This document shows positions 1 through 47,464 of a stretch of DNA of 47,464 bases, in pieces; position 1 is the stretch's first letter, and each line of letters starts with the position of its first letter. A model generated the notes under the pieces. That model was not told where the DNA came from. It worked only from the letters and a program-made list of their open reading frames with translations, and did not search any database. The stretch covers positions 1-47,464 of the IMG/VR virus record IMGVR_UViG_3300049919_000106; one strand, written 5' to 3'. The stretch is from a virus (Duplodnaviria > Caudoviricetes). Both the position numbers and the translations under genes were made by a program.

Positions 1-303
1 GTATCTTCTTTTGGTGGTGGAGCTACTGACTTCGGTGCGGCTACTGCAAACAGTGCCAACCTTAATGTATTAAACAAAGCGGCCTTATTGATAAATGGTG
101 TTAATACCAAAACAGTAGTAAACGGTGATGCGGTTGTAGCTGATGCCACACGTACTGTTCCTACCGCTAACATAGCTTACAAAATGTGGGTAGATGGTTA
201 TGCTGGTGGGGTTAACAACGTCGCTGGCTACCATATTAGTGCGATTTACTTCTATCCGTCCGTAACCGCCTCAGACGCTCAATTACAAGCTAAAACTACC
301 TAA
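1..303 (+). CDS. C-terminal part of head-spike/receptor-binding fibre protein (5'-truncated by window)
   Basis: Frame open from base 1 to TAA at 301-303; ends ...IYFYPSVTASDAQLQAKTT, typical of ConA-like C-termini of phage spike fibres; probably the same gene that starts at 47259. Confidence 0.6.
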   Translation, partial: VSSFGGGATDFGAATANSANLNVLNKAALLINGVNTKTVVNGDAVVADATRTVPTANIAYKMWVDGYAGGVNNVAGYHISAIYFYPSVTASDAQLQAKTT

Positions 304-304
304 T

Positions 305-688
305 ATGCACGACTACTACCTTAGATGCCGACTTTCCGCTTTAACTAAGCTGATTGACCGTGGCAAAAGAATGGGCGTTATTGAGGAATTTGAAGGCACG
401 GTTGTACCAGTAGGAGCTGGAGCTTGGGATGTTATCGGTGTAGTTCCAGAACCTCTATTAGAGGGTGAACCCGAAGGAACGGTAAAACCCCCACGTGGTG
501 GAGCTACCGACCCCTGGTATCACATCAATTTCCGCACTGAACACAATCTAAGAGAGAAAGCGATTCATAAAGCCCAAGCTGGAGACACAGACATTGCAAA
601 AGGTTTAACCGAGATCGCCGCCTACTTTATTAGCGATGCTGAGGGGAACGCTATTGCCCCAGCCATACCAATGAGAGTTTGGCTATAA
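305..688 (+). CDS. hypothetical protein, possible fibre-associated/assembly protein
   Basis: 127 aa ORF directly after the fibre gene; MHDYYLR start and WYHINFR...PxRVW end resemble small fibre-partner proteins. Confidence 0.5.
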   Translation: MHDYYLRCRLSALTKLIDRGKRMGVIEEFEGTVVPVGAGAWDVIGVVPEPLLEGEPEGTVKPPRGGATDPWYHINFRTEHNLREKAIHKAQAGDTDIAKGLTEIAAYFISDAEGNAIAPAIPMRVWL

Positions 689-692
689 ATGT

Positions 693-1043
693 ATGAAGCC
701 GCTTTTTTGTGAACTTACACCAGAACAAAGGAAAACATTTGGTAATGGGTGCGGTGCTTCGGCTAAGTGGCTTCGGGTTCCTCAGTTCATCTTCTCCGCT
801 AGTTGTAGACAACATGATTTTAACTATTGCCGTGGTGGCGGCATTAAAGATAAAGTAAAAGCCGACTGGGACTTCTTTACTCACATGCTGGATGATTCAT
901 GGCGATGGTGGCACTACGTGGTGTCTGTCGTCTACTTTGTTGGTGTAATTCTTAATCCAATTTCTTGGATGATGTTTACCTATGGAGAGTACCGAACGAA
1001 CGAAGCTATCCTAGAGGAAGATATAAAAATAAATAACAAATAA
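693..1043 (+). CDS. phospholipase A2-like / DUF1353-like protein
   Basis: NGCG...SCRQHDFNY...ADWDF motif (CxxHDxxY plus downstream Asp) and hydrophobic C-terminal segment. Confidence 0.5.
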   Translation: MKPLFCELTPEQRKTFGNGCGASAKWLRVPQFIFSASCRQHDFNYCRGGGIKDKVKADWDFFTHMLDDSWRWWHYVVSVVYFVGVILNPISWMMFTYGEYRTNEAILEEDIKINNK

Positions 1044-1062
1044 TTAAAAATAACAATAGTAT

Positions 1063-1356
1063 ATGGAGTTTCTAAGTAAGATACCAACTGAGATAATTTA
1101 TGTTTCTGTAGCAGCAGCAGGTGGAATTGCTCGTTATCTACAGTTTTACCTTAAGGAAGGTTCTTTTGCATGGCAGCATTTTATTGCCCATGTGTTCGTA
1201 TCTTCTTTTTCAGGATATATGTTTTATCAGTTTGCTGTCAATGTACTTAGCTTTCCAGAAAACACTATTGCTATTTTTGCAGGACTTGGTGGATGGATGG
1301 GTGTAGAGGCACTAAAGATGGCAGAAGGAATTATAAAAAATAAACTAGGAAAATAA
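1063..1356 (+). CDS. holin (LydA-like)
   Basis: 97 aa, about 3 hydrophobic helices, GLGGWMG motif, basic C-terminus, overlaps endolysin start (TAATG). Confidence 0.8.
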   Translation: MEFLSKIPTEIIYVSVAAAGGIARYLQFYLKEGSFAWQHFIAHVFVSSFSGYMFYQFAVNVLSFPENTIAIFAGLGGWMGVEALKMAEGIIKNKLGK

Positions 1357-2354
1357 TGAACAAGTTTAAACTACTCATTGTTACTACTGACAAGAAAACT
1401 CTTGAATGGAAATCACTCAAGAGTAAACTTGCGTTAATAACTAATGGTTTAAACAAAACAGTCAATGCTTCGTGGGAAGTTGCTATTGAGTATAAAGATA
1501 TCAAACCAAAGATTATACTTGGTCGTATACCACATGATTGGTTCAACAACTTTGCGTATCCTCTTTTTAGGGAAGGTAATCACTTTATTTACCTACATTT
1601 CTCAACAGCACAGAGAAAAGCTCTAGGGTTAGATACAACAATAAATGGAGCAAACCAGAAAGATGCTGATTATGTAGGTGAATCTTACGGTTGGAGTGAT
1701 GAGAGAACAAGAAGACAAGGACAAAATATGTTTGTTCAGAATATTCTCCATGAGATGAGTCATGAACTTGCTCGGTCAACAAACTCTATAGATAATACTC
1801 ATCCATATCATAGTAAAAATACTGACATATCTGGTCTGTTTTCCTCTTATAATATGGATTTATGGCAACCACGATACAAAGCTCAACTTAAGGAATTAAA
1901 CCTCGCTATGGAGCGTTTAGAGGCACTACAAGACACTCTAGCACGTTCAATCCCTGCATTGCAACCTATCGTTGCTCGAAAGGCAGATCTGATTGTTACA
2001 GATATGGAAAAACTAGGTCAGCCAGTAAGGGTTGTAGAGGGTTACAGAAGCCTAGAAAAACAGGCACAACTCTATGCCCAGGGTCGTACAACCCCAGGTT
2101 CCATTGTTACTAATGCTAAGCCTGGAGAGAGCTTCCATAACTATGGTGTTGCTGTAGACTTTGTGTTTAGGAAAGAAGGCTATAATGCCACACAAGCTCA
2201 ATGGGAAATGCTAGGAAAGGTAGGAGAGAAGCATGGCTTTGAATGGGGTGGAAGATGGATAGGTTTTGTAGATAGGCCACACTTTGAAATGAAGCTAGGC
2301 TATACCCTAAAAGATTACCAGCAAAACAAAGTTGACTATACAAAATTTAATTAA
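1356..2354 (+). CDS. endolysin: N-terminal HExxH metallopeptidase-like domain + C-terminal M15C L-Ala-D-Glu peptidase
   Basis: ILHEMSHEL; EGYRS...QAQLYAQGRT...SFHNYGVAVD...EWGGRW...DRPHFE (Ply500/CwlK-type motifs). Confidence 0.85.
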   Translation: MNKFKLLIVTTDKKTLEWKSLKSKLALITNGLNKTVNASWEVAIEYKDIKPKIILGRIPHDWFNNFAYPLFREGNHFIYLHFSTAQRKALGLDTTINGANQKDADYVGESYGWSDERTRRQGQNMFVQNILHEMSHELARSTNSIDNTHPYHSKNTDISGLFSSYNMDLWQPRYKAQLKELNLAMERLEALQDTLARSIPALQPIVARKADLIVTDMEKLGQPVRVVEGYRSLEKQAQLYAQGRTTPGSIVTNAKPGESFHNYGVAVDFVFRKEGYNATQAQWEMLGKVGEKHGFEWGGRWIGFVDRPHFEMKLGYTLKDYQQNKVDYTKFN

Positions 2355-2359
2355 CGTGT

Positions 2360-2365
2360 TATAAT
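2360..2365 (+). promoter_or_regulatory. extended -10 promoter (TG-t-TATAAT), leaderless transcript
   Basis: TATAAT at 2360-2365 preceded by TG; ATG at 2372 is 7 nt downstream. Confidence 0.55.
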
Positions 2366-2371
2366 AACGAT

Positions 2372-2902
2372 ATGGCAAAACTAAGTACAAAAACAGCTCT
2401 AACTACAGTCGCTTCTGGTGACTATATGTATATTGTAGATCTTAGCGATCTTACTGACGGAGCAGATGGAACATCAAAAAAGATCACTATTACTAATCTT
2501 ATGACTAAGACCAATGTTGGGCTTGGTAATGTGGATAATACTAGTGATGCAACTAAGAACTCTGCCACAGCTACTCTAACTAATAAAAGACTGACTCGCC
2601 GTGTAACTACGGAAGTATCTTCTGCCACCCCGACAATTAATACCAATAACTGCGATGTACACCGAATTACTGCACTTGCCTCAAACATTACTAGTTTTAC
2701 GACAAACCTTTCTGGAACTCCTACGCTCTGGGATATTCTCATTATTGAGATTATACCGACAGCTACTCGTACAATCGCCTGGGGTGCTTCATTCTCAAAT
2801 GGAGGTATTATTGACTTGCCACTAACAACTGTTGGTACAGCCCCACTTAAGGTTCTAGTTCAATGGAACGGAGCAACATGGACTTGTATTGGTTTAGCTT
2901 AA
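2372..2902 (+). CDS. tail/fibre-associated virion protein
   Basis: Thr-rich 176 aa; N-terminal KLS...IVD...TSKKIT motif and LGNVDNTSD motif common in fibre proteins. Confidence 0.6.
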   Translation: MAKLSTKTALTTVASGDYMYIVDLSDLTDGADGTSKKITITNLMTKTNVGLGNVDNTSDATKNSATATLTNKRLTRRVTTEVSSATPTINTNNCDVHRITALASNITSFTTNLSGTPTLWDILIIEIIPTATRTIAWGASFSNGGIIDLPLTTVGTAPLKVLVQWNGATWTCIGLA

Positions 2903-2908
2903 AGTAAT

Positions 2909-3718
2909 ATGCAACCATTAGACATTCTAGTAGTCGCAGGAGGAGGTGGAGGAGGTAAGGGGAATGACTCTGGTTCTCGCCAAGGAGGAGCTGGTGGAGC
3001 AGGAGGAGTTCTTGAATCATTGTCAAATATTATTGATGATGGTGCTTATACTATAACAGTTGGTCTTGGTGGAAATGGTGGAGCTGGAGCAGGAGCTTCA
3101 ACTGTTAATGGTGTGAATGGACAGAATTCATCTTTTGGTTCTCTTGTTATAGCCACTGGTGGTGGTGGAGGTGTAGGAGATTCTGTCGGTTTAGCTGGAG
3201 GATCAGGGGGAGGAGGATCTTCAGGAGCAGGAGGTGCTGGTACAGCCCTTCAAGGCTTTGCTGGAGGATCAGGGGCAGCTAGTAATGGAGGAGGAGGTGG
3301 TGGTGGAGCTGGTGCTATAGGCAGTAATAACTCTGGTGGTACTGGCGGAGGTGGTGGTGTTGGTAAGCTATCTGCAATAACAGGTACTTATTTTGGTGGT
3401 GGTGGTGGTGGGTGTTCTAATAATGCTACTCTGGCTTCAGGTGGAAATGGAGGTGGAGGATCAGGAAAGACAACAGCAGTCAATCCTGTTTCTGGTACAG
3501 TTAATACTGGTGGTGGTGGTGGTGGTTCAAATGTTGCAGTAACCGCTGGATCAGGAGGATCAGGACAAATTGTTATTCGTTACAAAACAACTCAATACTA
3601 TCCATCAATAGGTGGTACAATAACTACTTCTGGTATATATACTTACCACACATTCACAACTAGTGGTACTTTTACCCTAAAGTCTGCAGCTAAAAATGGT
3701 TTCTTTATATTAGTATAA
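2909..3718 (+). CDS. glycine-rich virion protein
   Basis: ILVVAGGGGGG...GSGGSGQIVIRY...YTYHTFTTSGTF glycine-rich domain. Confidence 0.75.
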   Translation: MQPLDILVVAGGGGGGKGNDSGSRQGGAGGAGGVLESLSNIIDDGAYTITVGLGGNGGAGAGASTVNGVNGQNSSFGSLVIATGGGGGVGDSVGLAGGSGGGGSSGAGGAGTALQGFAGGSGAASNGGGGGGGAGAIGSNNSGGTGGGGGVGKLSAITGTYFGGGGGGCSNNATLASGGNGGGGSGKTTAVNPVSGTVNTGGGGGGSNVAVTAGSGGSGQIVIRYKTTQYYPSIGGTITTSGIYTYHTFTTSGTFTLKSAAKNGFFILV

Positions 3719-4482
3719 TGGATAACTCAGAATACAGAACTGGATATGCCACTCAAAGTCAAGACAGCGAAAATGCTGTCGATTTTGCTGATCTAAAAAC
3801 ACAACTAGAAGACCTAAAACGAGAGTTATCTGATATCAAACAGTTTAGAGATGATATAAAATATAATAATGGATTAGATAATAATGATATTAAGATTGAT
3901 TCTGGGCGAAAATTTATTACTGGGCCAGCCCTATTTAGTGGGAATGTTTTTGATGGAGCTACTTCTGCCGTTATCTCAACAAGTAAGGATAAATCAATTA
4001 CTGATGGAGTAGACAATTCACAATTAACAATAGTTAGACTTGATACAGGTAACTCAGTTGTATATTCATTAGGAGGAAAAGTAATAATAGGTGATGATGC
4101 TTCATACTCTGTAGGAGGTAGTAGAATAGTCTCAGATAAGTTCAATCTTGTAGAAGAAGATAGCTTAATAGGACAATATATTACCATCCAACAAGATGAT
4201 GATTCATTACTTAATCTAGCTATTTCAGCAAATAAAGGAAATTATGTAACAGTTTCTACACTAATAAGTAGCTCTACAAAATCATCTTATGTTGTTTATA
4301 AACCTGTATTCCTAGGAGGTGAAGAATATCCTTGGCAGAGACTTTACTTACATGGTGGTCTACTAGGTGGTGTACAATTCGGTGGAGGTTCTAACGGTAA
4401 TGGTGCTAATGGTCTATTATATGCTAGTGGAAATGCCCTCTATTATAGAAACCCAGTAGGTACTATTACACAACTAAATTAA
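3718..4482 (+). CDS. putative tail protein
   Basis: 254 aa with N-terminal coiled coil, in structural operon. Confidence 0.45.
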   Translation: MDNSEYRTGYATQSQDSENAVDFADLKTQLEDLKRELSDIKQFRDDIKYNNGLDNNDIKIDSGRKFITGPALFSGNVFDGATSAVISTSKDKSITDGVDNSQLTIVRLDTGNSVVYSLGGKVIIGDDASYSVGGSRIVSDKFNLVEEDSLIGQYITIQQDDDSLLNLAISANKGNYVTVSTLISSSTKSSYVVYKPVFLGGEEYPWQRLYLHGGLLGGVQFGGGSNGNGANGLLYASGNALYYRNPVGTITQLN

Positions 4483-4486
4483 ACTT

Positions 4487-7400
4487 ATGGCAAAAATTAT
4501 TTACGATCTCTCAGGAAACAGTGGTTTAGTTGAGAAATACCAAGGTGATATTGATGGTGTTTCAACACCAAACATCCGTTATCAGGGTAATGGAGGACAA
4601 CTAGCAGAAGGTATTATTAATCCGCTTAAGCGTACTGGTTTTACTAGTGCGGCAAACACTAATTTTGAAAGATTAGTAGACGGCTTAATGATAGGTTCTT
4701 TTGTTTATGATACAGATAATGATGACATCTATGCTGCTGAGATAGGAACAAAGATCTACAAATTGGATGGATCAGATGATCTATCCTACACTACGATACT
4801 AGATACAACTAGCTCTTATGAGATTAGTGATATGGATCTTTATGAAGTTAATGGAATTAAGTCACTAGTATACTCAGCTAACTATAAAGAATCTACAAAA
4901 AGTTATCAACTAGGTTCTACAGCCACAGACAAATATGATTACTGGAGACTAACAGATGGAACACAATCATTCTCACCAGGTACAACTGGATATGGAAATG
5001 GATATTTTGTATCAGGAGGAACAGGTCAGTCAACTTTATTGGTATCTCAAGATGGTAATTCGTGGTCAAGTGTGTCTGGAGTATCTGGACAAACAACAGT
5101 TGGTTTTATTGGATATTTAAATGATAGATGGATTTCGGCGGCTACTGCTGGAACTAATCGTATTGGGTACTCTTATGACCTATCAACATTTTCATCAGTA
5201 ACAACTGGAGATACACAACTTTGGCAAGGAGGAGCTTACGGAAATAGTACTTATGTTCTCGTTGGTGCAGTAGGAGGAGCAAAAAACGTAGCATATTCTA
5301 CTAATGGTATCACTTGGACAACTATACTAATTGGTGCTATTAGCTTTAGAAGTGTATCTTTTGGGGCTGGCTTATTTGTTGGTGTAGGAGATACTGGAGC
5401 AATTTATACTTCCCCTGACGGTATCACTTGGACAGTTAGGGTATCACCAGCAGTAAATAACTGGACTTCTGTTACTTATGGTAATGGGTTGTTTGTAACT
5501 GTAAGTTCAGGAGGAACTGGTAGAGCGATATACTCAAGTGATGGAATTACATGGACTGCATCAACTTCAATGGATGCTGATGCACCGTTGCAAGTTGCAT
5601 ATGGTGATGGATATTTTCTAAGTGTATGTAGTGGTGCTGTAATATATAAAAGTACTGATGGTATCACTTGGACTAAATTAATTATTTCTAATCTAACAAT
5701 GAGTGGAAGGACCATAGCTTATGGTAATGGTTTCTTTCTTGTGACAGAGTTTGGTGATAACGATATCAATCAGACATTTACATCCACTATAGAAGTTGAA
5801 ATCGAATCTACTACTAAGAATAAGGCTACTCTTGGATTTATATCATTAGATGAAGATAAAGGTATATATGTAGCTAGTAGTCAAGCTAAAAAAGTGTACC
5901 CAACTACTTACAATACACAGACTATTGAATGGAATAGTGCTCAAACTATAACAAGTGTAAACCAAAGACTCGGACAAAGGGTAAATAAAGTCAATATAAT
6001 AGACAGTAAAATAGAGAAGATCCGTATAGGTTTAATTTCTGAAGTAGATGAAGACACTGTTGTAAAAGTTTCAGTCCATGATGCAACTGTACCATACACA
6101 GGTAATGTCTATAGTACCACTTTTACTATATCATCAACAGATAATCTGGTTTACAAAGAATACTATTTAGACTTTGGTACTCTTCCAGAACTTGCAAACT
6201 ATAACTATGCTTGCTTAACTATTGAGCTTTATGATATAACCCAGACTACTCTTGATGGAGAAATTAAGTGGGTTAGCACACCTATCAATAGTTCACTTCA
6301 TGAAGGAGCAATCCTATATAATGGTACAGCGTGGTCAGTAAATACTCAGTCATTTAGTTTTGACTTCTCTGTTATTAAATCTGAACTTAAAAATTGGACA
6401 TCAAAGTACATTACTAACGCCTTCCAAATAGATCTTACTACAGATATTAACTTTATACGAAAGGCTGATAACGGATTCCTATACTGGTTTACAGATAACC
6501 TAGTACATTCAGTAGATGGTGGAGTAAGTGGTGGTTCACTTGGTATTCTAAGAAAGAACCTATTACTTTTTCCTGCTTATCTACGGATCACTGATGCTGT
6601 AGATGCACGCAGTAGAATGTTTATCGCCCTACAGAGCACTACAAGAGATCAAGAGGCCCTTGCAGCCTCAGCTAACATCATTGGCGTGTATATCTGGGAT
6701 AGACTATCTTCGGTAACAAACTTCCGAGATTTCATTGCAATCCCTGGGATCAAGGAGATTAAGTCATTGTTCATTGATTCAACAGGAACAGTAAATGCTA
6801 TCTGTATAGGTAATGATAAGTTCGTACAACTACGTCAGTATACTGGTAATGAGTTTAAGTTAATCAAGACACTAGGTACTCAGGCCTATCCAACTTCACA
6901 AAGAGGAATAAACAGTATCAATAATGTTTCCTATTGGTTCGGACAAGATGGAATACTCTATCTCTATGGTTCAGTAATGCCAGGTGGTGATAAGGAACTA
7001 TACAAGTTTGCTTCTCTAGGCACAGACATTACTACCACTGGAGCTGTAATGACGGCTGATAATTCTACTGGGCTAGGTAATATAAAGATACTTGCTTCAT
7101 ACAAGACTGCTCTTGAGGAAGGTATTAAATTCTTCTCGCCCTACGGAACAGACTACAATACTGGAAATAGTTTCTATACACAAATTAAGATACTACCTAG
7201 TCTATCTACCATAAAGAATATCAGGGTACTACATCTCAAAGATCTACGTACTGTACTTGATGAGTCACTACAGTTTGAAGACGGAGTGGTATTTGATTTC
7301 CAAGATGGTCTTCCAATTACTACATTCTCATTCTCTCAAGATGAAATTGTGGCAGAGTTATCGTGCTTTATCAACATGAACTCTACTGCTGAGTGGACAA

Positions 7401-7579
7401 GAAACATAACCTTACTAGATCTACAGAGAGGATACATTGAAAAAGAGTACAATAAAAATAACGTAAACTCAATTCAATTCAAAGTAACCTGGCTCAATAA
7501 GGCATACAGTCTTGGAGATTTTATGCCAATGTACATTGAAGTTAATACTGCAGAAGAACAAAGACCAGTAAGTAAATAA
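4487..7579 (+). CDS. large tail (nozzle/stabilisation-like) protein with inserted beta-propeller repeats
   Basis: 1030 aa; repeated xYGNGxFVxV...YSxDGITWT (BNR/Asp-box-like) units at about aa 165-425. Confidence 0.65.
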   Translation: MAKIIYDLSGNSGLVEKYQGDIDGVSTPNIRYQGNGGQLAEGIINPLKRTGFTSAANTNFERLVDGLMIGSFVYDTDNDDIYAAEIGTKIYKLDGSDDLSYTTILDTTSSYEISDMDLYEVNGIKSLVYSANYKESTKSYQLGSTATDKYDYWRLTDGTQSFSPGTTGYGNGYFVSGGTGQSTLLVSQDGNSWSSVSGVSGQTTVGFIGYLNDRWISAATAGTNRIGYSYDLSTFSSVTTGDTQLWQGGAYGNSTYVLVGAVGGAKNVAYSTNGITWTTILIGAISFRSVSFGAGLFVGVGDTGAIYTSPDGITWTVRVSPAVNNWTSVTYGNGLFVTVSSGGTGRAIYSSDGITWTASTSMDADAPLQVAYGDGYFLSVCSGAVIYKSTDGITWTKLIISNLTMSGRTIAYGNGFFLVTEFGDNDINQTFTSTIEVEIESTTKNKATLGFISLDEDKGIYVASSQAKKVYPTTYNTQTIEWNSAQTITSVNQRLGQRVNKVNIIDSKIEKIRIGLISEVDEDTVVKVSVHDATVPYTGNVYSTTFTISSTDNLVYKEYYLDFGTLPELANYNYACLTIELYDITQTTLDGEIKWVSTPINSSLHEGAILYNGTAWSVNTQSFSFDFSVIKSELKNWTSKYITNAFQIDLTTDINFIRKADNGFLYWFTDNLVHSVDGGVSGGSLGILRKNLLLFPAYLRITDAVDARSRMFIALQSTTRDQEALAASANIIGVYIWDRLSSVTNFRDFIAIPGIKEIKSLFIDSTGTVNAICIGNDKFVQLRQYTGNEFKLIKTLGTQAYPTSQRGINSINNVSYWFGQDGILYLYGSVMPGGDKELYKFASLGTDITTTGAVMTADNSTGLGNIKILASYKTALEEGIKFFSPYGTDYNTGNSFYTQIKILPSLSTIKNIRVLHLKDLRTVLDESLQFEDGVVFDFQDGLPITTFSFSQDEIVAELSCFINMNSTAEWTRNITLLDLQRGYIEKEYNKNNVNSIQFKVTWLNKAYSLGDFMPMYIEVNTAEEQRPVSK

Positions 7580-7580
7580 C

Positions 7581-7609
7581 TGGACAAAAGCCAAAATAAA
7601 TAGTATAAT
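7581..7609 (+). promoter_or_regulatory. sigma70-type promoter
   Basis: TGGACA-17nt-TATAAT; ATG at 7618. Confidence 0.6.
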
Positions 7610-7617
7610 ATACACCT

Positions 7618-8862
7618 ATGAGTATAACAGTTGATTCATTACTACAAAATCTGAACACCTATTTTGGTGACAGTACCGAAGATAGAGTTACCGACATACA
7701 AAGATACCAGGCACTCACTGAGTCAACAGCATGGTTGCTGGAGGAATTAGGAAATGAGCACATGGTAGAGTCAGTTGACATTGACTACTATGATACTCTA
7801 CATACATATAAAGTAACTGGTATCTTACCAGATTTACTTGTAGGTGCTGATCTACGAAGACAAGAAGGTTTACATAGCCGAGCTTTTTCTCGTAAGTCTC
7901 CTCGTGAGCTTGCAGAGGAACTAGGGCAAGCAACAACAGATCCTTCATGGGCTACAGAGCGTATTGATGGTGATCTATTCATGATGATTAACTACCCGTC
8001 AACCAACACAGCACAGATCGTAGATGATTGTGACTCTGTTACTGGATGGACAGCATATACTTCTGGTTCAGATGCTCTTAATGTACAACTAAGTACCAAT
8101 GAGTTTAAACAAGGTTCGGCATCTATATCTTTTGATGTAGATGTATCCCAATCAGTTAGTAACTTTGCTACAGTGTATAAGAGTTATTCCTCTCTTAACC
8201 TAGAGAACCATGAAGATCTGTCAGGTTTCTTACTAGATTTAGATATTCCAGATGTAACTTATGTATCTTCTATCACTTTGTATTGGGGGTCTGGTTCATC
8301 TCTTACGCCAGCTACTCGGGCCAACTACTGGTCACGAACAGTAACAACAGATCTAAATGGATCACCACTTGTAACTGGATGGAATCAACTACTATTTGAT
8401 TGGCAACTTGCCACAGCTACAGGAACACCTGATGCTACAGCAGTAACATATTTTGAAGTAAGAGTCACATACACAGCTTCACAACCAGATGATACTAACT
8501 TCCGACTAGATTACCTTCGTGTATCAAAGCCAGAAAGACTTACATTTAATTATGTATCTTGGAATGTTGGTGAAGTATCTACTGGTGATGCAACTAAAAT
8601 CAGCGCATTTACTACAACTACTAATGTACCATTCTTCTCTGGATCTTATGACCAGTACCGTTATCCAGTAGCTCATAAGGCTGCCTCAATTCTTTTCTAT
8701 TCAGTTAGACTAGGAACAGAAGCAGAGAGAGAGGAAGTAATGGGTCAAAGAAGTCTTGCAAGATTACGTAAGAACTTTGAATCATCTAAGACTAAGGAAA
8801 GTAGATCATGGAAAATTGCAGGTGTTAATCTTAGAAGGAGAAGTAAATTACGTAGATATTAA
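7618..8862 (+). CDS. putative head-tail adaptor with inserted beta-sandwich (CBM-like) domain
   Basis: Helical termini, central beta-rich segment (GWNQLLFDW...YFEVRV...FRLDYLR), basic tail; position between nozzle and ejection genes. Confidence 0.5.
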   Translation: MSITVDSLLQNLNTYFGDSTEDRVTDIQRYQALTESTAWLLEELGNEHMVESVDIDYYDTLHTYKVTGILPDLLVGADLRRQEGLHSRAFSRKSPRELAEELGQATTDPSWATERIDGDLFMMINYPSTNTAQIVDDCDSVTGWTAYTSGSDALNVQLSTNEFKQGSASISFDVDVSQSVSNFATVYKSYSSLNLENHEDLSGFLLDLDIPDVTYVSSITLYWGSGSSLTPATRANYWSRTVTTDLNGSPLVTGWNQLLFDWQLATATGTPDATAVTYFEVRVTYTASQPDDTNFRLDYLRVSKPERLTFNYVSWNVGEVSTGDATKISAFTTTTNVPFFSGSYDQYRYPVAHKAASILFYSVRLGTEAEREEVMGQRSLARLRKNFESSKTKESRSWKIAGVNLRRRSKLRRY

Positions 8863-8867
8863 TTATT

Positions 8868-10013
8868 ATGGACAACAATAACCCAGTATTAGGAGAGATT
8901 GAGAAACGATTACTAGAAGGATCTAGTGCTATCTCATCAGAGACAGGTGCTCTTGAGAAGACTATTAGTGACTCTATCTCTTCTGTTAAGCAGGGCCAGG
9001 CAGCTACTGAGTCACGCATTACTTCTGATTTCAAGTCAGAACGTAATTACCTAACAAACCAAGGAGAAGCTTCAGCTACTACAGCACTAGAAGGAAGACA
9101 AGGTTTTGGTACACAACTCGCAGCTATGCGTATGCTTACTGAGACTACTGATAAGACTCTACGAGATCTTGATGTACGAAAACAAGATGCACTTCTAGCT
9201 AATGATTCTGCTGCTGCACAACGTATCTCTGATCTTCAACTTAAGGAGTATGAGTACAGACAGAAGGCAAAGCAGGATATGTTTAATAACCTCATCTCTG
9301 TTGGTAACTACTCACTCAATAAATCTACATTTGAAGCTGGTCGTGAAGAAGAGGCCAAGAGATTTGGTCTTGCTAAGCGTGCCCAGAAATTTACAGAGAC
9401 ACAAGGAGAAAGAACAATGTCACTTGCTGAACGAGCACAAGACTTTGGTGAATCAGAAGCAATGGCTAATATTGCTCTTGAATACGGAGTAACTCTACAA
9501 GAAGGAGACACACTAGATACCGTAGCTGCTAAGGCTGCGCCATTTGCTAGTGAGAAACAAAAGCTAAGCCTTGAACAAATCCGAGCAGAGATTAGTGCTG
9601 CTAAGGCTACTACAGCTCGTGCGATGCAACAGATTAAGATGGATGACCAAGAGTTCAGTGATGCTGAAAGATTATCTATCGCTGCTGGTGTACGTAAAGG
9701 AACTATAGACATCACTAAGATGCCTGTACTTGAACAAGCAAAGATACATGAAGTTGGTAAGCAACTATCTGAGGAAGCTTTTGGTAAGTTACTTGGTGTT
9801 GCGAAGGCAAGTAAGTTTGATAGTATGGAAGAACTACAAGCTGAAGCTACAAGACAAGGACTTGACTTTACACAGTCAGAACTAGCAGATGCCTTCTTCT
9901 CTGAGGGTGCTGATGTACCTGCACGACCTGGAATACTACAACGAGGTAGACAGAATGATATTAACAGAGCTTTAAAGGAAGCAGAGAAGGCTGGTAAAAC
10001 AGTAATGTCATAA
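8868..10013 (+). CDS. putative ejection (internal virion) protein
   Basis: 381 aa Ala/Gln/Glu-rich helical protein upstream of a very large ORF. Confidence 0.55.
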   Translation: MDNNNPVLGEIEKRLLEGSSAISSETGALEKTISDSISSVKQGQAATESRITSDFKSERNYLTNQGEASATTALEGRQGFGTQLAAMRMLTETTDKTLRDLDVRKQDALLANDSAAAQRISDLQLKEYEYRQKAKQDMFNNLISVGNYSLNKSTFEAGREEEAKRFGLAKRAQKFTETQGERTMSLAERAQDFGESEAMANIALEYGVTLQEGDTLDTVAAKAAPFASEKQKLSLEQIRAEISAAKATTARAMQQIKMDDQEFSDAERLSIAAGVRKGTIDITKMPVLEQAKIHEVGKQLSEEAFGKLLGVAKASKFDSMEELQAEATRQGLDFTQSELADAFFSEGADVPARPGILQRGRQNDINRALKEAEKAGKTVMS

Positions 10014-10015
10014 AT

Positions 10016-13000
10016 ATGGGATTAATTGCTCCAAAAATGTTAGGAGCTTCTTCTCAAAATGGCTTCACTACAGAACAACTACTACAAATAGCTAAGCTGG
10101 AGGGTGGAGCCGTTGGTGAAGTAGCGGAAGAACTAACTCATCCTGAACGATCTATAGGGGCCACTGTTAGTGACCGTCTTAAGCGTTCATTCTCTGGTCT
10201 TGTAGAGATACTTACTGCTCCTAATCAAGCTGTGGCTGGTATTATTGATCCCACAATTACAATAGGTGAAGCAGTAAAGAAGAATATCAATGTATCAGAT
10301 GTCCTATTAGGGGACAAACCAAAAGACCTTTCGCTATCTGGAAAGGTAGGTTCATTCATTGGTCGTACTGCTATTGACGTTCTATTTGATCCACTTACCT
10401 ACATTACCTTTGGTACAGGTCGTGGTCTTGTTGGTGCAATAAAAGGTATGGAAATTTACGCTGGATCTAAACTTGCTGCTACACAAGGTGTAAAAGCTGG
10501 AGATACCCTAGTACTAAATAAAGTAGGAGAAGATCTCGCTGATAAGTTTGTACAAGCTAAGCGTAATGGATTACGAGCCACCTTCATTAAGAACAAGGAG
10601 CTTGAGCTTATTAACTCTGGTAAGTCATTAGATGAAGCTAAGAGTATTCTTGATAAGCTGGAAGATTCGGTTACAGATTCTGAGGTAGCTGAGACATTCG
10701 GTAAGAGATTTTCTCGTAGTGATGCAGGAGAATCTATTGCAAAGATGCTTGAGAAGCACCCAGCACTTGCTGAAACCTACCTAGACAAAGGTGGAGTTAA
10801 GGTATTTGGTCAGACTATTCTTGAAGGTCAACGTATTGCCAGGACAATCAAAGCTATTCCTTACTTCACTGAAGTAGATAAAGCAACACAGCCAGCCCGT
10901 AACTTTATGGGTTCTTTGTTTAGTCGTAAGTATACTCTTAATGGTAGAGTACCACAACTATTTGATGATATAGTACAGAAGTCAAAAGATCTAGCTCAAT
11001 CACAAAAGAATGAAGCTTTGACACTACTACCAAAGGTATACGAAAGATTAAACATTACAGCAGATGAAGCTAGGTTTATTAATGCAGCTATTGAACATCA
11101 AGTAGTACCTAAAGATCCTAAAGCTGCTGAGATCTGGAAGATGGTGAATGGGTTTGAACCAGAAGATCCAATGCTACGTAAGGAAGTATGGGAAGCTTTG
11201 CAGTTTGAGAAGATGATTGATAAGAAGAACCTTAAGACCTATCGTGCTTCTGGTATTCCTCTATCAGCTCTGCCAGGATACCGTAGACACATGCTTAGTA
11301 AAGAGAGTATGCCTAAGCAAGTATTCCGTACAGGTAGTTCACAGGAAACTAAGGCGCAACTTTTTGCCAAGTACTCAACTATGGTTGATGATACTGGTAA
11401 AAGAATCCCAGTAGAGTTTGATGCTAAGCCTGATCGTTCTGGTCTTGTTACTGCAAACATGATAGTTGATGGTCAGAGAGTACCAGTAAAGCTACAACAG
11501 TTTAGTTCTGAGAAGGAGATTAAACGCATTAAGGAGTTCACTGAACGAAAGACTGCTGAATTACAAGCTTCTCTTAAGACTCTTAAGGAAGAAATAACTA
11601 ATCTAAAGGGAGAAGTTAAGGGTAAAATTGCCACAAAAACATCAGAAGAGATCCTAAAGAGACTCAAAGATGTACCTGGAATATTACCTGCTGATATTAA
11701 AGCTATTACAGATACGATAACAAAACTAATCTCTGAGACTGATGTAGAGAAAGTAATCTCAGAAGTCATTAGTAAAAGCTTTAAGAACGGTGTAAAGTTT
11801 TCTAATGGTCAATCTATTTCTAAAGTAAATCTTGATCTACTTTATGCAGAACTTGCTATGGTAAAACCACAGACTAAGTTTATTGCATCAGAAATAAATA
11901 AGCTTCTTGCTAAAGGGCCAGTATTAAAAGGTAAGGCAGCAGCTAAAGCAACTACCAAAGTTCCTGATAAAGAATTGATGGAACTGGCAGCTAAGATTAA
12001 ACTAGAAATAGAGACAGTACGTAAGAATATTCTTAACAGAACTCTTGACAAACGTGGAATTGAAGATGTAATCCAACAAGTCGTTGCAATCACATCTAAG
12101 AATCCTGCTGGCCTAAGAGCTATAATCAATAGCCTAGTAACTAATAAACAAGCTGCTAGGGATCTAATTGATGAAATAGGAGACATTCAGAGAGCTGCTG
12201 AGATTGATCTAGCTGATGCTGGAGAACTTGGTGGTAAGTTTATCAACAAAGAAACTGGGGCTGCATACACTCGTATGCGTACATACGTAGAGGAAGCTAA
12301 ACAATTTGGCGTAGACTTTGAAGATAACTCACTACTCGTATCTCTTGCTTCATCTTACGAAGCTATCAAGGTATCTACAGCTCGTTACTTCTCCCGAGAT
12401 ATTGCCAAATCATTTGGTGTGCCAGCATCACAAGTTACAGCAGGTATGCGCCCAATATCCAGCTCTGGTCTTAAGACAGAAGGAATGGATATATCTAACT
12501 TCTTCTTGAATAAGAATGGTGAAGAACTTTACTTTGATCCAGTTATTGCTGAGGCAGTAGAGGGATTCTCTAAGTCACTAAACGAAGATGCAGCATCTGA
12601 GGCAGTTAAGTACTACGATAAGATTCAGAACTACTTTAAAGCATCAGTTACTTCTATCTGGCCAGCTTTCCATGGTCGCAATGCTATCTCTAACGTATTT
12701 CAGATGTTCTCTATGCTTGGCTCACAGGTGTTTAACCCAGCAGCTCACGTAAAGGTAGCATCTATTGTCAAGGGAGAGATTGATTTCAAGAAGATGCAAG
12801 AGGCTCTTGATCTTGGTAAGATTACAGGTAAAGAGTTTGGAGACTACATGAAGCAGACAGCATTCATAGACGATTCTGGTTATAAGTGGTCACGATCTGA
12901 ACTACGATCAGTTATTATGGACAACATGGTTGCTTTCCACCCACGTAATCTAGGACAGGTAGATCAGTATGCTGTGTCTGGACAAGAATTTACATCTCTA

Positions 13001-14038
13001 CATAAGAGATTATTCCCAGAGACTAAGTTTGATAAGATGTACCAGGGTAAGATCAAGTATGTCAACCCACTCAGTACAGATAATGCAGCGTTTAAGGCTG
13101 GATTTGCAGTAGGACAGACTGTTGAAGACTACTCACGACTACTTACATTCACTAGTTACCTAAAGGAGACTGGAGATGTACAGCAAGCAGCTAAGATGAC
13201 AAAGCAAGTACTCTTTGACTATACTAATCTATCTGAGTTTGAACGTAGATTCATGCGCCGAATCTTCCCGTTCTATACCTACTCACGAAAGAACATTGAG
13301 CTACAAGTTAAGACTCTATTCAAGAACCCAGCTCGTGTAGCTGGTACAATCCGATCAGTATATACTCTGGGTGACGTAATGGGTAATGATAGACTTACTG
13401 ATGAGGAAAAGAAACTACTACCAGACTGGATGAAGGATGGCCACAACGCTGTACTATCACGAGAGAATAGTCACATTACAGTACTATCAAGTCTAGGTAT
13501 TCCAATTGACCAGGCATTAAGTAATCTTGACCCACATACTCTACTTGGAATGACAACACCTTTGATTAAGTTTCCAGTTGAGAAGATGAGTGGATACTCA
13601 TTCTTCCATGGTAAGCCTATCTCTGAGGTAACTAATGCAGCAGCGTTTTCTTCACCAGCAGTACCAGAATACATACGAGACTATATTGGTTTCAGTAAGG
13701 TAGATGGTGTTAATAAGAATACTGGTGAGAAGTTCATCTACTATACAGCTCTACGACCAGATAGGATGCACACTATCCTTAACCTTCCACCTACTTCACG
13801 CACATGGTCTTACCTACGATCTATGCAAGATGCAGACCTAACTACCCAGGCAAAGATAATGGGATTCCTAGTAGGGGTTAAGCCAGAATCATTTGATATG
13901 CAGGTAGAAGAGGCTCGCCGAGAGAAAGAGAGTAAGGCAGAACTAGAGGCAGTACTCAAACAAGCAGGTGTCGGATATTTATTCACACGCTACGTACTAC
14001 CAGACGAAAAGAAGGAAGAGATTGGATTTGAGGAATAA
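10016..14038 (+). CDS. large ejection/internal virion protein
   Basis: 1340 aa; DPLTYI and FHGRN...DYTNLSEFERRFMRRIFPFYT motifs typical of podoviral DNA-ejection proteins; last gene of the operon. Confidence 0.65.
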   Translation: MGLIAPKMLGASSQNGFTTEQLLQIAKLEGGAVGEVAEELTHPERSIGATVSDRLKRSFSGLVEILTAPNQAVAGIIDPTITIGEAVKKNINVSDVLLGDKPKDLSLSGKVGSFIGRTAIDVLFDPLTYITFGTGRGLVGAIKGMEIYAGSKLAATQGVKAGDTLVLNKVGEDLADKFVQAKRNGLRATFIKNKELELINSGKSLDEAKSILDKLEDSVTDSEVAETFGKRFSRSDAGESIAKMLEKHPALAETYLDKGGVKVFGQTILEGQRIARTIKAIPYFTEVDKATQPARNFMGSLFSRKYTLNGRVPQLFDDIVQKSKDLAQSQKNEALTLLPKVYERLNITADEARFINAAIEHQVVPKDPKAAEIWKMVNGFEPEDPMLRKEVWEALQFEKMIDKKNLKTYRASGIPLSALPGYRRHMLSKESMPKQVFRTGSSQETKAQLFAKYSTMVDDTGKRIPVEFDAKPDRSGLVTANMIVDGQRVPVKLQQFSSEKEIKRIKEFTERKTAELQASLKTLKEEITNLKGEVKGKIATKTSEEILKRLKDVPGILPADIKAITDTITKLISETDVEKVISEVISKSFKNGVKFSNGQSISKVNLDLLYAELAMVKPQTKFIASEINKLLAKGPVLKGKAAAKATTKVPDKELMELAAKIKLEIETVRKNILNRTLDKRGIEDVIQQVVAITSKNPAGLRAIINSLVTNKQAARDLIDEIGDIQRAAEIDLADAGELGGKFINKETGAAYTRMRTYVEEAKQFGVDFEDNSLLVSLASSYEAIKVSTARYFSRDIAKSFGVPASQVTAGMRPISSSGLKTEGMDISNFFLNKNGEELYFDPVIAEAVEGFSKSLNEDAASEAVKYYDKIQNYFKASVTSIWPAFHGRNAISNVFQMFSMLGSQVFNPAAHVKVASIVKGEIDFKKMQEALDLGKITGKEFGDYMKQTAFIDDSGYKWSRSELRSVIMDNMVAFHPRNLGQVDQYAVSGQEFTSLHKRLFPETKFDKMYQGKIKYVNPLSTDNAAFKAGFAVGQTVEDYSRLLTFTSYLKETGDVQQAAKMTKQVLFDYTNLSEFERRFMRRIFPFYTYSRKNIELQVKTLFKNPARVAGTIRSVYTLGDVMGNDRLTDEEKKLLPDWMKDGHNAVLSRENSHITVLSSLGIPIDQALSNLDPHTLLGMTTPLIKFPVEKMSGYSFFHGKPISEVTNAAAFSSPAVPEYIRDYIGFSKVDGVNKNTGEKFIYYTALRPDRMHTILNLPPTSRTWSYLRSMQDADLTTQAKIMGFLVGVKPESFDMQVEEARREKESKAELEAVLKQAGVGYLFTRYVLPDEKKEEIGFEE

Positions 14039-14039
14039 C

Positions 14040-14078
14040 AGAAAAGCCCCACGGATTGAATTTCCAGGGGCTTTTTCT
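14040..14078. terminator. bidirectional intrinsic terminator between convergent operons
   Basis: AGAAAAGCCCC...GGGGCTTTTTCT inverted repeat with T/A runs on both sides. Confidence 0.85.
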
Positions 14079-14164
14079 TATGGGTGGTAGGTAAGTACCT
14101 ATTTGGGTATTTACGCCTCGCTATGAGGCATTTAGAGGGGTTAAATGGCCTTCCATGAGGTGTC

Positions 14165-14419
14165 TTAGACCTTGATTAGCTTTCTTTTAGTGATGCAAAC
14201 TTTTGGTATACTCATGTATGCCCCACAGTTTCCATTACTAATATCTTTTGCCATAGTCAGAGTGATTGATTGTTTGTCTTCATGGACAAGGTATCCAATT
14301 GTTTCTATCTCTGCTAGTTTATTCTCATCCTCAATCAGCTTACTGGCACGAACCCATCCGTCTGCTCCAGTTGCATCTATCCATCTAATGAATATGATCT
14401 GTGGCCCTTTAACTGCCAT
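14165..14419 (-). CDS. conserved phage hypothetical protein
   Basis: WIDA...GW...IETIGYLV...IPKVCI pattern; overlaps the groES stop. Confidence 0.7.
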   Translation of the reverse strand: MAVKGPQIIFIRWIDATGADGWVRASKLIEDENKLAEIETIGYLVHEDKQSITLTMAKDISNGNCGAYMSIPKVCITKRKLIKV

Positions 14420-14741
14420 ATTTTGAGAGGATATTCTCTTCCTTAATAAAGATAAAGTCTACTTCAAATACATTGATATTCATTGCTGAATACTTCTCAA
14501 AGAGAACAAACTCTCCTGGCTCTACACTATGAACATCTGGCCCCATGGAGACAACCATAGCATACTCTGGTTTGTCTTCATAGTTCTTAGGGTCATAAGT
14601 GACTCCGTCTGTGTCGAAATCGACTGGAACCAATAGTACATTATCCCTGAGTACTTGGTGCTTCGTCAGCTCCCTTAAGTTCTTGTTCTTTAGCAGAGCT
14701 ATCTTCTGATTGAACCCCTCCTTCATTGTTGTCTCCTGCAT
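14409..14741 (-). CDS. groES: co-chaperonin GroES
   Basis: LRDNVLL...AMVVSMGPDV...VEPGEFVLFEKYS...FIKEENIL; start may be the downstream Met at 14726. Confidence 0.85.
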   Translation of the reverse strand: MQETTMKEGFNQKIALLKNKNLRELTKHQVLRDNVLLVPVDFDTDGVTYDPKNYEDKPEYAMVVSMGPDVHSVEPGEFVLFEKYSAMNINVFEVDFIFIKEENILSKYGS

Positions 14742-14907
14742 TTTCTGTAGGCTTAAGTTCGATTAAACGTGCATCTGGGATGATTCCATTACGACCTGTT
14801 CGTAGGAATGGTTCAATGGCTAGACCATCTCGTTCAAGAATATCTTGAATTTCTTTAGCTGCGTTCTCTAGTTTACTACTTGCTTGTACTTGTGGTTTGT
14901 TTGTCAT
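14641..14907 (-). CDS. hypothetical protein between groEL and groES
   Basis: 88 aa; overlaps both neighbours. Confidence 0.55.
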   Translation of the reverse strand: MTNKPQVQASSKLENAAKEIQDILERDGLAIEPFLRTGRNGIIPDARLIELKPTENAGDNNEGGVQSEDSSAKEQELKGADEAPSTQG

Positions 14908-16420
14908 CTTCTTTTGTATTAACGATTATGTATCGGCTAGTAAGGATTGCGATAGCGATTGAGATTGAGTTCTCAATGGCCATCTGAGTTACTTTGTAGG
15001 GGTCAATGACTCCGGCTTTGATGAGGTCTTCTTCTTTGTCCGTTTTGGCGTTGTAGCCGTAGCTTCCTTTACTGACGGACAAGAGGTAATCTCCACTCTT
15101 ACCACAGTTTTCTGCAATCTGGCGAACACTCGCTTGACCAAACTTTTTAAATATTGCATCTTTTTCTTTATTAGTCGCTTGTAATAATGCTAGTCCTCCT
15201 CCTGGTAGATACCCGTACTTCATTGCTGCTCTTGTAGCATTGATGGCATCTTCATAGCGGAAGATCTTTTCTTGAGTTTCAATAGGTGTCTTTCCTGCAA
15301 CCTTTACTGTGACAGTACCAGTGGTCAGCACAGCTAGTCTACGAGAAATCTTTTCATTATCCTTATCCTTATCCTTCTCTGCCTGTAACTCTTCAACTAG
15401 GGCCATGAGTTTAGGATTTGCGTTATTGTGTGTAGCTAGAACAGTCTTGTCTGCTGTTGCATATACTTTCTTTGCTACTATGAAGTCTTCGGTTGTTAGT
15501 CCATTGACGAGTTTGCCTTGCTTCTCTGTTACTAGATTCCCACCTAGATAGATTGCGAGGTCATTGAGTACTGATGAATCATTCTCTTTTGCTTCTGGAT
15601 GTTTAACTAGAAGGAGATTGATGTACCCTTGGGTATGATTTCCTATCAAGAAGTTTGGAGCCTTACCAATGAAATCTCGTGCAATGATTACTAGATTCTT
15701 AATGTTAGCTTTGATTGCGGTAGATAGAATAGCTTTACATTCTTCTTCGTAGTATAATCGCTTGTCGGTTACAAGGACATGCACATCCTCATAGCCAGCT
15801 TTCATTGATCCATCATTTGCTAGTTCTGGTACTAGCATACCACTATTGATTACATATCCAGTGTCCTGAATAAGCTCTGTCTCATCTGATGTTGAAGGGT
15901 TTATGAAAACCATTCCTGAATCCCCAGCGGTCTTCACCACTTCAAGGACATTCATTGCTATCTCATCATCTCCTCCAGAAGATATAGTTGCAATGTTTAG
16001 AATATCTTGATCTGTACTAACCTTGATTGGATTGAGTGAGGCCACTGTTCTCCGACCAAAGGCTTCCAGGTTCTTCTTAAGCTGCATGACGTTCATACCA
16101 TCATCTAGCAGTTTCATCCCTTCACGGATTAGAGTAGAAGTTAGGAGAATGGTTGTACTTGTACCATCACCTGCTACTCTATTTGTATTTAATGCCCCAT
16201 ACTTGATTACTCTGATTATAGAATCCTCAATGGCATCCTCAGATGAGATCTGCTTAGCAATAGTTACGCCGTCATTAGTTACATAGATACCACCTTGGGA
16301 ATCTTCATAGAGAGTATTACCCCCTTGCGGACTGATGGTCTGGACAACAGGATCACTAATCTTCTTTACTGCGTTTAGTACTTTTTCCCTTACCTCTAAT
16401 GTGTTTACTATTAGTTTCAT
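14876..16420 (-). CDS. groEL: chaperonin GroEL
   Basis: TISPQG, TNDGVTIAK, AGDGTSTT, EDAINATRAA, LPGGG, GVIDPYKV motifs. Confidence 0.95.
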   Translation of the reverse strand: MKLIVNTLEVREKVLNAVKKISDPVVQTISPQGGNTLYEDSQGGIYVTNDGVTIAKQISSEDAIEDSIIRVIKYGALNTNRVAGDGTSTTILLTSTLIREGMKLLDDGMNVMQLKKNLEAFGRRTVASLNPIKVSTDQDILNIATISSGGDDEIAMNVLEVVKTAGDSGMVFINPSTSDETELIQDTGYVINSGMLVPELANDGSMKAGYEDVHVLVTDKRLYYEEECKAILSTAIKANIKNLVIIARDFIGKAPNFLIGNHTQGYINLLLVKHPEAKENDSSVLNDLAIYLGGNLVTEKQGKLVNGLTTEDFIVAKKVYATADKTVLATHNNANPKLMALVEELQAEKDKDKDNEKISRRLAVLTTGTVTVKVAGKTPIETQEKIFRYEDAINATRAAMKYGYLPGGGLALLQATNKEKDAIFKKFGQASVRQIAENCGKSGDYLLSVSKGSYGYNAKTDKEEDLIKAGVIDPYKVTQMAIENSISIAIAILTSRYIIVNTKEDDKQTTSTSK

Positions 16421-16907
16421 TTAGCGTTTCTAATTCTTTAATTTCTTCTTGTAACTTAAGTATTTCTGTCTCGTATTCTTTCTTTGTGTATTCTTTCATC
16501 ATCACCTTGCGAGCGTAAGCATCATCCAGAGCTTTGACGTATTCTTCTCCGTATCTCTTTACAAGATTAGATCTGTATGGTATAAGTTTACCTGGTGAGA
16601 ATCTTGGGTTGTTGCATGATGCACACTCAGCATTGATGTTTTTCTTATCAAATAGAAGGGCGAATCCACAATTACCTGCTGGTGCATAGTGTCCTGCCTG
16701 GGCTTCATTCCATTTGGAGAAAGCCCTTCCACAAGAGATGCAAGTTCCATAGTTTATAAAGTCACGCAACCTTACATACTTAGAAATTAGTGACCAGTAG
16801 ATCCCTTTAAGCCCTTTGTAACGCCAGTACGTTAGCTTCTCTCCGTACTGTTCAGCGAGTTCTTTGTCTTTAGCGGTAGTTCCTTTTTTGAATGAGGATC
16901 TTCTCAC
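16356..16907 (-). CDS. ninG: NinG/Rap-like recombination endonuclease
   Basis: SKYVRLRD...CISCG...QAGHY...NINAECASCN; GTG start overlapping upstream TGA. Confidence 0.85.
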   Translation of the reverse strand: MRRSSFKKGTTAKDKELAEQYGEKLTYWRYKGLKGIYWSLISKYVRLRDFINYGTCISCGRAFSKWNEAQAGHYAPAGNCGFALLFDKKNINAECASCNNPRFSPGKLIPYRSNLVKRYGEEYVKALDDAYARKVMMKEYTKKEYETEILKLQEEIKELETLNETNSKHIRGKGKSTKRSKED

Positions 16908-17041
16908 AGATTTAGTAGGCTACGAAGAAAGTCTGATAGATTTTTGAAGCCTCGTTCTACTGATTGCCCTGATAGTCTTGCTTTCTCCTGAGTGGTTACT
17001 CTGAAGATTAGGAAGGCTGTTTTATTATTTTCTTTTTTCAT
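16904..17041 (-). CDS. small ribbon-helix-helix DNA-binding protein (45 aa, not in ORF track)
   Basis: MKKENNKTAFLIFRVTTQEKARL...GFKNLSDFLRSLLNL; coupled to both neighbours. Confidence 0.65.
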   Translation of the reverse strand: MKKENNKTAFLIFRVTTQEKARLSGQSVERGFKNLSDFLRSLLNL

Positions 17042-17561
17042 CCTCAAGTATTAAAATCTTCACGAGTTCTTCTTCTAGTTTATGAAACTCTTTTCCGTTT
17101 GTAGTAATAGTGTAGTCTGGTGCAATTAGATCCATCTCTGTCTCTGATTGATGTGTGCCAGTATTGGTCTGATCTATCCTTCTAACTCGTATAATGATTC
17201 CTTCATTATCTCTTACTGCTTTCGCTTCATTGAGAAAACGACAATCATCCACAAGTACGTTATCTAATCCTTGAATAGCCTGTGCCCACTTCTCTGTCCA
17301 GTAGTTAGGGTTATCTCCCCTTCGTACTTCTGTACCGTATTCTTGCATTAAAGCTCTAATGTGAGGTGGTTTAACCTCAAACACTTCATCTACAGAATAA
17401 GGTTCACTTAGTAGTCTTAATGTATTAGCAAAGTTCTTTTTCAGTTCAGCAATAAGTCCATCTTTAAAATTGACTTGCTTAAACCATGGCCGCAACTCTT
17501 TAATCATTCCCACTGATGTTGATTTACCACTCTGGGCGTAACCCGATAAGGCAATTATCAT
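17025..17561 (-). CDS. deoxynucleoside monophosphate kinase
   Basis: IIALSGYAQSGKST, RALMQEYGTEVRR, DDCRFLNE, HQSE motifs. Confidence 0.9.
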   Translation of the reverse strand: MIIALSGYAQSGKSTSVGMIKELRPWFKQVNFKDGLIAELKKNFANTLRLLSEPYSVDEVFEVKPPHIRALMQEYGTEVRRGDNPNYWTEKWAQAIQGLDNVLVDDCRFLNEAKAVRDNEGIIIRVRRIDQTNTGTHQSETEMDLIAPDYTITTNGKEFHKLEEELVKILILEDEKRK

Positions 17562-18316
17562 TTGTATTCTATTTTATCCATTGGTAATTTCTCTCCTTTA
17601 CTCCAGGCTCCACAAGTCTGGCAATGGTATCGTTGATACTTACAGACTTTTGTAACCATAACTCCCCTACTTTGAACATGATCTCCTCCACAATTTGGGC
17701 AGGATCTTGTAGTTCCTTGGTAGATATTTAGGTTAGGGCCATTTGTTATCCATCCTTTCATCCGATCATAGACATCATAAAGTAGAACAACATCTTGTTT
17801 ATTGTACTTCTTCATCAGTGCCCATGCTTTCATATCACCCCTCATGCAGTCAAACCATAGCTTGATGCCTCCTGTATCTTCTTTAGTACCTAGACCAAGT
17901 GTCTTAGCTAGATCATTAAGACTATTACTATTGAATCTAAAGTATCTTTTTGCGACTAGTTTAGTGTCGATATTTTTACTTGGCTCTGGCGGTGGCAGAT
18001 TGTGTATTAAAAACCTTGCATTGGCCACCTTGAAATCAAAAGAGTTTCCGTTATGAGCCACGAGTACATCTGCCTGGTTGAATAGTTCCCATAGGGTTGT
18101 TACTAATTCTTTGTCGCAGGAAGGATTCTTCTTATAAGATTTAAAGTCTGGTAGAGCTACTACATGGGTTTGTTTTTCATGTCCCCATCTGTAGCTATAC
18201 GATAACATATAGGTCTGTTGTTCAAAATCTAGTACATTCTGTTCCCATTTACCCCATACCCATCCAAGGTTAGGCGCATTTTCAAGATCATAGTACAGCA
18301 CTTTTGCTTTATTCAT
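17558..18316 (-). CDS. RNase H-like (DnaQ/YprB-type) 3'-5' exonuclease with C-terminal Zn ribbon
   Basis: YYDLEN, AHNGNSFD, YNKQDV; CPNCG...CQTCG. Confidence 0.85.
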   Translation of the reverse strand: MNKAKVLYYDLENAPNLGWVWGKWEQNVLDFEQQTYMLSYSYRWGHEKQTHVVALPDFKSYKKNPSCDKELVTTLWELFNQADVLVAHNGNSFDFKVANARFLIHNLPPPEPSKNIDTKLVAKRYFRFNSNSLNDLAKTLGLGTKEDTGGIKLWFDCMRGDMKAWALMKKYNKQDVVLLYDVYDRMKGWITNGPNLNIYQGTTRSCPNCGGDHVQSRGVMVTKVCKYQRYHCQTCGAWSKGEKLPMDKIEYK

Positions 18317-18419
18317 TATTAATTTCGTTAAATACGAAATGATTTAGTTTACTTCTAATGTATTTAAAAGATCTCTTTGTCCATCCAGCGAACTGTAATT
18401 TCTTATTAAATGATGTCAT
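18309..18419 (-). CDS. small hypothetical protein (36 aa)
   Basis: MTSFNKKLQFAGWTKRSFKYIRSKLNHFVFNEINNE; overlaps exonuclease start. Confidence 0.4.
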   Translation of the reverse strand: MTSFNKKLQFAGWTKRSFKYIRSKLNHFVFNEINNE

Positions 18420-18495
18420 ATACGTGATTGCCATTATATGGCGGCATTGCACCCCATGAGCTTACGAAGCCTTACATGGTATCTCAAAGAGAATA

Positions 18496-18568
18496 ATTCG
18501 GGCAGCAGAGTCGAACTACTTTCTTTAGTATCTATTGTACCAAGATCTTGCCGTTAGACCAGCCCAAA
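18496..18568 (-). ncRNA. tRNA-like element with abnormal anticodon arm
   Basis: Acceptor TTTGGGC/GCCCGAA, D-arm GTCT-AACGGCA-AGAT, T-arm AGTAG-TTCGACT-CTGCT; anticodon arm TTGGTA-CAATAGA-TACTAA lacks U33. Confidence 0.65.
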
Positions 18569-18592
18569 TTACCTTTACTTTATTGACAGCTG

Positions 18593-18677
18593 ATTACAAG
18601 CTGTAGTACCACTGTTGATTCAAACTAGGAACAAAGGCTCCCAGGATAACTTCGCTAGTGGTAGTACAACCTACAAT
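18593..18677 (-). ncRNA. 85-nt rod-shaped structured RNA
   Basis: 21-bp terminal helix (one C-C mismatch, several G-U pairs that work only on the minus strand) plus inner CTGGGA/TTCCTAG hairpin. Confidence 0.55.
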
Positions 18678-18678
18678 G

Positions 18679-18749
18679 TTTCGGCTCTACGAATTGAACG
18701 TAGGTGGCATGGTTATGAGCCATGTGTCTTACCACTAGACTAAACCGAA
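18679..18749 (-). tRNA. tRNA-Met/Ile2 (CAT)
   Basis: Cloverleaf TTCGGTT/AGCCGAA, CATGG-CTCATAA-CCATG, CTACG-TTCAATT-CGTAG; no encoded CCA. Confidence 0.85.
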
Positions 18750-18753
18750 ATTG

Positions 18754-18826
18754 CGAATGGTGCTGGAATCGAACCAGCCCGTGAAGTTTTGGAGACTCTA
18801 CCGCCAGCCTTGGAACATTACCACCC
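18754..18826 (-). tRNA. tRNA-Trp (CCA)
   Basis: GGGTGGT/ACCATTC acceptor, anticodon loop CTCCAAA, T-arm GCTGG-TTCGATT-CCAGC. Confidence 0.8.
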
Positions 18827-18828
18827 AT

Positions 18829-18985
18829 GTTAGAGTCTTTGTTAGATACAATCCTGGCCTCGGTATCAAGCAGACAAGATCCCGATATTCATAACTTAAG
18901 GGCATTGGATTGCCAGCTCCGTATTGGTTCTGCTTACCGTTACGGACAATGGGCTGCCATCTCCTGTTTACTAACCGACTCTAAC
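18829..18985 (-). ncRNA. ~157-nt multi-stem structured RNA of unknown class
   Basis: Ends pair (GTTAGAGTC/GACTCTAAC, GTTAG/CTAAC); 5' end coincides with predicted TSS and 3' end abuts tRNA-Trp. Confidence 0.65.
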
Positions 18986-18991
18986 TCTACT

Positions 18992-19020
18992 AGTATAGCA
19001 TACTTTGTAATACAATGCAA
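18992..19020 (-). promoter_or_regulatory. sigma70-type promoter of the ncRNA/tRNA operon
   Basis: TTGCAT-17nt-(TGc)TATACT. Confidence 0.75.
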
Positions 19021-19021
19021 G

Positions 19022-19144
19022 CTATTTCTTCAATAGACCACGTTTTTGCATTAATGGCAAGAGTACCTTACGAAGATACATACCAGATACATTCATCTTC
19101 GATTGATTCCATTTTATAAATTCTCTCTTCTCTGATTTTAACAT
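19022..19144 (-). CDS. small basic hypothetical protein (40 aa)
   Basis: MLKSEKREFIKWNQSKMNVSGMYLRKVLLPLMQKRGLLKK; fills the gap between tRNA-like element and promoter. Confidence 0.45.
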   Translation of the reverse strand: MLKSEKREFIKWNQSKMNVSGMYLRKVLLPLMQKRGLLKK

Positions 19145-19145
19145 A

Positions 19146-19214
19146 AGGGATATTAAGGACTCGAACCTTACCTTCCTAGTAACTAGGCTTGCTAACCGCT
19201 AACACTACTATCCC
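19146..19214 (-). ncRNA. tRNA-like element with truncated anticodon arm
   Basis: GGGATA/TATCCC acceptor, D-loop AGCGGTT, T-arm TAAGG-TTCGAGT-CCTTA; anticodon arm only CCTAG-TTA-CTAGG. Confidence 0.65.
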
Positions 19215-19230
19215 GTAGATAGCTTGGCCA

Positions 19231-19245
19231 TGAAATGAATCAGAG
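19231..19245 (-). repeat. 15-nt direct repeat CTCTGATTCATTTCA, copy 1 (hairpin loop)
   Basis: Identical to 21297-21311; sits in the loop of an 11-bp ATGGTTTGGCC/GGCCAAGCTAT stem. Confidence 0.8.
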
Positions 19246-19260
19246 GGCCAAACCATATTA

Positions 19261-19428
19261 TTACTTCTTCTTCTCATTTTCCTCCTTCTTTGGAAGAACA
19301 CATCCCCTTCCTGTCCAGCAAGGGGTAGGCATTTTAACATGCTGCCCGTTACTGGGTCGGTGGAACTCGGTGACTGCGTGTGTTGCCACACAGCGGCCAC
19401 ACCTTGTACAATTAATGATCTTTCTCAT
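19261..19428 (-). CDS. small Cys-rich (Zn-finger-like) protein, GC-rich cassette gene 5
   Basis: MRKIINCTRCGRC...CWTGRGC; SD GGGAG 6 nt before ATG at 19428. Confidence 0.7.
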   Translation of the reverse strand: MRKIINCTRCGRCVATHAVTEFHRPSNGQHVKMPTPCWTGRGCVLPKKEENEKKK

Positions 19429-19441
19429 GCTGATCTCCCAA

Positions 19442-19750
19442 TCAAACGCATGTATCTTGCCGACACCACATGGCGAGCAAGTCATCTCGCTCGTCTACCA
19501 TGAAGACAAACTGCATCTTCAAGTTGGCGTCAAAAAGAATGAGCCACAGGCGGTCATTCTTCTCATCGTAGGTGGCAATGCACTCGACATTCCGCCAGCC
19601 CAGCTGAGGGACGTTGCATTGCTGATCAATGACGATCTGGTAGCTCATCACTTCGACCAGCAGACCTTGCGGCGGCTTGTCCATCTCCCCTACCGCAAAG
19701 GCAGAAAAGATAACGCCGAAGACAAACAACACAAACGCTTTCATCATCAC
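19442..19750 (-). CDS. secreted/membrane-anchored small protein, GC-rich cassette gene 4
   Basis: Signal-peptide-like MMMKAFVLFVFGVIFSAFA; SD AGGAG. Confidence 0.75.
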   Translation of the reverse strand: MMMKAFVLFVFGVIFSAFAVGEMDKPPQGLLVEVMSYQIVIDQQCNVPQLGWRNVECIATYDEKNDRLWLILFDANLKMQFVFMVDERDDLLAMWCRQDTCV

Positions 19751-19757
19751 AGTTCTC

Positions 19758-19949
19758 CTACGTCATTTCTGACTCAAGATGTATCAAGTAACTCCGCACA
19801 TAAGGTGGAATGGTCTGTTGAGTGCGAAAGGCAAGGACATCGCCACTCACATCAACATCTCGACCAAAAGACCAAACATGCGCCATACGGAAGAAGTGCC
19901 TGTCACTCACTCCCAACCGTTGTATTGCTGCACACAGACCGAGCAACAT
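19758..19949 (-). CDS. hypothetical protein, GC-rich cassette gene 3
   Basis: 63 aa; SD GGAGG 6 nt before ATG. Confidence 0.7.
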   Translation of the reverse strand: MLLGLCAAIQRLGVSDRHFFRMAHVWSFGRDVDVSGDVLAFRTQQTIPPYVRSYLIHLESEMT

Positions 19950-20094
19950 CTGGTTCCTCCGTAATTGGTGGCAGTACCTTCAAAGGCTCATAACCCTTGA
20001 GGCATGGGGTATGAACATGAAGCTGGTCTTCCAGCCGTATCAAGTTGGCTGGTTCCCAGAGTTCAATCTGTTTCCAGCAATGGCCGCATTTCAT
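19903..20094 (-). CDS. small Zn-finger-like protein, GC-rich cassette gene 2
   Basis: MKCGHC...HVHTPC; SD AGGAG 6 nt before ATG. Confidence 0.7.
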   Translation of the reverse strand: MKCGHCWKQIELWEPANLIRLEDQLHVHTPCLKGYEPLKVLPPITEEPDVARSVCSNTTVGSE

Positions 20095-20103
20095 GGTGTT
20101 CTC

Positions 20104-20322
20104 CTATAGGTTGTGACTGATTAAAAACGATTCTTCAGTGTGTTCTGGGTAAAGCGGTGCTTTCGCTTGCACCGTTTCACACTTCTTTGAGCAGCTCCCT
20201 GCTTCAGAGTGTGCGCCGTACCAGCCGCCCGTAACAGGCTTTTGGCAAACGCAACACAGGCCAACCACCTTCTCTTTGTAGTCATCTTGTACCTCTCGTA
20301 GGTTTTGGACTTTGCGTGACAT
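20104..20322 (-). CDS. small Zn-finger-like protein, GC-rich cassette gene 1
   Basis: CCVCQK...CSKKC; SD AAGGA 5 nt before ATG. Confidence 0.7.
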   Translation of the reverse strand: MSRKVQNLREVQDDYKEKVVGLCCVCQKPVTGGWYGAHSEAGSCSKKCETVQAKAPLYPEHTEESFLISHNL

Positions 20323-20334
20323 CTCAATCCTTGG

Positions 20335-20395
20335 TTGTTAAGAACATGGCGAGGGTATCTACCGCAGTAAATTTATGGGCGAACCCGACCCTCTC
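20335..20395 (-). promoter_or_regulatory. structured 5' leader (three-way junction) plus boxA-like motif
   Basis: GAGGGT/ACCCTC enclosing GGG-TTCG-CCC and TTTAC-TGCG-GTAGA; then TGTTCTTAACAA. Confidence 0.55.
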
Positions 20396-20402
20396 AAGTA
20401 AG

Positions 20403-20431
20403 ATCATATCACAAAGTACAAATAAATGCAA
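20403..20431 (-). promoter_or_regulatory. sigma70-type promoter of the GC-rich cassette
   Basis: TTGCAT-17nt-(TGa)TATGAT. Confidence 0.75.
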
Positions 20432-20475
20432 GTGGAAAACTCATTCAAATACATAAGTCTATTAATGTCAAGTAT

Positions 20476-20498
20476 AGAAAAACCACCCGAAGGTGGCT
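20476..20498 (-). terminator. intrinsic terminator
   Basis: GCCACC-TTCG-GGTGGT followed by TTTTCT on the minus strand. Confidence 0.85.
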
Positions 20499-20504
20499 AG
20501 TCTC

Positions 20505-20633
20505 TTAAACATCTTTAAATTCGTACCCATGCTGAGTAGCAAATAGATGTTCTGCATATTTAATATTCTCTATTTTGAACGGACTACCATTTCTTAGAAT
20601 AGTTGAACCTATCCTATCTTGGAACCATTCCAT
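20505..20633 (-). CDS. small hypothetical protein (42 aa)
   Basis: MEWFQDRIGSTILRNGSPFKIENIKYAEHLFATQHGYEFKDV; ends just before the terminator. Confidence 0.55.
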   Translation of the reverse strand: MEWFQDRIGSTILRNGSPFKIENIKYAEHLFATQHGYEFKDV

Positions 20634-20637
20634 CTCT

Positions 20638-20733
20638 TTAGCCCTCACACGAGAGACAAACACCATCTGGTGGGCCTCCTCCTGATCGACCAGTATCTTC
20701 TGTTGTCTCTTCTGGTTTTGTTTCTTCTGGCAT
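20638..20733 (-). CDS. 31-aa acidic peptide with C-terminal CxxC (VCLSCEG)
   Basis: MPEETKPEETTEDTGRSGGGPPDGVCLSCEG; tightly packed between neighbours. Confidence 0.6.
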   Translation of the reverse strand: MPEETKPEETTEDTGRSGGGPPDGVCLSCEG

Positions 20734-20738
20734 AATTA

Positions 20739-21149
20739 TTATTTATTCCAGCACCGAGCACTTGATTTCCAAGGCTGAGTACCTTGTGTTGCTAGTAGAT
20801 GTTTAGCATACTTCCAGTTACCTTCGGGTGTATAGATGTCTAATCCTAATTTCTTTGATGAGTTAAGATGATACTTAGTATTGATTTGGCACATGCCAAT
20901 ATCTTCTCCATAGATTGCTGGGGTATGTTTTCCCTTTAATGGGGTTACTCCATCCAGCTCATAATGGTTTACTGTACCTTTTCCATCTCCACTTTCACAT
21001 GAACATATTGCCAAGAGTAGATCATTGTCTAGCTTTGGCATCGGTGACACTACCTCCTCAATAACTTTCTCACTGGCTTCGATAACGGTTGCAGTTTCTG
21101 GAACCACACCTAATTCTTCGCCCTGTGCTGATAGCTGTGCTAGAGCCAT
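20739..21149 (-). CDS. lysozyme-like / lytic transglycosylase protein (true start likely upstream, ~21209)
   Basis: ICSCESG...DIGMCQIN...GNWKYAKHL...GTQPWKSSARCW; in-frame upstream signal peptide KKKLVAVTLIAALSIPL. Confidence 0.8.
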   Translation of the reverse strand: MALAQLSAQGEELGVVPETATVIEASEKVIEEVVSPMPKLDNDLLLAICSCESGDGKGTVNHYELDGVTPLKGKHTPAIYGEDIGMCQINTKYHLNSSKKLGLDIYTPEGNWKYAKHLLATQGTQPWKSSARCWNK

Positions 21150-21296
21150 CAGTGGTATAGATAGTGCAGCAATTAAGGTTACTGCGACTAGTTTCTTTTT
21201 ACTTAAAATAAGTTGTATTAGTTACCAATAGTGCCGATACCGCTACCATTACTGAGGCTGTCCACTCCTGGGGTTTACCTAATGTAAACTGTATTC

Positions 21297-21311
21297 TGAA
21301 ATGAATCAGAG
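21297..21311 (-). repeat. 15-nt direct repeat CTCTGATTCATTTCA, copy 2 (5' end of transcript)
   Basis: Identical to 19231-19245; forms TCTGA-TTCATT-TCAGA hairpin at the predicted TSS. Confidence 0.8.
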
Positions 21312-21316
21312 CGTTA

Positions 21317-21345
21317 ATTATATCACACTACAGGCAGTACATCAA
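21317..21345 (-). promoter_or_regulatory. sigma70-type promoter
   Basis: TTGATG-17nt-(TGa)TATAAT. Confidence 0.7.
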
Positions 21346-22195
21346 GACTTATGAGATCCCATGTATTGTTCTGTTGTAGATGAAAGATATCTAGCCCTTC
21401 GACTTTCCATCCGTGTTTCTTGAGTATTTCTGCATAAAAACTTAGTTGGTGTTGGTATTGTAGTACCTTCTTATCATTAAGCTCAGTGTTTGTTTTGAAG
21501 TCACCAATACGACATACTTTTTTACTACTGTCAATGATCTGTAGTCGATCTATTTGACCTGCACGTTTGTTTGCAATATCTGAAACCATCACTTCTGGTA
21601 GTGCATCTACGCCAAACTTGTCTACGAAGTCTAGTACAATGGCACGTAGGGTATCATTCTTTGGTAGTACGTAGTTGTAGTCAAGTTCTTTTACACCCTG
21701 GATCTTGTCACCAATCTCATGGTAAAGATGATATATCTCTAGGGCATTGTGTACAGATGTACCATAACTTGTAGAGATGTCACCATTTAGATCCCAGATC
21801 TTACCTAGTGCTTCGACATCGACTCCCCATGCTTTCGCTGTCTTTGGCAAGAGCATGTCCTTGTTGAACTTCGGTGATAGTGCTGCGGCGTAATGTGATC
21901 CAGAGAGAAGTCTATTCCCATCAAGGTCGGTATAGTAGTGGTCTGATCCTCTATCGTAGTAGAGAATTGTCTCCCCCGTAAAGGTGGAAATACGCTTAGC
22001 TTCATATGATCCATTAGCAACCTGTACATCTTTTGCAACAAGGGGTCTTTCACCGAACTTATCCCAGATGGATTGGATATGTATTTCAGCTTCCTGTTTA
22101 AGAGCTTGAATGTCATCACCTTCGAGTTCGATTGAGGGTTGAATATTACCATACTGGGTAGTTGGGATTACGGCGGTTAATTTGTATTTATACAT
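21323..22195 (-). CDS. PD-(D/E)XK nuclease (Cas4/RecB-like exonuclease)
   Basis: GTSVHNALE...PEVMV...AGQIDRL...IGDFKTN...YQHQLSFYA; ATG at 22195 preferred over the track start. Confidence 0.85.
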   Translation of the reverse strand: MYKYKLTAVIPTTQYGNIQPSIELEGDDIQALKQEAEIHIQSIWDKFGERPLVAKDVQVANGSYEAKRISTFTGETILYYDRGSDHYYTDLDGNRLLSGSHYAAALSPKFNKDMLLPKTAKAWGVDVEALGKIWDLNGDISTSYGTSVHNALEIYHLYHEIGDKIQGVKELDYNYVLPKNDTLRAIVLDFVDKFGVDALPEVMVSDIANKRAGQIDRLQIIDSSKKVCRIGDFKTNTELNDKKVLQYQHQLSFYAEILKKHGWKVEGLDIFHLQQNNTWDLISLDVLPVV

Positions 22196-22196
22196 A

Positions 22197-22418
22197 TTAC
22201 ATATTTTGGTGGATAAATTCCTCAAGTAGCTCTTCCATTTCCTTTCCTGTTATCTCTTCCAAACTTGCTGGTATTGCTGTGTTAAGGAACTCTGTAAATG
22301 TATGATTAGGTATGATCTTCCAGGCAGTACGTATTAGACTACATATTTTAGTAATGTCAAACTGCTCTCTATAAGAATCATCTTCTGGTTCTGTCTCATA
22401 TTCTTCTTCATCAATCAT
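22197..22418 (-). CDS. acidic hypothetical protein
   Basis: MIDEEEYE...; ATG overlaps upstream gene end. Confidence 0.6.
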   Translation of the reverse strand: MIDEEEYETEPEDDSYREQFDITKICSLIRTAWKIIPNHTFTEFLNTAIPASLEEITGKEMEELLEEFIHQNM

Positions 22419-22887
22419 GTATCTTATCTTTAAATGCTGATAATACTTCTTCTGATTCGACCTCATGTACCTTACTTAGATTACCTGTCTCATTGCACTT
22501 TTTCATGACAAGGTAAGAGTAGGTGCGTTCTCCTTTTTCTTCTGTAACTAGATCATAGTAACGATCTCGGAAATCCTTAATAGATAGTGTCTTGGCGGCG
22601 TAAAGTATCTCTTCGTCAACCTCTCCCATCTTAAGGATTAATTTAGCATTTGCTTTTGGCATTCCCATGTAATCTATCACAAAGAATGTTTCTGCTATAC
22701 CTAGTAGGAAGTTTGCTTCTGTAGTAGACAGAGCAATCTCTGGTTGTGCGATAAAGTCATGCCAAGTATTAATACCTTCTCCAACTAGATCACGGTAGGA
22801 TGATTTAGCTTCAAGTAATAATCTACCTAGAGCTATTTCATTCTCCCTGTAATTTCTAATCGTTAGAACTAAGTCTTTAAAAGTCAT
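22411..22887 (-). CDS. hypothetical protein
   Basis: 158 aa ORF coupled to neighbours. Confidence 0.7.
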   Translation of the reverse strand: MTFKDLVLTIRNYRENEIALGRLLLEAKSSYRDLVGEGINTWHDFIAQPEIALSTTEANFLLGIAETFFVIDYMGMPKANAKLILKMGEVDEEILYAAKTLSIKDFRDRYYDLVTEEKGERTYSYLVMKKCNETGNLSKVHEVESEEVLSAFKDKIHD

Positions 22888-23278
22888 CTGTAGGATCTGG
22901 GATTACTTCTGCTGGTAAGAGTGATTTAAGTTGAGATTCTACTGTAGCTAGTCTAGCATAGATATCTGCAACTACAGCATCATTACTCTGGCTTGTATGG
23001 GCAGGTGTGGGTGCTGATTCATCTCGTACTACTTTGAAGTTAAGATACTTACCTTCCTTCTGAGTAATAGCAATGTTTACCTTGTCACCCTTCTTCCAGC
23101 TTTCTGTACCGTTGTTAGTAAGAGCAACCATACCATTAAACCAACGATCATTTACTGGGATCTCTGTACCATTGATATCAAATACCTTAGACTCCACGAT
23201 CTTAAGTCCGATCCGTTGTTTCATCCCGTACTGTGTCTCTTTCTCCTCTCGATTAATACCGTCAATAGTTACCTGCAT
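22877..23278 (-). CDS. putative ssDNA-binding (OB-fold-like) protein
   Basis: Beta-rich N-terminus (WKKGDKVNIAITQKEGKYLNFK) and acidic-Phe C-terminal tail (PDPTDDF). Confidence 0.5.
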   Translation of the reverse strand: MQVTIDGINREEKETQYGMKQRIGLKIVESKVFDINGTEIPVNDRWFNGMVALTNNGTESWKKGDKVNIAITQKEGKYLNFKVVRDESAPTPAHTSQSNDAVVADIYARLATVESQLKSLLPAEVIPDPTDDF

Positions 23279-23281
23279 ATT

Positions 23282-23677
23282 TTATTTTCCTCTCTTATTT
23301 AAATAATGAATTTCTTTAGCAATTTGATCTCTTTCTTCTTTAACTTTTTTATCTATCTTTACTGGGCCTAAATTATTCTTGACTAATTTTCTATACTTAA
23401 TAGCTAATTCACATTGTTTCTTTTTAAGAAATAGGTGAGGTAATATTAACTCTAAAAAATCGTCATTTTTATATAGATGCCAACCATATGCTTGTTTTGC
23501 ATTTATGTTTTTACTTTTTCTTGCATACACATGTCCACCATAGATACTTTGAAATAAGTCTAGTATTTCTTTATTTGTATTAGTGACACAACATTGTACA
23601 TTTTGACTCCTACCTGAACCAGCCGTGGTAATACTACCCTCACCATCAAAAAAACCTGCTACATACTCTATTGTCAT
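23282..23677 (-). CDS. LAGLIDADG homing endonuclease, free-standing, single motif
   Basis: EYVAGFFDGEGSI...ILPHLFLKKKQ. Confidence 0.9.
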   Translation of the reverse strand: MTIEYVAGFFDGEGSITTAGSGRSQNVQCCVTNTNKEILDLFQSIYGGHVYARKSKNINAKQAYGWHLYKNDDFLELILPHLFLKKKQCELAIKYRKLVKNNLGPVKIDKKVKEERDQIAKEIHYLNKRGK

Positions 23678-23738
23678 TTAATCTGTTGTTACTATAGCCA
23701 TAAGTTATTATTTAAAATTTTTATTCTGCATCTAAGTG

Positions 23739-23767
23739 AGTGTATCACATTCTATTAATAATTGCAA
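23739..23767 (-). promoter_or_regulatory. sigma70-type promoter
   Basis: TTGCAA-17nt-(TGa)TACACT. Confidence 0.65.
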
Positions 23768-23796
23768 CTAGTCAAGTCTGATTTCTTGTGGTGTAA

Positions 23797-24042
23797 TTAA
23801 CCGAACTCTTCTAGTATCTGTTTCTTATCAAAACCCATATGGATTAAGAAGTCTACTGCTCCATTGCCCTGCTTGCCACATCCATAGCACTTGAATCCGT
23901 TATCCTCAAACAAAGAGAATGATGGCGAGCTATCATTATGGTCTGGAAAAGGGCAGCAAATCTGAATCCTTCTCCTATTACAAGCTATTCCAAGTAATTC
24001 ATGTATTGATTTACTTCTGGCTTTGTCCCATGATTTATCCAT
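23797..24042 (-). CDS. stand-alone primase zinc-binding (CHC2) domain
   Basis: CCPFPDHNDSSPSFS...FKCYGCGKQG. Confidence 0.85.
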   Translation of the reverse strand: MDKSWDKARSKSIHELLGIACNRRRIQICCPFPDHNDSSPSFSLFEDNGFKCYGCGKQGNGAVDFLIHMGFDKKQILEEFG

Positions 24043-24109
24043 AGATATGTCTTAGGTAGATAAGTAGTGCTGATAAGATTAACATGAGCCATGTTAGTTT
24101 ATCTTCCAT
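24035..24109 (-). CDS. 24-aa hydrophobic peptide
   Basis: MEDKLTWLMLILSALLIYLRHIYG; overlaps helicase stop (TAATG) and the zinc-finger gene start. Confidence 0.45.
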   Translation of the reverse strand: MEDKLTWLMLILSALLIYLRHIYG

Positions 24110-25563
24110 TAGAAATCATACGGATCAATTACAGTACCGTATGTACCAACCTCTTGATTAACATTAAAGGTATGTACACCCATCTTACCTTTATTCTTTG
24201 CTACATCCACATCAATCTTACCTGGCTCTGGGGAAGAAAGAAGTACAACACATTCTGGATCTTGATAAACAGAGGAACTTCCCTTGAGGTCTTTAATATT
24301 TGGCCTCTTATTAGCGACTGCACCGCCTTCTCCCTTGCGTAAATGGGTAACAACGATCATCACTACACCTGCCTCCATTGCGAGGCTCTTAAGCGATTGT
24401 AGGGCCTCTGCTGTCTCTTTATTCTCATTACGACCCGTTGATCTAACCATGTAATCAAGATGGTCTATGATAACTACGTGGGTATTAAAGATACGCTTTG
24501 CTTTTCGGATTGTATCCTCTACCTCATCACGCTTCGGCATAGCAAAGTAGGTAGGTAAGTCAATGAACTTATTTATTAGCTTCTCCCATTCATCCTTAGT
24601 TGTGTACTGCATAGCCTCTGCTGTTTTGTCAAATAGGATCTGTAGGAATCTCTTACCTACACTGACGATACCTCTTTCAAACGGCATGATAAGGGATGGT
24701 ATACCCTTAAGCCCTAGCTCCTTAGCAATATTTAAAACATAACCTGTCTTTCCAATATTGGTTTCACCCGAAACAACTATTAGCCAATCATTCTCTACAC
24801 GGACATTTGGCAATAGGCGAAACTCCATAACTTCCCTCTGATCCTGCATCATTTCTAGGATAATATCACCGACATTCTTAAACTCGTATGAGTAATATGG
24901 TGTGCTATTCTTAATGATGGCTAGAAAATCCTCTCTAGTATGCTTCTTGAAAAACTCATTTGCATCCTTGACATCTACTGGATACTTTACTTCAAAAGAT
25001 TTCTCTACTCCTACTCGTTCGGCAAGTTGGAAAGCTGTCTTCTTACCTGGCTCATCATTGTCGTAGGCTACATAGACTCGTGGGATTGTGTCAATCATCT
25101 CTAGCCATACTCCATAGCTGTCCTTACCACTGGCTGGTGATATAACATTCTTTACTCCGTTCTGGTAGCATGACATTAGATCGAACTCACCTTCCACAAT
25201 CAATACTCCACCTTTCTGTTTAGCATGTTCTATACCCTTGTCGTGGTAGATCCATGTCTCTGCGCCTGACTCTGAGGTATAGCGTACTTTGTCTGGCTTA
25301 AGAAAGCGATACTTGATATTGATTAGTTCCTCTCCTTTGAAGATTGGTATTGCAACGGCATCCCTACCGCTATCATACCCTAGATTGAAGTGATCTATAG
25401 TCTCCTGTGAGAATCCTCTTTCGTTCTTAAGGTATGTCATAGCCTCAAGACCTGCATCACTACGCAATGCTTCTACCATGGTGTCAAGCTTCTCTCTTGG
25501 TGGGCGTTTGTACTCTCTACCAAGTGTTTGCCTTACTGATTTTATTTGGTCTGTTATTGACAT
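24109..25563 (-). CDS. TOPRIM primase-SF4 helicase (T7 gp4/Twinkle-like) lacking N-terminal Zn finger
   Basis: IVEGEFD, YDNDEPG, KDANE; GETNIGKT, IIDHLD, VTHLRK, DLKGSSSVYQD, KNK. Confidence 0.9.
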   Translation of the reverse strand: MSITDQIKSVRQTLGREYKRPPREKLDTMVEALRSDAGLEAMTYLKNERGFSQETIDHFNLGYDSGRDAVAIPIFKGEELINIKYRFLKPDKVRYTSESGAETWIYHDKGIEHAKQKGGVLIVEGEFDLMSCYQNGVKNVISPASGKDSYGVWLEMIDTIPRVYVAYDNDEPGKKTAFQLAERVGVEKSFEVKYPVDVKDANEFFKKHTREDFLAIIKNSTPYYSYEFKNVGDIILEMMQDQREVMEFRLLPNVRVENDWLIVVSGETNIGKTGYVLNIAKELGLKGIPSLIMPFERGIVSVGKRFLQILFDKTAEAMQYTTKDEWEKLINKFIDLPTYFAMPKRDEVEDTIRKAKRIFNTHVVIIDHLDYMVRSTGRNENKETAEALQSLKSLAMEAGVVMIVVTHLRKGEGGAVANKRPNIKDLKGSSSVYQDPECVVLLSSPEPGKIDVDVAKNKGKMGVHTFNVNQEVGTYGTVIDPYDF

Positions 25564-25579
25564 TTGAAAATCTTATCTA

Positions 25580-26434
25580 CTAAAAATCAACTCCATCACC
25601 TACATCTATTACTGGTAATCCTAATGATCTCCATGCTGCTATTACCCTGGGTCGATCATCTATAACTGTTTCTATGTCTACATTCTTTAGATATTTATTA
25701 TAGATCTCTGTCTTAACAATAGAGTCTTCCCGTTTATCCTTACTAGGGCGCATTATTAAGGCAAGATATGGCACATCAACATTTTCTGCAAGCCACTTCT
25801 CTGTTACTTCTCGGTAATCTTCTGGTCTAGCGGAAACAAAGATAACCTCATGGTCTTTTTTAGAGTACTCCTTAAGCATCATTAGTACCCCTTTACGCAC
25901 TGTATCTTTGTCCATCTCAGCGAAGAATCTATCCCAGTTTTTGTTTTCTCCACTGGCCCAATGTTGCCTGTGTCTAATGTCGGCAATAGTTCCATCTATA
26001 TCGCAGACTATTAGTTTACTTTTTGTAGGAAATAATCCATACTGTAGTGCCATAGATTTAATTACATGAGCACCAACCTTTTTAACACGGTCTTTATCTC
26101 TCTCAATACAAACATCATAAGGTGTATCTACGTCTACGATCTCAAACTTAGCCTTAGCCATTTCAGCCACGCCACGCCACATGGTTTCATTATCTGGGTT
26201 AAGGTTACAATCATCTACAATGACACTGACGTTTTCATTTAGGGCCTTTAGAGTAAGTGCTGTCTCTGTCTCAACGATCAGCCTCTCATTCTTACCCGAC
26301 CACACTGAGAAGTGGAACATCTCTCGCAGTAGATCACGATTGACTCTGATATACTCACCTGTTGTGGCAATCTCTTTTGCAATAGTGCTTTTGCCACTAG
26401 CAGGTAGTCCTCTGAGCATTACAAGTTTAGCCAT
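25580..26434 (-). CDS. pseT: polynucleotide 5'-kinase/3'-phosphatase (T4 PseT-like)
   Basis: GLPASGKST P-loop, NRDLLR; HAD DIDGT, SAR, IDDR. Confidence 0.92.
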   Translation of the reverse strand: MAKLVMLRGLPASGKSTIAKEIATTGEYIRVNRDLLREMFHFSVWSGKNERLIVETETALTLKALNENVSVIVDDCNLNPDNETMWRGVAEMAKAKFEIVDVDTPYDVCIERDKDRVKKVGAHVIKSMALQYGLFPTKSKLIVCDIDGTIADIRHRQHWASGENKNWDRFFAEMDKDTVRKGVLMMLKEYSKKDHEVIFVSARPEDYREVTEKWLAENVDVPYLALIMRPSKDKREDSIVKTEIYNKYLKNVDIETVIDDRPRVIAAWRSLGLPVIDVGDGVDF

Positions 26435-26435
26435 A

Positions 26436-27368
26436 TTAGTTTACTCTGTCTGCTACACTAATCGAACCTGATAATATATCCTTGTAGATCTGGATTGCTT
26501 TCTTTAGGGCGCATCTTTGTAGGTGACGAAAGTTAAGATGCTCTACCTTCTTTTGGATTTCCCAAATTTCCTCAGTAATCATGTCGTGGTAAGCTGAGTT
26601 ACAAACTCTAGGGATATGTTCAAGATCTAGCTTCTTGTCGATCTGAGGCTGTAGCTTATTCATTATCTTCTCGATTCTAGGTAGTGTCATGTACTTATTT
26701 ACCACCCACATCTCAAAGTAAGTCTCTGAGTGTTTATTATTACCGCCAAATGTCACAGCATTGTCTTCCTTAAATGATTCTGATACAATCTTTGCGTATT
26801 CAAGATCTCCAAACTTGTTTATAAAGTCAAAATTTCTGAGCACAATACCCTCACCCCTATCCCCTAGCTCTGACTTACCAACCAGTTCCATTAATACTTC
26901 TTCTGTAGGGTTATCAAATACACCATGGTAGTTTGGTATCTTAATGTTAAATTGAAGTGCAAGATTTATAACATCTTCTTTAGGTAACATTTTTTCCGAT
27001 CCTTTCCACCATACTGATACATCAAAGAGGTAGAATTGTTTGTAGTTAGTCTCCTTGTACTGAACAGTATGTCGGACTAGCCATTCACCATATAGGCGAT
27101 AGTTAGGATGATATTTTAGTAAGTTACGAATACCTTGATGATTTTTTACGTAATCAATTAGACCATTAAAGGTTCCGACTTCTTCGTGAATATCTACACC
27201 TTTAGTAAGGGTATTGTTGCGAGATCCTACCTTTATATGTTCACCATCAAACCAAATCTGTGCGTTTGCACCATCAATCTTTTCCTCTACGTGGACTCGG
27301 CCAAACAAAATACCATCAGTCTCATCCTTGCCTAATCTATGTATCTTTGGGTATCGTTTAAAATCCAT
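26436..27368 (-). CDS. ATP-dependent RNA ligase (Rnl2-like)
   Basis: EEKIDGAN (motif I), LYGEW, FYLFD, EGIVLR, AKIV. Confidence 0.85.
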   Translation of the reverse strand: MDFKRYPKIHRLGKDETDGILFGRVHVEEKIDGANAQIWFDGEHIKVGSRNNTLTKGVDIHEEVGTFNGLIDYVKNHQGIRNLLKYHPNYRLYGEWLVRHTVQYKETNYKQFYLFDVSVWWKGSEKMLPKEDVINLALQFNIKIPNYHGVFDNPTEEVLMELVGKSELGDRGEGIVLRNFDFINKFGDLEYAKIVSESFKEDNAVTFGGNNKHSETYFEMWVVNKYMTLPRIEKIMNKLQPQIDKKLDLEHIPRVCNSAYHDMITEEIWEIQKKVEHLNFRHLQRCALKKAIQIYKDILSGSISVADRVN

Positions 27369-27372
27369 AATA

Positions 27373-27483
27373 TTATATTTGTTTTAGATAATACATTGCC
27401 TCATGAACCAAAGACTTTAAATCATCTCTTTCCTGTTTAACATCAGCTAATTCTAACTCCAGTTCTTCAATTTGTTCTTTCAT
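27373..27483 (-). CDS. small coiled-coil protein (36 aa)
   Basis: MKEQIEELELELADVKQERDDLKSLVHEAMYYLKQI; ATGA overlap with upstream gene. Confidence 0.5.
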   Translation of the reverse strand: MKEQIEELELELADVKQERDDLKSLVHEAMYYLKQI

Positions 27484-28136
27484 GCAAGTTCATAATAACC
27501 TTCGTCTGATAATTTTAATTCCTGGGTGGCAGCCAAGTGACAAACCTCTTCCGTTCCCTCAATGGTACAATAGGAAAACATTCCATCCAGTTTATGAAAG
27601 ATAATAAAGTCTCCCAATTTTTTACCATCTCCATTGGTAGTCTCTGCTTTGATCCTTGATCCTCTGGGTATATCATATAGACGAATTTTCTTTCTACTGT
27701 TACGTTTTTTTTCTTCTATAGGTTTACTAAGAGAGTCATCAACACTCCATCCTAAGTTGAGTCTATTCAAAATTGTGTACGAACTTATTTTTAACTCCTT
27801 AGACCATGCACCTACGTTCTGTGTCTTTCCCAGAAAGTTTAGGAGCCTATTACTACGTCTATTATTTGCTTGTTCACGCAAAGTGGCCCACTTGCAATTC
27901 TCTTTAGAGTAGTGCCCATTGTTATCTATTCGTTCAATAGATATATTTCTACCCTCATATTTTTCAGCAAACTCTATAAAAGAGTCTCGCATGTCATTCC
28001 GAAAATCACTAAGGGATTCCCAAAGACATTTAATACCCCTACCACCATAGTTTTTATAACCAGTCGCACCAGGGTTGTTACATCGTTGTTTTATTCTTTT
28101 AAAACAAGCAGCTAGTTTCTTATCGTATAGCTTCAT
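27480..28136 (-). CDS. HNH-type endonuclease fused to a small phage protein
   Basis: IKQRCNNP...YGGRGI...SIERIDNNGHYSKENCKWAT...QANNRR; unrelated C-terminal ~70 aa domain. Confidence 0.85.
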   Translation of the reverse strand: MKLYDKKLAACFKRIKQRCNNPGATGYKNYGGRGIKCLWESLSDFRNDMRDSFIEFAEKYEGRNISIERIDNNGHYSKENCKWATLREQANNRRSNRLLNFLGKTQNVGAWSKELKISSYTILNRLNLGWSVDDSLSKPIEEKKRNSRKKIRLYDIPRGSRIKAETTNGDGKKLGDFIIFHKLDGMFSYCTIEGTEEVCHLAATQELKLSDEGYYELA

Positions 28137-28141
28137 AATTT

Positions 28142-28288
28142 TTATGTTACATCTTCACTTGACCAACCCTGTGAGTCGGCATAAGCCGCTAATAAAAGCA
28201 TTAGTGGAAATGAGTATGGTACAAGTGGCTCCAATAATAATGCTGAGTAGGAAAAGAAAGCCCTTCTAATTTGATTTCTCATAATCAT
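28142..28288 (-). CDS. small hydrophobic hypothetical protein
   Basis: MIMRNQIRRAFFSYSALLL...; start uncertain. Confidence 0.35.
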   Translation of the reverse strand: MIMRNQIRRAFFSYSALLLEPLVPYSFPLMLLLAAYADSQGWSSEDVT

Positions 28289-28631
28289 GATCCATACATT
28301 CCACTCCTTTGCTTGTCCACTTATATGATCCTCGTAATGGCTTCTTACATTTGACACAGGAATCATAGTCCCATATATTAATACCCAATTCTTTACATGC
28401 CTTCTCTAATTCTTTTCTTGAGTAGAAGTTAATAATTGGCGCACCTTCTTGCTGAGTACCCTTGTAACCCAGATCATTAAGGTATGATATTGTCCACTCA
28501 CGATCTGTGGATATTCCTATGAGGTTATCTGTATCTCCTTGATACTCACCGACAGCATCATAACTTGGTTGTCTAAGTGGGACTCTGAGTACAAGCTCTT
28601 GACCTTCTTTGGTTATTTTCATAGCATACAC
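28266..28631 (-). CDS. hypothetical protein with C-terminal Zn ribbon
   Basis: CVKCKK...CMDH. Confidence 0.65.
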   Translation of the reverse strand: MYAMKITKEGQELVLRVPLRQPSYDAVGEYQGDTDNLIGISTDREWTISYLNDLGYKGTQQEGAPIINFYSRKELEKACKELGINIWDYDSCVKCKKPLRGSYKWTSKGVECMDHDYEKSN

Positions 28632-28697
28632 ATGATTAAGCGCATTGTAGTCTCATAGTTTTCTGGTGTGAGTGGTACAATGGCTGTTACTAAAACA

Positions 28698-28913
28698 TTA
28701 ATCTCGTTCATAATTCAAAGGGCGGCCAGTATTTGATATAGTAATTTGTGTCTTATTCTCGTCACTACCCAGAGTCGTTACTAACAACCAGATTGCTACT
28801 ATCAATGGAAACGTCACATCCTGTGGGTTATTTGCTATTACCCCAATAATGTAGATGATACAGCTAAGGAAAGCTGTAATGTGAGCAAAGAAACGTATGA
28901 TTATGTTTGACAT
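28698..28913 (-). CDS. small membrane protein (2 TM)
   Basis: Two hydrophobic segments in 71 aa. Confidence 0.6.
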   Translation of the reverse strand: MSNIIIRFFAHITAFLSCIIYIIGVIANNPQDVTFPLIVAIWLLVTTLGSDENKTQITISNTGRPLNYERD

Positions 28914-28914
28914 A

Positions 28915-29265
28915 TTATAAAGATAAATTACTAAGTGGTAAATTCTCGGTACTTCTCTGACCGTCTGACTTGGGTGCGTGTTTAGCTATTCTTTCATCCC
29001 TGTTTGGATGATATCTACGTGCTGTAGCTTGTGGTGGAATGGAATCTTGTGGTCGAGATCCAGTAGTTCTTATTAAATCAGGGATATTTTCTAGTATACG
29101 CCTGTGTTCTCTTTCTAACTCTAACCTACGAAACTCCATGTTGTGCATTTCAATCATGTCTGTAAAATCTCTTCCTGACATTGCTGTAGGTGGTTGTAGC
29201 CAAAAATCATGATCATCTTGCTCCTCATCCCATTCTACTACATCTCGATCATCTAGTGGTGGCAT
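28915..29265 (-). CDS. hypothetical protein, acidic N-terminus
   Basis: 116 aa; overlaps ATP-grasp gene end. Confidence 0.55.
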   Translation of the reverse strand: MPPLDDRDVVEWDEEQDDHDFWLQPPTAMSGRDFTDMIEMHNMEFRRLELEREHRRILENIPDLIRTTGSRPQDSIPPQATARRYHPNRDERIAKHAPKSDGQRSTENLPLSNLSL

Positions 29266-30016
29266 ATGCTAAAAACTTATTTACGTAGGCTTGTAAGGTT
29301 CTTGTTTCCATAGATGGTGCAGTGTTTACTTCACAAACAAATACATCACCATTCTCATCCTTGATTATATCTACTGCCCCGAAGTCTAGGCCAAGTGATG
29401 TCATTGCATGAATGGCTAGATCCTCAATGCGTTCAAGTCGGCGTAGGTTATCCTGTCTAAAGATCCAACCATTATCATGGGTGCGTACTAGGCCTTGATC
29501 TCTGGTAGGTTCATCCTCTCTAGCTCGTGATCGCTTGCGGTAGTCAATAACTTCACCCTGGAATACATGCACACGGTACTCACCATGATTATCAATTCCC
29601 TTGGTAAAGAGCTTTGCATCATGGGGTAGTACCTCATCAGCAGTATAGATCTGTATTCCTTCACCAGAATGTCCTGTGAGACTAAATCTGGCATAGACAT
29701 TTCCATTCCAGCCATCTTCATCCCAATCTGAGGCTTCATCCCAGGATGTTGTAAAGGTTAGACAGGGGACACCATGATCTCGAAGAGTTGTTAGTGTCTT
29801 TAGTTTGTTAGAAGCTAGTCCAACATTTACAGGCATGTTTAGGATATGTGCATCTTGACATATCCAGTTTGGCATGGTGCTATTTCCCCAGTTTACTACG
29901 ATGTGCCTTGGTCTGTATCTATACCTTCCATTGGGTCGTACCCTTTTGGCATCTAGGGCTGTGGCAAGTAACTTACCACTAGCTGATCCCATCTTGTACG
30001 GATAAACTTTGAACAT
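29249..30016 (-). CDS. ATP-grasp ligase (phiEco32-type)
   Basis: VNWGN, ASNKLKT, GHSGEGI, EYRVHV, LGLDFGAVD, VCEVNTAPS. Confidence 0.9.
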   Translation of the reverse strand: MFKVYPYKMGSASGKLLATALDAKRVRPNGRYRYRPRHIVVNWGNSTMPNWICQDAHILNMPVNVGLASNKLKTLTTLRDHGVPCLTFTTSWDEASDWDEDGWNGNVYARFSLTGHSGEGIQIYTADEVLPHDAKLFTKGIDNHGEYRVHVFQGEVIDYRKRSRAREDEPTRDQGLVRTHDNGWIFRQDNLRRLERIEDLAIHAMTSLGLDFGAVDIIKDENGDVFVCEVNTAPSMETRTLQAYVNKFLAYATTR

Positions 30017-30243
30017 TATAGTTTGATCTTATCGAGTAATTCTTTATACTTATTCGTGGGGTTTGTATAGATATAACGATTAAAGGATTGTTCTGACAAT
30101 GCTTCTCGTATTGTTTGAATTTCGGAACGAGTAAGATCTCTAATGTTGTATTTTGCTTCGAGCACAATACGTTCGACATGGTTATTTACTACTTCTGGTA
30201 CTGGATCTTTTGTTTTGAATAGTGACATATAACTTAACCCCAA
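30016..30243 (-). CDS. hypothetical protein
   Basis: 75 aa ORF (likely ATG start at 30228), TAATG-coupled to ATP-grasp gene. Confidence 0.6.
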   Translation of the reverse strand: MGLSYMSLFKTKDPVPEVVNNHVERIVLEAKYNIRDLTRSEIQTIREALSEQSFNRYIYTNPTNKYKELLDKIKL

Positions 30244-30389
30244 CTAGCCATTAAATAATAATTATGCGAATTAACACATTCATCACACCAAATTACTTTT
30301 CTATCGTAATAACCTAAAGCACCATTCTCTTTAACAGACCGTTCACTTACATTCTTTTTTTCTTTTTTACAGCAGTTACAGGTTTGCAT
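30234..30389 (-). CDS. small Zn-ribbon protein (51 aa)
   Basis: MQTCNCC...WCDEC... Confidence 0.55.
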   Translation of the reverse strand: MQTCNCCKKEKKNVSERSVKENGALGYYDRKVIWCDECVNSHNYYLMASWG

Positions 30390-30641
30390 TTACTTTGTTT
30401 TCTTAACCTTCTTTACTTTCCGATAACCTTTTTGCATCTCTTGAAAGTACTCTACTCCTAGAAAACCAGTAAGTAGGGCAAGTTTTTTGTTAAGCTCAGT
30501 TATTTGATCTCGCAGCGATTGATCTTGACGATCTGTATTAGATTTCTGTCTATTGATCTGAGCCTGTAGTCCAGAGTAGTTTGACTTGATATCTACTAGT
30601 GATTGTTCTAATGATTTTATCTTTTTTGTATTGAAAATAAT
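30390..30641 (-). CDS. coiled-coil hypothetical protein with probable ATT/ATC start
   Basis: 84-codon open frame IIFNTKKIKSLEQSLVDIK...GYRKVKKVKKTK whose stop abuts the next ATG; no early ATG/GTG/TTG. Confidence 0.5.
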   Translation of the reverse strand: MIFNTKKIKSLEQSLVDIKSNYSGLQAQINRQKSNTDRQDQSLRDQITELNKKLALLTGFLGVEYFQEMQKGYRKVKKVKKTK

Positions 30642-30738
30642 TTCGATTTTAAGCTCTTATAATTAACCCACATGATACATACCTCACCTTTGCTATTTAA
30701 ACCTCGCTATGAGGCGTATACGCACGATTAGAGTGTGT

Positions 30739-31533
30739 CTACGGGGTAGTTCGTATCTGCATTTCATTGATCTTTTGGTCTACTACTCTTTTTACCTCTT
30801 TTTCATCATCAGGATCTATACCCATTTCATTGCGCCAGTACACCAGGATCTCATCAACCATGGTAGGTAGCCAGTGTAGAGGGAAAGCCTTATCAACCAA
30901 TCGCTTGTAACCAAACTCATCCGACCCAGTAGTACCTTTCCAGTAGAAGTATTGCATTACTACCAGCGCAAGTTGGTATTCCGTAACAGAGGCAAGCGTT
31001 GGCTTAAGTTGTTTTCCTAACAGAGCATAGTTAGTAGAAACAGGATAGCGGCCATATCTTTCTTTCCACACAGAGGAATAGAAATTAATAACACGCTGTA
31101 GAGAAGAATTACCTTTGATGGGTAGTTGGTTTTTAGGTAACTCAACTATATCTTTAGATATAGTATTACTTGTATTATTATTACTTGTATTATTATGTGA
31201 GAAGGTTTCTTTTACCTCCCCCAACGATTTCTTTTTTGGAGGGGTATAGTCAATTTTGACCTGGGGTGTAATTTTACGTGGCTCAGATCCATCACGAGAA
31301 CCAACTTTAATTAGATCTAATTCCTCCAAATCTGTTATTGATTTACTGATTGTAGGCTGACTTTTCTTAAATACTACCTCAAAATAATTGTTATTGGCGT
31401 GGCAGTAACCATTCTTATTTGACAATGCCATTATTTCACTGTATAGTAATTTTGCAAAGTCTGATAAATCCTCATGGTATCGTATGTATGCTGGTGTTAC
31501 CGACCAGAAGTTTGGTTTTTCTTTGTCATTCAT
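30739..31533 (-). CDS. replication initiator (N-terminal HTH, lambda O-like organisation)
   Basis: PAYIRY...LSDFAKLLYSEIMALSNKNGYCHANNNYF...TISKSITDL; NNTSNNNTS linker. Confidence 0.8.
   Translation of the reverse strand: MNDKEKPNFWSVTPAYIRYHEDLSDFAKLLYSEIMALSNKNGYCHANNNYFEVVFKKSQPTISKSITDLEELDLIKVGSRDGSEPRKITPQVKIDYTPPKKKSLGEVKETFSHNNTSNNNTSNTISKDIVELPKNQLPIKGNSSLQRVINFYSSVWKERYGRYPVSTNYALLGKQLKPTLASVTEYQLALVVMQYFYWKGTTGSDEFGYKRLVDKAFPLHWLPTMVDEILVYWRNEMGIDPDDEKEVKRVVDQKINEMQIRTTP
31146..31195. repeat. candidate replication origin: palindrome plus tandem 15-nt repeat
   Basis: CTATATCT-tt-AGATATAG then TATTACTTGTATTAT x2, within the initiator linker. Confidence 0.5.
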
Positions 31534-31539
31534 ATCTGT

Positions 31540-31568
31540 ATCATATCACGTAATGTATAACATTGCAA
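31540..31568 (-). promoter_or_regulatory. sigma70-type promoter, leaderless initiator mRNA
   Basis: TTGCAA-17nt-(TGa)TATGAT; ATG 7 nt downstream. Confidence 0.75.
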
Positions 31569-31593
31569 CTTCACAACAACTGATAAGTGTGTC

Positions 31594-32694
31594 CTAGTCT
31601 GTAAACATCCTATCAGCCCCATAAAAGTACGCTTCGTCAAGTCTATTGGTTAATAATTTAATGCGCTGATCTGTCTCAATAATCTTACGTCTAATTTGTG
31701 AACGTGATCCAAGATCAGTTTCAAGTGCTAGATCTGCACTAAACTCTGCTTTGTCAAGATGTAGTGTCTCAATCTCAATTTCAATGTTCTGGATCTCGGC
31801 CTCTACTTCATGCTGAGCCATGGAGTATAGCTCTCTTTCCTTGCTATGCTTTGCTGGCTCAGGAAGCTCGTAATTTGCTCCATAACCCATATAAGGCTTC
31901 GAGGCCACGATAAAACTTCCTATTTCGATCTTATAACAAATCTCTGTCTTTGTCTTATAGTCTCGGACATACAATGTCTCTGACGGAAGCAGATTTCCTT
32001 TACCTTCACTCTTAAGGGCAAACACTGTAGGCTTTTTTCTCTTCATTTTTTTACCAGATGGTTGCTCCCATACTAAAGGTCTTCCTTCATTATGTCCATA
32101 AAAGACACTCTCAATCTCGTTCGTGTCCTTTATAACTTGTAGCCCAATAATAGCCGCACCCCCGATAGTATCTATTGTTTGCTTTTTCCCCTCAAGGAAT
32201 AACGCAAGCTCCACAGCAATGGATTCTGAGTCATTATGTTTACCCTGTGTAAACTCATGCTTATCGTGTTGGTTCTGATCTGGAAAGTGTACACCACTTA
32301 CTGTCATATACCTTGATTTATACTTGATACCCATGTCTTCATGCTCTTTTTGCATAACATTGGTATTAGTAATCACACCATTATGAACTACATAATAGTC
32401 ATAGGCAAACGACTCATGGCTGATCTTAAATGGATGAGCCGTACCAGCATAGTTAGGTGTAGATGTAGGAATACGATGATGGAATAAAATAGCATCAAAG
32501 TCACCTGCAACTAGTAATTGTGTACGGATCTCATCCTCCTCCTCTGCTCGGTGAAAGGCTGAAATGACACCATCTTTGATAGCGACAAATCCAAACCCCT
32601 CAGTACCTCTATGTTTCTGCTCCACAAACCGATTCAGTAGCTCCTGGCGTGTGTTGGCATTGTTTCTCCCCTCCACATATATAATTCCACACAT
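31594..32694 (-). CDS. class II (Ntn) glutamine amidotransferase
   Basis: MCGI, HRGTEGFG, HHRIPTS, AHPF, HNGVITN, DSE. Confidence 0.9.
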   Translation of the reverse strand: MCGIIYVEGRNNANTRQELLNRFVEQKHRGTEGFGFVAIKDGVISAFHRAEEEDEIRTQLLVAGDFDAILFHHRIPTSTPNYAGTAHPFKISHESFAYDYYVVHNGVITNTNVMQKEHEDMGIKYKSRYMTVSGVHFPDQNQHDKHEFTQGKHNDSESIAVELALFLEGKKQTIDTIGGAAIIGLQVIKDTNEIESVFYGHNEGRPLVWEQPSGKKMKRKKPTVFALKSEGKGNLLPSETLYVRDYKTKTEICYKIEIGSFIVASKPYMGYGANYELPEPAKHSKERELYSMAQHEVEAEIQNIEIEIETLHLDKAEFSADLALETDLGSRSQIRRKIIETDQRIKLLTNRLDEAYFYGADRMFTD

Positions 32695-32698
32695 TGGT

Positions 32699-33892
32699 TT
32701 ATAGGCTTAAATAGTTATAATGATTAATAAGTGTCTTCACGTACTTTTGCATCTCATCATCTGCCCCGATAATCTCTAGTAGGTATAATACCTTGTCTTC
32801 AAGACTTGTCAACTTGCTCCCAGGTAGGATATTTTTCTGATTAAGAGTACCATCCACGACACAATCAATGATTTGTCTATGAAATCGCATCCAGTTTATG
32901 ATTAATTTAGGCTCAATAGTGCTTTTATGGGATCTAATCTCTATAGTATTGGTTCGATTCCAAATACTATGTAGGTTTACATCCTGATAGCGGCTATTCT
33001 CATAGTGGAAACTATAATGGGCACGTAATTCCCTTGGATCTGGCTCCAAATACCACAATTGTTGAAACTCAGTAATAGTCTTGACTGCTAGGATCTCATC
33101 AATAGTGTATGTTTCGGAAACTCTCCGACAATAAGAGTTATCTACCTTTCGACTATCAGGAACCATACCACTAATTACATCATTGAATACAACATAAGTC
33201 AATAGTACATTCTTTAATCTATCTACTTCATCATTTGGTGGAATAAACATTGCATACTTACCTTTATTCTGTTCAGTAAGTTTTCTTGCAAAAAATGATC
33301 TAATCTCCTCCCTTGGAAATTTTTCTATTTTGTAGAAATCAGCTTGCGTGATTTTAAAGTAATTATGGATACCATTTACTTTATAGGTACAGATGAAATC
33401 CTCACCACAAGATCTAATTACGGAGTAATCTTCATAAATCTCACCCCTCACCCAACTAAAGAACCTCAAATAGTCTTCATTTGACAATCTATAGTCTTCT
33501 GAATGGCCTCTGTAAGATCGTATAGCTTGAAATGAGGCGTGTAAAACTACCTCCCCTGCACTTACTACCTGTAGGGCTTCATTTCTGTCTATAATCGCTA
33601 AACTAGCCTCACCAACAAATTCCTCTGCTCCTAAGTGAACATGAAATCCAGAGTTAATACCAGTAGGATCAACTTCTATATTCTTAAGATCCCTACATAG
33701 ATCAACGATGGCTTTTTCTCCACTCTTACCTCTTAACACTCTAGAGACAATTTCAATTGGATTTGCCCCAATAATAGAGCTATCCGTAGTAGTGTGAAAG
33801 TTCTCACTTACCATGTCACTCAGTTCTCCAATATCATTTTCAAGGGCATCAATCTCGATTTCAATCCCAAAAGTACGATTAGATGTTTTCAT
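32699..33892 (-). CDS. putative amidoligase (COOH-NH2 ligase, Amidoligase_2-like)
   Basis: RTFGIEIE, TDSSI, EIVS, GFHVHLG, RYQDVNL, TIEIR. Confidence 0.85.
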   Translation of the reverse strand: MKTSNRTFGIEIEIDALENDIGELSDMVSENFHTTTDSSIIGANPIEIVSRVLRGKSGEKAIVDLCRDLKNIEVDPTGINSGFHVHLGAEEFVGEASLAIIDRNEALQVVSAGEVVLHASFQAIRSYRGHSEDYRLSNEDYLRFFSWVRGEIYEDYSVIRSCGEDFICTYKVNGIHNYFKITQADFYKIEKFPREEIRSFFARKLTEQNKGKYAMFIPPNDEVDRLKNVLLTYVVFNDVISGMVPDSRKVDNSYCRRVSETYTIDEILAVKTITEFQQLWYLEPDPRELRAHYSFHYENSRYQDVNLHSIWNRTNTIEIRSHKSTIEPKLIINWMRFHRQIIDCVVDGTLNQKNILPGSKLTSLEDKVLYLLEIIGADDEMQKYVKTLINHYNYLSL

Positions 33893-34040
33893 TTCTTACA
33901 CGATTGATAATGGATAATAACCAAGACTCAGCATTTGGTCTGTCTACAAGGGGATTATAAATATCATCCTCAGTAAAATCATCCTCAACAAACGCTAAAC
34001 CAAGTGATCGTGCCTCTGCTAGAATTTCTTTGTCTGACAT
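33879..34040 (-). CDS. small acidic protein (53 aa) between the two ligases
   Basis: MSDKEILAEARSLGLAFVEDDFTEDDIYNPLVDRPNAESWLLSIINRVRNENI. Confidence 0.55.
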   Translation of the reverse strand: MSDKEILAEARSLGLAFVEDDFTEDDIYNPLVDRPNAESWLLSIINRVRNENI

Positions 34041-34044
34041 ATAA

Positions 34045-35004
34045 TTAATAATTTTCTAAGTAATCTTCAAATCCACTACCGATCCAATCACAATTGAATA
34101 CTTCATAGGGCTTTTTGCCACCAAAATCATCAACAGAATCAAGAAAAGAATCAATTGTCATTTTATCTATAGGATAATTCCATTGACCAATGTTCAAACC
34201 AACCAATACTTTTGAGTATTTATCAAAGTTCTTTCTAGCTAGTACTGGGTCGTTCTCATTAATTGCCTTGATTATATCAGCTTGATTAACACTTGACAAG
34301 ATAGTTTCTGTGTGTCCATATCCAACTACCCATAATGCTTGTCGTACTAATCCAGTAGCAAGACCAAATAATCGGTAATCTCGTAACCAGAAATTAGATA
34401 GTGTCCGATATTCTAGTCCATAATACTTTTCACGGTACTCACCTGCCCGACCATAAGTCTTGCGGCGTTCTGTAGATCCTTTATATTGATCGAACAGTAC
34501 GCAAGTATTACCAGCAATTATATCAAGTACCTTTACAATAGTATTGATATCAGTATCTTGCGCAACAACATTATGTGATTCAGTATGATTCTTGTATCCA
34601 ATGTGAATATGACCACCTGCGGATCTCTGCAATTGATCCTGTGCTCCTTCAGGAATAGGATTTACACCATAGGCATTAGATGATGGAACACAACCAAATT
34701 GCTTAGAAAATGGACTCAGGGAATCAAATTGCTCCTGTGTAAGAGTAACAGTAGTGTCAAAGACGATCTCACATTCCTTTGTCCTGGCAAATTCCTTTGC
34801 TGTGTTCATACAATCAACTACATTGCGCCAAAGATTCTCACGACACTGTGCCGCACCTGGATTAATTTCTGCCGCTACACCATCACGGATCAATTTCCCA
34901 TCCTCACAAATCCACTTTTTTGGAATAACTAATTCAGATCCCACTACTTCACCCTTTTTGTTTTTAAAGAAAAACTCAGGATCAGCCCCTAACTCAGTGT
35001 ACAT
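34045..35004 (-). CDS. phiEco32-like COOH-NH2 ligase type 2
   Basis: LGADPEFF, DGVAAEINP, FGCVP, RSAGGHIHIG, RRKTYGRAGEYR, GLEYRTLSNFW. Confidence 0.92.
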   Translation of the reverse strand: MYTELGADPEFFFKNKKGEVVGSELVIPKKWICEDGKLIRDGVAAEINPGAAQCRENLWRNVVDCMNTAKEFARTKECEIVFDTTVTLTQEQFDSLSPFSKQFGCVPSSNAYGVNPIPEGAQDQLQRSAGGHIHIGYKNHTESHNVVAQDTDINTIVKVLDIIAGNTCVLFDQYKGSTERRKTYGRAGEYREKYYGLEYRTLSNFWLRDYRLFGLATGLVRQALWVVGYGHTETILSSVNQADIIKAINENDPVLARKNFDKYSKVLVGLNIGQWNYPIDKMTIDSFLDSVDDFGGKKPYEVFNCDWIGSGFEDYLENY

Positions 35005-35007
35005 ATT

Positions 35008-35343
35008 TTAATACTTAGTTATATAATGACCACTCATCTCATCTTTATTCTCGTAAACCCACATGATACACGATCCATGTTCTGTGTCAACTCGTTTTTC
35101 CACATACCCTGCCCCGATCTCAATAGAGTGACATCTGCTGTACTGTGTCTCATCAATAAGATAAACTTCCACTTCATGTTCATCGCCATCTTCGGTAAGA
35201 AACAATTGAGGGTAAGAATAAACTAAAGTCATATATCCCTTCACTGTAGTCTTCCCAACAAACTTTGCCCCTTCAATAATTGGATGATTATATCGTCCCT
35301 CCTTAAGCGACCCGTAAACAGCTACTTTAAACATCATAGCCAA
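35008..35343 (-). CDS. gamma-glutamylcyclotransferase (AIG2-like)
   Basis: VAVYGSLKEGRYNH...YP...EVEVY...IE. Confidence 0.88.
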   Translation of the reverse strand: MAMMFKVAVYGSLKEGRYNHPIIEGAKFVGKTTVKGYMTLVYSYPQLFLTEDGDEHEVEVYLIDETQYSRCHSIEIGAGYVEKRVDTEHGSCIMWVYENKDEMSGHYITKY

Positions 35344-35644
35344 TTTTTTTCTTATACGCTGCTAAACCTTTTCTGGTCGGGTAGTAAATCCAAAGTTTCA
35401 CCGTTCGACCTGTGTTTGGATTCATCTTTGATTTTGAAGACTGCACTGTTCCTAGTTTATTTTCTACAATAAACTTAGCTAACTTTTCACCGTTACCGTT
35501 TCTTACAGCATCAGTGAAAATGTAAATACCTTTTAATTTATAACCATCAAGATGGTCAAAAAAGTCCTCAATGATAATCTTTGGCCTCTCATCTATCCCA
35601 TCAAATTCTCCGATTCCGCAACAACAAGTCCCTTCCACGGTCAT
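35327..35644 (-). CDS. hypothetical protein with CCG motif heading the ligase cluster
   Basis: TCCCGIGEF...NPNTGRTVKLWIY. Confidence 0.65.
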   Translation of the reverse strand: MTVEGTCCCGIGEFDGIDERPKIIIEDFFDHLDGYKLKGIYIFTDAVRNGNGEKLAKFIVENKLGTVQSSKSKMNPNTGRTVKLWIYYPTRKGLAAYKKKIGYDV

Positions 35645-35694
35645 ATATTTTTATTCTTAACTACTAATACCTACTATATAAGCATAAAAACGAA

Positions 35695-35738
35695 AATAGT
35701 GCAAGTTTCAAAACCGTAGTTTATCCACATGCACTATT
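35695..35738. promoter_or_regulatory. inverted repeat enclosing a DnaA-box-like 9-mer, at the ligase-operon promoter region
   Basis: AATAGTGCA...TTATCCACA-TGCACTATT; TTGCAC -35-like hexamer on the minus strand. Confidence 0.45.
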
Positions 35739-35761
35739 CTGCGCTTATATATAAGGTTATT

Positions 35762-36046
35762 TTATACTCTATTCACCACAATACGTTGACCGTTCCACGG
35801 CAAACCATTTAAAAACCACTCTCCTTTTTTCTGTAATATTGACACACCAGGAATCGCATTTAATCTCTCTTTAGTGGTATTGCTAAACCATCCAGCATTA
35901 GCGATTGCGAGTAAACCATCGCTATATTTTTGCGCTATCTCATTCCCGAACAGATATAATATACCATCACGGCTTTCTGTGTTTCTTACTTTCTTATTTT
36001 CACCACGTAGAAACGCACCGACAACTTGTTCTGTTATTTTTTTCAT
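35762..36046 (-). CDS. early hypothetical protein
   Basis: LYLFGNEIA...GWFSNTTKERLN pattern seen in phage early genes. Confidence 0.75.
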   Translation of the reverse strand: MKKITEQVVGAFLRGENKKVRNTESRDGILYLFGNEIAQKYSDGLLAIANAGWFSNTTKERLNAIPGVSILQKKGEWFLNGLPWNGQRIVVNRV

Positions 36047-36145
36047 ATTTTATTTATTAATAGTATGATTTTAACATACTGTACAGTGTGCACACGCGAC
36101 TTATGCACACTGACAGAATACTACTTGAAACAGTCCCAGCTTGCA

Positions 36146-36586
36146 CTATGCCTTTTCATACACGGTTTCACCGCTAGAGAAACGTGCCACCACTTTTAAT
36201 TCTGTACCGTGTTGCTTAAGTATCTTAACAACTTTTTCGGTAATCTTTTCCACCTCCTTATCAAGTCCATGTGTACCCTTAAAATTATAACAATCGTCAC
36301 CCTCCTCAATTATATAATCTAGGTTTATTCCACTATAGTAACCATTATTAATAGTCACGTGGATAGTTTTATAAATTCTAGTCCCGTACTCCTTGGAATA
36401 CCTTGCAATGTCATAAGCCCAAACAGCATGATAATCACTATCCCACTTTGTCACCTCATAACTATCCTTGATTTTTAGTAGTTCATCGGTTAAATTGTCT
36501 TTAAAAAAGTTAAAATCCCAATCTTCCCAATCGTCTGTTTCAACTGCTACAAGTATATTTTTGGAGCTAAAATTAGAAGTACTCAT
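36146..36586 (-). CDS. early hypothetical protein
   Basis: MSTSNF...GYYSGINLD...VARFSSGETVY. Confidence 0.7.
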   Translation of the reverse strand: MSTSNFSSKNILVAVETDDWEDWDFNFFKDNLTDELLKIKDSYEVTKWDSDYHAVWAYDIARYSKEYGTRIYKTIHVTINNGYYSGINLDYIIEEGDDCYNFKGTHGLDKEVEKITEKVVKILKQHGTELKVVARFSSGETVYEKA

Positions 36587-36587
36587 A

Positions 36588-36785
36588 TTAGATACAAACA
36601 CTTATTTTTGCTACCCGACCATCACTATCAAGCCTACCATTAGCATCAAGTTTGGCCACCTTCAAGGCATGAGCTTTGCTGTTGCCATAGCCTAAACCTA
36701 GCATTTTGCCTTGGCTATCACTTATAACGGCGGTATACGCTTGACTGTTAGTATTGTATTTTACCTCAATTATTCTTTTATTCAT
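36588..36785 (-). CDS. early hypothetical protein
   Basis: 65 aa, tightly packed. Confidence 0.6.
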   Translation of the reverse strand: MNKRIIEVKYNTNSQAYTAVISDSQGKMLGLGYGNSKAHALKVAKLDANGRLDSDGRVAKISVCI

Positions 36786-36786
36786 A

Positions 36787-37026
36787 TTATTCTATTGATT
36801 TAGCCTCATATTTTTGTAATGACTCAATAATTCCTTGAAACGACAACAATAAATCCATTGCTTCCGATTCATCCCAATCCTGTACAAGTTCATCAACTTT
36901 ACAATAAAGTACTTCGGTCACTTTCCAATAATTTAAATGCTCACCATCTTCATTGACATTGGTGTAATTGTCTATGTCAAGGGTACTTTCAACCTTATCT
37001 AATTCTTTTTGTATTGAGTTAGGCAT
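36787..37026 (-). CDS. early acidic hypothetical protein
   Basis: MPNSIQKELD...; ATG at 37026. Confidence 0.6.
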   Translation of the reverse strand: MPNSIQKELDKVESTLDIDNYTNVNEDGEHLNYWKVTEVLYCKVDELVQDWDESEAMDLLLSFQGIIESLQKYEAKSIE

Positions 37027-37027
37027 A

Positions 37028-37168
37028 CTAATCAATTAATTCCCTAGTAATAAATGCTACTGCTCTGTTTAGTGCGGCCATTCTAGTAAGACCGAGTATC
37101 GCTATCCACGTGCCAGCTATTGAGCCTTGACAAACATAATTCCCATTTTCTAATCTATACAATTGCAT
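37028..37168 (-). CDS. early small protein (46 aa)
   Basis: MQLYRLENGNYVCQGSIAGTWIAILG...; packed between neighbours. Confidence 0.5.
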   Translation of the reverse strand: MQLYRLENGNYVCQGSIAGTWIAILGLTRMAALNRAVAFITRELID

Positions 37169-37322
37169 AAAAGTAGTAGGCTAGGAATAAGAAAGCCTCT
37201 ATAGATATTATGTAGGTTGGTATTAATTGTATTTCCTCATATTTATCACTCTTTGAGCAATCGACTAGCCGTTCGGCGTAAATACAGGCGGCGAACAGGG
37301 CTATAAATGATATAAGTATCAT
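37155..37322 (-). CDS. early small membrane protein (55 aa)
   Basis: MILISFIALFAACIY...AFLFLAYYFYAIV, two hydrophobic segments. Confidence 0.5.
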   Translation of the reverse strand: MILISFIALFAACIYAERLVDCSKSDKYEEIQLIPTYIISIEAFLFLAYYFYAIV

Positions 37323-37405
37323 ATAAGTTATATTTATTTATTAATCGTTCATGCTTTTAACAGCATGTATATGACTCACGGCGTACCATGAGCCATAACA
37401 TGCAA

Positions 37406-37699
37406 TTATTCCCTTTCAATAAGATAACGTGCCCCACTACACTCAACTAAAATGCTATATTGGTTCATTGCCCCTCGTAGTTCTTTCACTAGACTGTCAA
37501 CTTTCTCACGGTTCCAGTCTGTAAAAATGGTAACAATGACACTATTCTCTTTTGTACCTTGCCAGTGCCCTATCGACTCAACTATGGTATAACCATCAAA
37601 TTCACTATCCAGTACTAACTCTAACTTCTCAGTGTTCACTATTCCTGTTTGGTTATCAGCCCCAATATACAGCACCACTTTATTTTCAAAACTTATCAT
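37406..37699 (-). CDS. DUF3574-like / phage SAM-lyase-like ferredoxin-fold early protein
   Basis: LYIG...FDGYTI...GHWQGTKENS...L...NQYSILV pattern. Confidence 0.55.
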   Translation of the reverse strand: MISFENKVVLYIGADNQTGIVNTEKLELVLDSEFDGYTIVESIGHWQGTKENSVIVTIFTDWNREKVDSLVKELRGAMNQYSILVECSGARYLIERE

Positions 37700-37875
37700 A
37701 TTATATTTATTATTGTTTTAATCGCTATTGGTATAGCTTATATGAGGTACGATTGTTTTAGTGATAAAGTGGAAAGCCCACCATGCTATAAATCGTGCCC
37801 CATCAAGTTACTGGATTGTATCTCCCTAGTATGCGACTACTAGTACAATTCACTATCTCCCACCACTTATGATGA

Positions 37876-37899
37876 TACACTATACAGAATACCTTGCAA
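37876..37899 (-). promoter_or_regulatory. candidate early leftward promoter (approximate bounds)
   Basis: TTGCAA-16nt-TATCAT on the minus strand, upstream of a structured leader. Confidence 0.4.
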
Positions 37900-38315
37900 G
37901 TCTTTATACACTCTTTTAGTAGTTAGAACAGGAATCGCGCCCCAAGTCAATAGCTCATAGATATACAATACATACATAATAGTAATAACAACATACTATA
38001 GTCTCATTATGACCGTGTATAATCGCTTTTAAGCCCTTTAAAAAGATAAAAAGGTATAGACGTACCACTCATAATACTAGTACAGGCTATTAATCATTAG
38101 AGAATTGCGCCCCTTTCTGTTAACTACTATATAGAGATAACACACTATAGACTACTGATAAGTCATATACACCACTATAAGCATGCGTAAGTATGCAATA
38201 AACTAGATTCCCTCGTAAGTGTATGCCCTTGTATGTATATACCCTCGTAACTATATACCAATCCACCCCCACACTCACCTAAAGAGAATCCCACACGTTA
38301 TAGCCACATAATACA

Positions 38316-38345
38316 TTGACAACTCACCCCAATACGTGCTATAAT
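38316..38345 (+). promoter_or_regulatory. consensus sigma70 promoter
   Basis: TTGACA-18nt-(TGc)TATAAT. Confidence 0.7.
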
Positions 38346-38693
38346 ATACTCAGTACGTACTTAAAGTGCCATATAGATACCCTTAGCAAGGTTTAAATAC
38401 CAATAGCATACGCTGTATTGAAGCATGATAAGACATAAAAAGATAGCAGTACATTACAGCACACCTATATATAGGTGTATATTGCGTTATATATACCCCA
38501 CAATATGACAACACGTTTATTGACAGATAGCTAATCATGTGAAGAATACTATGCAACGATTAATGAGGACTGTCAATGCTATGATGACAACCAGGGGGTA
38601 TGGGGGACACGTTCTGCGTGTTTTTGTATATATACCCATCGACAATTTTGTAGTATTTTCTGAAATATTGTAATACATTTAAGAAGGAATATC

Positions 38694-38722
38694 TTTACAA
38701 GTCATGATGCACGTGCTATAAT
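38694..38722 (+). promoter_or_regulatory. sigma70 promoter for terminase operon
   Basis: TTTACA-17nt-(TGc)TATAAT; shares ACGTGCTATAATA with the 38316 promoter. Confidence 0.7.
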
Positions 38723-38751
38723 ACTTGTCTAACAACATAATACGACACAGG

Positions 38752-39315
38752 ATGATACACCTGACCAAACAACAAAAACGTGATTTCTTTCTCTCACTAC
38801 TCACTGATAACTTCACCGAGGCTGGCGTGAAGGTAGGACTCGGGGTAATGTACAATACACAGAACTCTATCCGCACGAACTCCTATAAACTCTATAAATC
38901 TCTCAAACCGCACGAACTAGACCTATCTGATGACGTTGTACAGGGCGTTAAACAGGCCATAGAGAAACGTAAGATCTCCCAGAAGGTTACTCCGAATGAA
39001 GGAATAGGGGGCGAAATCCTAGATCCTGAAGATTCTAAGGCTCTAGTAATAGGTGGTCGTAACAAAGCCCTTATGCTCCTACATAAGAAACTAGACCGTA
39101 TATCAGCTAATAAGAAGTCTATAGATGACCTATCCCTATCTCAACTTGCCACAACTGTTGGTATTCTTTTTGATAAGGCCCAGATAATGAAGGGTGAAGC
39201 TACAGAAAATATTGCTGTTATGGCTAAGATAGACCAGAATATGACCCCTGAGCAATCACTCGATATGCTCCTTAAGATGCGAGAACAGATGCAGGTGGAA
39301 AAACACGACAAATAA
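38752..39315 (+). CDS. putative terminase small subunit
   Basis: Helical protein directly upstream of TerL; LATTVGILFDKAQIMKGEATEN motif; ATG start chosen downstream of the promoter. Confidence 0.65.
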   Translation: MIHLTKQQKRDFFLSLLTDNFTEAGVKVGLGVMYNTQNSIRTNSYKLYKSLKPHELDLSDDVVQGVKQAIEKRKISQKVTPNEGIGGEILDPEDSKALVIGGRNKALMLLHKKLDRISANKKSIDDLSLSQLATTVGILFDKAQIMKGEATENIAVMAKIDQNMTPEQSLDMLLKMREQMQVEKHDK

Positions 39316-39316
39316 T

Positions 39317-40939
39317 ATGCCAGAAAATATAGAACAAGACGAGTACGCCCGAAGGGATAATCTCTTCCGTACCTACATGGCATCACCAGAAGTATCAGAT
39401 ATCCGTAAAAATCGGCTGCTATTACTAGATGCAGGGAACCAAAAGTTAGAAGCCCGTACAATGCTTTGGGCACTATGTCAACGTGACGAGAACCCAGCAG
39501 AAGGCTGTATCTTCTTTATAGAGAACTTTGGCTGGACATTCGATCCACGTAAATCTACTAAGCATATTCCCTTTGTACTGTTTGAGTACCAGAAGAAAGC
39601 TATAAGATACCTCGTAGACCATATAGACAATGGGCGAGACTTTCTTATTGAGAAGAGTCGAGACATGGGTGTAACCTGGATTGTTGTCTGGGTATTCCTA
39701 TGGTACTGGCTATTCCGTGACGGTGTGAACCTTCTTATGGGTTCCTATAAGGAAAAACTTGTAGATGATCGTTCAGATGACTCTTTGTTTGGTCGTCTTG
39801 ATTATGCGATTGAATCACTACCTAAATGGCTTCTACCTAAAGGATTTAAGTCACAGAAGCACCGTACTAAGTTAAAGCTGTGGAATCCTGCGAATAATAA
39901 TCAAATCTCTGGGGACACTATGAACGCAGACTTTGGCCGAGGATCTCGTAAGACTGCTGTGTTCTTTGATGAGCTTGGATCATGGGATTATGCTAAGGAT
40001 GCTTGGGAAAGTACTGGTGACGTTACTGCTTGTCGTATTGGAAACTCTACACCAAAGGGTCGTAACTTCTACTGGAAACTGCGTGAATCAGGTATTAGTG
40101 TACTAACTCTTCATTGGTCAGAACACCCACTAAAAGATGAACAATGGTATCAGTTTGAGAAGGCACGCCGTTCTGAAGAAGAAGTAGCACAGGAACTTGA
40201 TATCAGCTATAGTAAATCACAAGAAGGAAGAGTATACCCAGAGTGGGGAGAACTATCTGTTGAACATGGTAACTTCCCTTATGATGACCAACTACCACTC
40301 TACATAGGATGGGATTATGGTAAGTCAGATGGAACTGCTCTTGTATGGGCACAGCCAGTTGGCCGCAAACTTCGTATAGTTGATTCTTATTACAAGACTG
40401 GGCAGACTATTGATTACTTTATTCCTTTTGTGACTGGAGTTGTACCATCAGAGAACTATAAATACAAGCCAGATGATATAGCACTTATACAGTCTCATAA
40501 GAACTGGAAGCGTGGAATCCACTTTGGAGATCCAGCAGGTTCTCATACTACTTCTGCATCAGATGTATCTGTATTTAGTATCCTAGCCCAAGCAGGTATC
40601 CATACAAACTACAATACAAACTGGGTAGGATTTGCACCACGTAAGCGTGCTGTCAAAACACTACTAAGAGAAGGAATTGAACTAAACAAGAATACACGCA
40701 ATGACTATTTTAATATGTGTATTGAACAGGCAGCATACCCACAAGTTACTACAGAGGGTGAGAAGGTAGTCCGTTCAGAGAAACCTAAGCATGATTGGAC
40801 TTCACATCACCGTTCAGCGTTGGAATACCTTGCTCTAGGTCTTGAAGATTTTGGTAATAAGCGTATGCAGGTAAGAGATAAATTCAAACCCAAGCCACAT
40901 ACAGGAGGATTAGTAAGACGTAAAGTATCAGGGTATTAA
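39317..40939 (+). CDS. terL: terminase large subunit
   Basis: EKSRDMGVTW (Walker A), AVFFDE (Walker B), STPKG, IGWDYG nuclease, HDWTSH. Confidence 0.93.
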   Translation: MPENIEQDEYARRDNLFRTYMASPEVSDIRKNRLLLLDAGNQKLEARTMLWALCQRDENPAEGCIFFIENFGWTFDPRKSTKHIPFVLFEYQKKAIRYLVDHIDNGRDFLIEKSRDMGVTWIVVWVFLWYWLFRDGVNLLMGSYKEKLVDDRSDDSLFGRLDYAIESLPKWLLPKGFKSQKHRTKLKLWNPANNNQISGDTMNADFGRGSRKTAVFFDELGSWDYAKDAWESTGDVTACRIGNSTPKGRNFYWKLRESGISVLTLHWSEHPLKDEQWYQFEKARRSEEEVAQELDISYSKSQEGRVYPEWGELSVEHGNFPYDDQLPLYIGWDYGKSDGTALVWAQPVGRKLRIVDSYYKTGQTIDYFIPFVTGVVPSENYKYKPDDIALIQSHKNWKRGIHFGDPAGSHTTSASDVSVFSILAQAGIHTNYNTNWVGFAPRKRAVKTLLREGIELNKNTRNDYFNMCIEQAAYPQVTTEGEKVVRSEKPKHDWTSHHRSALEYLALGLEDFGNKRMQVRDKFKPKPHTGGLVRRKVSGY

Positions 40940-40940
40940 T

Positions 40941-41318
40941 ATGACCGTTACAAAAGGTTCTATTTGGTTTCAGAAGTTAGTACGAGATTGTGCAAAGATT
41001 AGTTCTCAGATACGATTTAAGCGCATTAAATATGGATTCTACCGTATCTACTGGGGCAACTCGTATCTACATGAAGTATATGCAGAGATGCCGCAATTTG
41101 GCTATGACAAGCTAGAGGATGATGTACACTTTCAAGAGAGTCGTAAATACTATGAAGAGTATGAAGACTCAGCAAAACTAACACGTATGATTAAGAATTA
41201 TGTAGAGGGCTACTTTGATTCACTAGAAAGGATAAAGACTCGTGCATACATGCTTAAAAACGATGATGAGTTCCGAGAAAATGCCAAACAAGCATACGCC
41301 CAAATGGTCGTTAAATAA
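40941..41318 (+). CDS. hypothetical protein
   Basis: 125 aa between terL and portal. Confidence 0.65.
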   Translation: MTVTKGSIWFQKLVRDCAKISSQIRFKRIKYGFYRIYWGNSYLHEVYAEMPQFGYDKLEDDVHFQESRKYYEEYEDSAKLTRMIKNYVEGYFDSLERIKTRAYMLKNDDEFRENAKQAYAQMVVK

Positions 41319-41347
41319 TTGCCAGCAGCAATTTTCTATGTTATAAT
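41319..41347 (+). promoter_or_regulatory. sigma70-type promoter for portal
   Basis: TTGCCA-17nt-(TGt)TATAAT. Confidence 0.65.
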
Positions 41348-41359
41348 TATCCTTATCTT

Positions 41360-43411
41360 ATGCAAAATAAAAAAGTAGTAGCTTTATCACAGTTGTTTTA
41401 TAGAGATGGTACAATATTTACCCCTTCTGAAAAAGAACTTGCTGTAGTTACAGACACCGTAGACTTGTTCCGAAGAGTACAATCACAGCGAGATCGTCAT
41501 TTCCAGTATTTCGATGGTCTAAATTTAATAGAATATATTGAAGATTCAGTTCGCCGTTTTAATACAAACGTAGATGAACGAGAAGATATGGAGGATTGGC
41601 AAGCAGGTGTCCATGATCCATTTACCCGTAATAAGATTATGGGTGTTCTTGGTCGTGTCCTTGAAGTCCTACCTATTGCAGAGTTTACACCAGAGGGTGA
41701 AATGAATGCACCAAAGGCTAGACTACTCACAAACCTGTATCATGCAGTAGAAGAAATAGACAACTATGAAGAACTAATGACCTGTTTCCTTTTGGAGACA
41801 ATTGTCAAAGGTACTGGTATTGGCTATGAAGATATTGAGTATCAGGAGAAAACATATCGAGATGTTAAGGGTATTGGTGATGATATAACTGTTACTTCTA
41901 ATAAAGAGATTATAACCAGGCTGTACGGGGCTATAGTGCCTTTAGAGGAGTTTTATCCGTCATCTGTATCTATTCGCCGTATTAGTGATATGCCCTACGC
42001 ATTTTGGCGTAAGGTGCTTCCTTTCTCTTCATTCATTGAACAGTTTGGACATTATCGTAAGTCACAGCTTATCTCTGGTAAGCAATCAACTACAGGAGAT
42101 GACATGCGACCATACTACTATGACTTCATGGATAACTCACTACCAGATGGTACCGTAGAACTTATCCGATACTATGACAAGATGAAGGATGAGTTTATCA
42201 TACTTGCTAATGGTGTATGGTTGAACCCAATCAATACTAAGCAAATAGCTGAAGAAGGTGTAATGTACGAAGGAGAAGAGATCTCTCCACTACCATGGAA
42301 CCATAAAGAACTTCCTTTTTGGGATGTTAAGTATGAACTATTTGGTGACTTTTTCTATGGTAAATCACTAGCTGACAAGCTCAAGACAATGCAGGATGTA
42401 CTCAATGTACTTACTAATATGCTTCTTGACCAGTCATTTCTATCAATCTTCCCACCATTACTTACAAATGGATTTGATTCAATTGAGGATGACTACATGC
42501 GCCCAGGTCGTAGAACACCAGTAGATACACAAGGTCTTCCTATTAGTCAGGCTTTCCAGATCCTACAAACCCCAACCCCATCAAATTGGCATCAGTTTAT
42601 TTTGCAATATACACGCTCAATTATGGAAGAATCATCTCTTGACAAAGTTAGTCAGGGTGTAGCTGGAGGTGGAGATCGTACTACTGCTGCTGAAATCCGT
42701 ACTGCTGCATCTGCTGTAGCTGCTACTCTACAGATGTTTGGCCGTATGGTAAACCAAGGAGCTAAACGAAAGGCTATGCTAAAGGCAGCTAATCTAATAC
42801 AATTCGGTTTCAATCCAGAAGCACCATTGGTTAAGCGTATTAGAGGTGAGGGAGCAGAGTCTGAATTTAACAAGGCATTTGCAACATTTACTCTAAATGG
42901 TGTTGTCCTTGCTAAAGGAAAGAGAGGAACTAAACTAGTTGAAATGTACAAGGATAAGGAATCAATGCCATCTCGACCACAGATAAAAGCTAGAGCAGCA
43001 GTTGAATCTGCTGAATCTGGCAATCCCGTAGAGATCGTAGCCCTTGAACCACAGTACATCCGTAACATGAAATTCAACGTAAAGATGGTTGCTAATATTA
43101 AATCAGAAAAGACTAAGGATATTGAGCAAGCTATACAACTTGAGAAGGTAAAGGTCTACAAGACTTTCTTTGACGGTATGATTAACGATGCTGAATTACT
43201 TGCTGAGACTGCTGAGAAACTTGGTGATGATCCTTCTAAGATTATTAAACCAGAGATTCTTAATCCACAACCAAAAGAAAATGCCCCAATGAATCAACAG
43301 CTATCTACAAATCCAAATGATGCAACTACAAATAATATGATGCGTTCAACTGGAGGAATGGATGCTGGTACAGCAGGAGCAGCTCAATTACAAGGAGCAA
43401 TGTTAGGCTAA
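41360..43411 (+). CDS. portal protein (P22-like)
   Basis: 683 aa; KGTGIG, ELPF...FYGKSLADKLKTMQDVLN, RTTAAEI; position after terL. Confidence 0.85.
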   Translation: MQNKKVVALSQLFYRDGTIFTPSEKELAVVTDTVDLFRRVQSQRDRHFQYFDGLNLIEYIEDSVRRFNTNVDEREDMEDWQAGVHDPFTRNKIMGVLGRVLEVLPIAEFTPEGEMNAPKARLLTNLYHAVEEIDNYEELMTCFLLETIVKGTGIGYEDIEYQEKTYRDVKGIGDDITVTSNKEIITRLYGAIVPLEEFYPSSVSIRRISDMPYAFWRKVLPFSSFIEQFGHYRKSQLISGKQSTTGDDMRPYYYDFMDNSLPDGTVELIRYYDKMKDEFIILANGVWLNPINTKQIAEEGVMYEGEEISPLPWNHKELPFWDVKYELFGDFFYGKSLADKLKTMQDVLNVLTNMLLDQSFLSIFPPLLTNGFDSIEDDYMRPGRRTPVDTQGLPISQAFQILQTPTPSNWHQFILQYTRSIMEESSLDKVSQGVAGGGDRTTAAEIRTAASAVAATLQMFGRMVNQGAKRKAMLKAANLIQFGFNPEAPLVKRIRGEGAESEFNKAFATFTLNGVVLAKGKRGTKLVEMYKDKESMPSRPQIKARAAVESAESGNPVEIVALEPQYIRNMKFNVKMVANIKSEKTKDIEQAIQLEKVKVYKTFFDGMINDAELLAETAEKLGDDPSKIIKPEILNPQPKENAPMNQQLSTNPNDATTNNMMRSTGGMDAGTAGAAQLQGAMLG

Positions 43412-43412
43412 T

Positions 43413-43766
43413 ATGTTTGATACATTAATGAAGAAGCTAGGTTATATAAAGGAATCTAGCCTTACTGAAGAGTATCTAGCTGGTCATTTTGCCAGAGAGA
43501 TAGGAGATCCTACGGATTATGAAATTACAAGATTGGATGAAAAGTCTTTCTTTGAAGATCTATCTAAGATTGATAAGGCACGAGATTTTCTTAAGGCTAC
43601 TATGGCTAAGGATATGCAGAGATACTTTGCAGCTCCAGATGAGAAGTCACGTAATGTCATTCAAGGAGCCTTTGCAAGAACAGTATATCTAGCTGGAAAA
43701 CTAAAGGAAGTACAAGCTCCAAACAAAATAACTAAAGTAGAAAAGGCAAGTAACCGCTATGCTTGA
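43413..43766 (+). CDS. hypothetical protein downstream of portal
   Basis: 117 aa helical ORF. Confidence 0.65.
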   Translation: MFDTLMKKLGYIKESSLTEEYLAGHFAREIGDPTDYEITRLDEKSFFEDLSKIDKARDFLKATMAKDMQRYFAAPDEKSRNVIQGAFARTVYLAGKLKEVQAPNKITKVEKASNRYA

Positions 43767-43792
43767 CACATACTAACAAAGTATGTTATAAT
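43763..43792 (+). promoter_or_regulatory. strong sigma70 promoter for the capsid operon
   Basis: TTGACA-18nt-(TGt)TATAAT with inverted repeat ACATACT/AGTATGT in the spacer. Confidence 0.75.
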
Positions 43793-43892
43793 TTAGCCCA
43801 GACTACTAGCGGTAGTCAAGCTCAATCTGGACACGCCCAGAAGTGGACTCAACCACTCTAAAAAGGGATTACTATATAAAAAGTGGAGCATC

Positions 43893-44534
43893 ATGGATGA
43901 AAATAATAAGCCGCAAGAAAAACTTACGGAAAGAGAAAAAGAATTAATCGAAAAGATTGCTAATCTTGAACAAGATAAAACAAACTTAGTAGGTGAAATT
44001 CAAGAAACCCGAGCACAGAAAATTGTAAGGGAAAAGGAAATAGCAGACTTAAAGAAGTCCCTCGAAACAGAAGGCAAAGAATCTGACCCAGAGGCGTTGG
44101 TAGAAAGAGTACTTAGTAAAAGAGCACAAGAATCAGCAGATAGTAATTTTGAGAAAGCGAAGTTAGCATTTAAGGAACAGGTAAAAGAGTTCTCTAAAGA
44201 TGTTGACCAGGCTGGAATCTTATTCTCTAAATTTGAGAAGGAGATGTCAAAGTTTAATTTCTCTGGCTTGAGCACACACGAAGACTTCCTCGGAAGACTT
44301 AAAGAAGTGTATGAGTTTACTAATCGTGGTAAAACACAAGACAATAAACTCGAATATTACAAAGGCTCACCAGCTAACCTCGGTACAGACCCCCATTCTA
44401 ACGATGGAGCATCTCTTACAGCAGCAGAAAGTAAACTAATCAAAGATCTTAATTGGTCTAAAGAACAGTTTATGAAAGTAAAGGTCAAACGACCAACTTA
44501 TGTTGCCCAACTTCTTAAGTACCGTTCCTCTTAA
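43893..44534 (+). CDS. capsid scaffolding protein
   Basis: Charged coiled-coil 213 aa upstream of capsid genes. Confidence 0.7.
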   Translation: MDENNKPQEKLTEREKELIEKIANLEQDKTNLVGEIQETRAQKIVREKEIADLKKSLETEGKESDPEALVERVLSKRAQESADSNFEKAKLAFKEQVKEFSKDVDQAGILFSKFEKEMSKFNFSGLSTHEDFLGRLKEVYEFTNRGKTQDNKLEYYKGSPANLGTDPHSNDGASLTAAESKLIKDLNWSKEQFMKVKVKRPTYVAQLLKYRSS

Positions 44535-44552
44535 TCAACTAAAAATTTAAAA

Positions 44553-45071
44553 ATGGCATTTAAGAAAATCGGAAGCCTTGATACTCATGGTGCTCCAGTG
44601 CTACGAAGAGGTATAATCACCAACAGTTTGGCTACAACCATCCTAGATTCAGTTAAACTGACATCAGGTTTCGTTGCTGCTGCTACTGCAGGTACTCTCG
44701 TCTTCGGTCACATTGTAGCTCATAAAGTTTCACGAGGTACAGGTCTTACCACTACAGGTGTAGCTGGTGCAGAATTTGGTTCTTACGTAAATACTTATAC
44801 AGCAGCTTCTAACAACCAGACTGTAAGTCAAGTTGTAGCTGAGGTAGATATTTCAAAGACTACTCTATACAGTGCAGAATTGAGTGCTGCTATTGGTACA
44901 ACTACTGGATCTAACCTAGCTGGTTACTTCATGGATGTAACTGATAAGGATACTCTAAACGAGGCTTCAGCAGTTGCAACTACAGCTCAATACTTCAACT
45001 GGGGTGTTGATCCTGATAATACAGCTCAAGCAGTCGTAAACATTTATGAGAGTCAAGTATTTGGCGTTTAA
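44553..45071 (+). CDS. capsid decoration/cement protein
   Basis: Ala/Thr-rich beta protein immediately before the MCP. Confidence 0.6.
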   Translation: MAFKKIGSLDTHGAPVLRRGIITNSLATTILDSVKLTSGFVAAATAGTLVFGHIVAHKVSRGTGLTTTGVAGAEFGSYVNTYTAASNNQTVSQVVAEVDISKTTLYSAELSAAIGTTTGSNLAGYFMDVTDKDTLNEASAVATTAQYFNWGVDPDNTAQAVVNIYESQVFGV

Positions 45072-45084
45072 GCAATAAAATAAT

Positions 45085-46050
45085 ATGGAATCACGTGGAT
45101 CGTGGACAGACCTTATTGCTGGAGTAGGTCTTCAAATCTCAGAGGTCTTTGACCAAGGAGCAGAGGAATATACCCCAGGGATCGGTAGTGTTCTAATTCA
45201 AACATCAGGTGATGGAGCTGAAAAGCACTTCTCTGGTAAAACAGGTCTAGGCCGTCTTTCTCGCTTTGAGGAAGGTGATGATCTAGCAATCTCTCGCCGA
45301 TACAAGACTTACACAACTTCAGTTGCGTATAACTTCTACGGTGAAGGTGTCCAAGTTACAAAGGCAAATATCGAAGATCGAGATTTCTCTGCACAACTTG
45401 ACGAAATGAAGGATCTATCAGTTGCTGCTAACTTCTCACAAGATGAGTCAGGTATGCAATTGTTCAATGGTGGTTTTGCTACAACTCAGGTTGTACGAGG
45501 CTACAAGCTCAATTTCTATGGTGATGCAGTACCAACCTTCTCTACAGTACACCCTACAGTAGTACCAGGTGCAAGTTCACAATCAAACGCATCTGCTTCG
45601 GGAATTGTATTTGGACATGATAACCTTGAAACCGCTAAAGTTGCAATGACTTTGCAAAAAACAGATGATGGTATTCCTATGGCTATGGCTGGAAAACCAA
45701 CACTTGTTCTCCCTCTTATTCTTGAACGATCAGCTCGTGAAATCACTGAGTCTGAACTAGTAGCAGAAAACGGAAACAATGCTATTAATGTACACCGAGG
45801 TACAACTGACATGGTAACTACAATGTTCCTTGATTCAGCCAACGGTGGAAGTAACACAGCATGGTTCCTAGTTGTTCCAGGTCGTAGTAAGATGTACCAC
45901 GAAGTACGTCAAGCTCCAGAACTCGAAACTGATGTAGATATTCTTTCTAAGAATGCTACCTTCACTATTGATGCTCGATGGGCTAACTACGTAAAGGACT
46001 GGAGGCGAACATGGGGATCTAAAGGCGATAGTGCTGCATACTCAAGCTAA
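45085..46050 (+). CDS. major capsid protein (Mu gpT-like HK97 fold)
   Basis: 321 aa; EGD...YGEGVQVTK...IED...FSTVHP...LVLPLIL...AWFL...DWRRTWGS. Confidence 0.85.
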   Translation: MESRGSWTDLIAGVGLQISEVFDQGAEEYTPGIGSVLIQTSGDGAEKHFSGKTGLGRLSRFEEGDDLAISRRYKTYTTSVAYNFYGEGVQVTKANIEDRDFSAQLDEMKDLSVAANFSQDESGMQLFNGGFATTQVVRGYKLNFYGDAVPTFSTVHPTVVPGASSQSNASASGIVFGHDNLETAKVAMTLQKTDDGIPMAMAGKPTLVLPLILERSAREITESELVAENGNNAINVHRGTTDMVTTMFLDSANGGSNTAWFLVVPGRSKMYHEVRQAPELETDVDILSKNATFTIDARWANYVKDWRRTWGSKGDSAAYSS

Positions 46051-46057
46051 TACTAAC

Positions 46058-46095
46058 CTTTATCTGTCACTCTCACTGAGGGTGGCAGAATAAAG
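46058..46095 (+). terminator. hairpin after MCP (terminator/attenuator or processing site)
   Basis: CTTTAT-CTGTCACTCTC-act-GAGGGTGGCAG-a-ATAAAG; no U-tract. Confidence 0.5.
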
Positions 46096-46138
46096 ATTGA
46101 AATTAGTCAGTCTTATATAAGAATTACGATAAAGAATT

Positions 46139-46546
46139 ATGTCAAAAATAACGACTTTTACTAAACTACAGGCAACTGAAAATCTACTTGATAATACTCA
46201 AGTATCAACAATTACAACAGCAGCCGCAGTAACATTTACAGCAGCTCAATTACTAGGTAATCTTGTTCTACGAGATCCAAATGGTCTTGCGAGAGCAGAT
46301 GTGCTTCCAACAGCAGCTTCTCTTTATGCAGCTCTTGAAAATCCAGTTAAGGTTGCAGGTCTTACTTTTAGATTTACAATCCGAAATACAGCAGATGCCG
46401 CAGAAACTATTACATTGACAGCAAACACTGGAGCTACAATTAGTGGAACTGCTACTATTGCTCAAAGTAACTCTAAGGAATTTATGATTGTAATGACTTC
46501 ACCAACAGCTTACGTAGCTTATTCTCTAGGAACAGTTGTTTACTAA
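46139..46546 (+). CDS. capsid accessory protein
   Basis: Thr/Ala-rich; LPTAASL...FRFTIRN...ITLTA pattern, after MCP. Confidence 0.6.
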   Translation: MSKITTFTKLQATENLLDNTQVSTITTAAAVTFTAAQLLGNLVLRDPNGLARADVLPTAASLYAALENPVKVAGLTFRFTIRNTADAAETITLTANTGATISGTATIAQSNSKEFMIVMTSPTAYVAYSLGTVVY

Positions 46547-46547
46547 T

Positions 46548-46694
46548 ATGAACAGTTTTAATTATTCATCTATCTTTCTTGATAGCTTAAAATCTGCACC
46601 TGCTTTTAAGAAACGAAATAAGCCAGCAAACACTATTAAACAATATGGTGATGCAGGTTACAAGCCTTCGACTGGTAAGGGTGTAGGATACTAA
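46548..46694 (+). CDS. small basic protein (48 aa)
   Basis: MNSFNYSSIFLDSLKSAPAFKKRNK...; fills the gap with 1-nt spacers. Confidence 0.5.
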   Translation: MNSFNYSSIFLDSLKSAPAFKKRNKPANTIKQYGDAGYKPSTGKGVGY

Positions 46695-46695
46695 T

Positions 46696-46914
46696 ATGAT
46701 TATACAAAACCCGATTGACAAAGAGATTCGAGTAACTATCTTTGGTGTAGAGTATGTTCTTCCAGCCAATGGGGAACTTAAGAATATACCAGACAATGTT
46801 GCTGAATATTGGTTCAAAGAACTACATGAGTTTCTTATTGTAAAGGAAGACTCTAAACAAGCTACAATTGTAGAAGCTATAAAGGAAGAAATTAAAAGCA
46901 AGAAGACTAAGTAA
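46696..46914 (+). CDS. hypothetical protein
   Basis: 72 aa in the structural operon. Confidence 0.65.
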   Translation: MIIQNPIDKEIRVTIFGVEYVLPANGELKNIPDNVAEYWFKELHEFLIVKEDSKQATIVEAIKEEIKSKKTK

Positions 46915-46926
46915 TAATATATAAAT

Positions 46927-47256
46927 ATGGGGCCAAGAAATACACCAGATCTCCCAGGAGAGAGAGAAGGAGAGATGATACCATTAACGATAGATAAAGT
47001 TGCTCTTCTTGAAACATACGATACTACAATTGATACAGCCCAGGACATTACTCTTGAGGTGGCTACATCTCTTATAGAGGTAAATGCAATCGGTCAGGGT
47101 ATTTTTCTAAAGTATGCGACAGGAGTAACTTCATCAGACTTTGATGAGTATATCCAAGAAGGACAAACTAGACACTACGTCAAACCAAATGGGGTTACTG
47201 CAATCTCATACATTGGAATAGCAGTAGGAGGTGCAGCCGTAATAATTCAAAAATAA
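46927..47256 (+). CDS. putative virion protein
   Basis: 109 aa beta-rich, directly before the spike fibre gene. Confidence 0.6.
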   Translation: MGPRNTPDLPGEREGEMIPLTIDKVALLETYDTTIDTAQDITLEVATSLIEVNAIGQGIFLKYATGVTSSDFDEYIQEGQTRHYVKPNGVTAISYIGIAVGGAAVIIQK

Positions 47257-47258
47257 CT

Positions 47259-47464
47259 ATGCTTAACCTAAACAATCTCAATAATCTCAATAGTTTAGGA
47301 AAAAATAGTGGTTTACCCTGGTACACCTCTGGCTCCCTGGCTCTTAATGGTGTCATGCCGACACTTGCTCACCAGTACGCTAACAACCGCTATGCACAGT
47401 ACGAATCCATCACAAACAATCTAACCTACTCACAAGATATAGGAGATGCTTCTTGGTCTAAAAC
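47259..47464 (+). CDS. N-terminal part of head-spike/fibre protein (3'-truncated)
   Basis: MLNLNNLNNLNSLG...ESITNNLTYSQDIGDASWSK, open to the window end; E-x-x-TN-xL-xYS motif of spike fibres. Confidence 0.6.
   Translation, partial: MLNLNNLNNLNSLGKNSGLPWYTSGSLALNGVMPTLAHQYANNRYAQYESITNNLTYSQDIGDASWSK

What the first reader, a model, noticed from the sequence alone, without database searches (positions are those of the whole stretch)
18829..18985. Unclassified ~157-nt structured RNA with a predicted 7-bp kissing-loop
Seen (minus strand): closing helices GTTAGAGTC/GACTCTAAC and GTTAG/CTAAC; hairpin GATGG-cagc-CCATT; hairpin TCCGTA-ac-GGT-[AAGCAGA]-ACC-aa-TACGGA; and stem CTGGC/GCCAG enclosing TCGG-g-ATC-[TTGTCTGCTT]-GAT-a-CCGA. 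The two loops are complementary (AAGCAGA/TCTGCTT). The first base is 7 nt after the -10 box and the last is 2 nt before tRNA-Trp, so transcription start and RNase P cleavage would define it exactly. I do not recognise the family. Possible roles (inference): oligomerising RNA like phi29 pRNA, a 6S-like RNA polymerase decoy (an alternative rod fold CGGTA-AGCAGA/TCTGCT-TACCG exists), or a protein sponge.
Basis: partly seen in the sequence, partly recalled or inferred. Interest (0 to 1): 0.8.

Follow-up and report, generated by a model that had tools for sequence, protein, structure and literature searches.

The report
Orphan kissing-loop RNA heading phage tRNAs
An uncultured phage carries, between a promoter and its tRNA genes, a conserved 157-base non-coding stretch of no catalogued family that is predicted to be cut out as a stable RNA locked by two kissing loops and likely serves as a decoy against host RNA-attacking defences, though neither the RNA nor its job has been shown.

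Summary
The element is real. All listed helices are in the sequence, between an extended -10 promoter and tRNA-Trp of a 47.5-kb uncultured phage. Rfam has no match. One related phage keeps it: 9 differences in 182 bases, against 22 of 48 third codon positions changed in the neighbouring gene. Its five mapped changes include one compensatory pair in the closing stem, and none breaks a pair. The 7-bp loop-loop match is rare in shuffles (4 of 1000) and costs only 1.1 kcal/mol to expose, but no covariation tests it. The interior is no more stable than shuffled sequence. The 6S and pRNA readings failed their tests. Related phages carry unrelated stem-closed RNAs behind similar promoters; one 158-base RNA may be a distant relative (borderline). 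Best reading: a stable RNA released by RNase P, acting as a counter-defence decoy beside tRNAs and tRNA-repair enzymes (about 30%). The scan noted similar orphan RNAs before phage tRNAs on other DNA; T4 RNAC/RNAD are the published precedent. Expression was not shown.

The parts
18992..19020 (-). sigma-70-type promoter: -35 TTGCAT (19020-19015), 17-nt spacer with TG (extended -10), -10 TATACT (18997-18992)
   Evidence: similarity to the relative in run X1 stops at 19021, just past the -35 box; function inferred from consensus
18829..18985 (-). 157-nt orphan structured RNA (159 nt if cut at the tRNA-Trp 5' end)
18971..18985 (-). 5' strands of closing helices P1 (RNA 1-9) and P1b (11-15)
   Evidence: pair probabilities 0.95-1.0; relative changes RNA 12 and 144 together, keeping the pair
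18829..18845 (-). 3' strands of closing helices P1b (RNA 141-145) and P1 (149-157)
18918..18946 (-). hairpin 1 (P3 RNA 40-45/63-68, P3b 48-50/58-60) with loop AAGCAGA at 18935-18929
   Evidence: 97-98% of sampled structures
18901..18914 (-). small hairpin RNA 72-85, loop AUCCAA, resembling the Trp anticodon loop
   Evidence: 61% of structures when the kissing loops are reserved; sequence; the resemblance is post hoc and untested
18860..18885 (-). hairpin 2 (P5 RNA 101-104/123-126, P5b 106-108/119-121) whose loop carries TCTGCTT at 18874-18868
   Evidence: 44% of free structures, 99% when the loops are reserved; no change listed in the relative
18753..18826 (-). tRNA-Trp(CCA), two G-U pairs in the acceptor stem, no encoded CCA end; its 5' end would set the RNA's 3' end
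   Evidence: Rfam scores it only as a weak tRNA-Sec-model hit
18678..18749 (-). tRNA-Met(CAT)
18592..18677 (-). second stem-closed rod-like element (86 nt) in the same operon, no family
   Evidence: fold; no Rfam hit; replaced by other letters in the relative
18495..18569 (-). tRNA-like element called Tyr(ATA) by ARAGORN, with a non-canonical anticodon arm (likely pseudo-tRNA)
   Evidence: not matched by the Rfam tRNA model
25580..27368 (-). context: RNA ligase (26436-27368) and polynucleotide kinase/phosphatase (25580-26434)
   Evidence: PHROG 548 and 505; Pfam PF09414, PF25109

Best explanation
This 157-base stretch at the head of the phage's tRNA operon is likely transcribed from the promoter just upstream, would be released by RNase P cutting at tRNA-Trp as a stable RNA with paired ends, is predicted to fold into a four-way junction locked by a 7-bp kiss between two hairpin loops, and likely works in trans as a compact decoy that binds host RNA-attacking defence proteins. 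Shown: the sequence, the boundaries, the closing helices and conservation in one relative. Predicted fold (model D): P1 1-9/149-157, P1b 11-15/141-145, P1c 19-22/135-138, P1d 27-30/128-131, then a junction carrying hairpin 1 (31-71), a small hairpin (72-85), an A/U-rich linker and hairpin 2 (101-126), with loop 51-57 pairing to 112-118. Inferred: transcription, processing and the kiss. Most weakly inferred, from gene context only: the decoy role. My odds by step: real RNA gene 0.8, kiss forms 0.55, decoy function 0.3.
For: RNA gene: the ends coincide with +1 and the tRNA 5' end, and such a closing helix arose in 20 of 200000 shuffles. In run X1 two contigs cover the RNA and promoter with 9 differences in 182 bases, against 37 in 206 in the neighbouring exonuclease gene (Fisher p 6e-5), where 22 of 48 third codon positions differ. 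Similarity ends at the -35 box upstream and is replaced by other letters downstream of the tRNA-Met start. Of five mapped changes, two form one compensatory pair, one keeps a pair as G-U and two fall in unpaired places; random changes do this in 0.2-0.3% of trials. One change puts a stop in the only ORF of more than 30 codons that starts inside the RNA (read by hand). Kiss: 4 of 1000 shuffles; reserving both loops costs 1.14 kcal/mol of ensemble energy against -7.9 for the free 7-bp duplex. Processing: RNase P RNA was found in 24 of 26 genomes of the only candidate host family. Decoy context: the operon also holds a pseudo-tRNA and a second stem-closed element; the genome encodes an RNA ligase and kinase, a pair known from T4 tRNA repair (recalled); related phages place different stem-closed or tRNA-like RNAs behind the same type of promoter, the swapping pattern typical of accessory cargo (inference).
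Against: No binding partner, target or expression was shown. The interior is no more stable than its shuffles (860 of 2000). Conservation rests on one relative, and the two halves of the compensatory pair lie on different contigs (depth 10.4 and 12.9) that I assume come from one genotype. One difference in RNA 65-94 and up to three in RNA 29-59 or the promoter were counted but not located, so loop 1 may have changed. A recently exchanged module could also give a block of high identity. In the free ensemble both loop cores are open in only 17% of structures and hairpin 2 competes with another helix (50%). None of seven analogous phage RNAs passed the same two-hairpin kiss test. The host is unproven: one 1.6-kb contig in a Ca. 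Kaiserbacteria genome, 1 of 401 genomes of that order.
Confidence: 0.3

Rival explanations
1. A cis-acting 5' leader: its paired ends protect and fold the tRNA precursor and aid processing, and the released piece has no job of its own.
For: It starts at +1 and ends 2 nt before the first tRNA. All mapped structural evidence from the relative is in the closing stems, and the interior adds no excess stability.
Against: The interior is also conserved: one listed change in RNA 95-143 while third codon positions next door are 46% diverged. Two related phages head their tRNA genes with only a short hairpin or a short stem around the tRNA (G021, G020).
Confidence: 0.22
2. An RNA-only oligomer: the two complementary loops pair between molecules to build dimers, rings or a small cage, as ROOL and GOLLD do near phage tRNA islands.
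For: The 7-bp loop match could form in trans as well as in cis. ROOL and GOLLD are described as phage RNAs often near tRNA islands that form cages held by kissing loops (PMC12286853, passages seen). A self-complementary hexamer lies in the linker (seen in the sequence; not unusual by chance).
Against: Only one loop pair, in an RNA far shorter than GOLLD (many members over 800 nt). No Rfam match to either family. An intramolecular kiss across the junction needs no partner.
Confidence: 0.15
3. A 6S-like decoy of the host sigma-70 RNA polymerase, using the rod fold.
For: Length and paired ends fit 6S RNAs (recalled). The rod pairing exists in the sequence. The candidate host lineage has short 6S-like RNAs.
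Against: The rod is 6.8 kcal/mol above the MFE and was sampled at 0%. No RF00013 hit. It scores 2.1 bits (E 7.5) on a model of the host-lineage 6S-like RNAs, where a held-out control scores 58.3 bits. The window has 13 sigma-70-type promoter-like sites by my rule (no shuffle control) and no recognised polymerase or sigma factor among 63 ORFs scanned, so sequestering the holoenzyme would likely hurt the phage.
Confidence: 0.07
4. A base-pairing small RNA, riboswitch-like gate or ribozyme controlling the operon or a phage mRNA.
For: Several mutually exclusive helices exist in the interior, as in switches.
Against: No terminator-like site in 18000-19500. The longest complement elsewhere in the window is 11 nt, no better than shuffles (193 of 200 reach 11 or more). 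No ribozyme or riboswitch family matched.
Confidence: 0.06
5. Not a functional RNA: a chance fold in a recently exchanged intergenic block.
For: One relative only; no homologue among 528 fetched loci; interior stability at background.
Against: Boundary-exact closing helix (20 of 200000), structure-preserving changes (0.2-0.3%) and the loop match (4 of 1000).
Confidence: 0.1

Closest known systems
Phage T4 RNAC and RNAD
   Same: Small RNAs transcribed from a phage tRNA region, function unknown (PMC3014915, one passage seen; PMC9697503, passages seen, which also reports Northern validation). Same kind of position and likely the same route of release.
   Different: No sequence or model comparison links them (T4 records gave no match). 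T4 RNAs are shown to be made; this one is not. A kissing loop is not mentioned in the passages seen.
ROOL and GOLLD RNAs
   Same: Phage and prophage RNAs often near tRNA islands, function unknown, held by kissing loops (PMC12286853, passages seen).
   Different: Much larger, many pseudoknots, shown to form cages. No Rfam match here.
manA RNA motif (RF01745)
   Same: Similar size (192 model positions), found in phages, with a tentative pseudoknot (PMC2864571, passages seen).
   Different: No candidate in this genome at E up to 10. Described from marine and cyanophage sequences in possible 5' UTRs.
6S RNA (RF00013) and the short 6S-like RNAs of the candidate host class
   Same: Own promoter, paired ends, 110-185 nt.
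   Different: Lacks the conserved core of those RNAs and the rod with a central bubble; 2.1 bits against 58.3 for a control.
phi29 pRNA
   Same: Similar size and loop-loop pairing (recalled).
   Different: No Rfam match; this phage packages with a terminase large subunit and portal, and the RNA sits in a tRNA operon.

Membership tests
6S RNA | match to RF00013 | tested here: not met
   no hit at E up to 10 over 18300-19300
6S RNA | rod with a central bubble as the main fold | tested here: not met
   rod helices in 0% of 5000 sampled structures; constrained rod -39.3 against MFE -46.1
6S RNA | conserved core of the 6S-like RNAs of the candidate host class | tested here: not met
   model R2: 2.1 bits for this RNA, 58.3 bits for held-out L433
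6S RNA | binds sigma-70 holoenzyme and templates product RNA | not testable with these tools
   needs biochemistry
phi29 pRNA | match to the Rfam pRNA model | tested here: not met
   no hit among 4227 families
phi29 pRNA | phi29-type packaging motor in the genome | tested here: not met
   terminase large subunit (phrog_2) and portal hits; no phi29-type motor recognised among 63 ORFs
phi29 pRNA | two complementary loops | tested here: met
   whether they pair in cis or in trans is unknown
ROOL / GOLLD | match to the Rfam models and length of several hundred bases | tested here: not met
   element is 157 nt
ROOL / GOLLD | RNA-only multimer | not testable with these tools
   needs native gel or cryo-EM
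manA (RF01745) | match to the covariance model | tested here: not met
   0 candidates in the genome; no hit
T4 RNAC/RNAD-like stable RNAs of phage tRNA regions (loose kind) | non-tRNA, non-coding unit inside a phage tRNA transcription unit | tested here: met
T4 RNAC/RNAD-like stable RNAs of phage tRNA regions (loose kind) | accumulates as a discrete RNA during infection | not testable with these tools
   no RNA holder listed
T4 RNAC/RNAD-like stable RNAs of phage tRNA regions (loose kind) | sequence homology to RNAC or RNAD | tested here: not met
   blastn against 50,697 phage records gave 8 matches, all in the tRNA part of the query; a sensitive model comparison was not run
tRNA, tmRNA, Y RNA, SRP RNA, RNase P RNA, self-cleaving ribozymes | match by ARAGORN or Rfam | tested here: not met

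The most novel reading that the evidence does not exclude
This is the founding member of a family of about 160-nt phage RNAs, including the 158-nt RNA of G010 with two compensatory changes in the kissing helix, that use a loop-loop lock, possibly swapped between molecules, to build a compact RNA-only particle that neutralises a host anti-phage ribonuclease: an RNA counter-defence factor carried as exchangeable cargo at the head of tRNA operons of phages of Patescibacteria.
Probability: 0.13. Interest if true: 0.78.

Novelty: new variant of a known kind. Interest (0 to 1): 0.47.

Why it matters
Phage tRNA regions have carried unexplained stable RNAs since T4 RNAC and RNAD, and the large ROOL and GOLLD RNAs turned out to be RNA-only cages. 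This RNA is small, has sharp predicted ends and makes one clear structural prediction (a 7-bp kiss), so it is cheap to test by probing, native gel or cryo-EM. The phage group is large: 690 capsid-protein clusters, several at 80-94% identity, so a proper covariation set very likely exists in public assemblies. If the RNA blocks a host defence nuclease or self-assembles, it would give a function to a long-unexplained class. As it stands it is one more orphan of a recurring kind.

Tried and rejected
Expression: no RNA holder listed. The one run listed (X1) is probably DNA; one loose end looks like a library adapter (recognised from memory), so it was used only for sequence comparison. Positions 18922-18926 had no cover. 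Homologue searches that found nothing: blastn of the region against 50,697 phage records (8 matches, none in the RNA) and of the RNA against 72,556 plasmids (0). A pattern of both kissing loops in viral contigs gave 5 matches, 3 distinct, all in unrelated context. 41 exonuclease loci held no similar RNA. 113 loci with this tRNA-Trp type, 58 distinct upstream stretches printed, had none. Of 25 capsid-related records 6 had a match at E up to 1; the only strong one was a tRNA-Trp. A pattern built from words shared with G010 gave 39 matches: G010 itself and 38 without the RNA's features. A group-specific small protein found no relative. 80 metagenome and 80 viral exonuclease loci and 79 GroEL loci added none; nhmmer over all 528 loci (3.13 Mb) found only the element itself. 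The single-sequence model R1 found only itself in 33 sources, 0 of 50 records (50 of the 76 I had picked; 49 gave no first-look candidate, so the test is weak), 0 of 151 candidate-host genomes, best E 1 in 100 sources, and a closing-stem-only match at E 0.03 in 8 sources with filters off. G010 homology is unresolved: local alignment 22 of 1000 shuffles and global 65 of 1000, among 10 comparisons; co-mapped helices 43 of 1500, alignment score 141 of 1500, and the automatic mapping did not recover the kiss; G025 scored as high on several helices; MAFFT aligned the pair differently; hairpin P3 has no counterpart. Rejected readings: 6S, pRNA, manA, antisense target in the window, small ORF. Protein look-ups gave no host names. 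Literature searches (listings seen) showed no paper describing this RNA; supplements of PMC2864571 and PMC8040213 were not read and may hold unlisted motifs.

Full report
Setting. The window is a near-complete virus record of 47,464 bases. A PHROGs scan of 63 chosen ORFs shows a tailed phage with terminase, portal, capsid, holin, endolysin, GroEL/GroES, primase-helicase, amidoligases, an RNA ligase and a polynucleotide kinase; no RNA polymerase or sigma factor was recognised. No isolated phage shares its capsid protein, but 690 protein clusters do at E up to 1e-30. The only host hint is a 1.6-kb contig with a 59% identical capsid gene in a Ca. Kaiserbacteria genome; it was 1 of 401 genomes of that order, so the host is unproven.

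Observation. The minus strand reads: promoter TTGCAT-17-TATACT with an extended -10 TG, six bases, the 157-nt element (18985-18829), two bases, tRNA-Trp, tRNA-Met, an 86-nt stem-closed rod, and a tRNA-like element with an odd anticodon arm. The stock promoter scan missed the site because its -35 box matches only 3 of 6, and it found no terminator in 18000-19500. Rfam finds only tRNA-Met at gathering level in the whole window and nothing over the element at E up to 10.

More than chance? A closing helix of 9 or more pairs joining +1 to the tRNA boundary arose in 20 of 200000 shuffles. The MFE of -46.1 kcal/mol was reached by 26 of 2000 full shuffles but by 860 of 2000 shuffles of the interior alone, so the closing stems carry the stability. 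A perfect 7-base match between the loops of two hairpins arose in 4 of 1000 shuffles; a looser test gave 26 of 2000 and 22 of 2000. These tests were framed after the feature was seen.

Fold. Reserving the two loops costs 1.14 kcal/mol of ensemble energy and gives a frame 0.9 above the MFE: stacked closing helices P1, P1b, P1c and P1d (27-30/128-131), then a four-way junction with hairpin 1, a small hairpin at 72-85, an A/U-rich linker and hairpin 2. The free 7-bp duplex is worth -7.9 kcal/mol, so a kiss could pay for itself even after a loop penalty of several kcal/mol (inference; no pseudoknot energy model was run). With the relative's five mapped changes this frame becomes the MFE outright.

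Conservation. One public run holds a related phage as contigs. Two contigs cover 18835-18921 and 18927-19021 with 9 differences in 182 bases; the first also covers part of the downstream exonuclease gene with 37 in 206 (Fisher p 6e-5), where 22 of 48 third codon positions differ. Similarity stops at the -35 box, and 407 bases between the tRNA-Met start and the exonuclease gene are replaced by 307 others. Five changes are mapped in the RNA: positions 12 and 144 swap a U-A pair of P1b to A-U, position 9 turns C-G into U-G, positions 10 and 95 are unpaired. Random sets of five changes keep all pairs and include a compensatory pair in 0.27% or 0.23% of trials. Limits: the two halves of the pair lie on different contigs; four differences near contig ends were counted but not located (one in RNA 65-94, up to three in RNA 29-59 or the promoter); loop 2 is unchanged and loop 1 unread, so the kiss has no covariation for or against it.

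Other relatives. No second homologue was found (details under tried and rejected). The nearest phages in the searchable collections share about 50-60% of the exonuclease and 43-61% of GroEL. Several of them place a different non-coding unit behind the same type of promoter: G010 a 158-nt stem-closed RNA ending at tRNA-Asn, G006 one of 179-203 nt, G025 141 nt, G020 112 nt, G001 about 145 nt before tRNA-Ile, and L372 a 213-nt RNA with tRNA-like arms. None of those tested matched an Rfam family (G020 not tested) and none of seven passed the two-hairpin kiss test. G010 shares the last 13 promoter bases, length and position; by eye its helices map colinearly and it has a 5-bp loop match with two compensatory changes, but formal support is borderline (22 of 1000 and 65 of 1000 among 10 comparisons; 43 of 1500) and MAFFT disagrees. 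I put that homology at about 30%.

6S test. RF00013 gave weak hits in 4 of 61 genomes of the candidate host order, none over the cut-off. A motif from these matched 14 of 201 genomes of the class against 1 for the reversed control. Thirteen of the 14 look like short promoter-led, stem-closed RNA genes, and an alignment of 14 sequences shows changes on both sides in 7 of 13 pairs. A model built from them scores a held-out member at 58.3 bits and the window's element at 2.1 bits; none of the phage analogues scored. Together with the unfavourable rod, the 6S reading is not supported.

Mechanism. Shown: sequence, boundaries, closing helices, structure-preserving conservation in one relative. Inferred from established tRNA processing: transcription from +1 and RNase P cleavage at the tRNA-Trp 5' end would leave a 159-nt RNA with paired ends and a 2-nt 3' overhang; RNase P RNA is present in 24 of 26 genomes of the candidate host family. 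Predicted: a four-way junction locked by the kiss. Function is a judgement from context. The operon also carries a pseudo-tRNA, the genome encodes an RNA ligase and kinase, the slot is filled by different RNAs in different relatives, and the small hairpin shows a loop like the Trp anticodon loop (post hoc, low weight). I therefore favour a decoy for host RNA-attacking defence proteins (0.3), ahead of a purely cis-acting leader (0.22), an RNA-only oligomer (0.15), a chance fold (0.1), a 6S-like decoy (0.07) and a switch, ribozyme or antisense RNA (0.06; longest complement in the window 11 nt, at background).

Known comparisons. T4 RNAC and RNAD are small RNAs of a phage tRNA region with unknown roles (PMC3014915, one passage; PMC9697503, passages). 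ROOL and GOLLD lie near phage tRNA islands and form cages with kissing loops (PMC12286853, passages). manA is of similar size (PMC2864571, passages) but does not match. The element works, as far as can be told, like the first kind, and is a member of no catalogued family. Eight literature searches (listings only) showed no description of it. Earlier notes of this scan describe similar orphan RNAs before phage tRNAs in other genomes and none for this sequence or genome; these are unchecked notes and gave me the T4 and manA leads.

Verdict. A real, selected, uncatalogued RNA gene candidate of a recurring kind. The kissing loop is more likely than not but unproven; expression and function are not shown. 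Interest 0.47; new variant of a known kind.

Noticed in passing
L432-L439, L441-L449 (genomes of the class of G027): Short 6S-like RNA genes (about 110-185 nt) in this Patescibacteria class fall below Rfam's 6S cut-off but share a promoter, closing stem, conserved core with compensatory changes and a terminator-like tail. The listings showed no paper on them.
   Followed up: partly
L372:2115-2327 (+) and L186:1566-1785 (-) (G006): Two related tRNA-like RNAs with a D-arm-like 5' part and a T-arm-like helix interrupted by a long insert; local alignment z 5.07, 0 of 300 shuffles; no Rfam family. A partial third copy may lie in L328 (E 0.0025).
   Followed up: partly
window 18592-18677 (-): Second stem-closed rod in the operon: long closing stem, central bubble, 8-bp apical hairpin; no Rfam hit, no homologue among 528 loci, replaced in the relative.
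   Followed up: partly
window 18495-18569 (-): tRNA-like element called Tyr(ATA) with an elongated anticodon stem and no U-turn base; likely a pseudo-tRNA.
   Followed up: no
L203:8136-8293 (-) (G010): 158-nt stem-closed RNA between a promoter sharing 13 bases with the window's and tRNA-Asn, heading an array of 22 tRNAs; possible distant relative.
   Followed up: partly
L201:5437-5639 (+) (G006) and L198:10551-10695 (-) (G001): Promoter-led non-coding RNAs upstream of the exonuclease gene that share one 10-base word near their 3' ends (seen by eye); no significant overall alignment, no Rfam or 6S-model match.
   Followed up: partly
window 18998-19014 (-) and promoters in L198, L201, L210, L212: Promoter spacers of this phage group often hold an imperfect palindrome of the form TGT-N-N-TACA, a possible regulator site (seen by eye).
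   Followed up: no
window 14409-16420 (-): A 47-kb phage carrying a divergent GroEL/GroES pair shared by at least seven related records at 43-61% identity.
   Followed up: no

Follow-up and report, generated by a model that had tools for sequence, protein, structure and literature searches.

The window, i.e., the whole stretch of DNA analysed here, is the 47,464-nt freshwater phage IMGVR_UViG_3300049919_000106 (Duplodnaviria; Caudoviricetes). At positions 19261–20322, five small minus-strand genes form a cassette in which each gene is preceded by a Shine-Dalgarno (SD) sequence (Table 1). A first-pass annotation had described these SD-led genes, and their coordinates, SD cores and spacings were all confirmed on the sequence. 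An SD core lies 4–10 nt before the start in all five cassette genes (5/5), compared with 4/57 of the other genes (Fisher p = 1.9e-5); SDs had been described as rare outside the cassette, and the contrary outcome, common SD use, was absent. Likewise, the anti-SD duplex energy ranges from −5.2 to −9.5 kcal/mol for cassette genes, against a median of −0.9 kcal/mol for other genes. SD-like sites elsewhere in the genome are found before 1356, 20505–20666, 22877–23278 and 43893, and a further one precedes an internal ATG at 14726.

Table 1. Features of the cassette and its flanks, in order of transcription
Feature	Position	Strand	Details
Lysozyme-like (SLT_3) gene	20739–21149	−	Upstream of cassette; used as host marker
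Two small phage-composition genes	20505–20733	−	Have homologs upstream of the G005 SD-led gene
Intrinsic terminator	20473–20498	−	7-bp stem (20498–20481) and T run; z −3.5
Predicted sigma-70 promoter, extended −10	20403–20431	−	TTGCAT-17-TATGAT
Predicted three-way-junction RNA leader	20351–20393	−	Fold recurs in L069
Conserved leader tail	20328–20350	−	boxA-like TGTTCTTAACA (20346–20336) into AAGGA SD (20332–20328)
Gene 1, 72 aa	20104–20322	−	SD AAGGA, 5 nt; CxxC...CSxxC
Gene 2, 63 aa	19903–20094	−	SD AGGAG, 6 nt; CxxC plus His/Cys
Gene 3, 63 aa	19758–19949	−	SD GGAGG, 6 nt
Gene 4, 101 aa	19442–19747	−	SD AGGAG, 7 nt; signal-peptide-like N-terminus, conserved Cys pair
Gene 5, 55 aa	19261–19428	−	SD GGGAG, 6 nt; CxxCxxC plus His/Cys, basic tail
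3' hairpin	19219–19256	−	z −3.4; contains 15-nt GATTCATTTC
tRNA-like cloverleaf	19147–19214	−	3-nt anticodon loop; z 0.05

The cassette also stands apart in composition. Its GC content (49.6% over 19261–20322) exceeds that of same-size windows elsewhere (38.7 ± 2.3%, maximum 46.5%); the earlier description of the cassette as GC-rich therefore holds, with a background of 39% rather than the 32% given at the time. GC3 is 0.47–0.69 in cassette genes (median 0.31 otherwise), and the TpA ratio is 0.33–0.67 (0.95 otherwise). The reported lack of CTAG is real, in that a gap free of the tetranucleotide spans 19183–20497 in a genome with 181 such sites, but it is weak as evidence: a longest gap of such length is expected in 70% of random placements, while absence from a pre-chosen 1062 nt has p = 0.017. 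Since TpA depletion explains the gap and its length is not significant alone, we rejected it as an independent line of evidence. By summed dinucleotide distance, the cassette falls outside the ten most deviant windows of the genome. The block is truly part of the phage genome, as shown by identical cassette pieces in five further metagenome runs (X2–X6). With regard to signs of an integron cassette or insertion sequence, no integrase or transposase gene was found among the 30 ORFs scanned, in agreement with the first-pass annotation. The repeats listed include no long terminal repeat; a 15-nt direct repeat brackets 19231–21311. A search of cultured phages and plasmids for a matching or near-identical block, which would have indicated a simple transfer, found none.

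On its upstream side, the cassette is predicted to be insulated from arriving transcription by the intrinsic terminator, which had been recognized earlier but placed at 20476. Ten sites combine an extended −10 with a 17-nt spacer (2.3 expected); the predicted promoter (20431–20403) belongs to this set and is close to the site at 31568, in agreement with the claim that it is of the phage's own type. A generic promoter scan did not list it. Further upstream, the alignment of each of the two small genes with its G005 counterpart beats 300/300 shuffles. PF18896 is matched by 15 of 35 aligned relatives of the lysozyme-like gene, which yielded nothing new as a query in viral scans.

The predicted fold of the leader consists of P1 (GAGGGU/ACCCUC), P2 with a UUCG loop, and P3 with a UGCG loop. 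An identical fold is predicted in L069, an otherwise unrelated SD-less phage with the same cassette architecture, where P1 is GAGAGU/ACUCUC (G-C to A-U) and the loops are GAAA and UACG, i.e., the two leaders differ by one compensatory P1 pair and swapped tetraloops. The leader alone folds no better than shuffled sequences (z −0.12), and what supports it is its conservation rather than its folding energy; it is on the former ground that the folded leader of the first-pass annotation stands. A third copy (47 nt, 5 differences), known from contigs of 151–229 nt in runs X1, X3 and X4, precedes another first gene and carries the boxA-like stretch, AGGAG and ATG. The leader-tail sequence AACAACCAAGGA is identical in L069, and in 3/3 copies the conserved tail includes the first SD. 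Relative to the E. coli boxA consensus, UGCUCUUUAACA (available text of PMC13753749), the boxA-like stretch has one mismatch and one gap here and two to three mismatches in the other two copies; the motif proposed earlier thus recurs, in imperfect form throughout. In rrn-type antitermination, a 5' hairpin is followed by a boxA that is bound by NusB/S10 (PMC13753749, as far as available), and the cassette is similar in having a 5' structure directly before a stretch near this consensus. It differs in that its leader heads protein-coding genes, contains a predicted three-way junction, and has an imperfect, putative boxA.

Leader pattern scans of IMG/VR (4, 30 and 98 loci) and 13 metagenome loci yielded the L069 contig as the only true copy; the patterns were strict and built on two or three examples, such that this yield says nothing about rarity. 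L070 was discarded as a spurious match. A covariance model, R1, made from two sequences only and with P3 left unpaired, yielded no new match across 88 and 34 sources and 33 genomes. Rfam gave no match at E ≤ 1 within 19146–20431 (leader, 3' hairpin, tRNA-like element), and none at E ≤ 0.5 for L263.

In L069, the order is lysozyme-like gene (directly upstream of the cassette), terminator (a terminator-like hairpin at 9584–9611), promoter, leader, boxA-like/SD tail, Cys-rich gene, secreted-protein gene, and terminator. The Cys-rich gene differs from gene 1, and the secreted protein is a 30% identical homolog of gene 4; the lysozyme-like and secreted-protein genes are all that these two SD-less phages share. 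Among the long ORFs of L069/G004, 3/30 reach −4.2 kcal/mol and none −7, compared with −8.0 for the first cassette gene; the second has only a weak SD (−4.2), together with a stop-start overlap. As here, cassette composition departs from that of the flanks. A third SD-less phage, the syntenic relative G005 (4/50 in the same SD-energy comparison), has at the matching site a single SD-led Cys-rich gene (59 aa), the leader being absent. This gene shares only Cys spacing and position with gene 1 and shows no detectable homology to it, with 43/300 shuffles scoring as well. The first-pass annotation had proposed looking for the flanking RNA elements around different cargo, and the leader and its tail do recur in this way, in L069 and in the third copy. 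On this comparison of sequences, with two cassettes seen in genome context, the block is an operon complete in itself that recurs among SD-less phages.

The 3' end behaves differently. The hairpin reported there folds better than shuffled sequences (z −3.4); neither it nor the tRNA-like element is supported as a conserved part, since the L069 cassette ends in an ordinary terminator, and RNase P cleavage at the tRNA-like element as a conserved way of setting the 3' end is unsupported. The 15-nt GATTCATTTC has an exact second copy at 21297–21311 (two copies, 0.18 expected). It was found in 0/41 neighbour loci, with no TGA-N6-TCA site in the L013 and L069 stretches scanned, and was rejected as a recurring module element after 23 IMG/VR pattern matches proved to have no promoter, hairpin or cassette context. 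With its short anticodon loop, 19147–19214 is not a canonical tRNA, and neither ARAGORN nor Rfam called it; it probably represents a degenerated tRNA at the head of the phage tRNA cluster, outside the module. In G005, a normal seven-tRNA cluster follows the site matching the cassette position.

None of the five genes matches Pfam, and genes 1, 2, 3 and 5 have no PHROG match either. Gene 1 is predicted to encode a treble-clef-type zinc finger: its CxxC...CSxxC spacing, shared by its counterparts, is what we take to be the YacG/TRASH-type motif, the difference being its lack of a Pfam match. Its sole relative in a word-based protein search, P0037, is 81% identical, and in the ESM Atlas it has a feature score of 0.93 to unnamed, DUF2256-named and zf-FCS clusters, which is a lead only. 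Genes 2 and 3 overlap by 47 nt. The gene 4 product is predicted to be exported. Its family numbers 36 representatives at E ≤ 0.001, with P26, C44, C56 and W94 invariant and an A-x-A-like site or signal-peptide-like start in 31/35 members. Outside the two cassettes, members lie mostly on contigs of 0.5–6.5 kb and in a few cases 10–37 kb. One member, P0038, is nearly identical and lies on a 1.7-kb contig. The family was not found in 401 genomes of the Parcubacteria class, cultured phages or plasmids; the word-based search with gene 4 returned only the query itself (1 match), and ESM Atlas scores were 0.80 or less. In three fold searches with the gene 4 structure model (pLDDT 88), the uracil-DNA glycosylase inhibitors Ugi, Ugi-2 and SAUGI ranked at the top, a weak resemblance (E 0.03–0.3; Z 5.2–5.9, where the tool advises caution below Z 8). 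The mature protein has a pI of 4.3 (family median 5.4, range 4.3–8.4). Those inhibitors are cytoplasmic acidic DNA mimics, whereas gene 4 has Cys pairs and a signal-peptide-like start, and the latter argues for export.

It is conceivable that the RNA itself works in the host, e.g., as a structured sponge for NusB/S10, for ribosomes or for a defence sensor, with SDs or ORFs secondary. Conservation is higher in the leader than in the cargo, a tRNA cluster and other non-coding elements lie alongside, and NusB is encoded in the predicted host family (see below), all of which would fit. The invariant Cys, Trp and Pro residues, signal-peptide-like start and confident fold of the gene 4 family, together with the 81% relative of gene 1, indicate that the cassette ORFs are real coding sequences, and we consider an RNA function of this kind very improbable.

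From the lysozyme-like gene, 44 of whose 48 genome matches are Patescibacteria, we infer that the phage host is a Patescibacterium lacking the anti-SD; the host assignment rests on this one gene. Of its best four matches, three could be placed, all in one family, and CCTCC was present in 0/18 of the 16S 3' ends checked in that closest family. Both the Patescibacterial host and the anti-SD check had been raised by the first-pass annotation, and these indirect results agree with its suggestion. Searches of 401 genomes of the order found no related terminase or prophage relative. In the chromosome of G001, which provides host-side evidence, an SD core precedes 8/347 ORFs over 400 kb (5.8% background). 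That chromosome is also TpA-depleted (median 0.59), GC3 is elevated in its three strong-SD genes, a pattern expected of imports, and no E. coli-type boxA was found in its rRNA leader. NusB is present in 32/33 genomes of the family, while 0/33 pass the cut-off for Rho; because NusB is present, boxA could work in the predicted host itself. Across the class, the anti-SD is kept in 58/177 genomes (about a third; an undercount), which means that Patescibacteria able to read SDs are available as host or donor. Parcubacteria have been described as having the anti-SD in only 48% (PMC9297842, in the text available).

Ribosomes of the predicted host would be unable to use SD pairing, so retained SDs point to a ribosome that can, and because that host's group is without the anti-SD, the cassette is likely meant for another cell. 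With a probability of roughly 0.4, then, the cassette signals are kept for an SD-using cell other than the predicted host, most probably its basibiont. Conservation of the leader, with its compensatory P1 pair, next to a shared cargo protein that has diverged to 30% identity is consistent with this. We advance more tentatively the broader proposal that phages of anti-SD-less Patescibacteria carry a dedicated trans-host operon, with a conserved leader, boxA and SD-led effector genes, that is delivered to, and translated in, the host's host, the phage thereby manipulating a cell that does not serve for its replication. Under the partner-cell explanation, an E. coli-type boxA would be most important in cells that have Rho, which favours delivery of phage DNA, transcribed in the partner cell from the sigma-70 promoter, over delivery of completed mRNA. 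The leader may protect or antiterminate the transcript, the predicted zinc-finger products would bind or inhibit cytoplasmic targets, and the gene 4 product, predicted to be exported and disulfide-bonded, would serve as an inhibitor or blocker in the periplasm of the partner. The partner would thereby stay usable, phage yield depending on it. The SD-led gene in G005 that lacks a leader, and the weak SD of the second L069 gene, run against a role in the partner cell. Moreover, an SD is no bar to translation by SD-independent ribosomes.

A further explanation draws on phage morons, which are accessory genes that bring along a promoter and terminator. SD-less phages may repeatedly capture such a block from SD-using donors, e.g., phages of anti-SD-keeping Patescibacteria, and express it in their own host, with the SDs as leftovers and the products serving in anti-defence, exclusion or protection from cell-wall hydrolases. 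At the sequence level, the cassette does have its own promoter and terminator, and its presence and content vary among relatives, as G005 illustrates. Foreign GC3 and codon use with little amelioration, the presence of NusB in the host family, the anti-SD-keeping members of the class and the imported-looking SD genes of G001 all fit capture. The module also moves, since near-identical pieces of gene 4 and of the leader occur on other contigs of the same samples, and the nearly identical P0038 lies on a 1.7-kb contig. Nevertheless, searches for a donor among cultured phages, plasmids and 401 class genomes, and with the leader, found none. The two cassettes whose context could be read both sit in SD-less phages, the promoter type is the phage's own, and G005 makes a third SD-less phage in which an SD-led Cys-rich gene occupies the corresponding position. 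We regard capture with leftover SDs as the main rival, somewhat less probable than reading in a partner cell. The cassette is moron-like as a promoter-genes-terminator block of foreign composition and variable content, encoding small or exported proteins without an integrase. It differs in that a conserved structured leader heads changing cargo, and in that its translation signals mismatch both the rest of the genome and the predicted host 16S rRNA.

Few genes with strong SDs in an SD-poor genome are also a feature of Bacteroidota and of phages encoding bS21. In Bacteroidota, the anti-SD is present but masked (sequestered), whereas the 16S genes of the predicted host family lack it (0/18). Selective SD use has been described for both (PMC9723584, text available in part); no bS21 gene was noticed in the part of the window's small ORFs that was scanned.

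One phage is already known to contact both partners of a Patescibacteria pair, albeit from the opposite side: Xhp1, a Schaalia odontolytica prophage, binds and weakly infects TM7x (PMC13578794, available portion). Like the system proposed here, it involves one phage contacting both members; it differs in being a host phage acting on the epibiont, and the available portion of that report mentions no dedicated cassette with partner signals. The host range of Xhp1, which comprises its actinobacterial host and, to a small extent, TM7x (same portion), also suits a phage with two replication hosts, one SD-independent and one SD-using, with the cassette genes needed only in the second, as does a class containing lineages with and without the anti-SD. 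However, SDs are no more frequent than background, or rarer, among structural and replication genes, which suggests that these genes have not been selected for strong expression on SD-using ribosomes, and we consider two replication hosts improbable.

A literature search covering few subscription journals and no supplements found no description of such a cassette. Were the cassette a captured block expressed in the phage's own host, these little-known phages would still have yielded a structured leader RNA and a secreted protein family that are both new. If the cassette is indeed kept for a partner cell, the phage would express genes in a cell where it does not replicate, and nucleic acids would pass between Patescibacteria (or their phages) and their basibionts, which bears on the means by which these parasites exploit their hosts. 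In that case, SD signals would label each gene aimed across the cell boundary, providing a cheap screen in which SD-led genes in anti-SD-less lineages flag exported cargo, and the codon use of such genes could point to the basibiont.

Five small ORFs on the minus strand of this near-complete, 47.5-kb phage record, which also encodes terminase, portal, primase/helicase and chaperonin, form a cassette with its own translation signals. As the first-pass annotation proposed, this is a Shine-Dalgarno (SD)-led cassette in an otherwise SD-poor phage: all five genes have an SD core 4-10 nt ahead of the start, versus 4/57 other genes (Fisher p=1.9e-5), the 57 having been compiled in this analysis from ORF calls with one shadow ORF dropped. 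Anti-SD duplex energies range from -5.2 to -9.5 kcal/mol in the cassette, against a median of -0.9 elsewhere. The cassette has 49.6% GC, versus 38.7 +/- 2.3% in equal-size windows of the rest of the phage, so the claimed GC contrast stands, but against a background of 39% rather than the lower value first given. Cassette genes also differ from the others in GC3 (p=3e-4), TpA ratio (p=4e-6) and codon use; by summed dinucleotide distance, the cassette is outside the ten most deviant windows. The lack of CTAG, initially read as a signal, does not reach significance when tested as the longest gap (p=0.70). Because identical pieces are present in metagenome runs X2-X6, the cassette is not an assembly artefact; it is a real, recurrent feature.

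The control elements were assessed individually. The upstream terminator is a stable fold (z -3.5), and the promoter-like site belongs to a set of 10 extended -10 sites in the window, where 2.3 are expected; both had been described from the sequence. At the 3' end, the proposed GATTCATTTC hairpin folds well (z -3.4), but it is a local feature, as is the tRNA-like element, and both lie outside the conserved unit described below. In the window, neither the leader nor the tRNA-like element folds better than shuffled sequences, and the leader has no family match in Rfam.

Positions of the cassette and of nearby or related features
Feature	Position	Strand	Observation
Cassette genes 1-5	window 19261-20322	-	
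Promoter-like site	window 20431-20403	-	
tRNA-like cloverleaf	window 19147-19214	-	anticodon loop shortened to 3 nt (TTA); could be a decoy or a signal for processing
Exact 15-nt repeat	window 21297-21311 and 19231-19245	-	both copies within hairpins (loop identical, outer stems unlike); one at predicted transcript start of lysozyme-like gene
Open frame upstream of lysozyme-like ATG	window 21150-21225	-	signal-peptide-like stretch; suggests a non-ATG start
Non-coding stretch, 160 nt	window 18828-18985	-	long terminal stem (z -2.1), directly before tRNA-Trp; promoter-like site at 19020; no Rfam match; could be 6S-like or other small RNA
tRNA-Tyr (ARAGORN)	window 18495-18569	-	unusual anticodon ATA; no Rfam score
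40-aa ORF in tRNA cluster	window 19022-19144	-	close homolog in G005
Homolog of 40-aa ORF	G005 L265 14082-14270	-	longer frame overlaps tRNA-Gln
Block: two small genes, SD-led gene(s), tRNA cluster	window 20104-20733; G005 L265 15926-16503		neighbour: lysozyme-like gene (window), small terminase gene (G005)
Non-coding stretch after lysozyme-like gene	G005 L013 5380-5590	+	long purine/pyrimidine closing stem; no Rfam match; the end of cassette gene 5 has the same 15-nt purine-rich word, probably a coincidence
GroEL-like chaperonin gene	window 14409-16420	-	small gene upstream has AGGAG before internal ATG at 14726
ATP-grasp (RimK-like), amidoligase, COOH-NH2 ligase cluster	window 29249-35004	-	
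Strong-SD long genes of G001	L320 4008; L321 13149; L326 5898	-; +; -	the only three in 400 kb; GC3 0.40-0.48 vs median 0.25; count not above background

None of the five cassette proteins matches a PHROG family, or a Pfam family above cut-off. Gene 4 belongs to a family of 36 representatives (E<=0.001, gene 4 counted) that share a start resembling a signal peptide and four invariant residues (Pro, Cys, Cys and Trp), with no consistent Pfam match across members. One relative pointed to contig L069 of a second phage, G004 (IMGVR_UViG_3300020047_006471). There, the order is lysozyme-like gene, terminator-like hairpin, TATAAT promoter-like site, leader, cargo and terminator, the cargo being a 60-aa Cys-rich gene followed by a gene 4 homolog (30% identical). 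Recurrence with different cargo, the key check named at the outset, was found for the leader and its boxA-like/SD tail. The two leaders are predicted to fold alike, with GAGGGU/ACCCUC in the window versus GAGAGU/ACUCUC in L069 for P1, a UUCG versus GAAA loop on a short P2, and a UGCG versus UACG loop on P3. CUCGCCA, a boxA-like stretch and AACAACCAAGGA, identical in both, come next, and AACAACCAAGGA supplies the first SD of each cassette. Aligned to G004, the leader reaches a best local score of 39; the highest of 60 shuffles is 29. G004 is SD-poor (3/30 long ORFs; background 17%), and no gene in common with the window was detected beyond the lysozyme-like gene and the gene 4 homolog. Of the two L069 cassette genes, the first is led by a strong SD (-8.0) and the second by a weak one (-4.2), with a stop-start overlap.

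Runs X1, X3 and X4 contain a third copy of the leader, 47 nt long with 5 differences and known only from 151-229-nt contigs. Within the 30-nt loose ends of this copy, an extended -10 site lies upstream, and a boxA-like stretch, AGGAG and the ATG that opens a different gene lie downstream. In X1 and X3, the end of gene 4 was also seen on a separate contig, with 4 differences over 44-45 nt and a terminator-like hairpin after it. The complete syntenic relative G005 (IMGVR_UViG_3300037882_001299) has 27 proteins in common with the window at 26-63% identity, and is SD-poor (4/50). Homologs of the two small genes preceding the window cassette are followed there by a promoter-like site, a 59-aa CxxC...CSxxC gene led by AAGGAG, a hairpin resembling a terminator and a cluster of seven tRNAs; the leader was not found at this site. 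The pattern thus defines a conserved unit of terminator, promoter, leader, SD-led cargo and closing hairpin. The differing neighbours of the block in G005 and the window indicate that it moved as a unit.

The main competing explanation holds that the cassette was captured repeatedly from SD-using donors and is expressed in the phage's own host. The cargo is indeed unameliorated and mobile, and the chromosome of G001, a Patescibacterial genome of the predicted host family, is likewise depleted in TpA, while its three strong-SD genes look imported. However, the searches gave no donor, and the two cassette contexts that could be read are SD-less phages. The gene 4 family was found in 0/401 class genomes, and the leader in 0/33 genomes of the predicted host family and nowhere in 400 kb of G001. 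Neither was found in the cultured phages or plasmids searched; one search gave only 26-44-nt matches, all outside the cassette, and no matching block appeared. Two further points for capture come from the host side: Patescibacteria with an anti-SD exist, and NusB is present in the predicted host family. Overall, we consider capture possible but somewhat doubtful.

The host is predicted to be Patescibacterial from one gene and the SD-less style. The lysozyme-like gene has relatives at 48 loci of GTDB genomes, of which 44 are Patescibacterial and the other four are weak (E>=1e-4). Three of the four best matches (L216 left out) belong to a single family of 33 genomes; a search of 401 genomes of the order gave no related terminase. 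A host without an anti-SD is indirectly supported: CCTCC occurs in 0/18 readable 16S 3' ends of this family. In 400 kb of G001, 8/347 long ORFs have an SD core, versus a 5.8% coding background. Class-wide, GATCACCTCC is kept in 58/177 genomes with a 16S anchor, an undercount because the GAATCACCTCC variant is missed; one study gives an anti-SD for 48% of Parcubacteria (PMC9297842). NusB occurs in 32/33 family genomes and Rho above cut-off in 0/33, so the family seems to lack Rho. In all 32, the 130-aa NusB match is within open frames of ~300 aa, which suggests a fused protein.

SD recognition works by base pairing, so an SD is of no use to ribosomes that lack the anti-SD. Its presence inside the conserved leader, and again before each gene, therefore suggests reading by ribosomes that have an anti-SD. 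BoxA read-through chiefly counters Rho. The leader tail is closer to E. coli boxA (PMC13753749) than anything found in the G001 rRNA leader. We propose, at a probability of roughly 0.4, that an SD-using partner cell expresses the operon, in the simplest case the basibiont (the bacterium on which the Patescibacterial parasite lives), probably from phage DNA reaching the partner. The stronger trans-host reading, in which such phages carry a dedicated operon for translation in the host of their host, is somewhat less probable. A dual host range of the phage is improbable, and a functional RNA more improbable still. By anatomy, the cassette has the testable features of a phage moron (an accessory gene block), but differs in its conserved leader and in signals unfit for the predicted host. 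No cassette of this kind is described in the literature searched; the nearest precedent is the host prophage Xhp1, which binds TM7x and infects it weakly (PMC13578794).

The structure model of gene 4 is confident (pLDDT 88). Its best fold matches are Ugi-type inhibitors at only E 0.03 and Z 5.9, so a role as inhibitor is a guess. The cross-cell purpose of the cassette is plausible but unproven: it builds on two cassettes in full context, a third known as a fragment and a host that is itself predicted, and every step beyond the sequence anatomy is inferred. If the operon is expressed in the partner, the predicted zinc-finger proteins would have their targets in the cytoplasm, and gene 4 would act in the periplasm.
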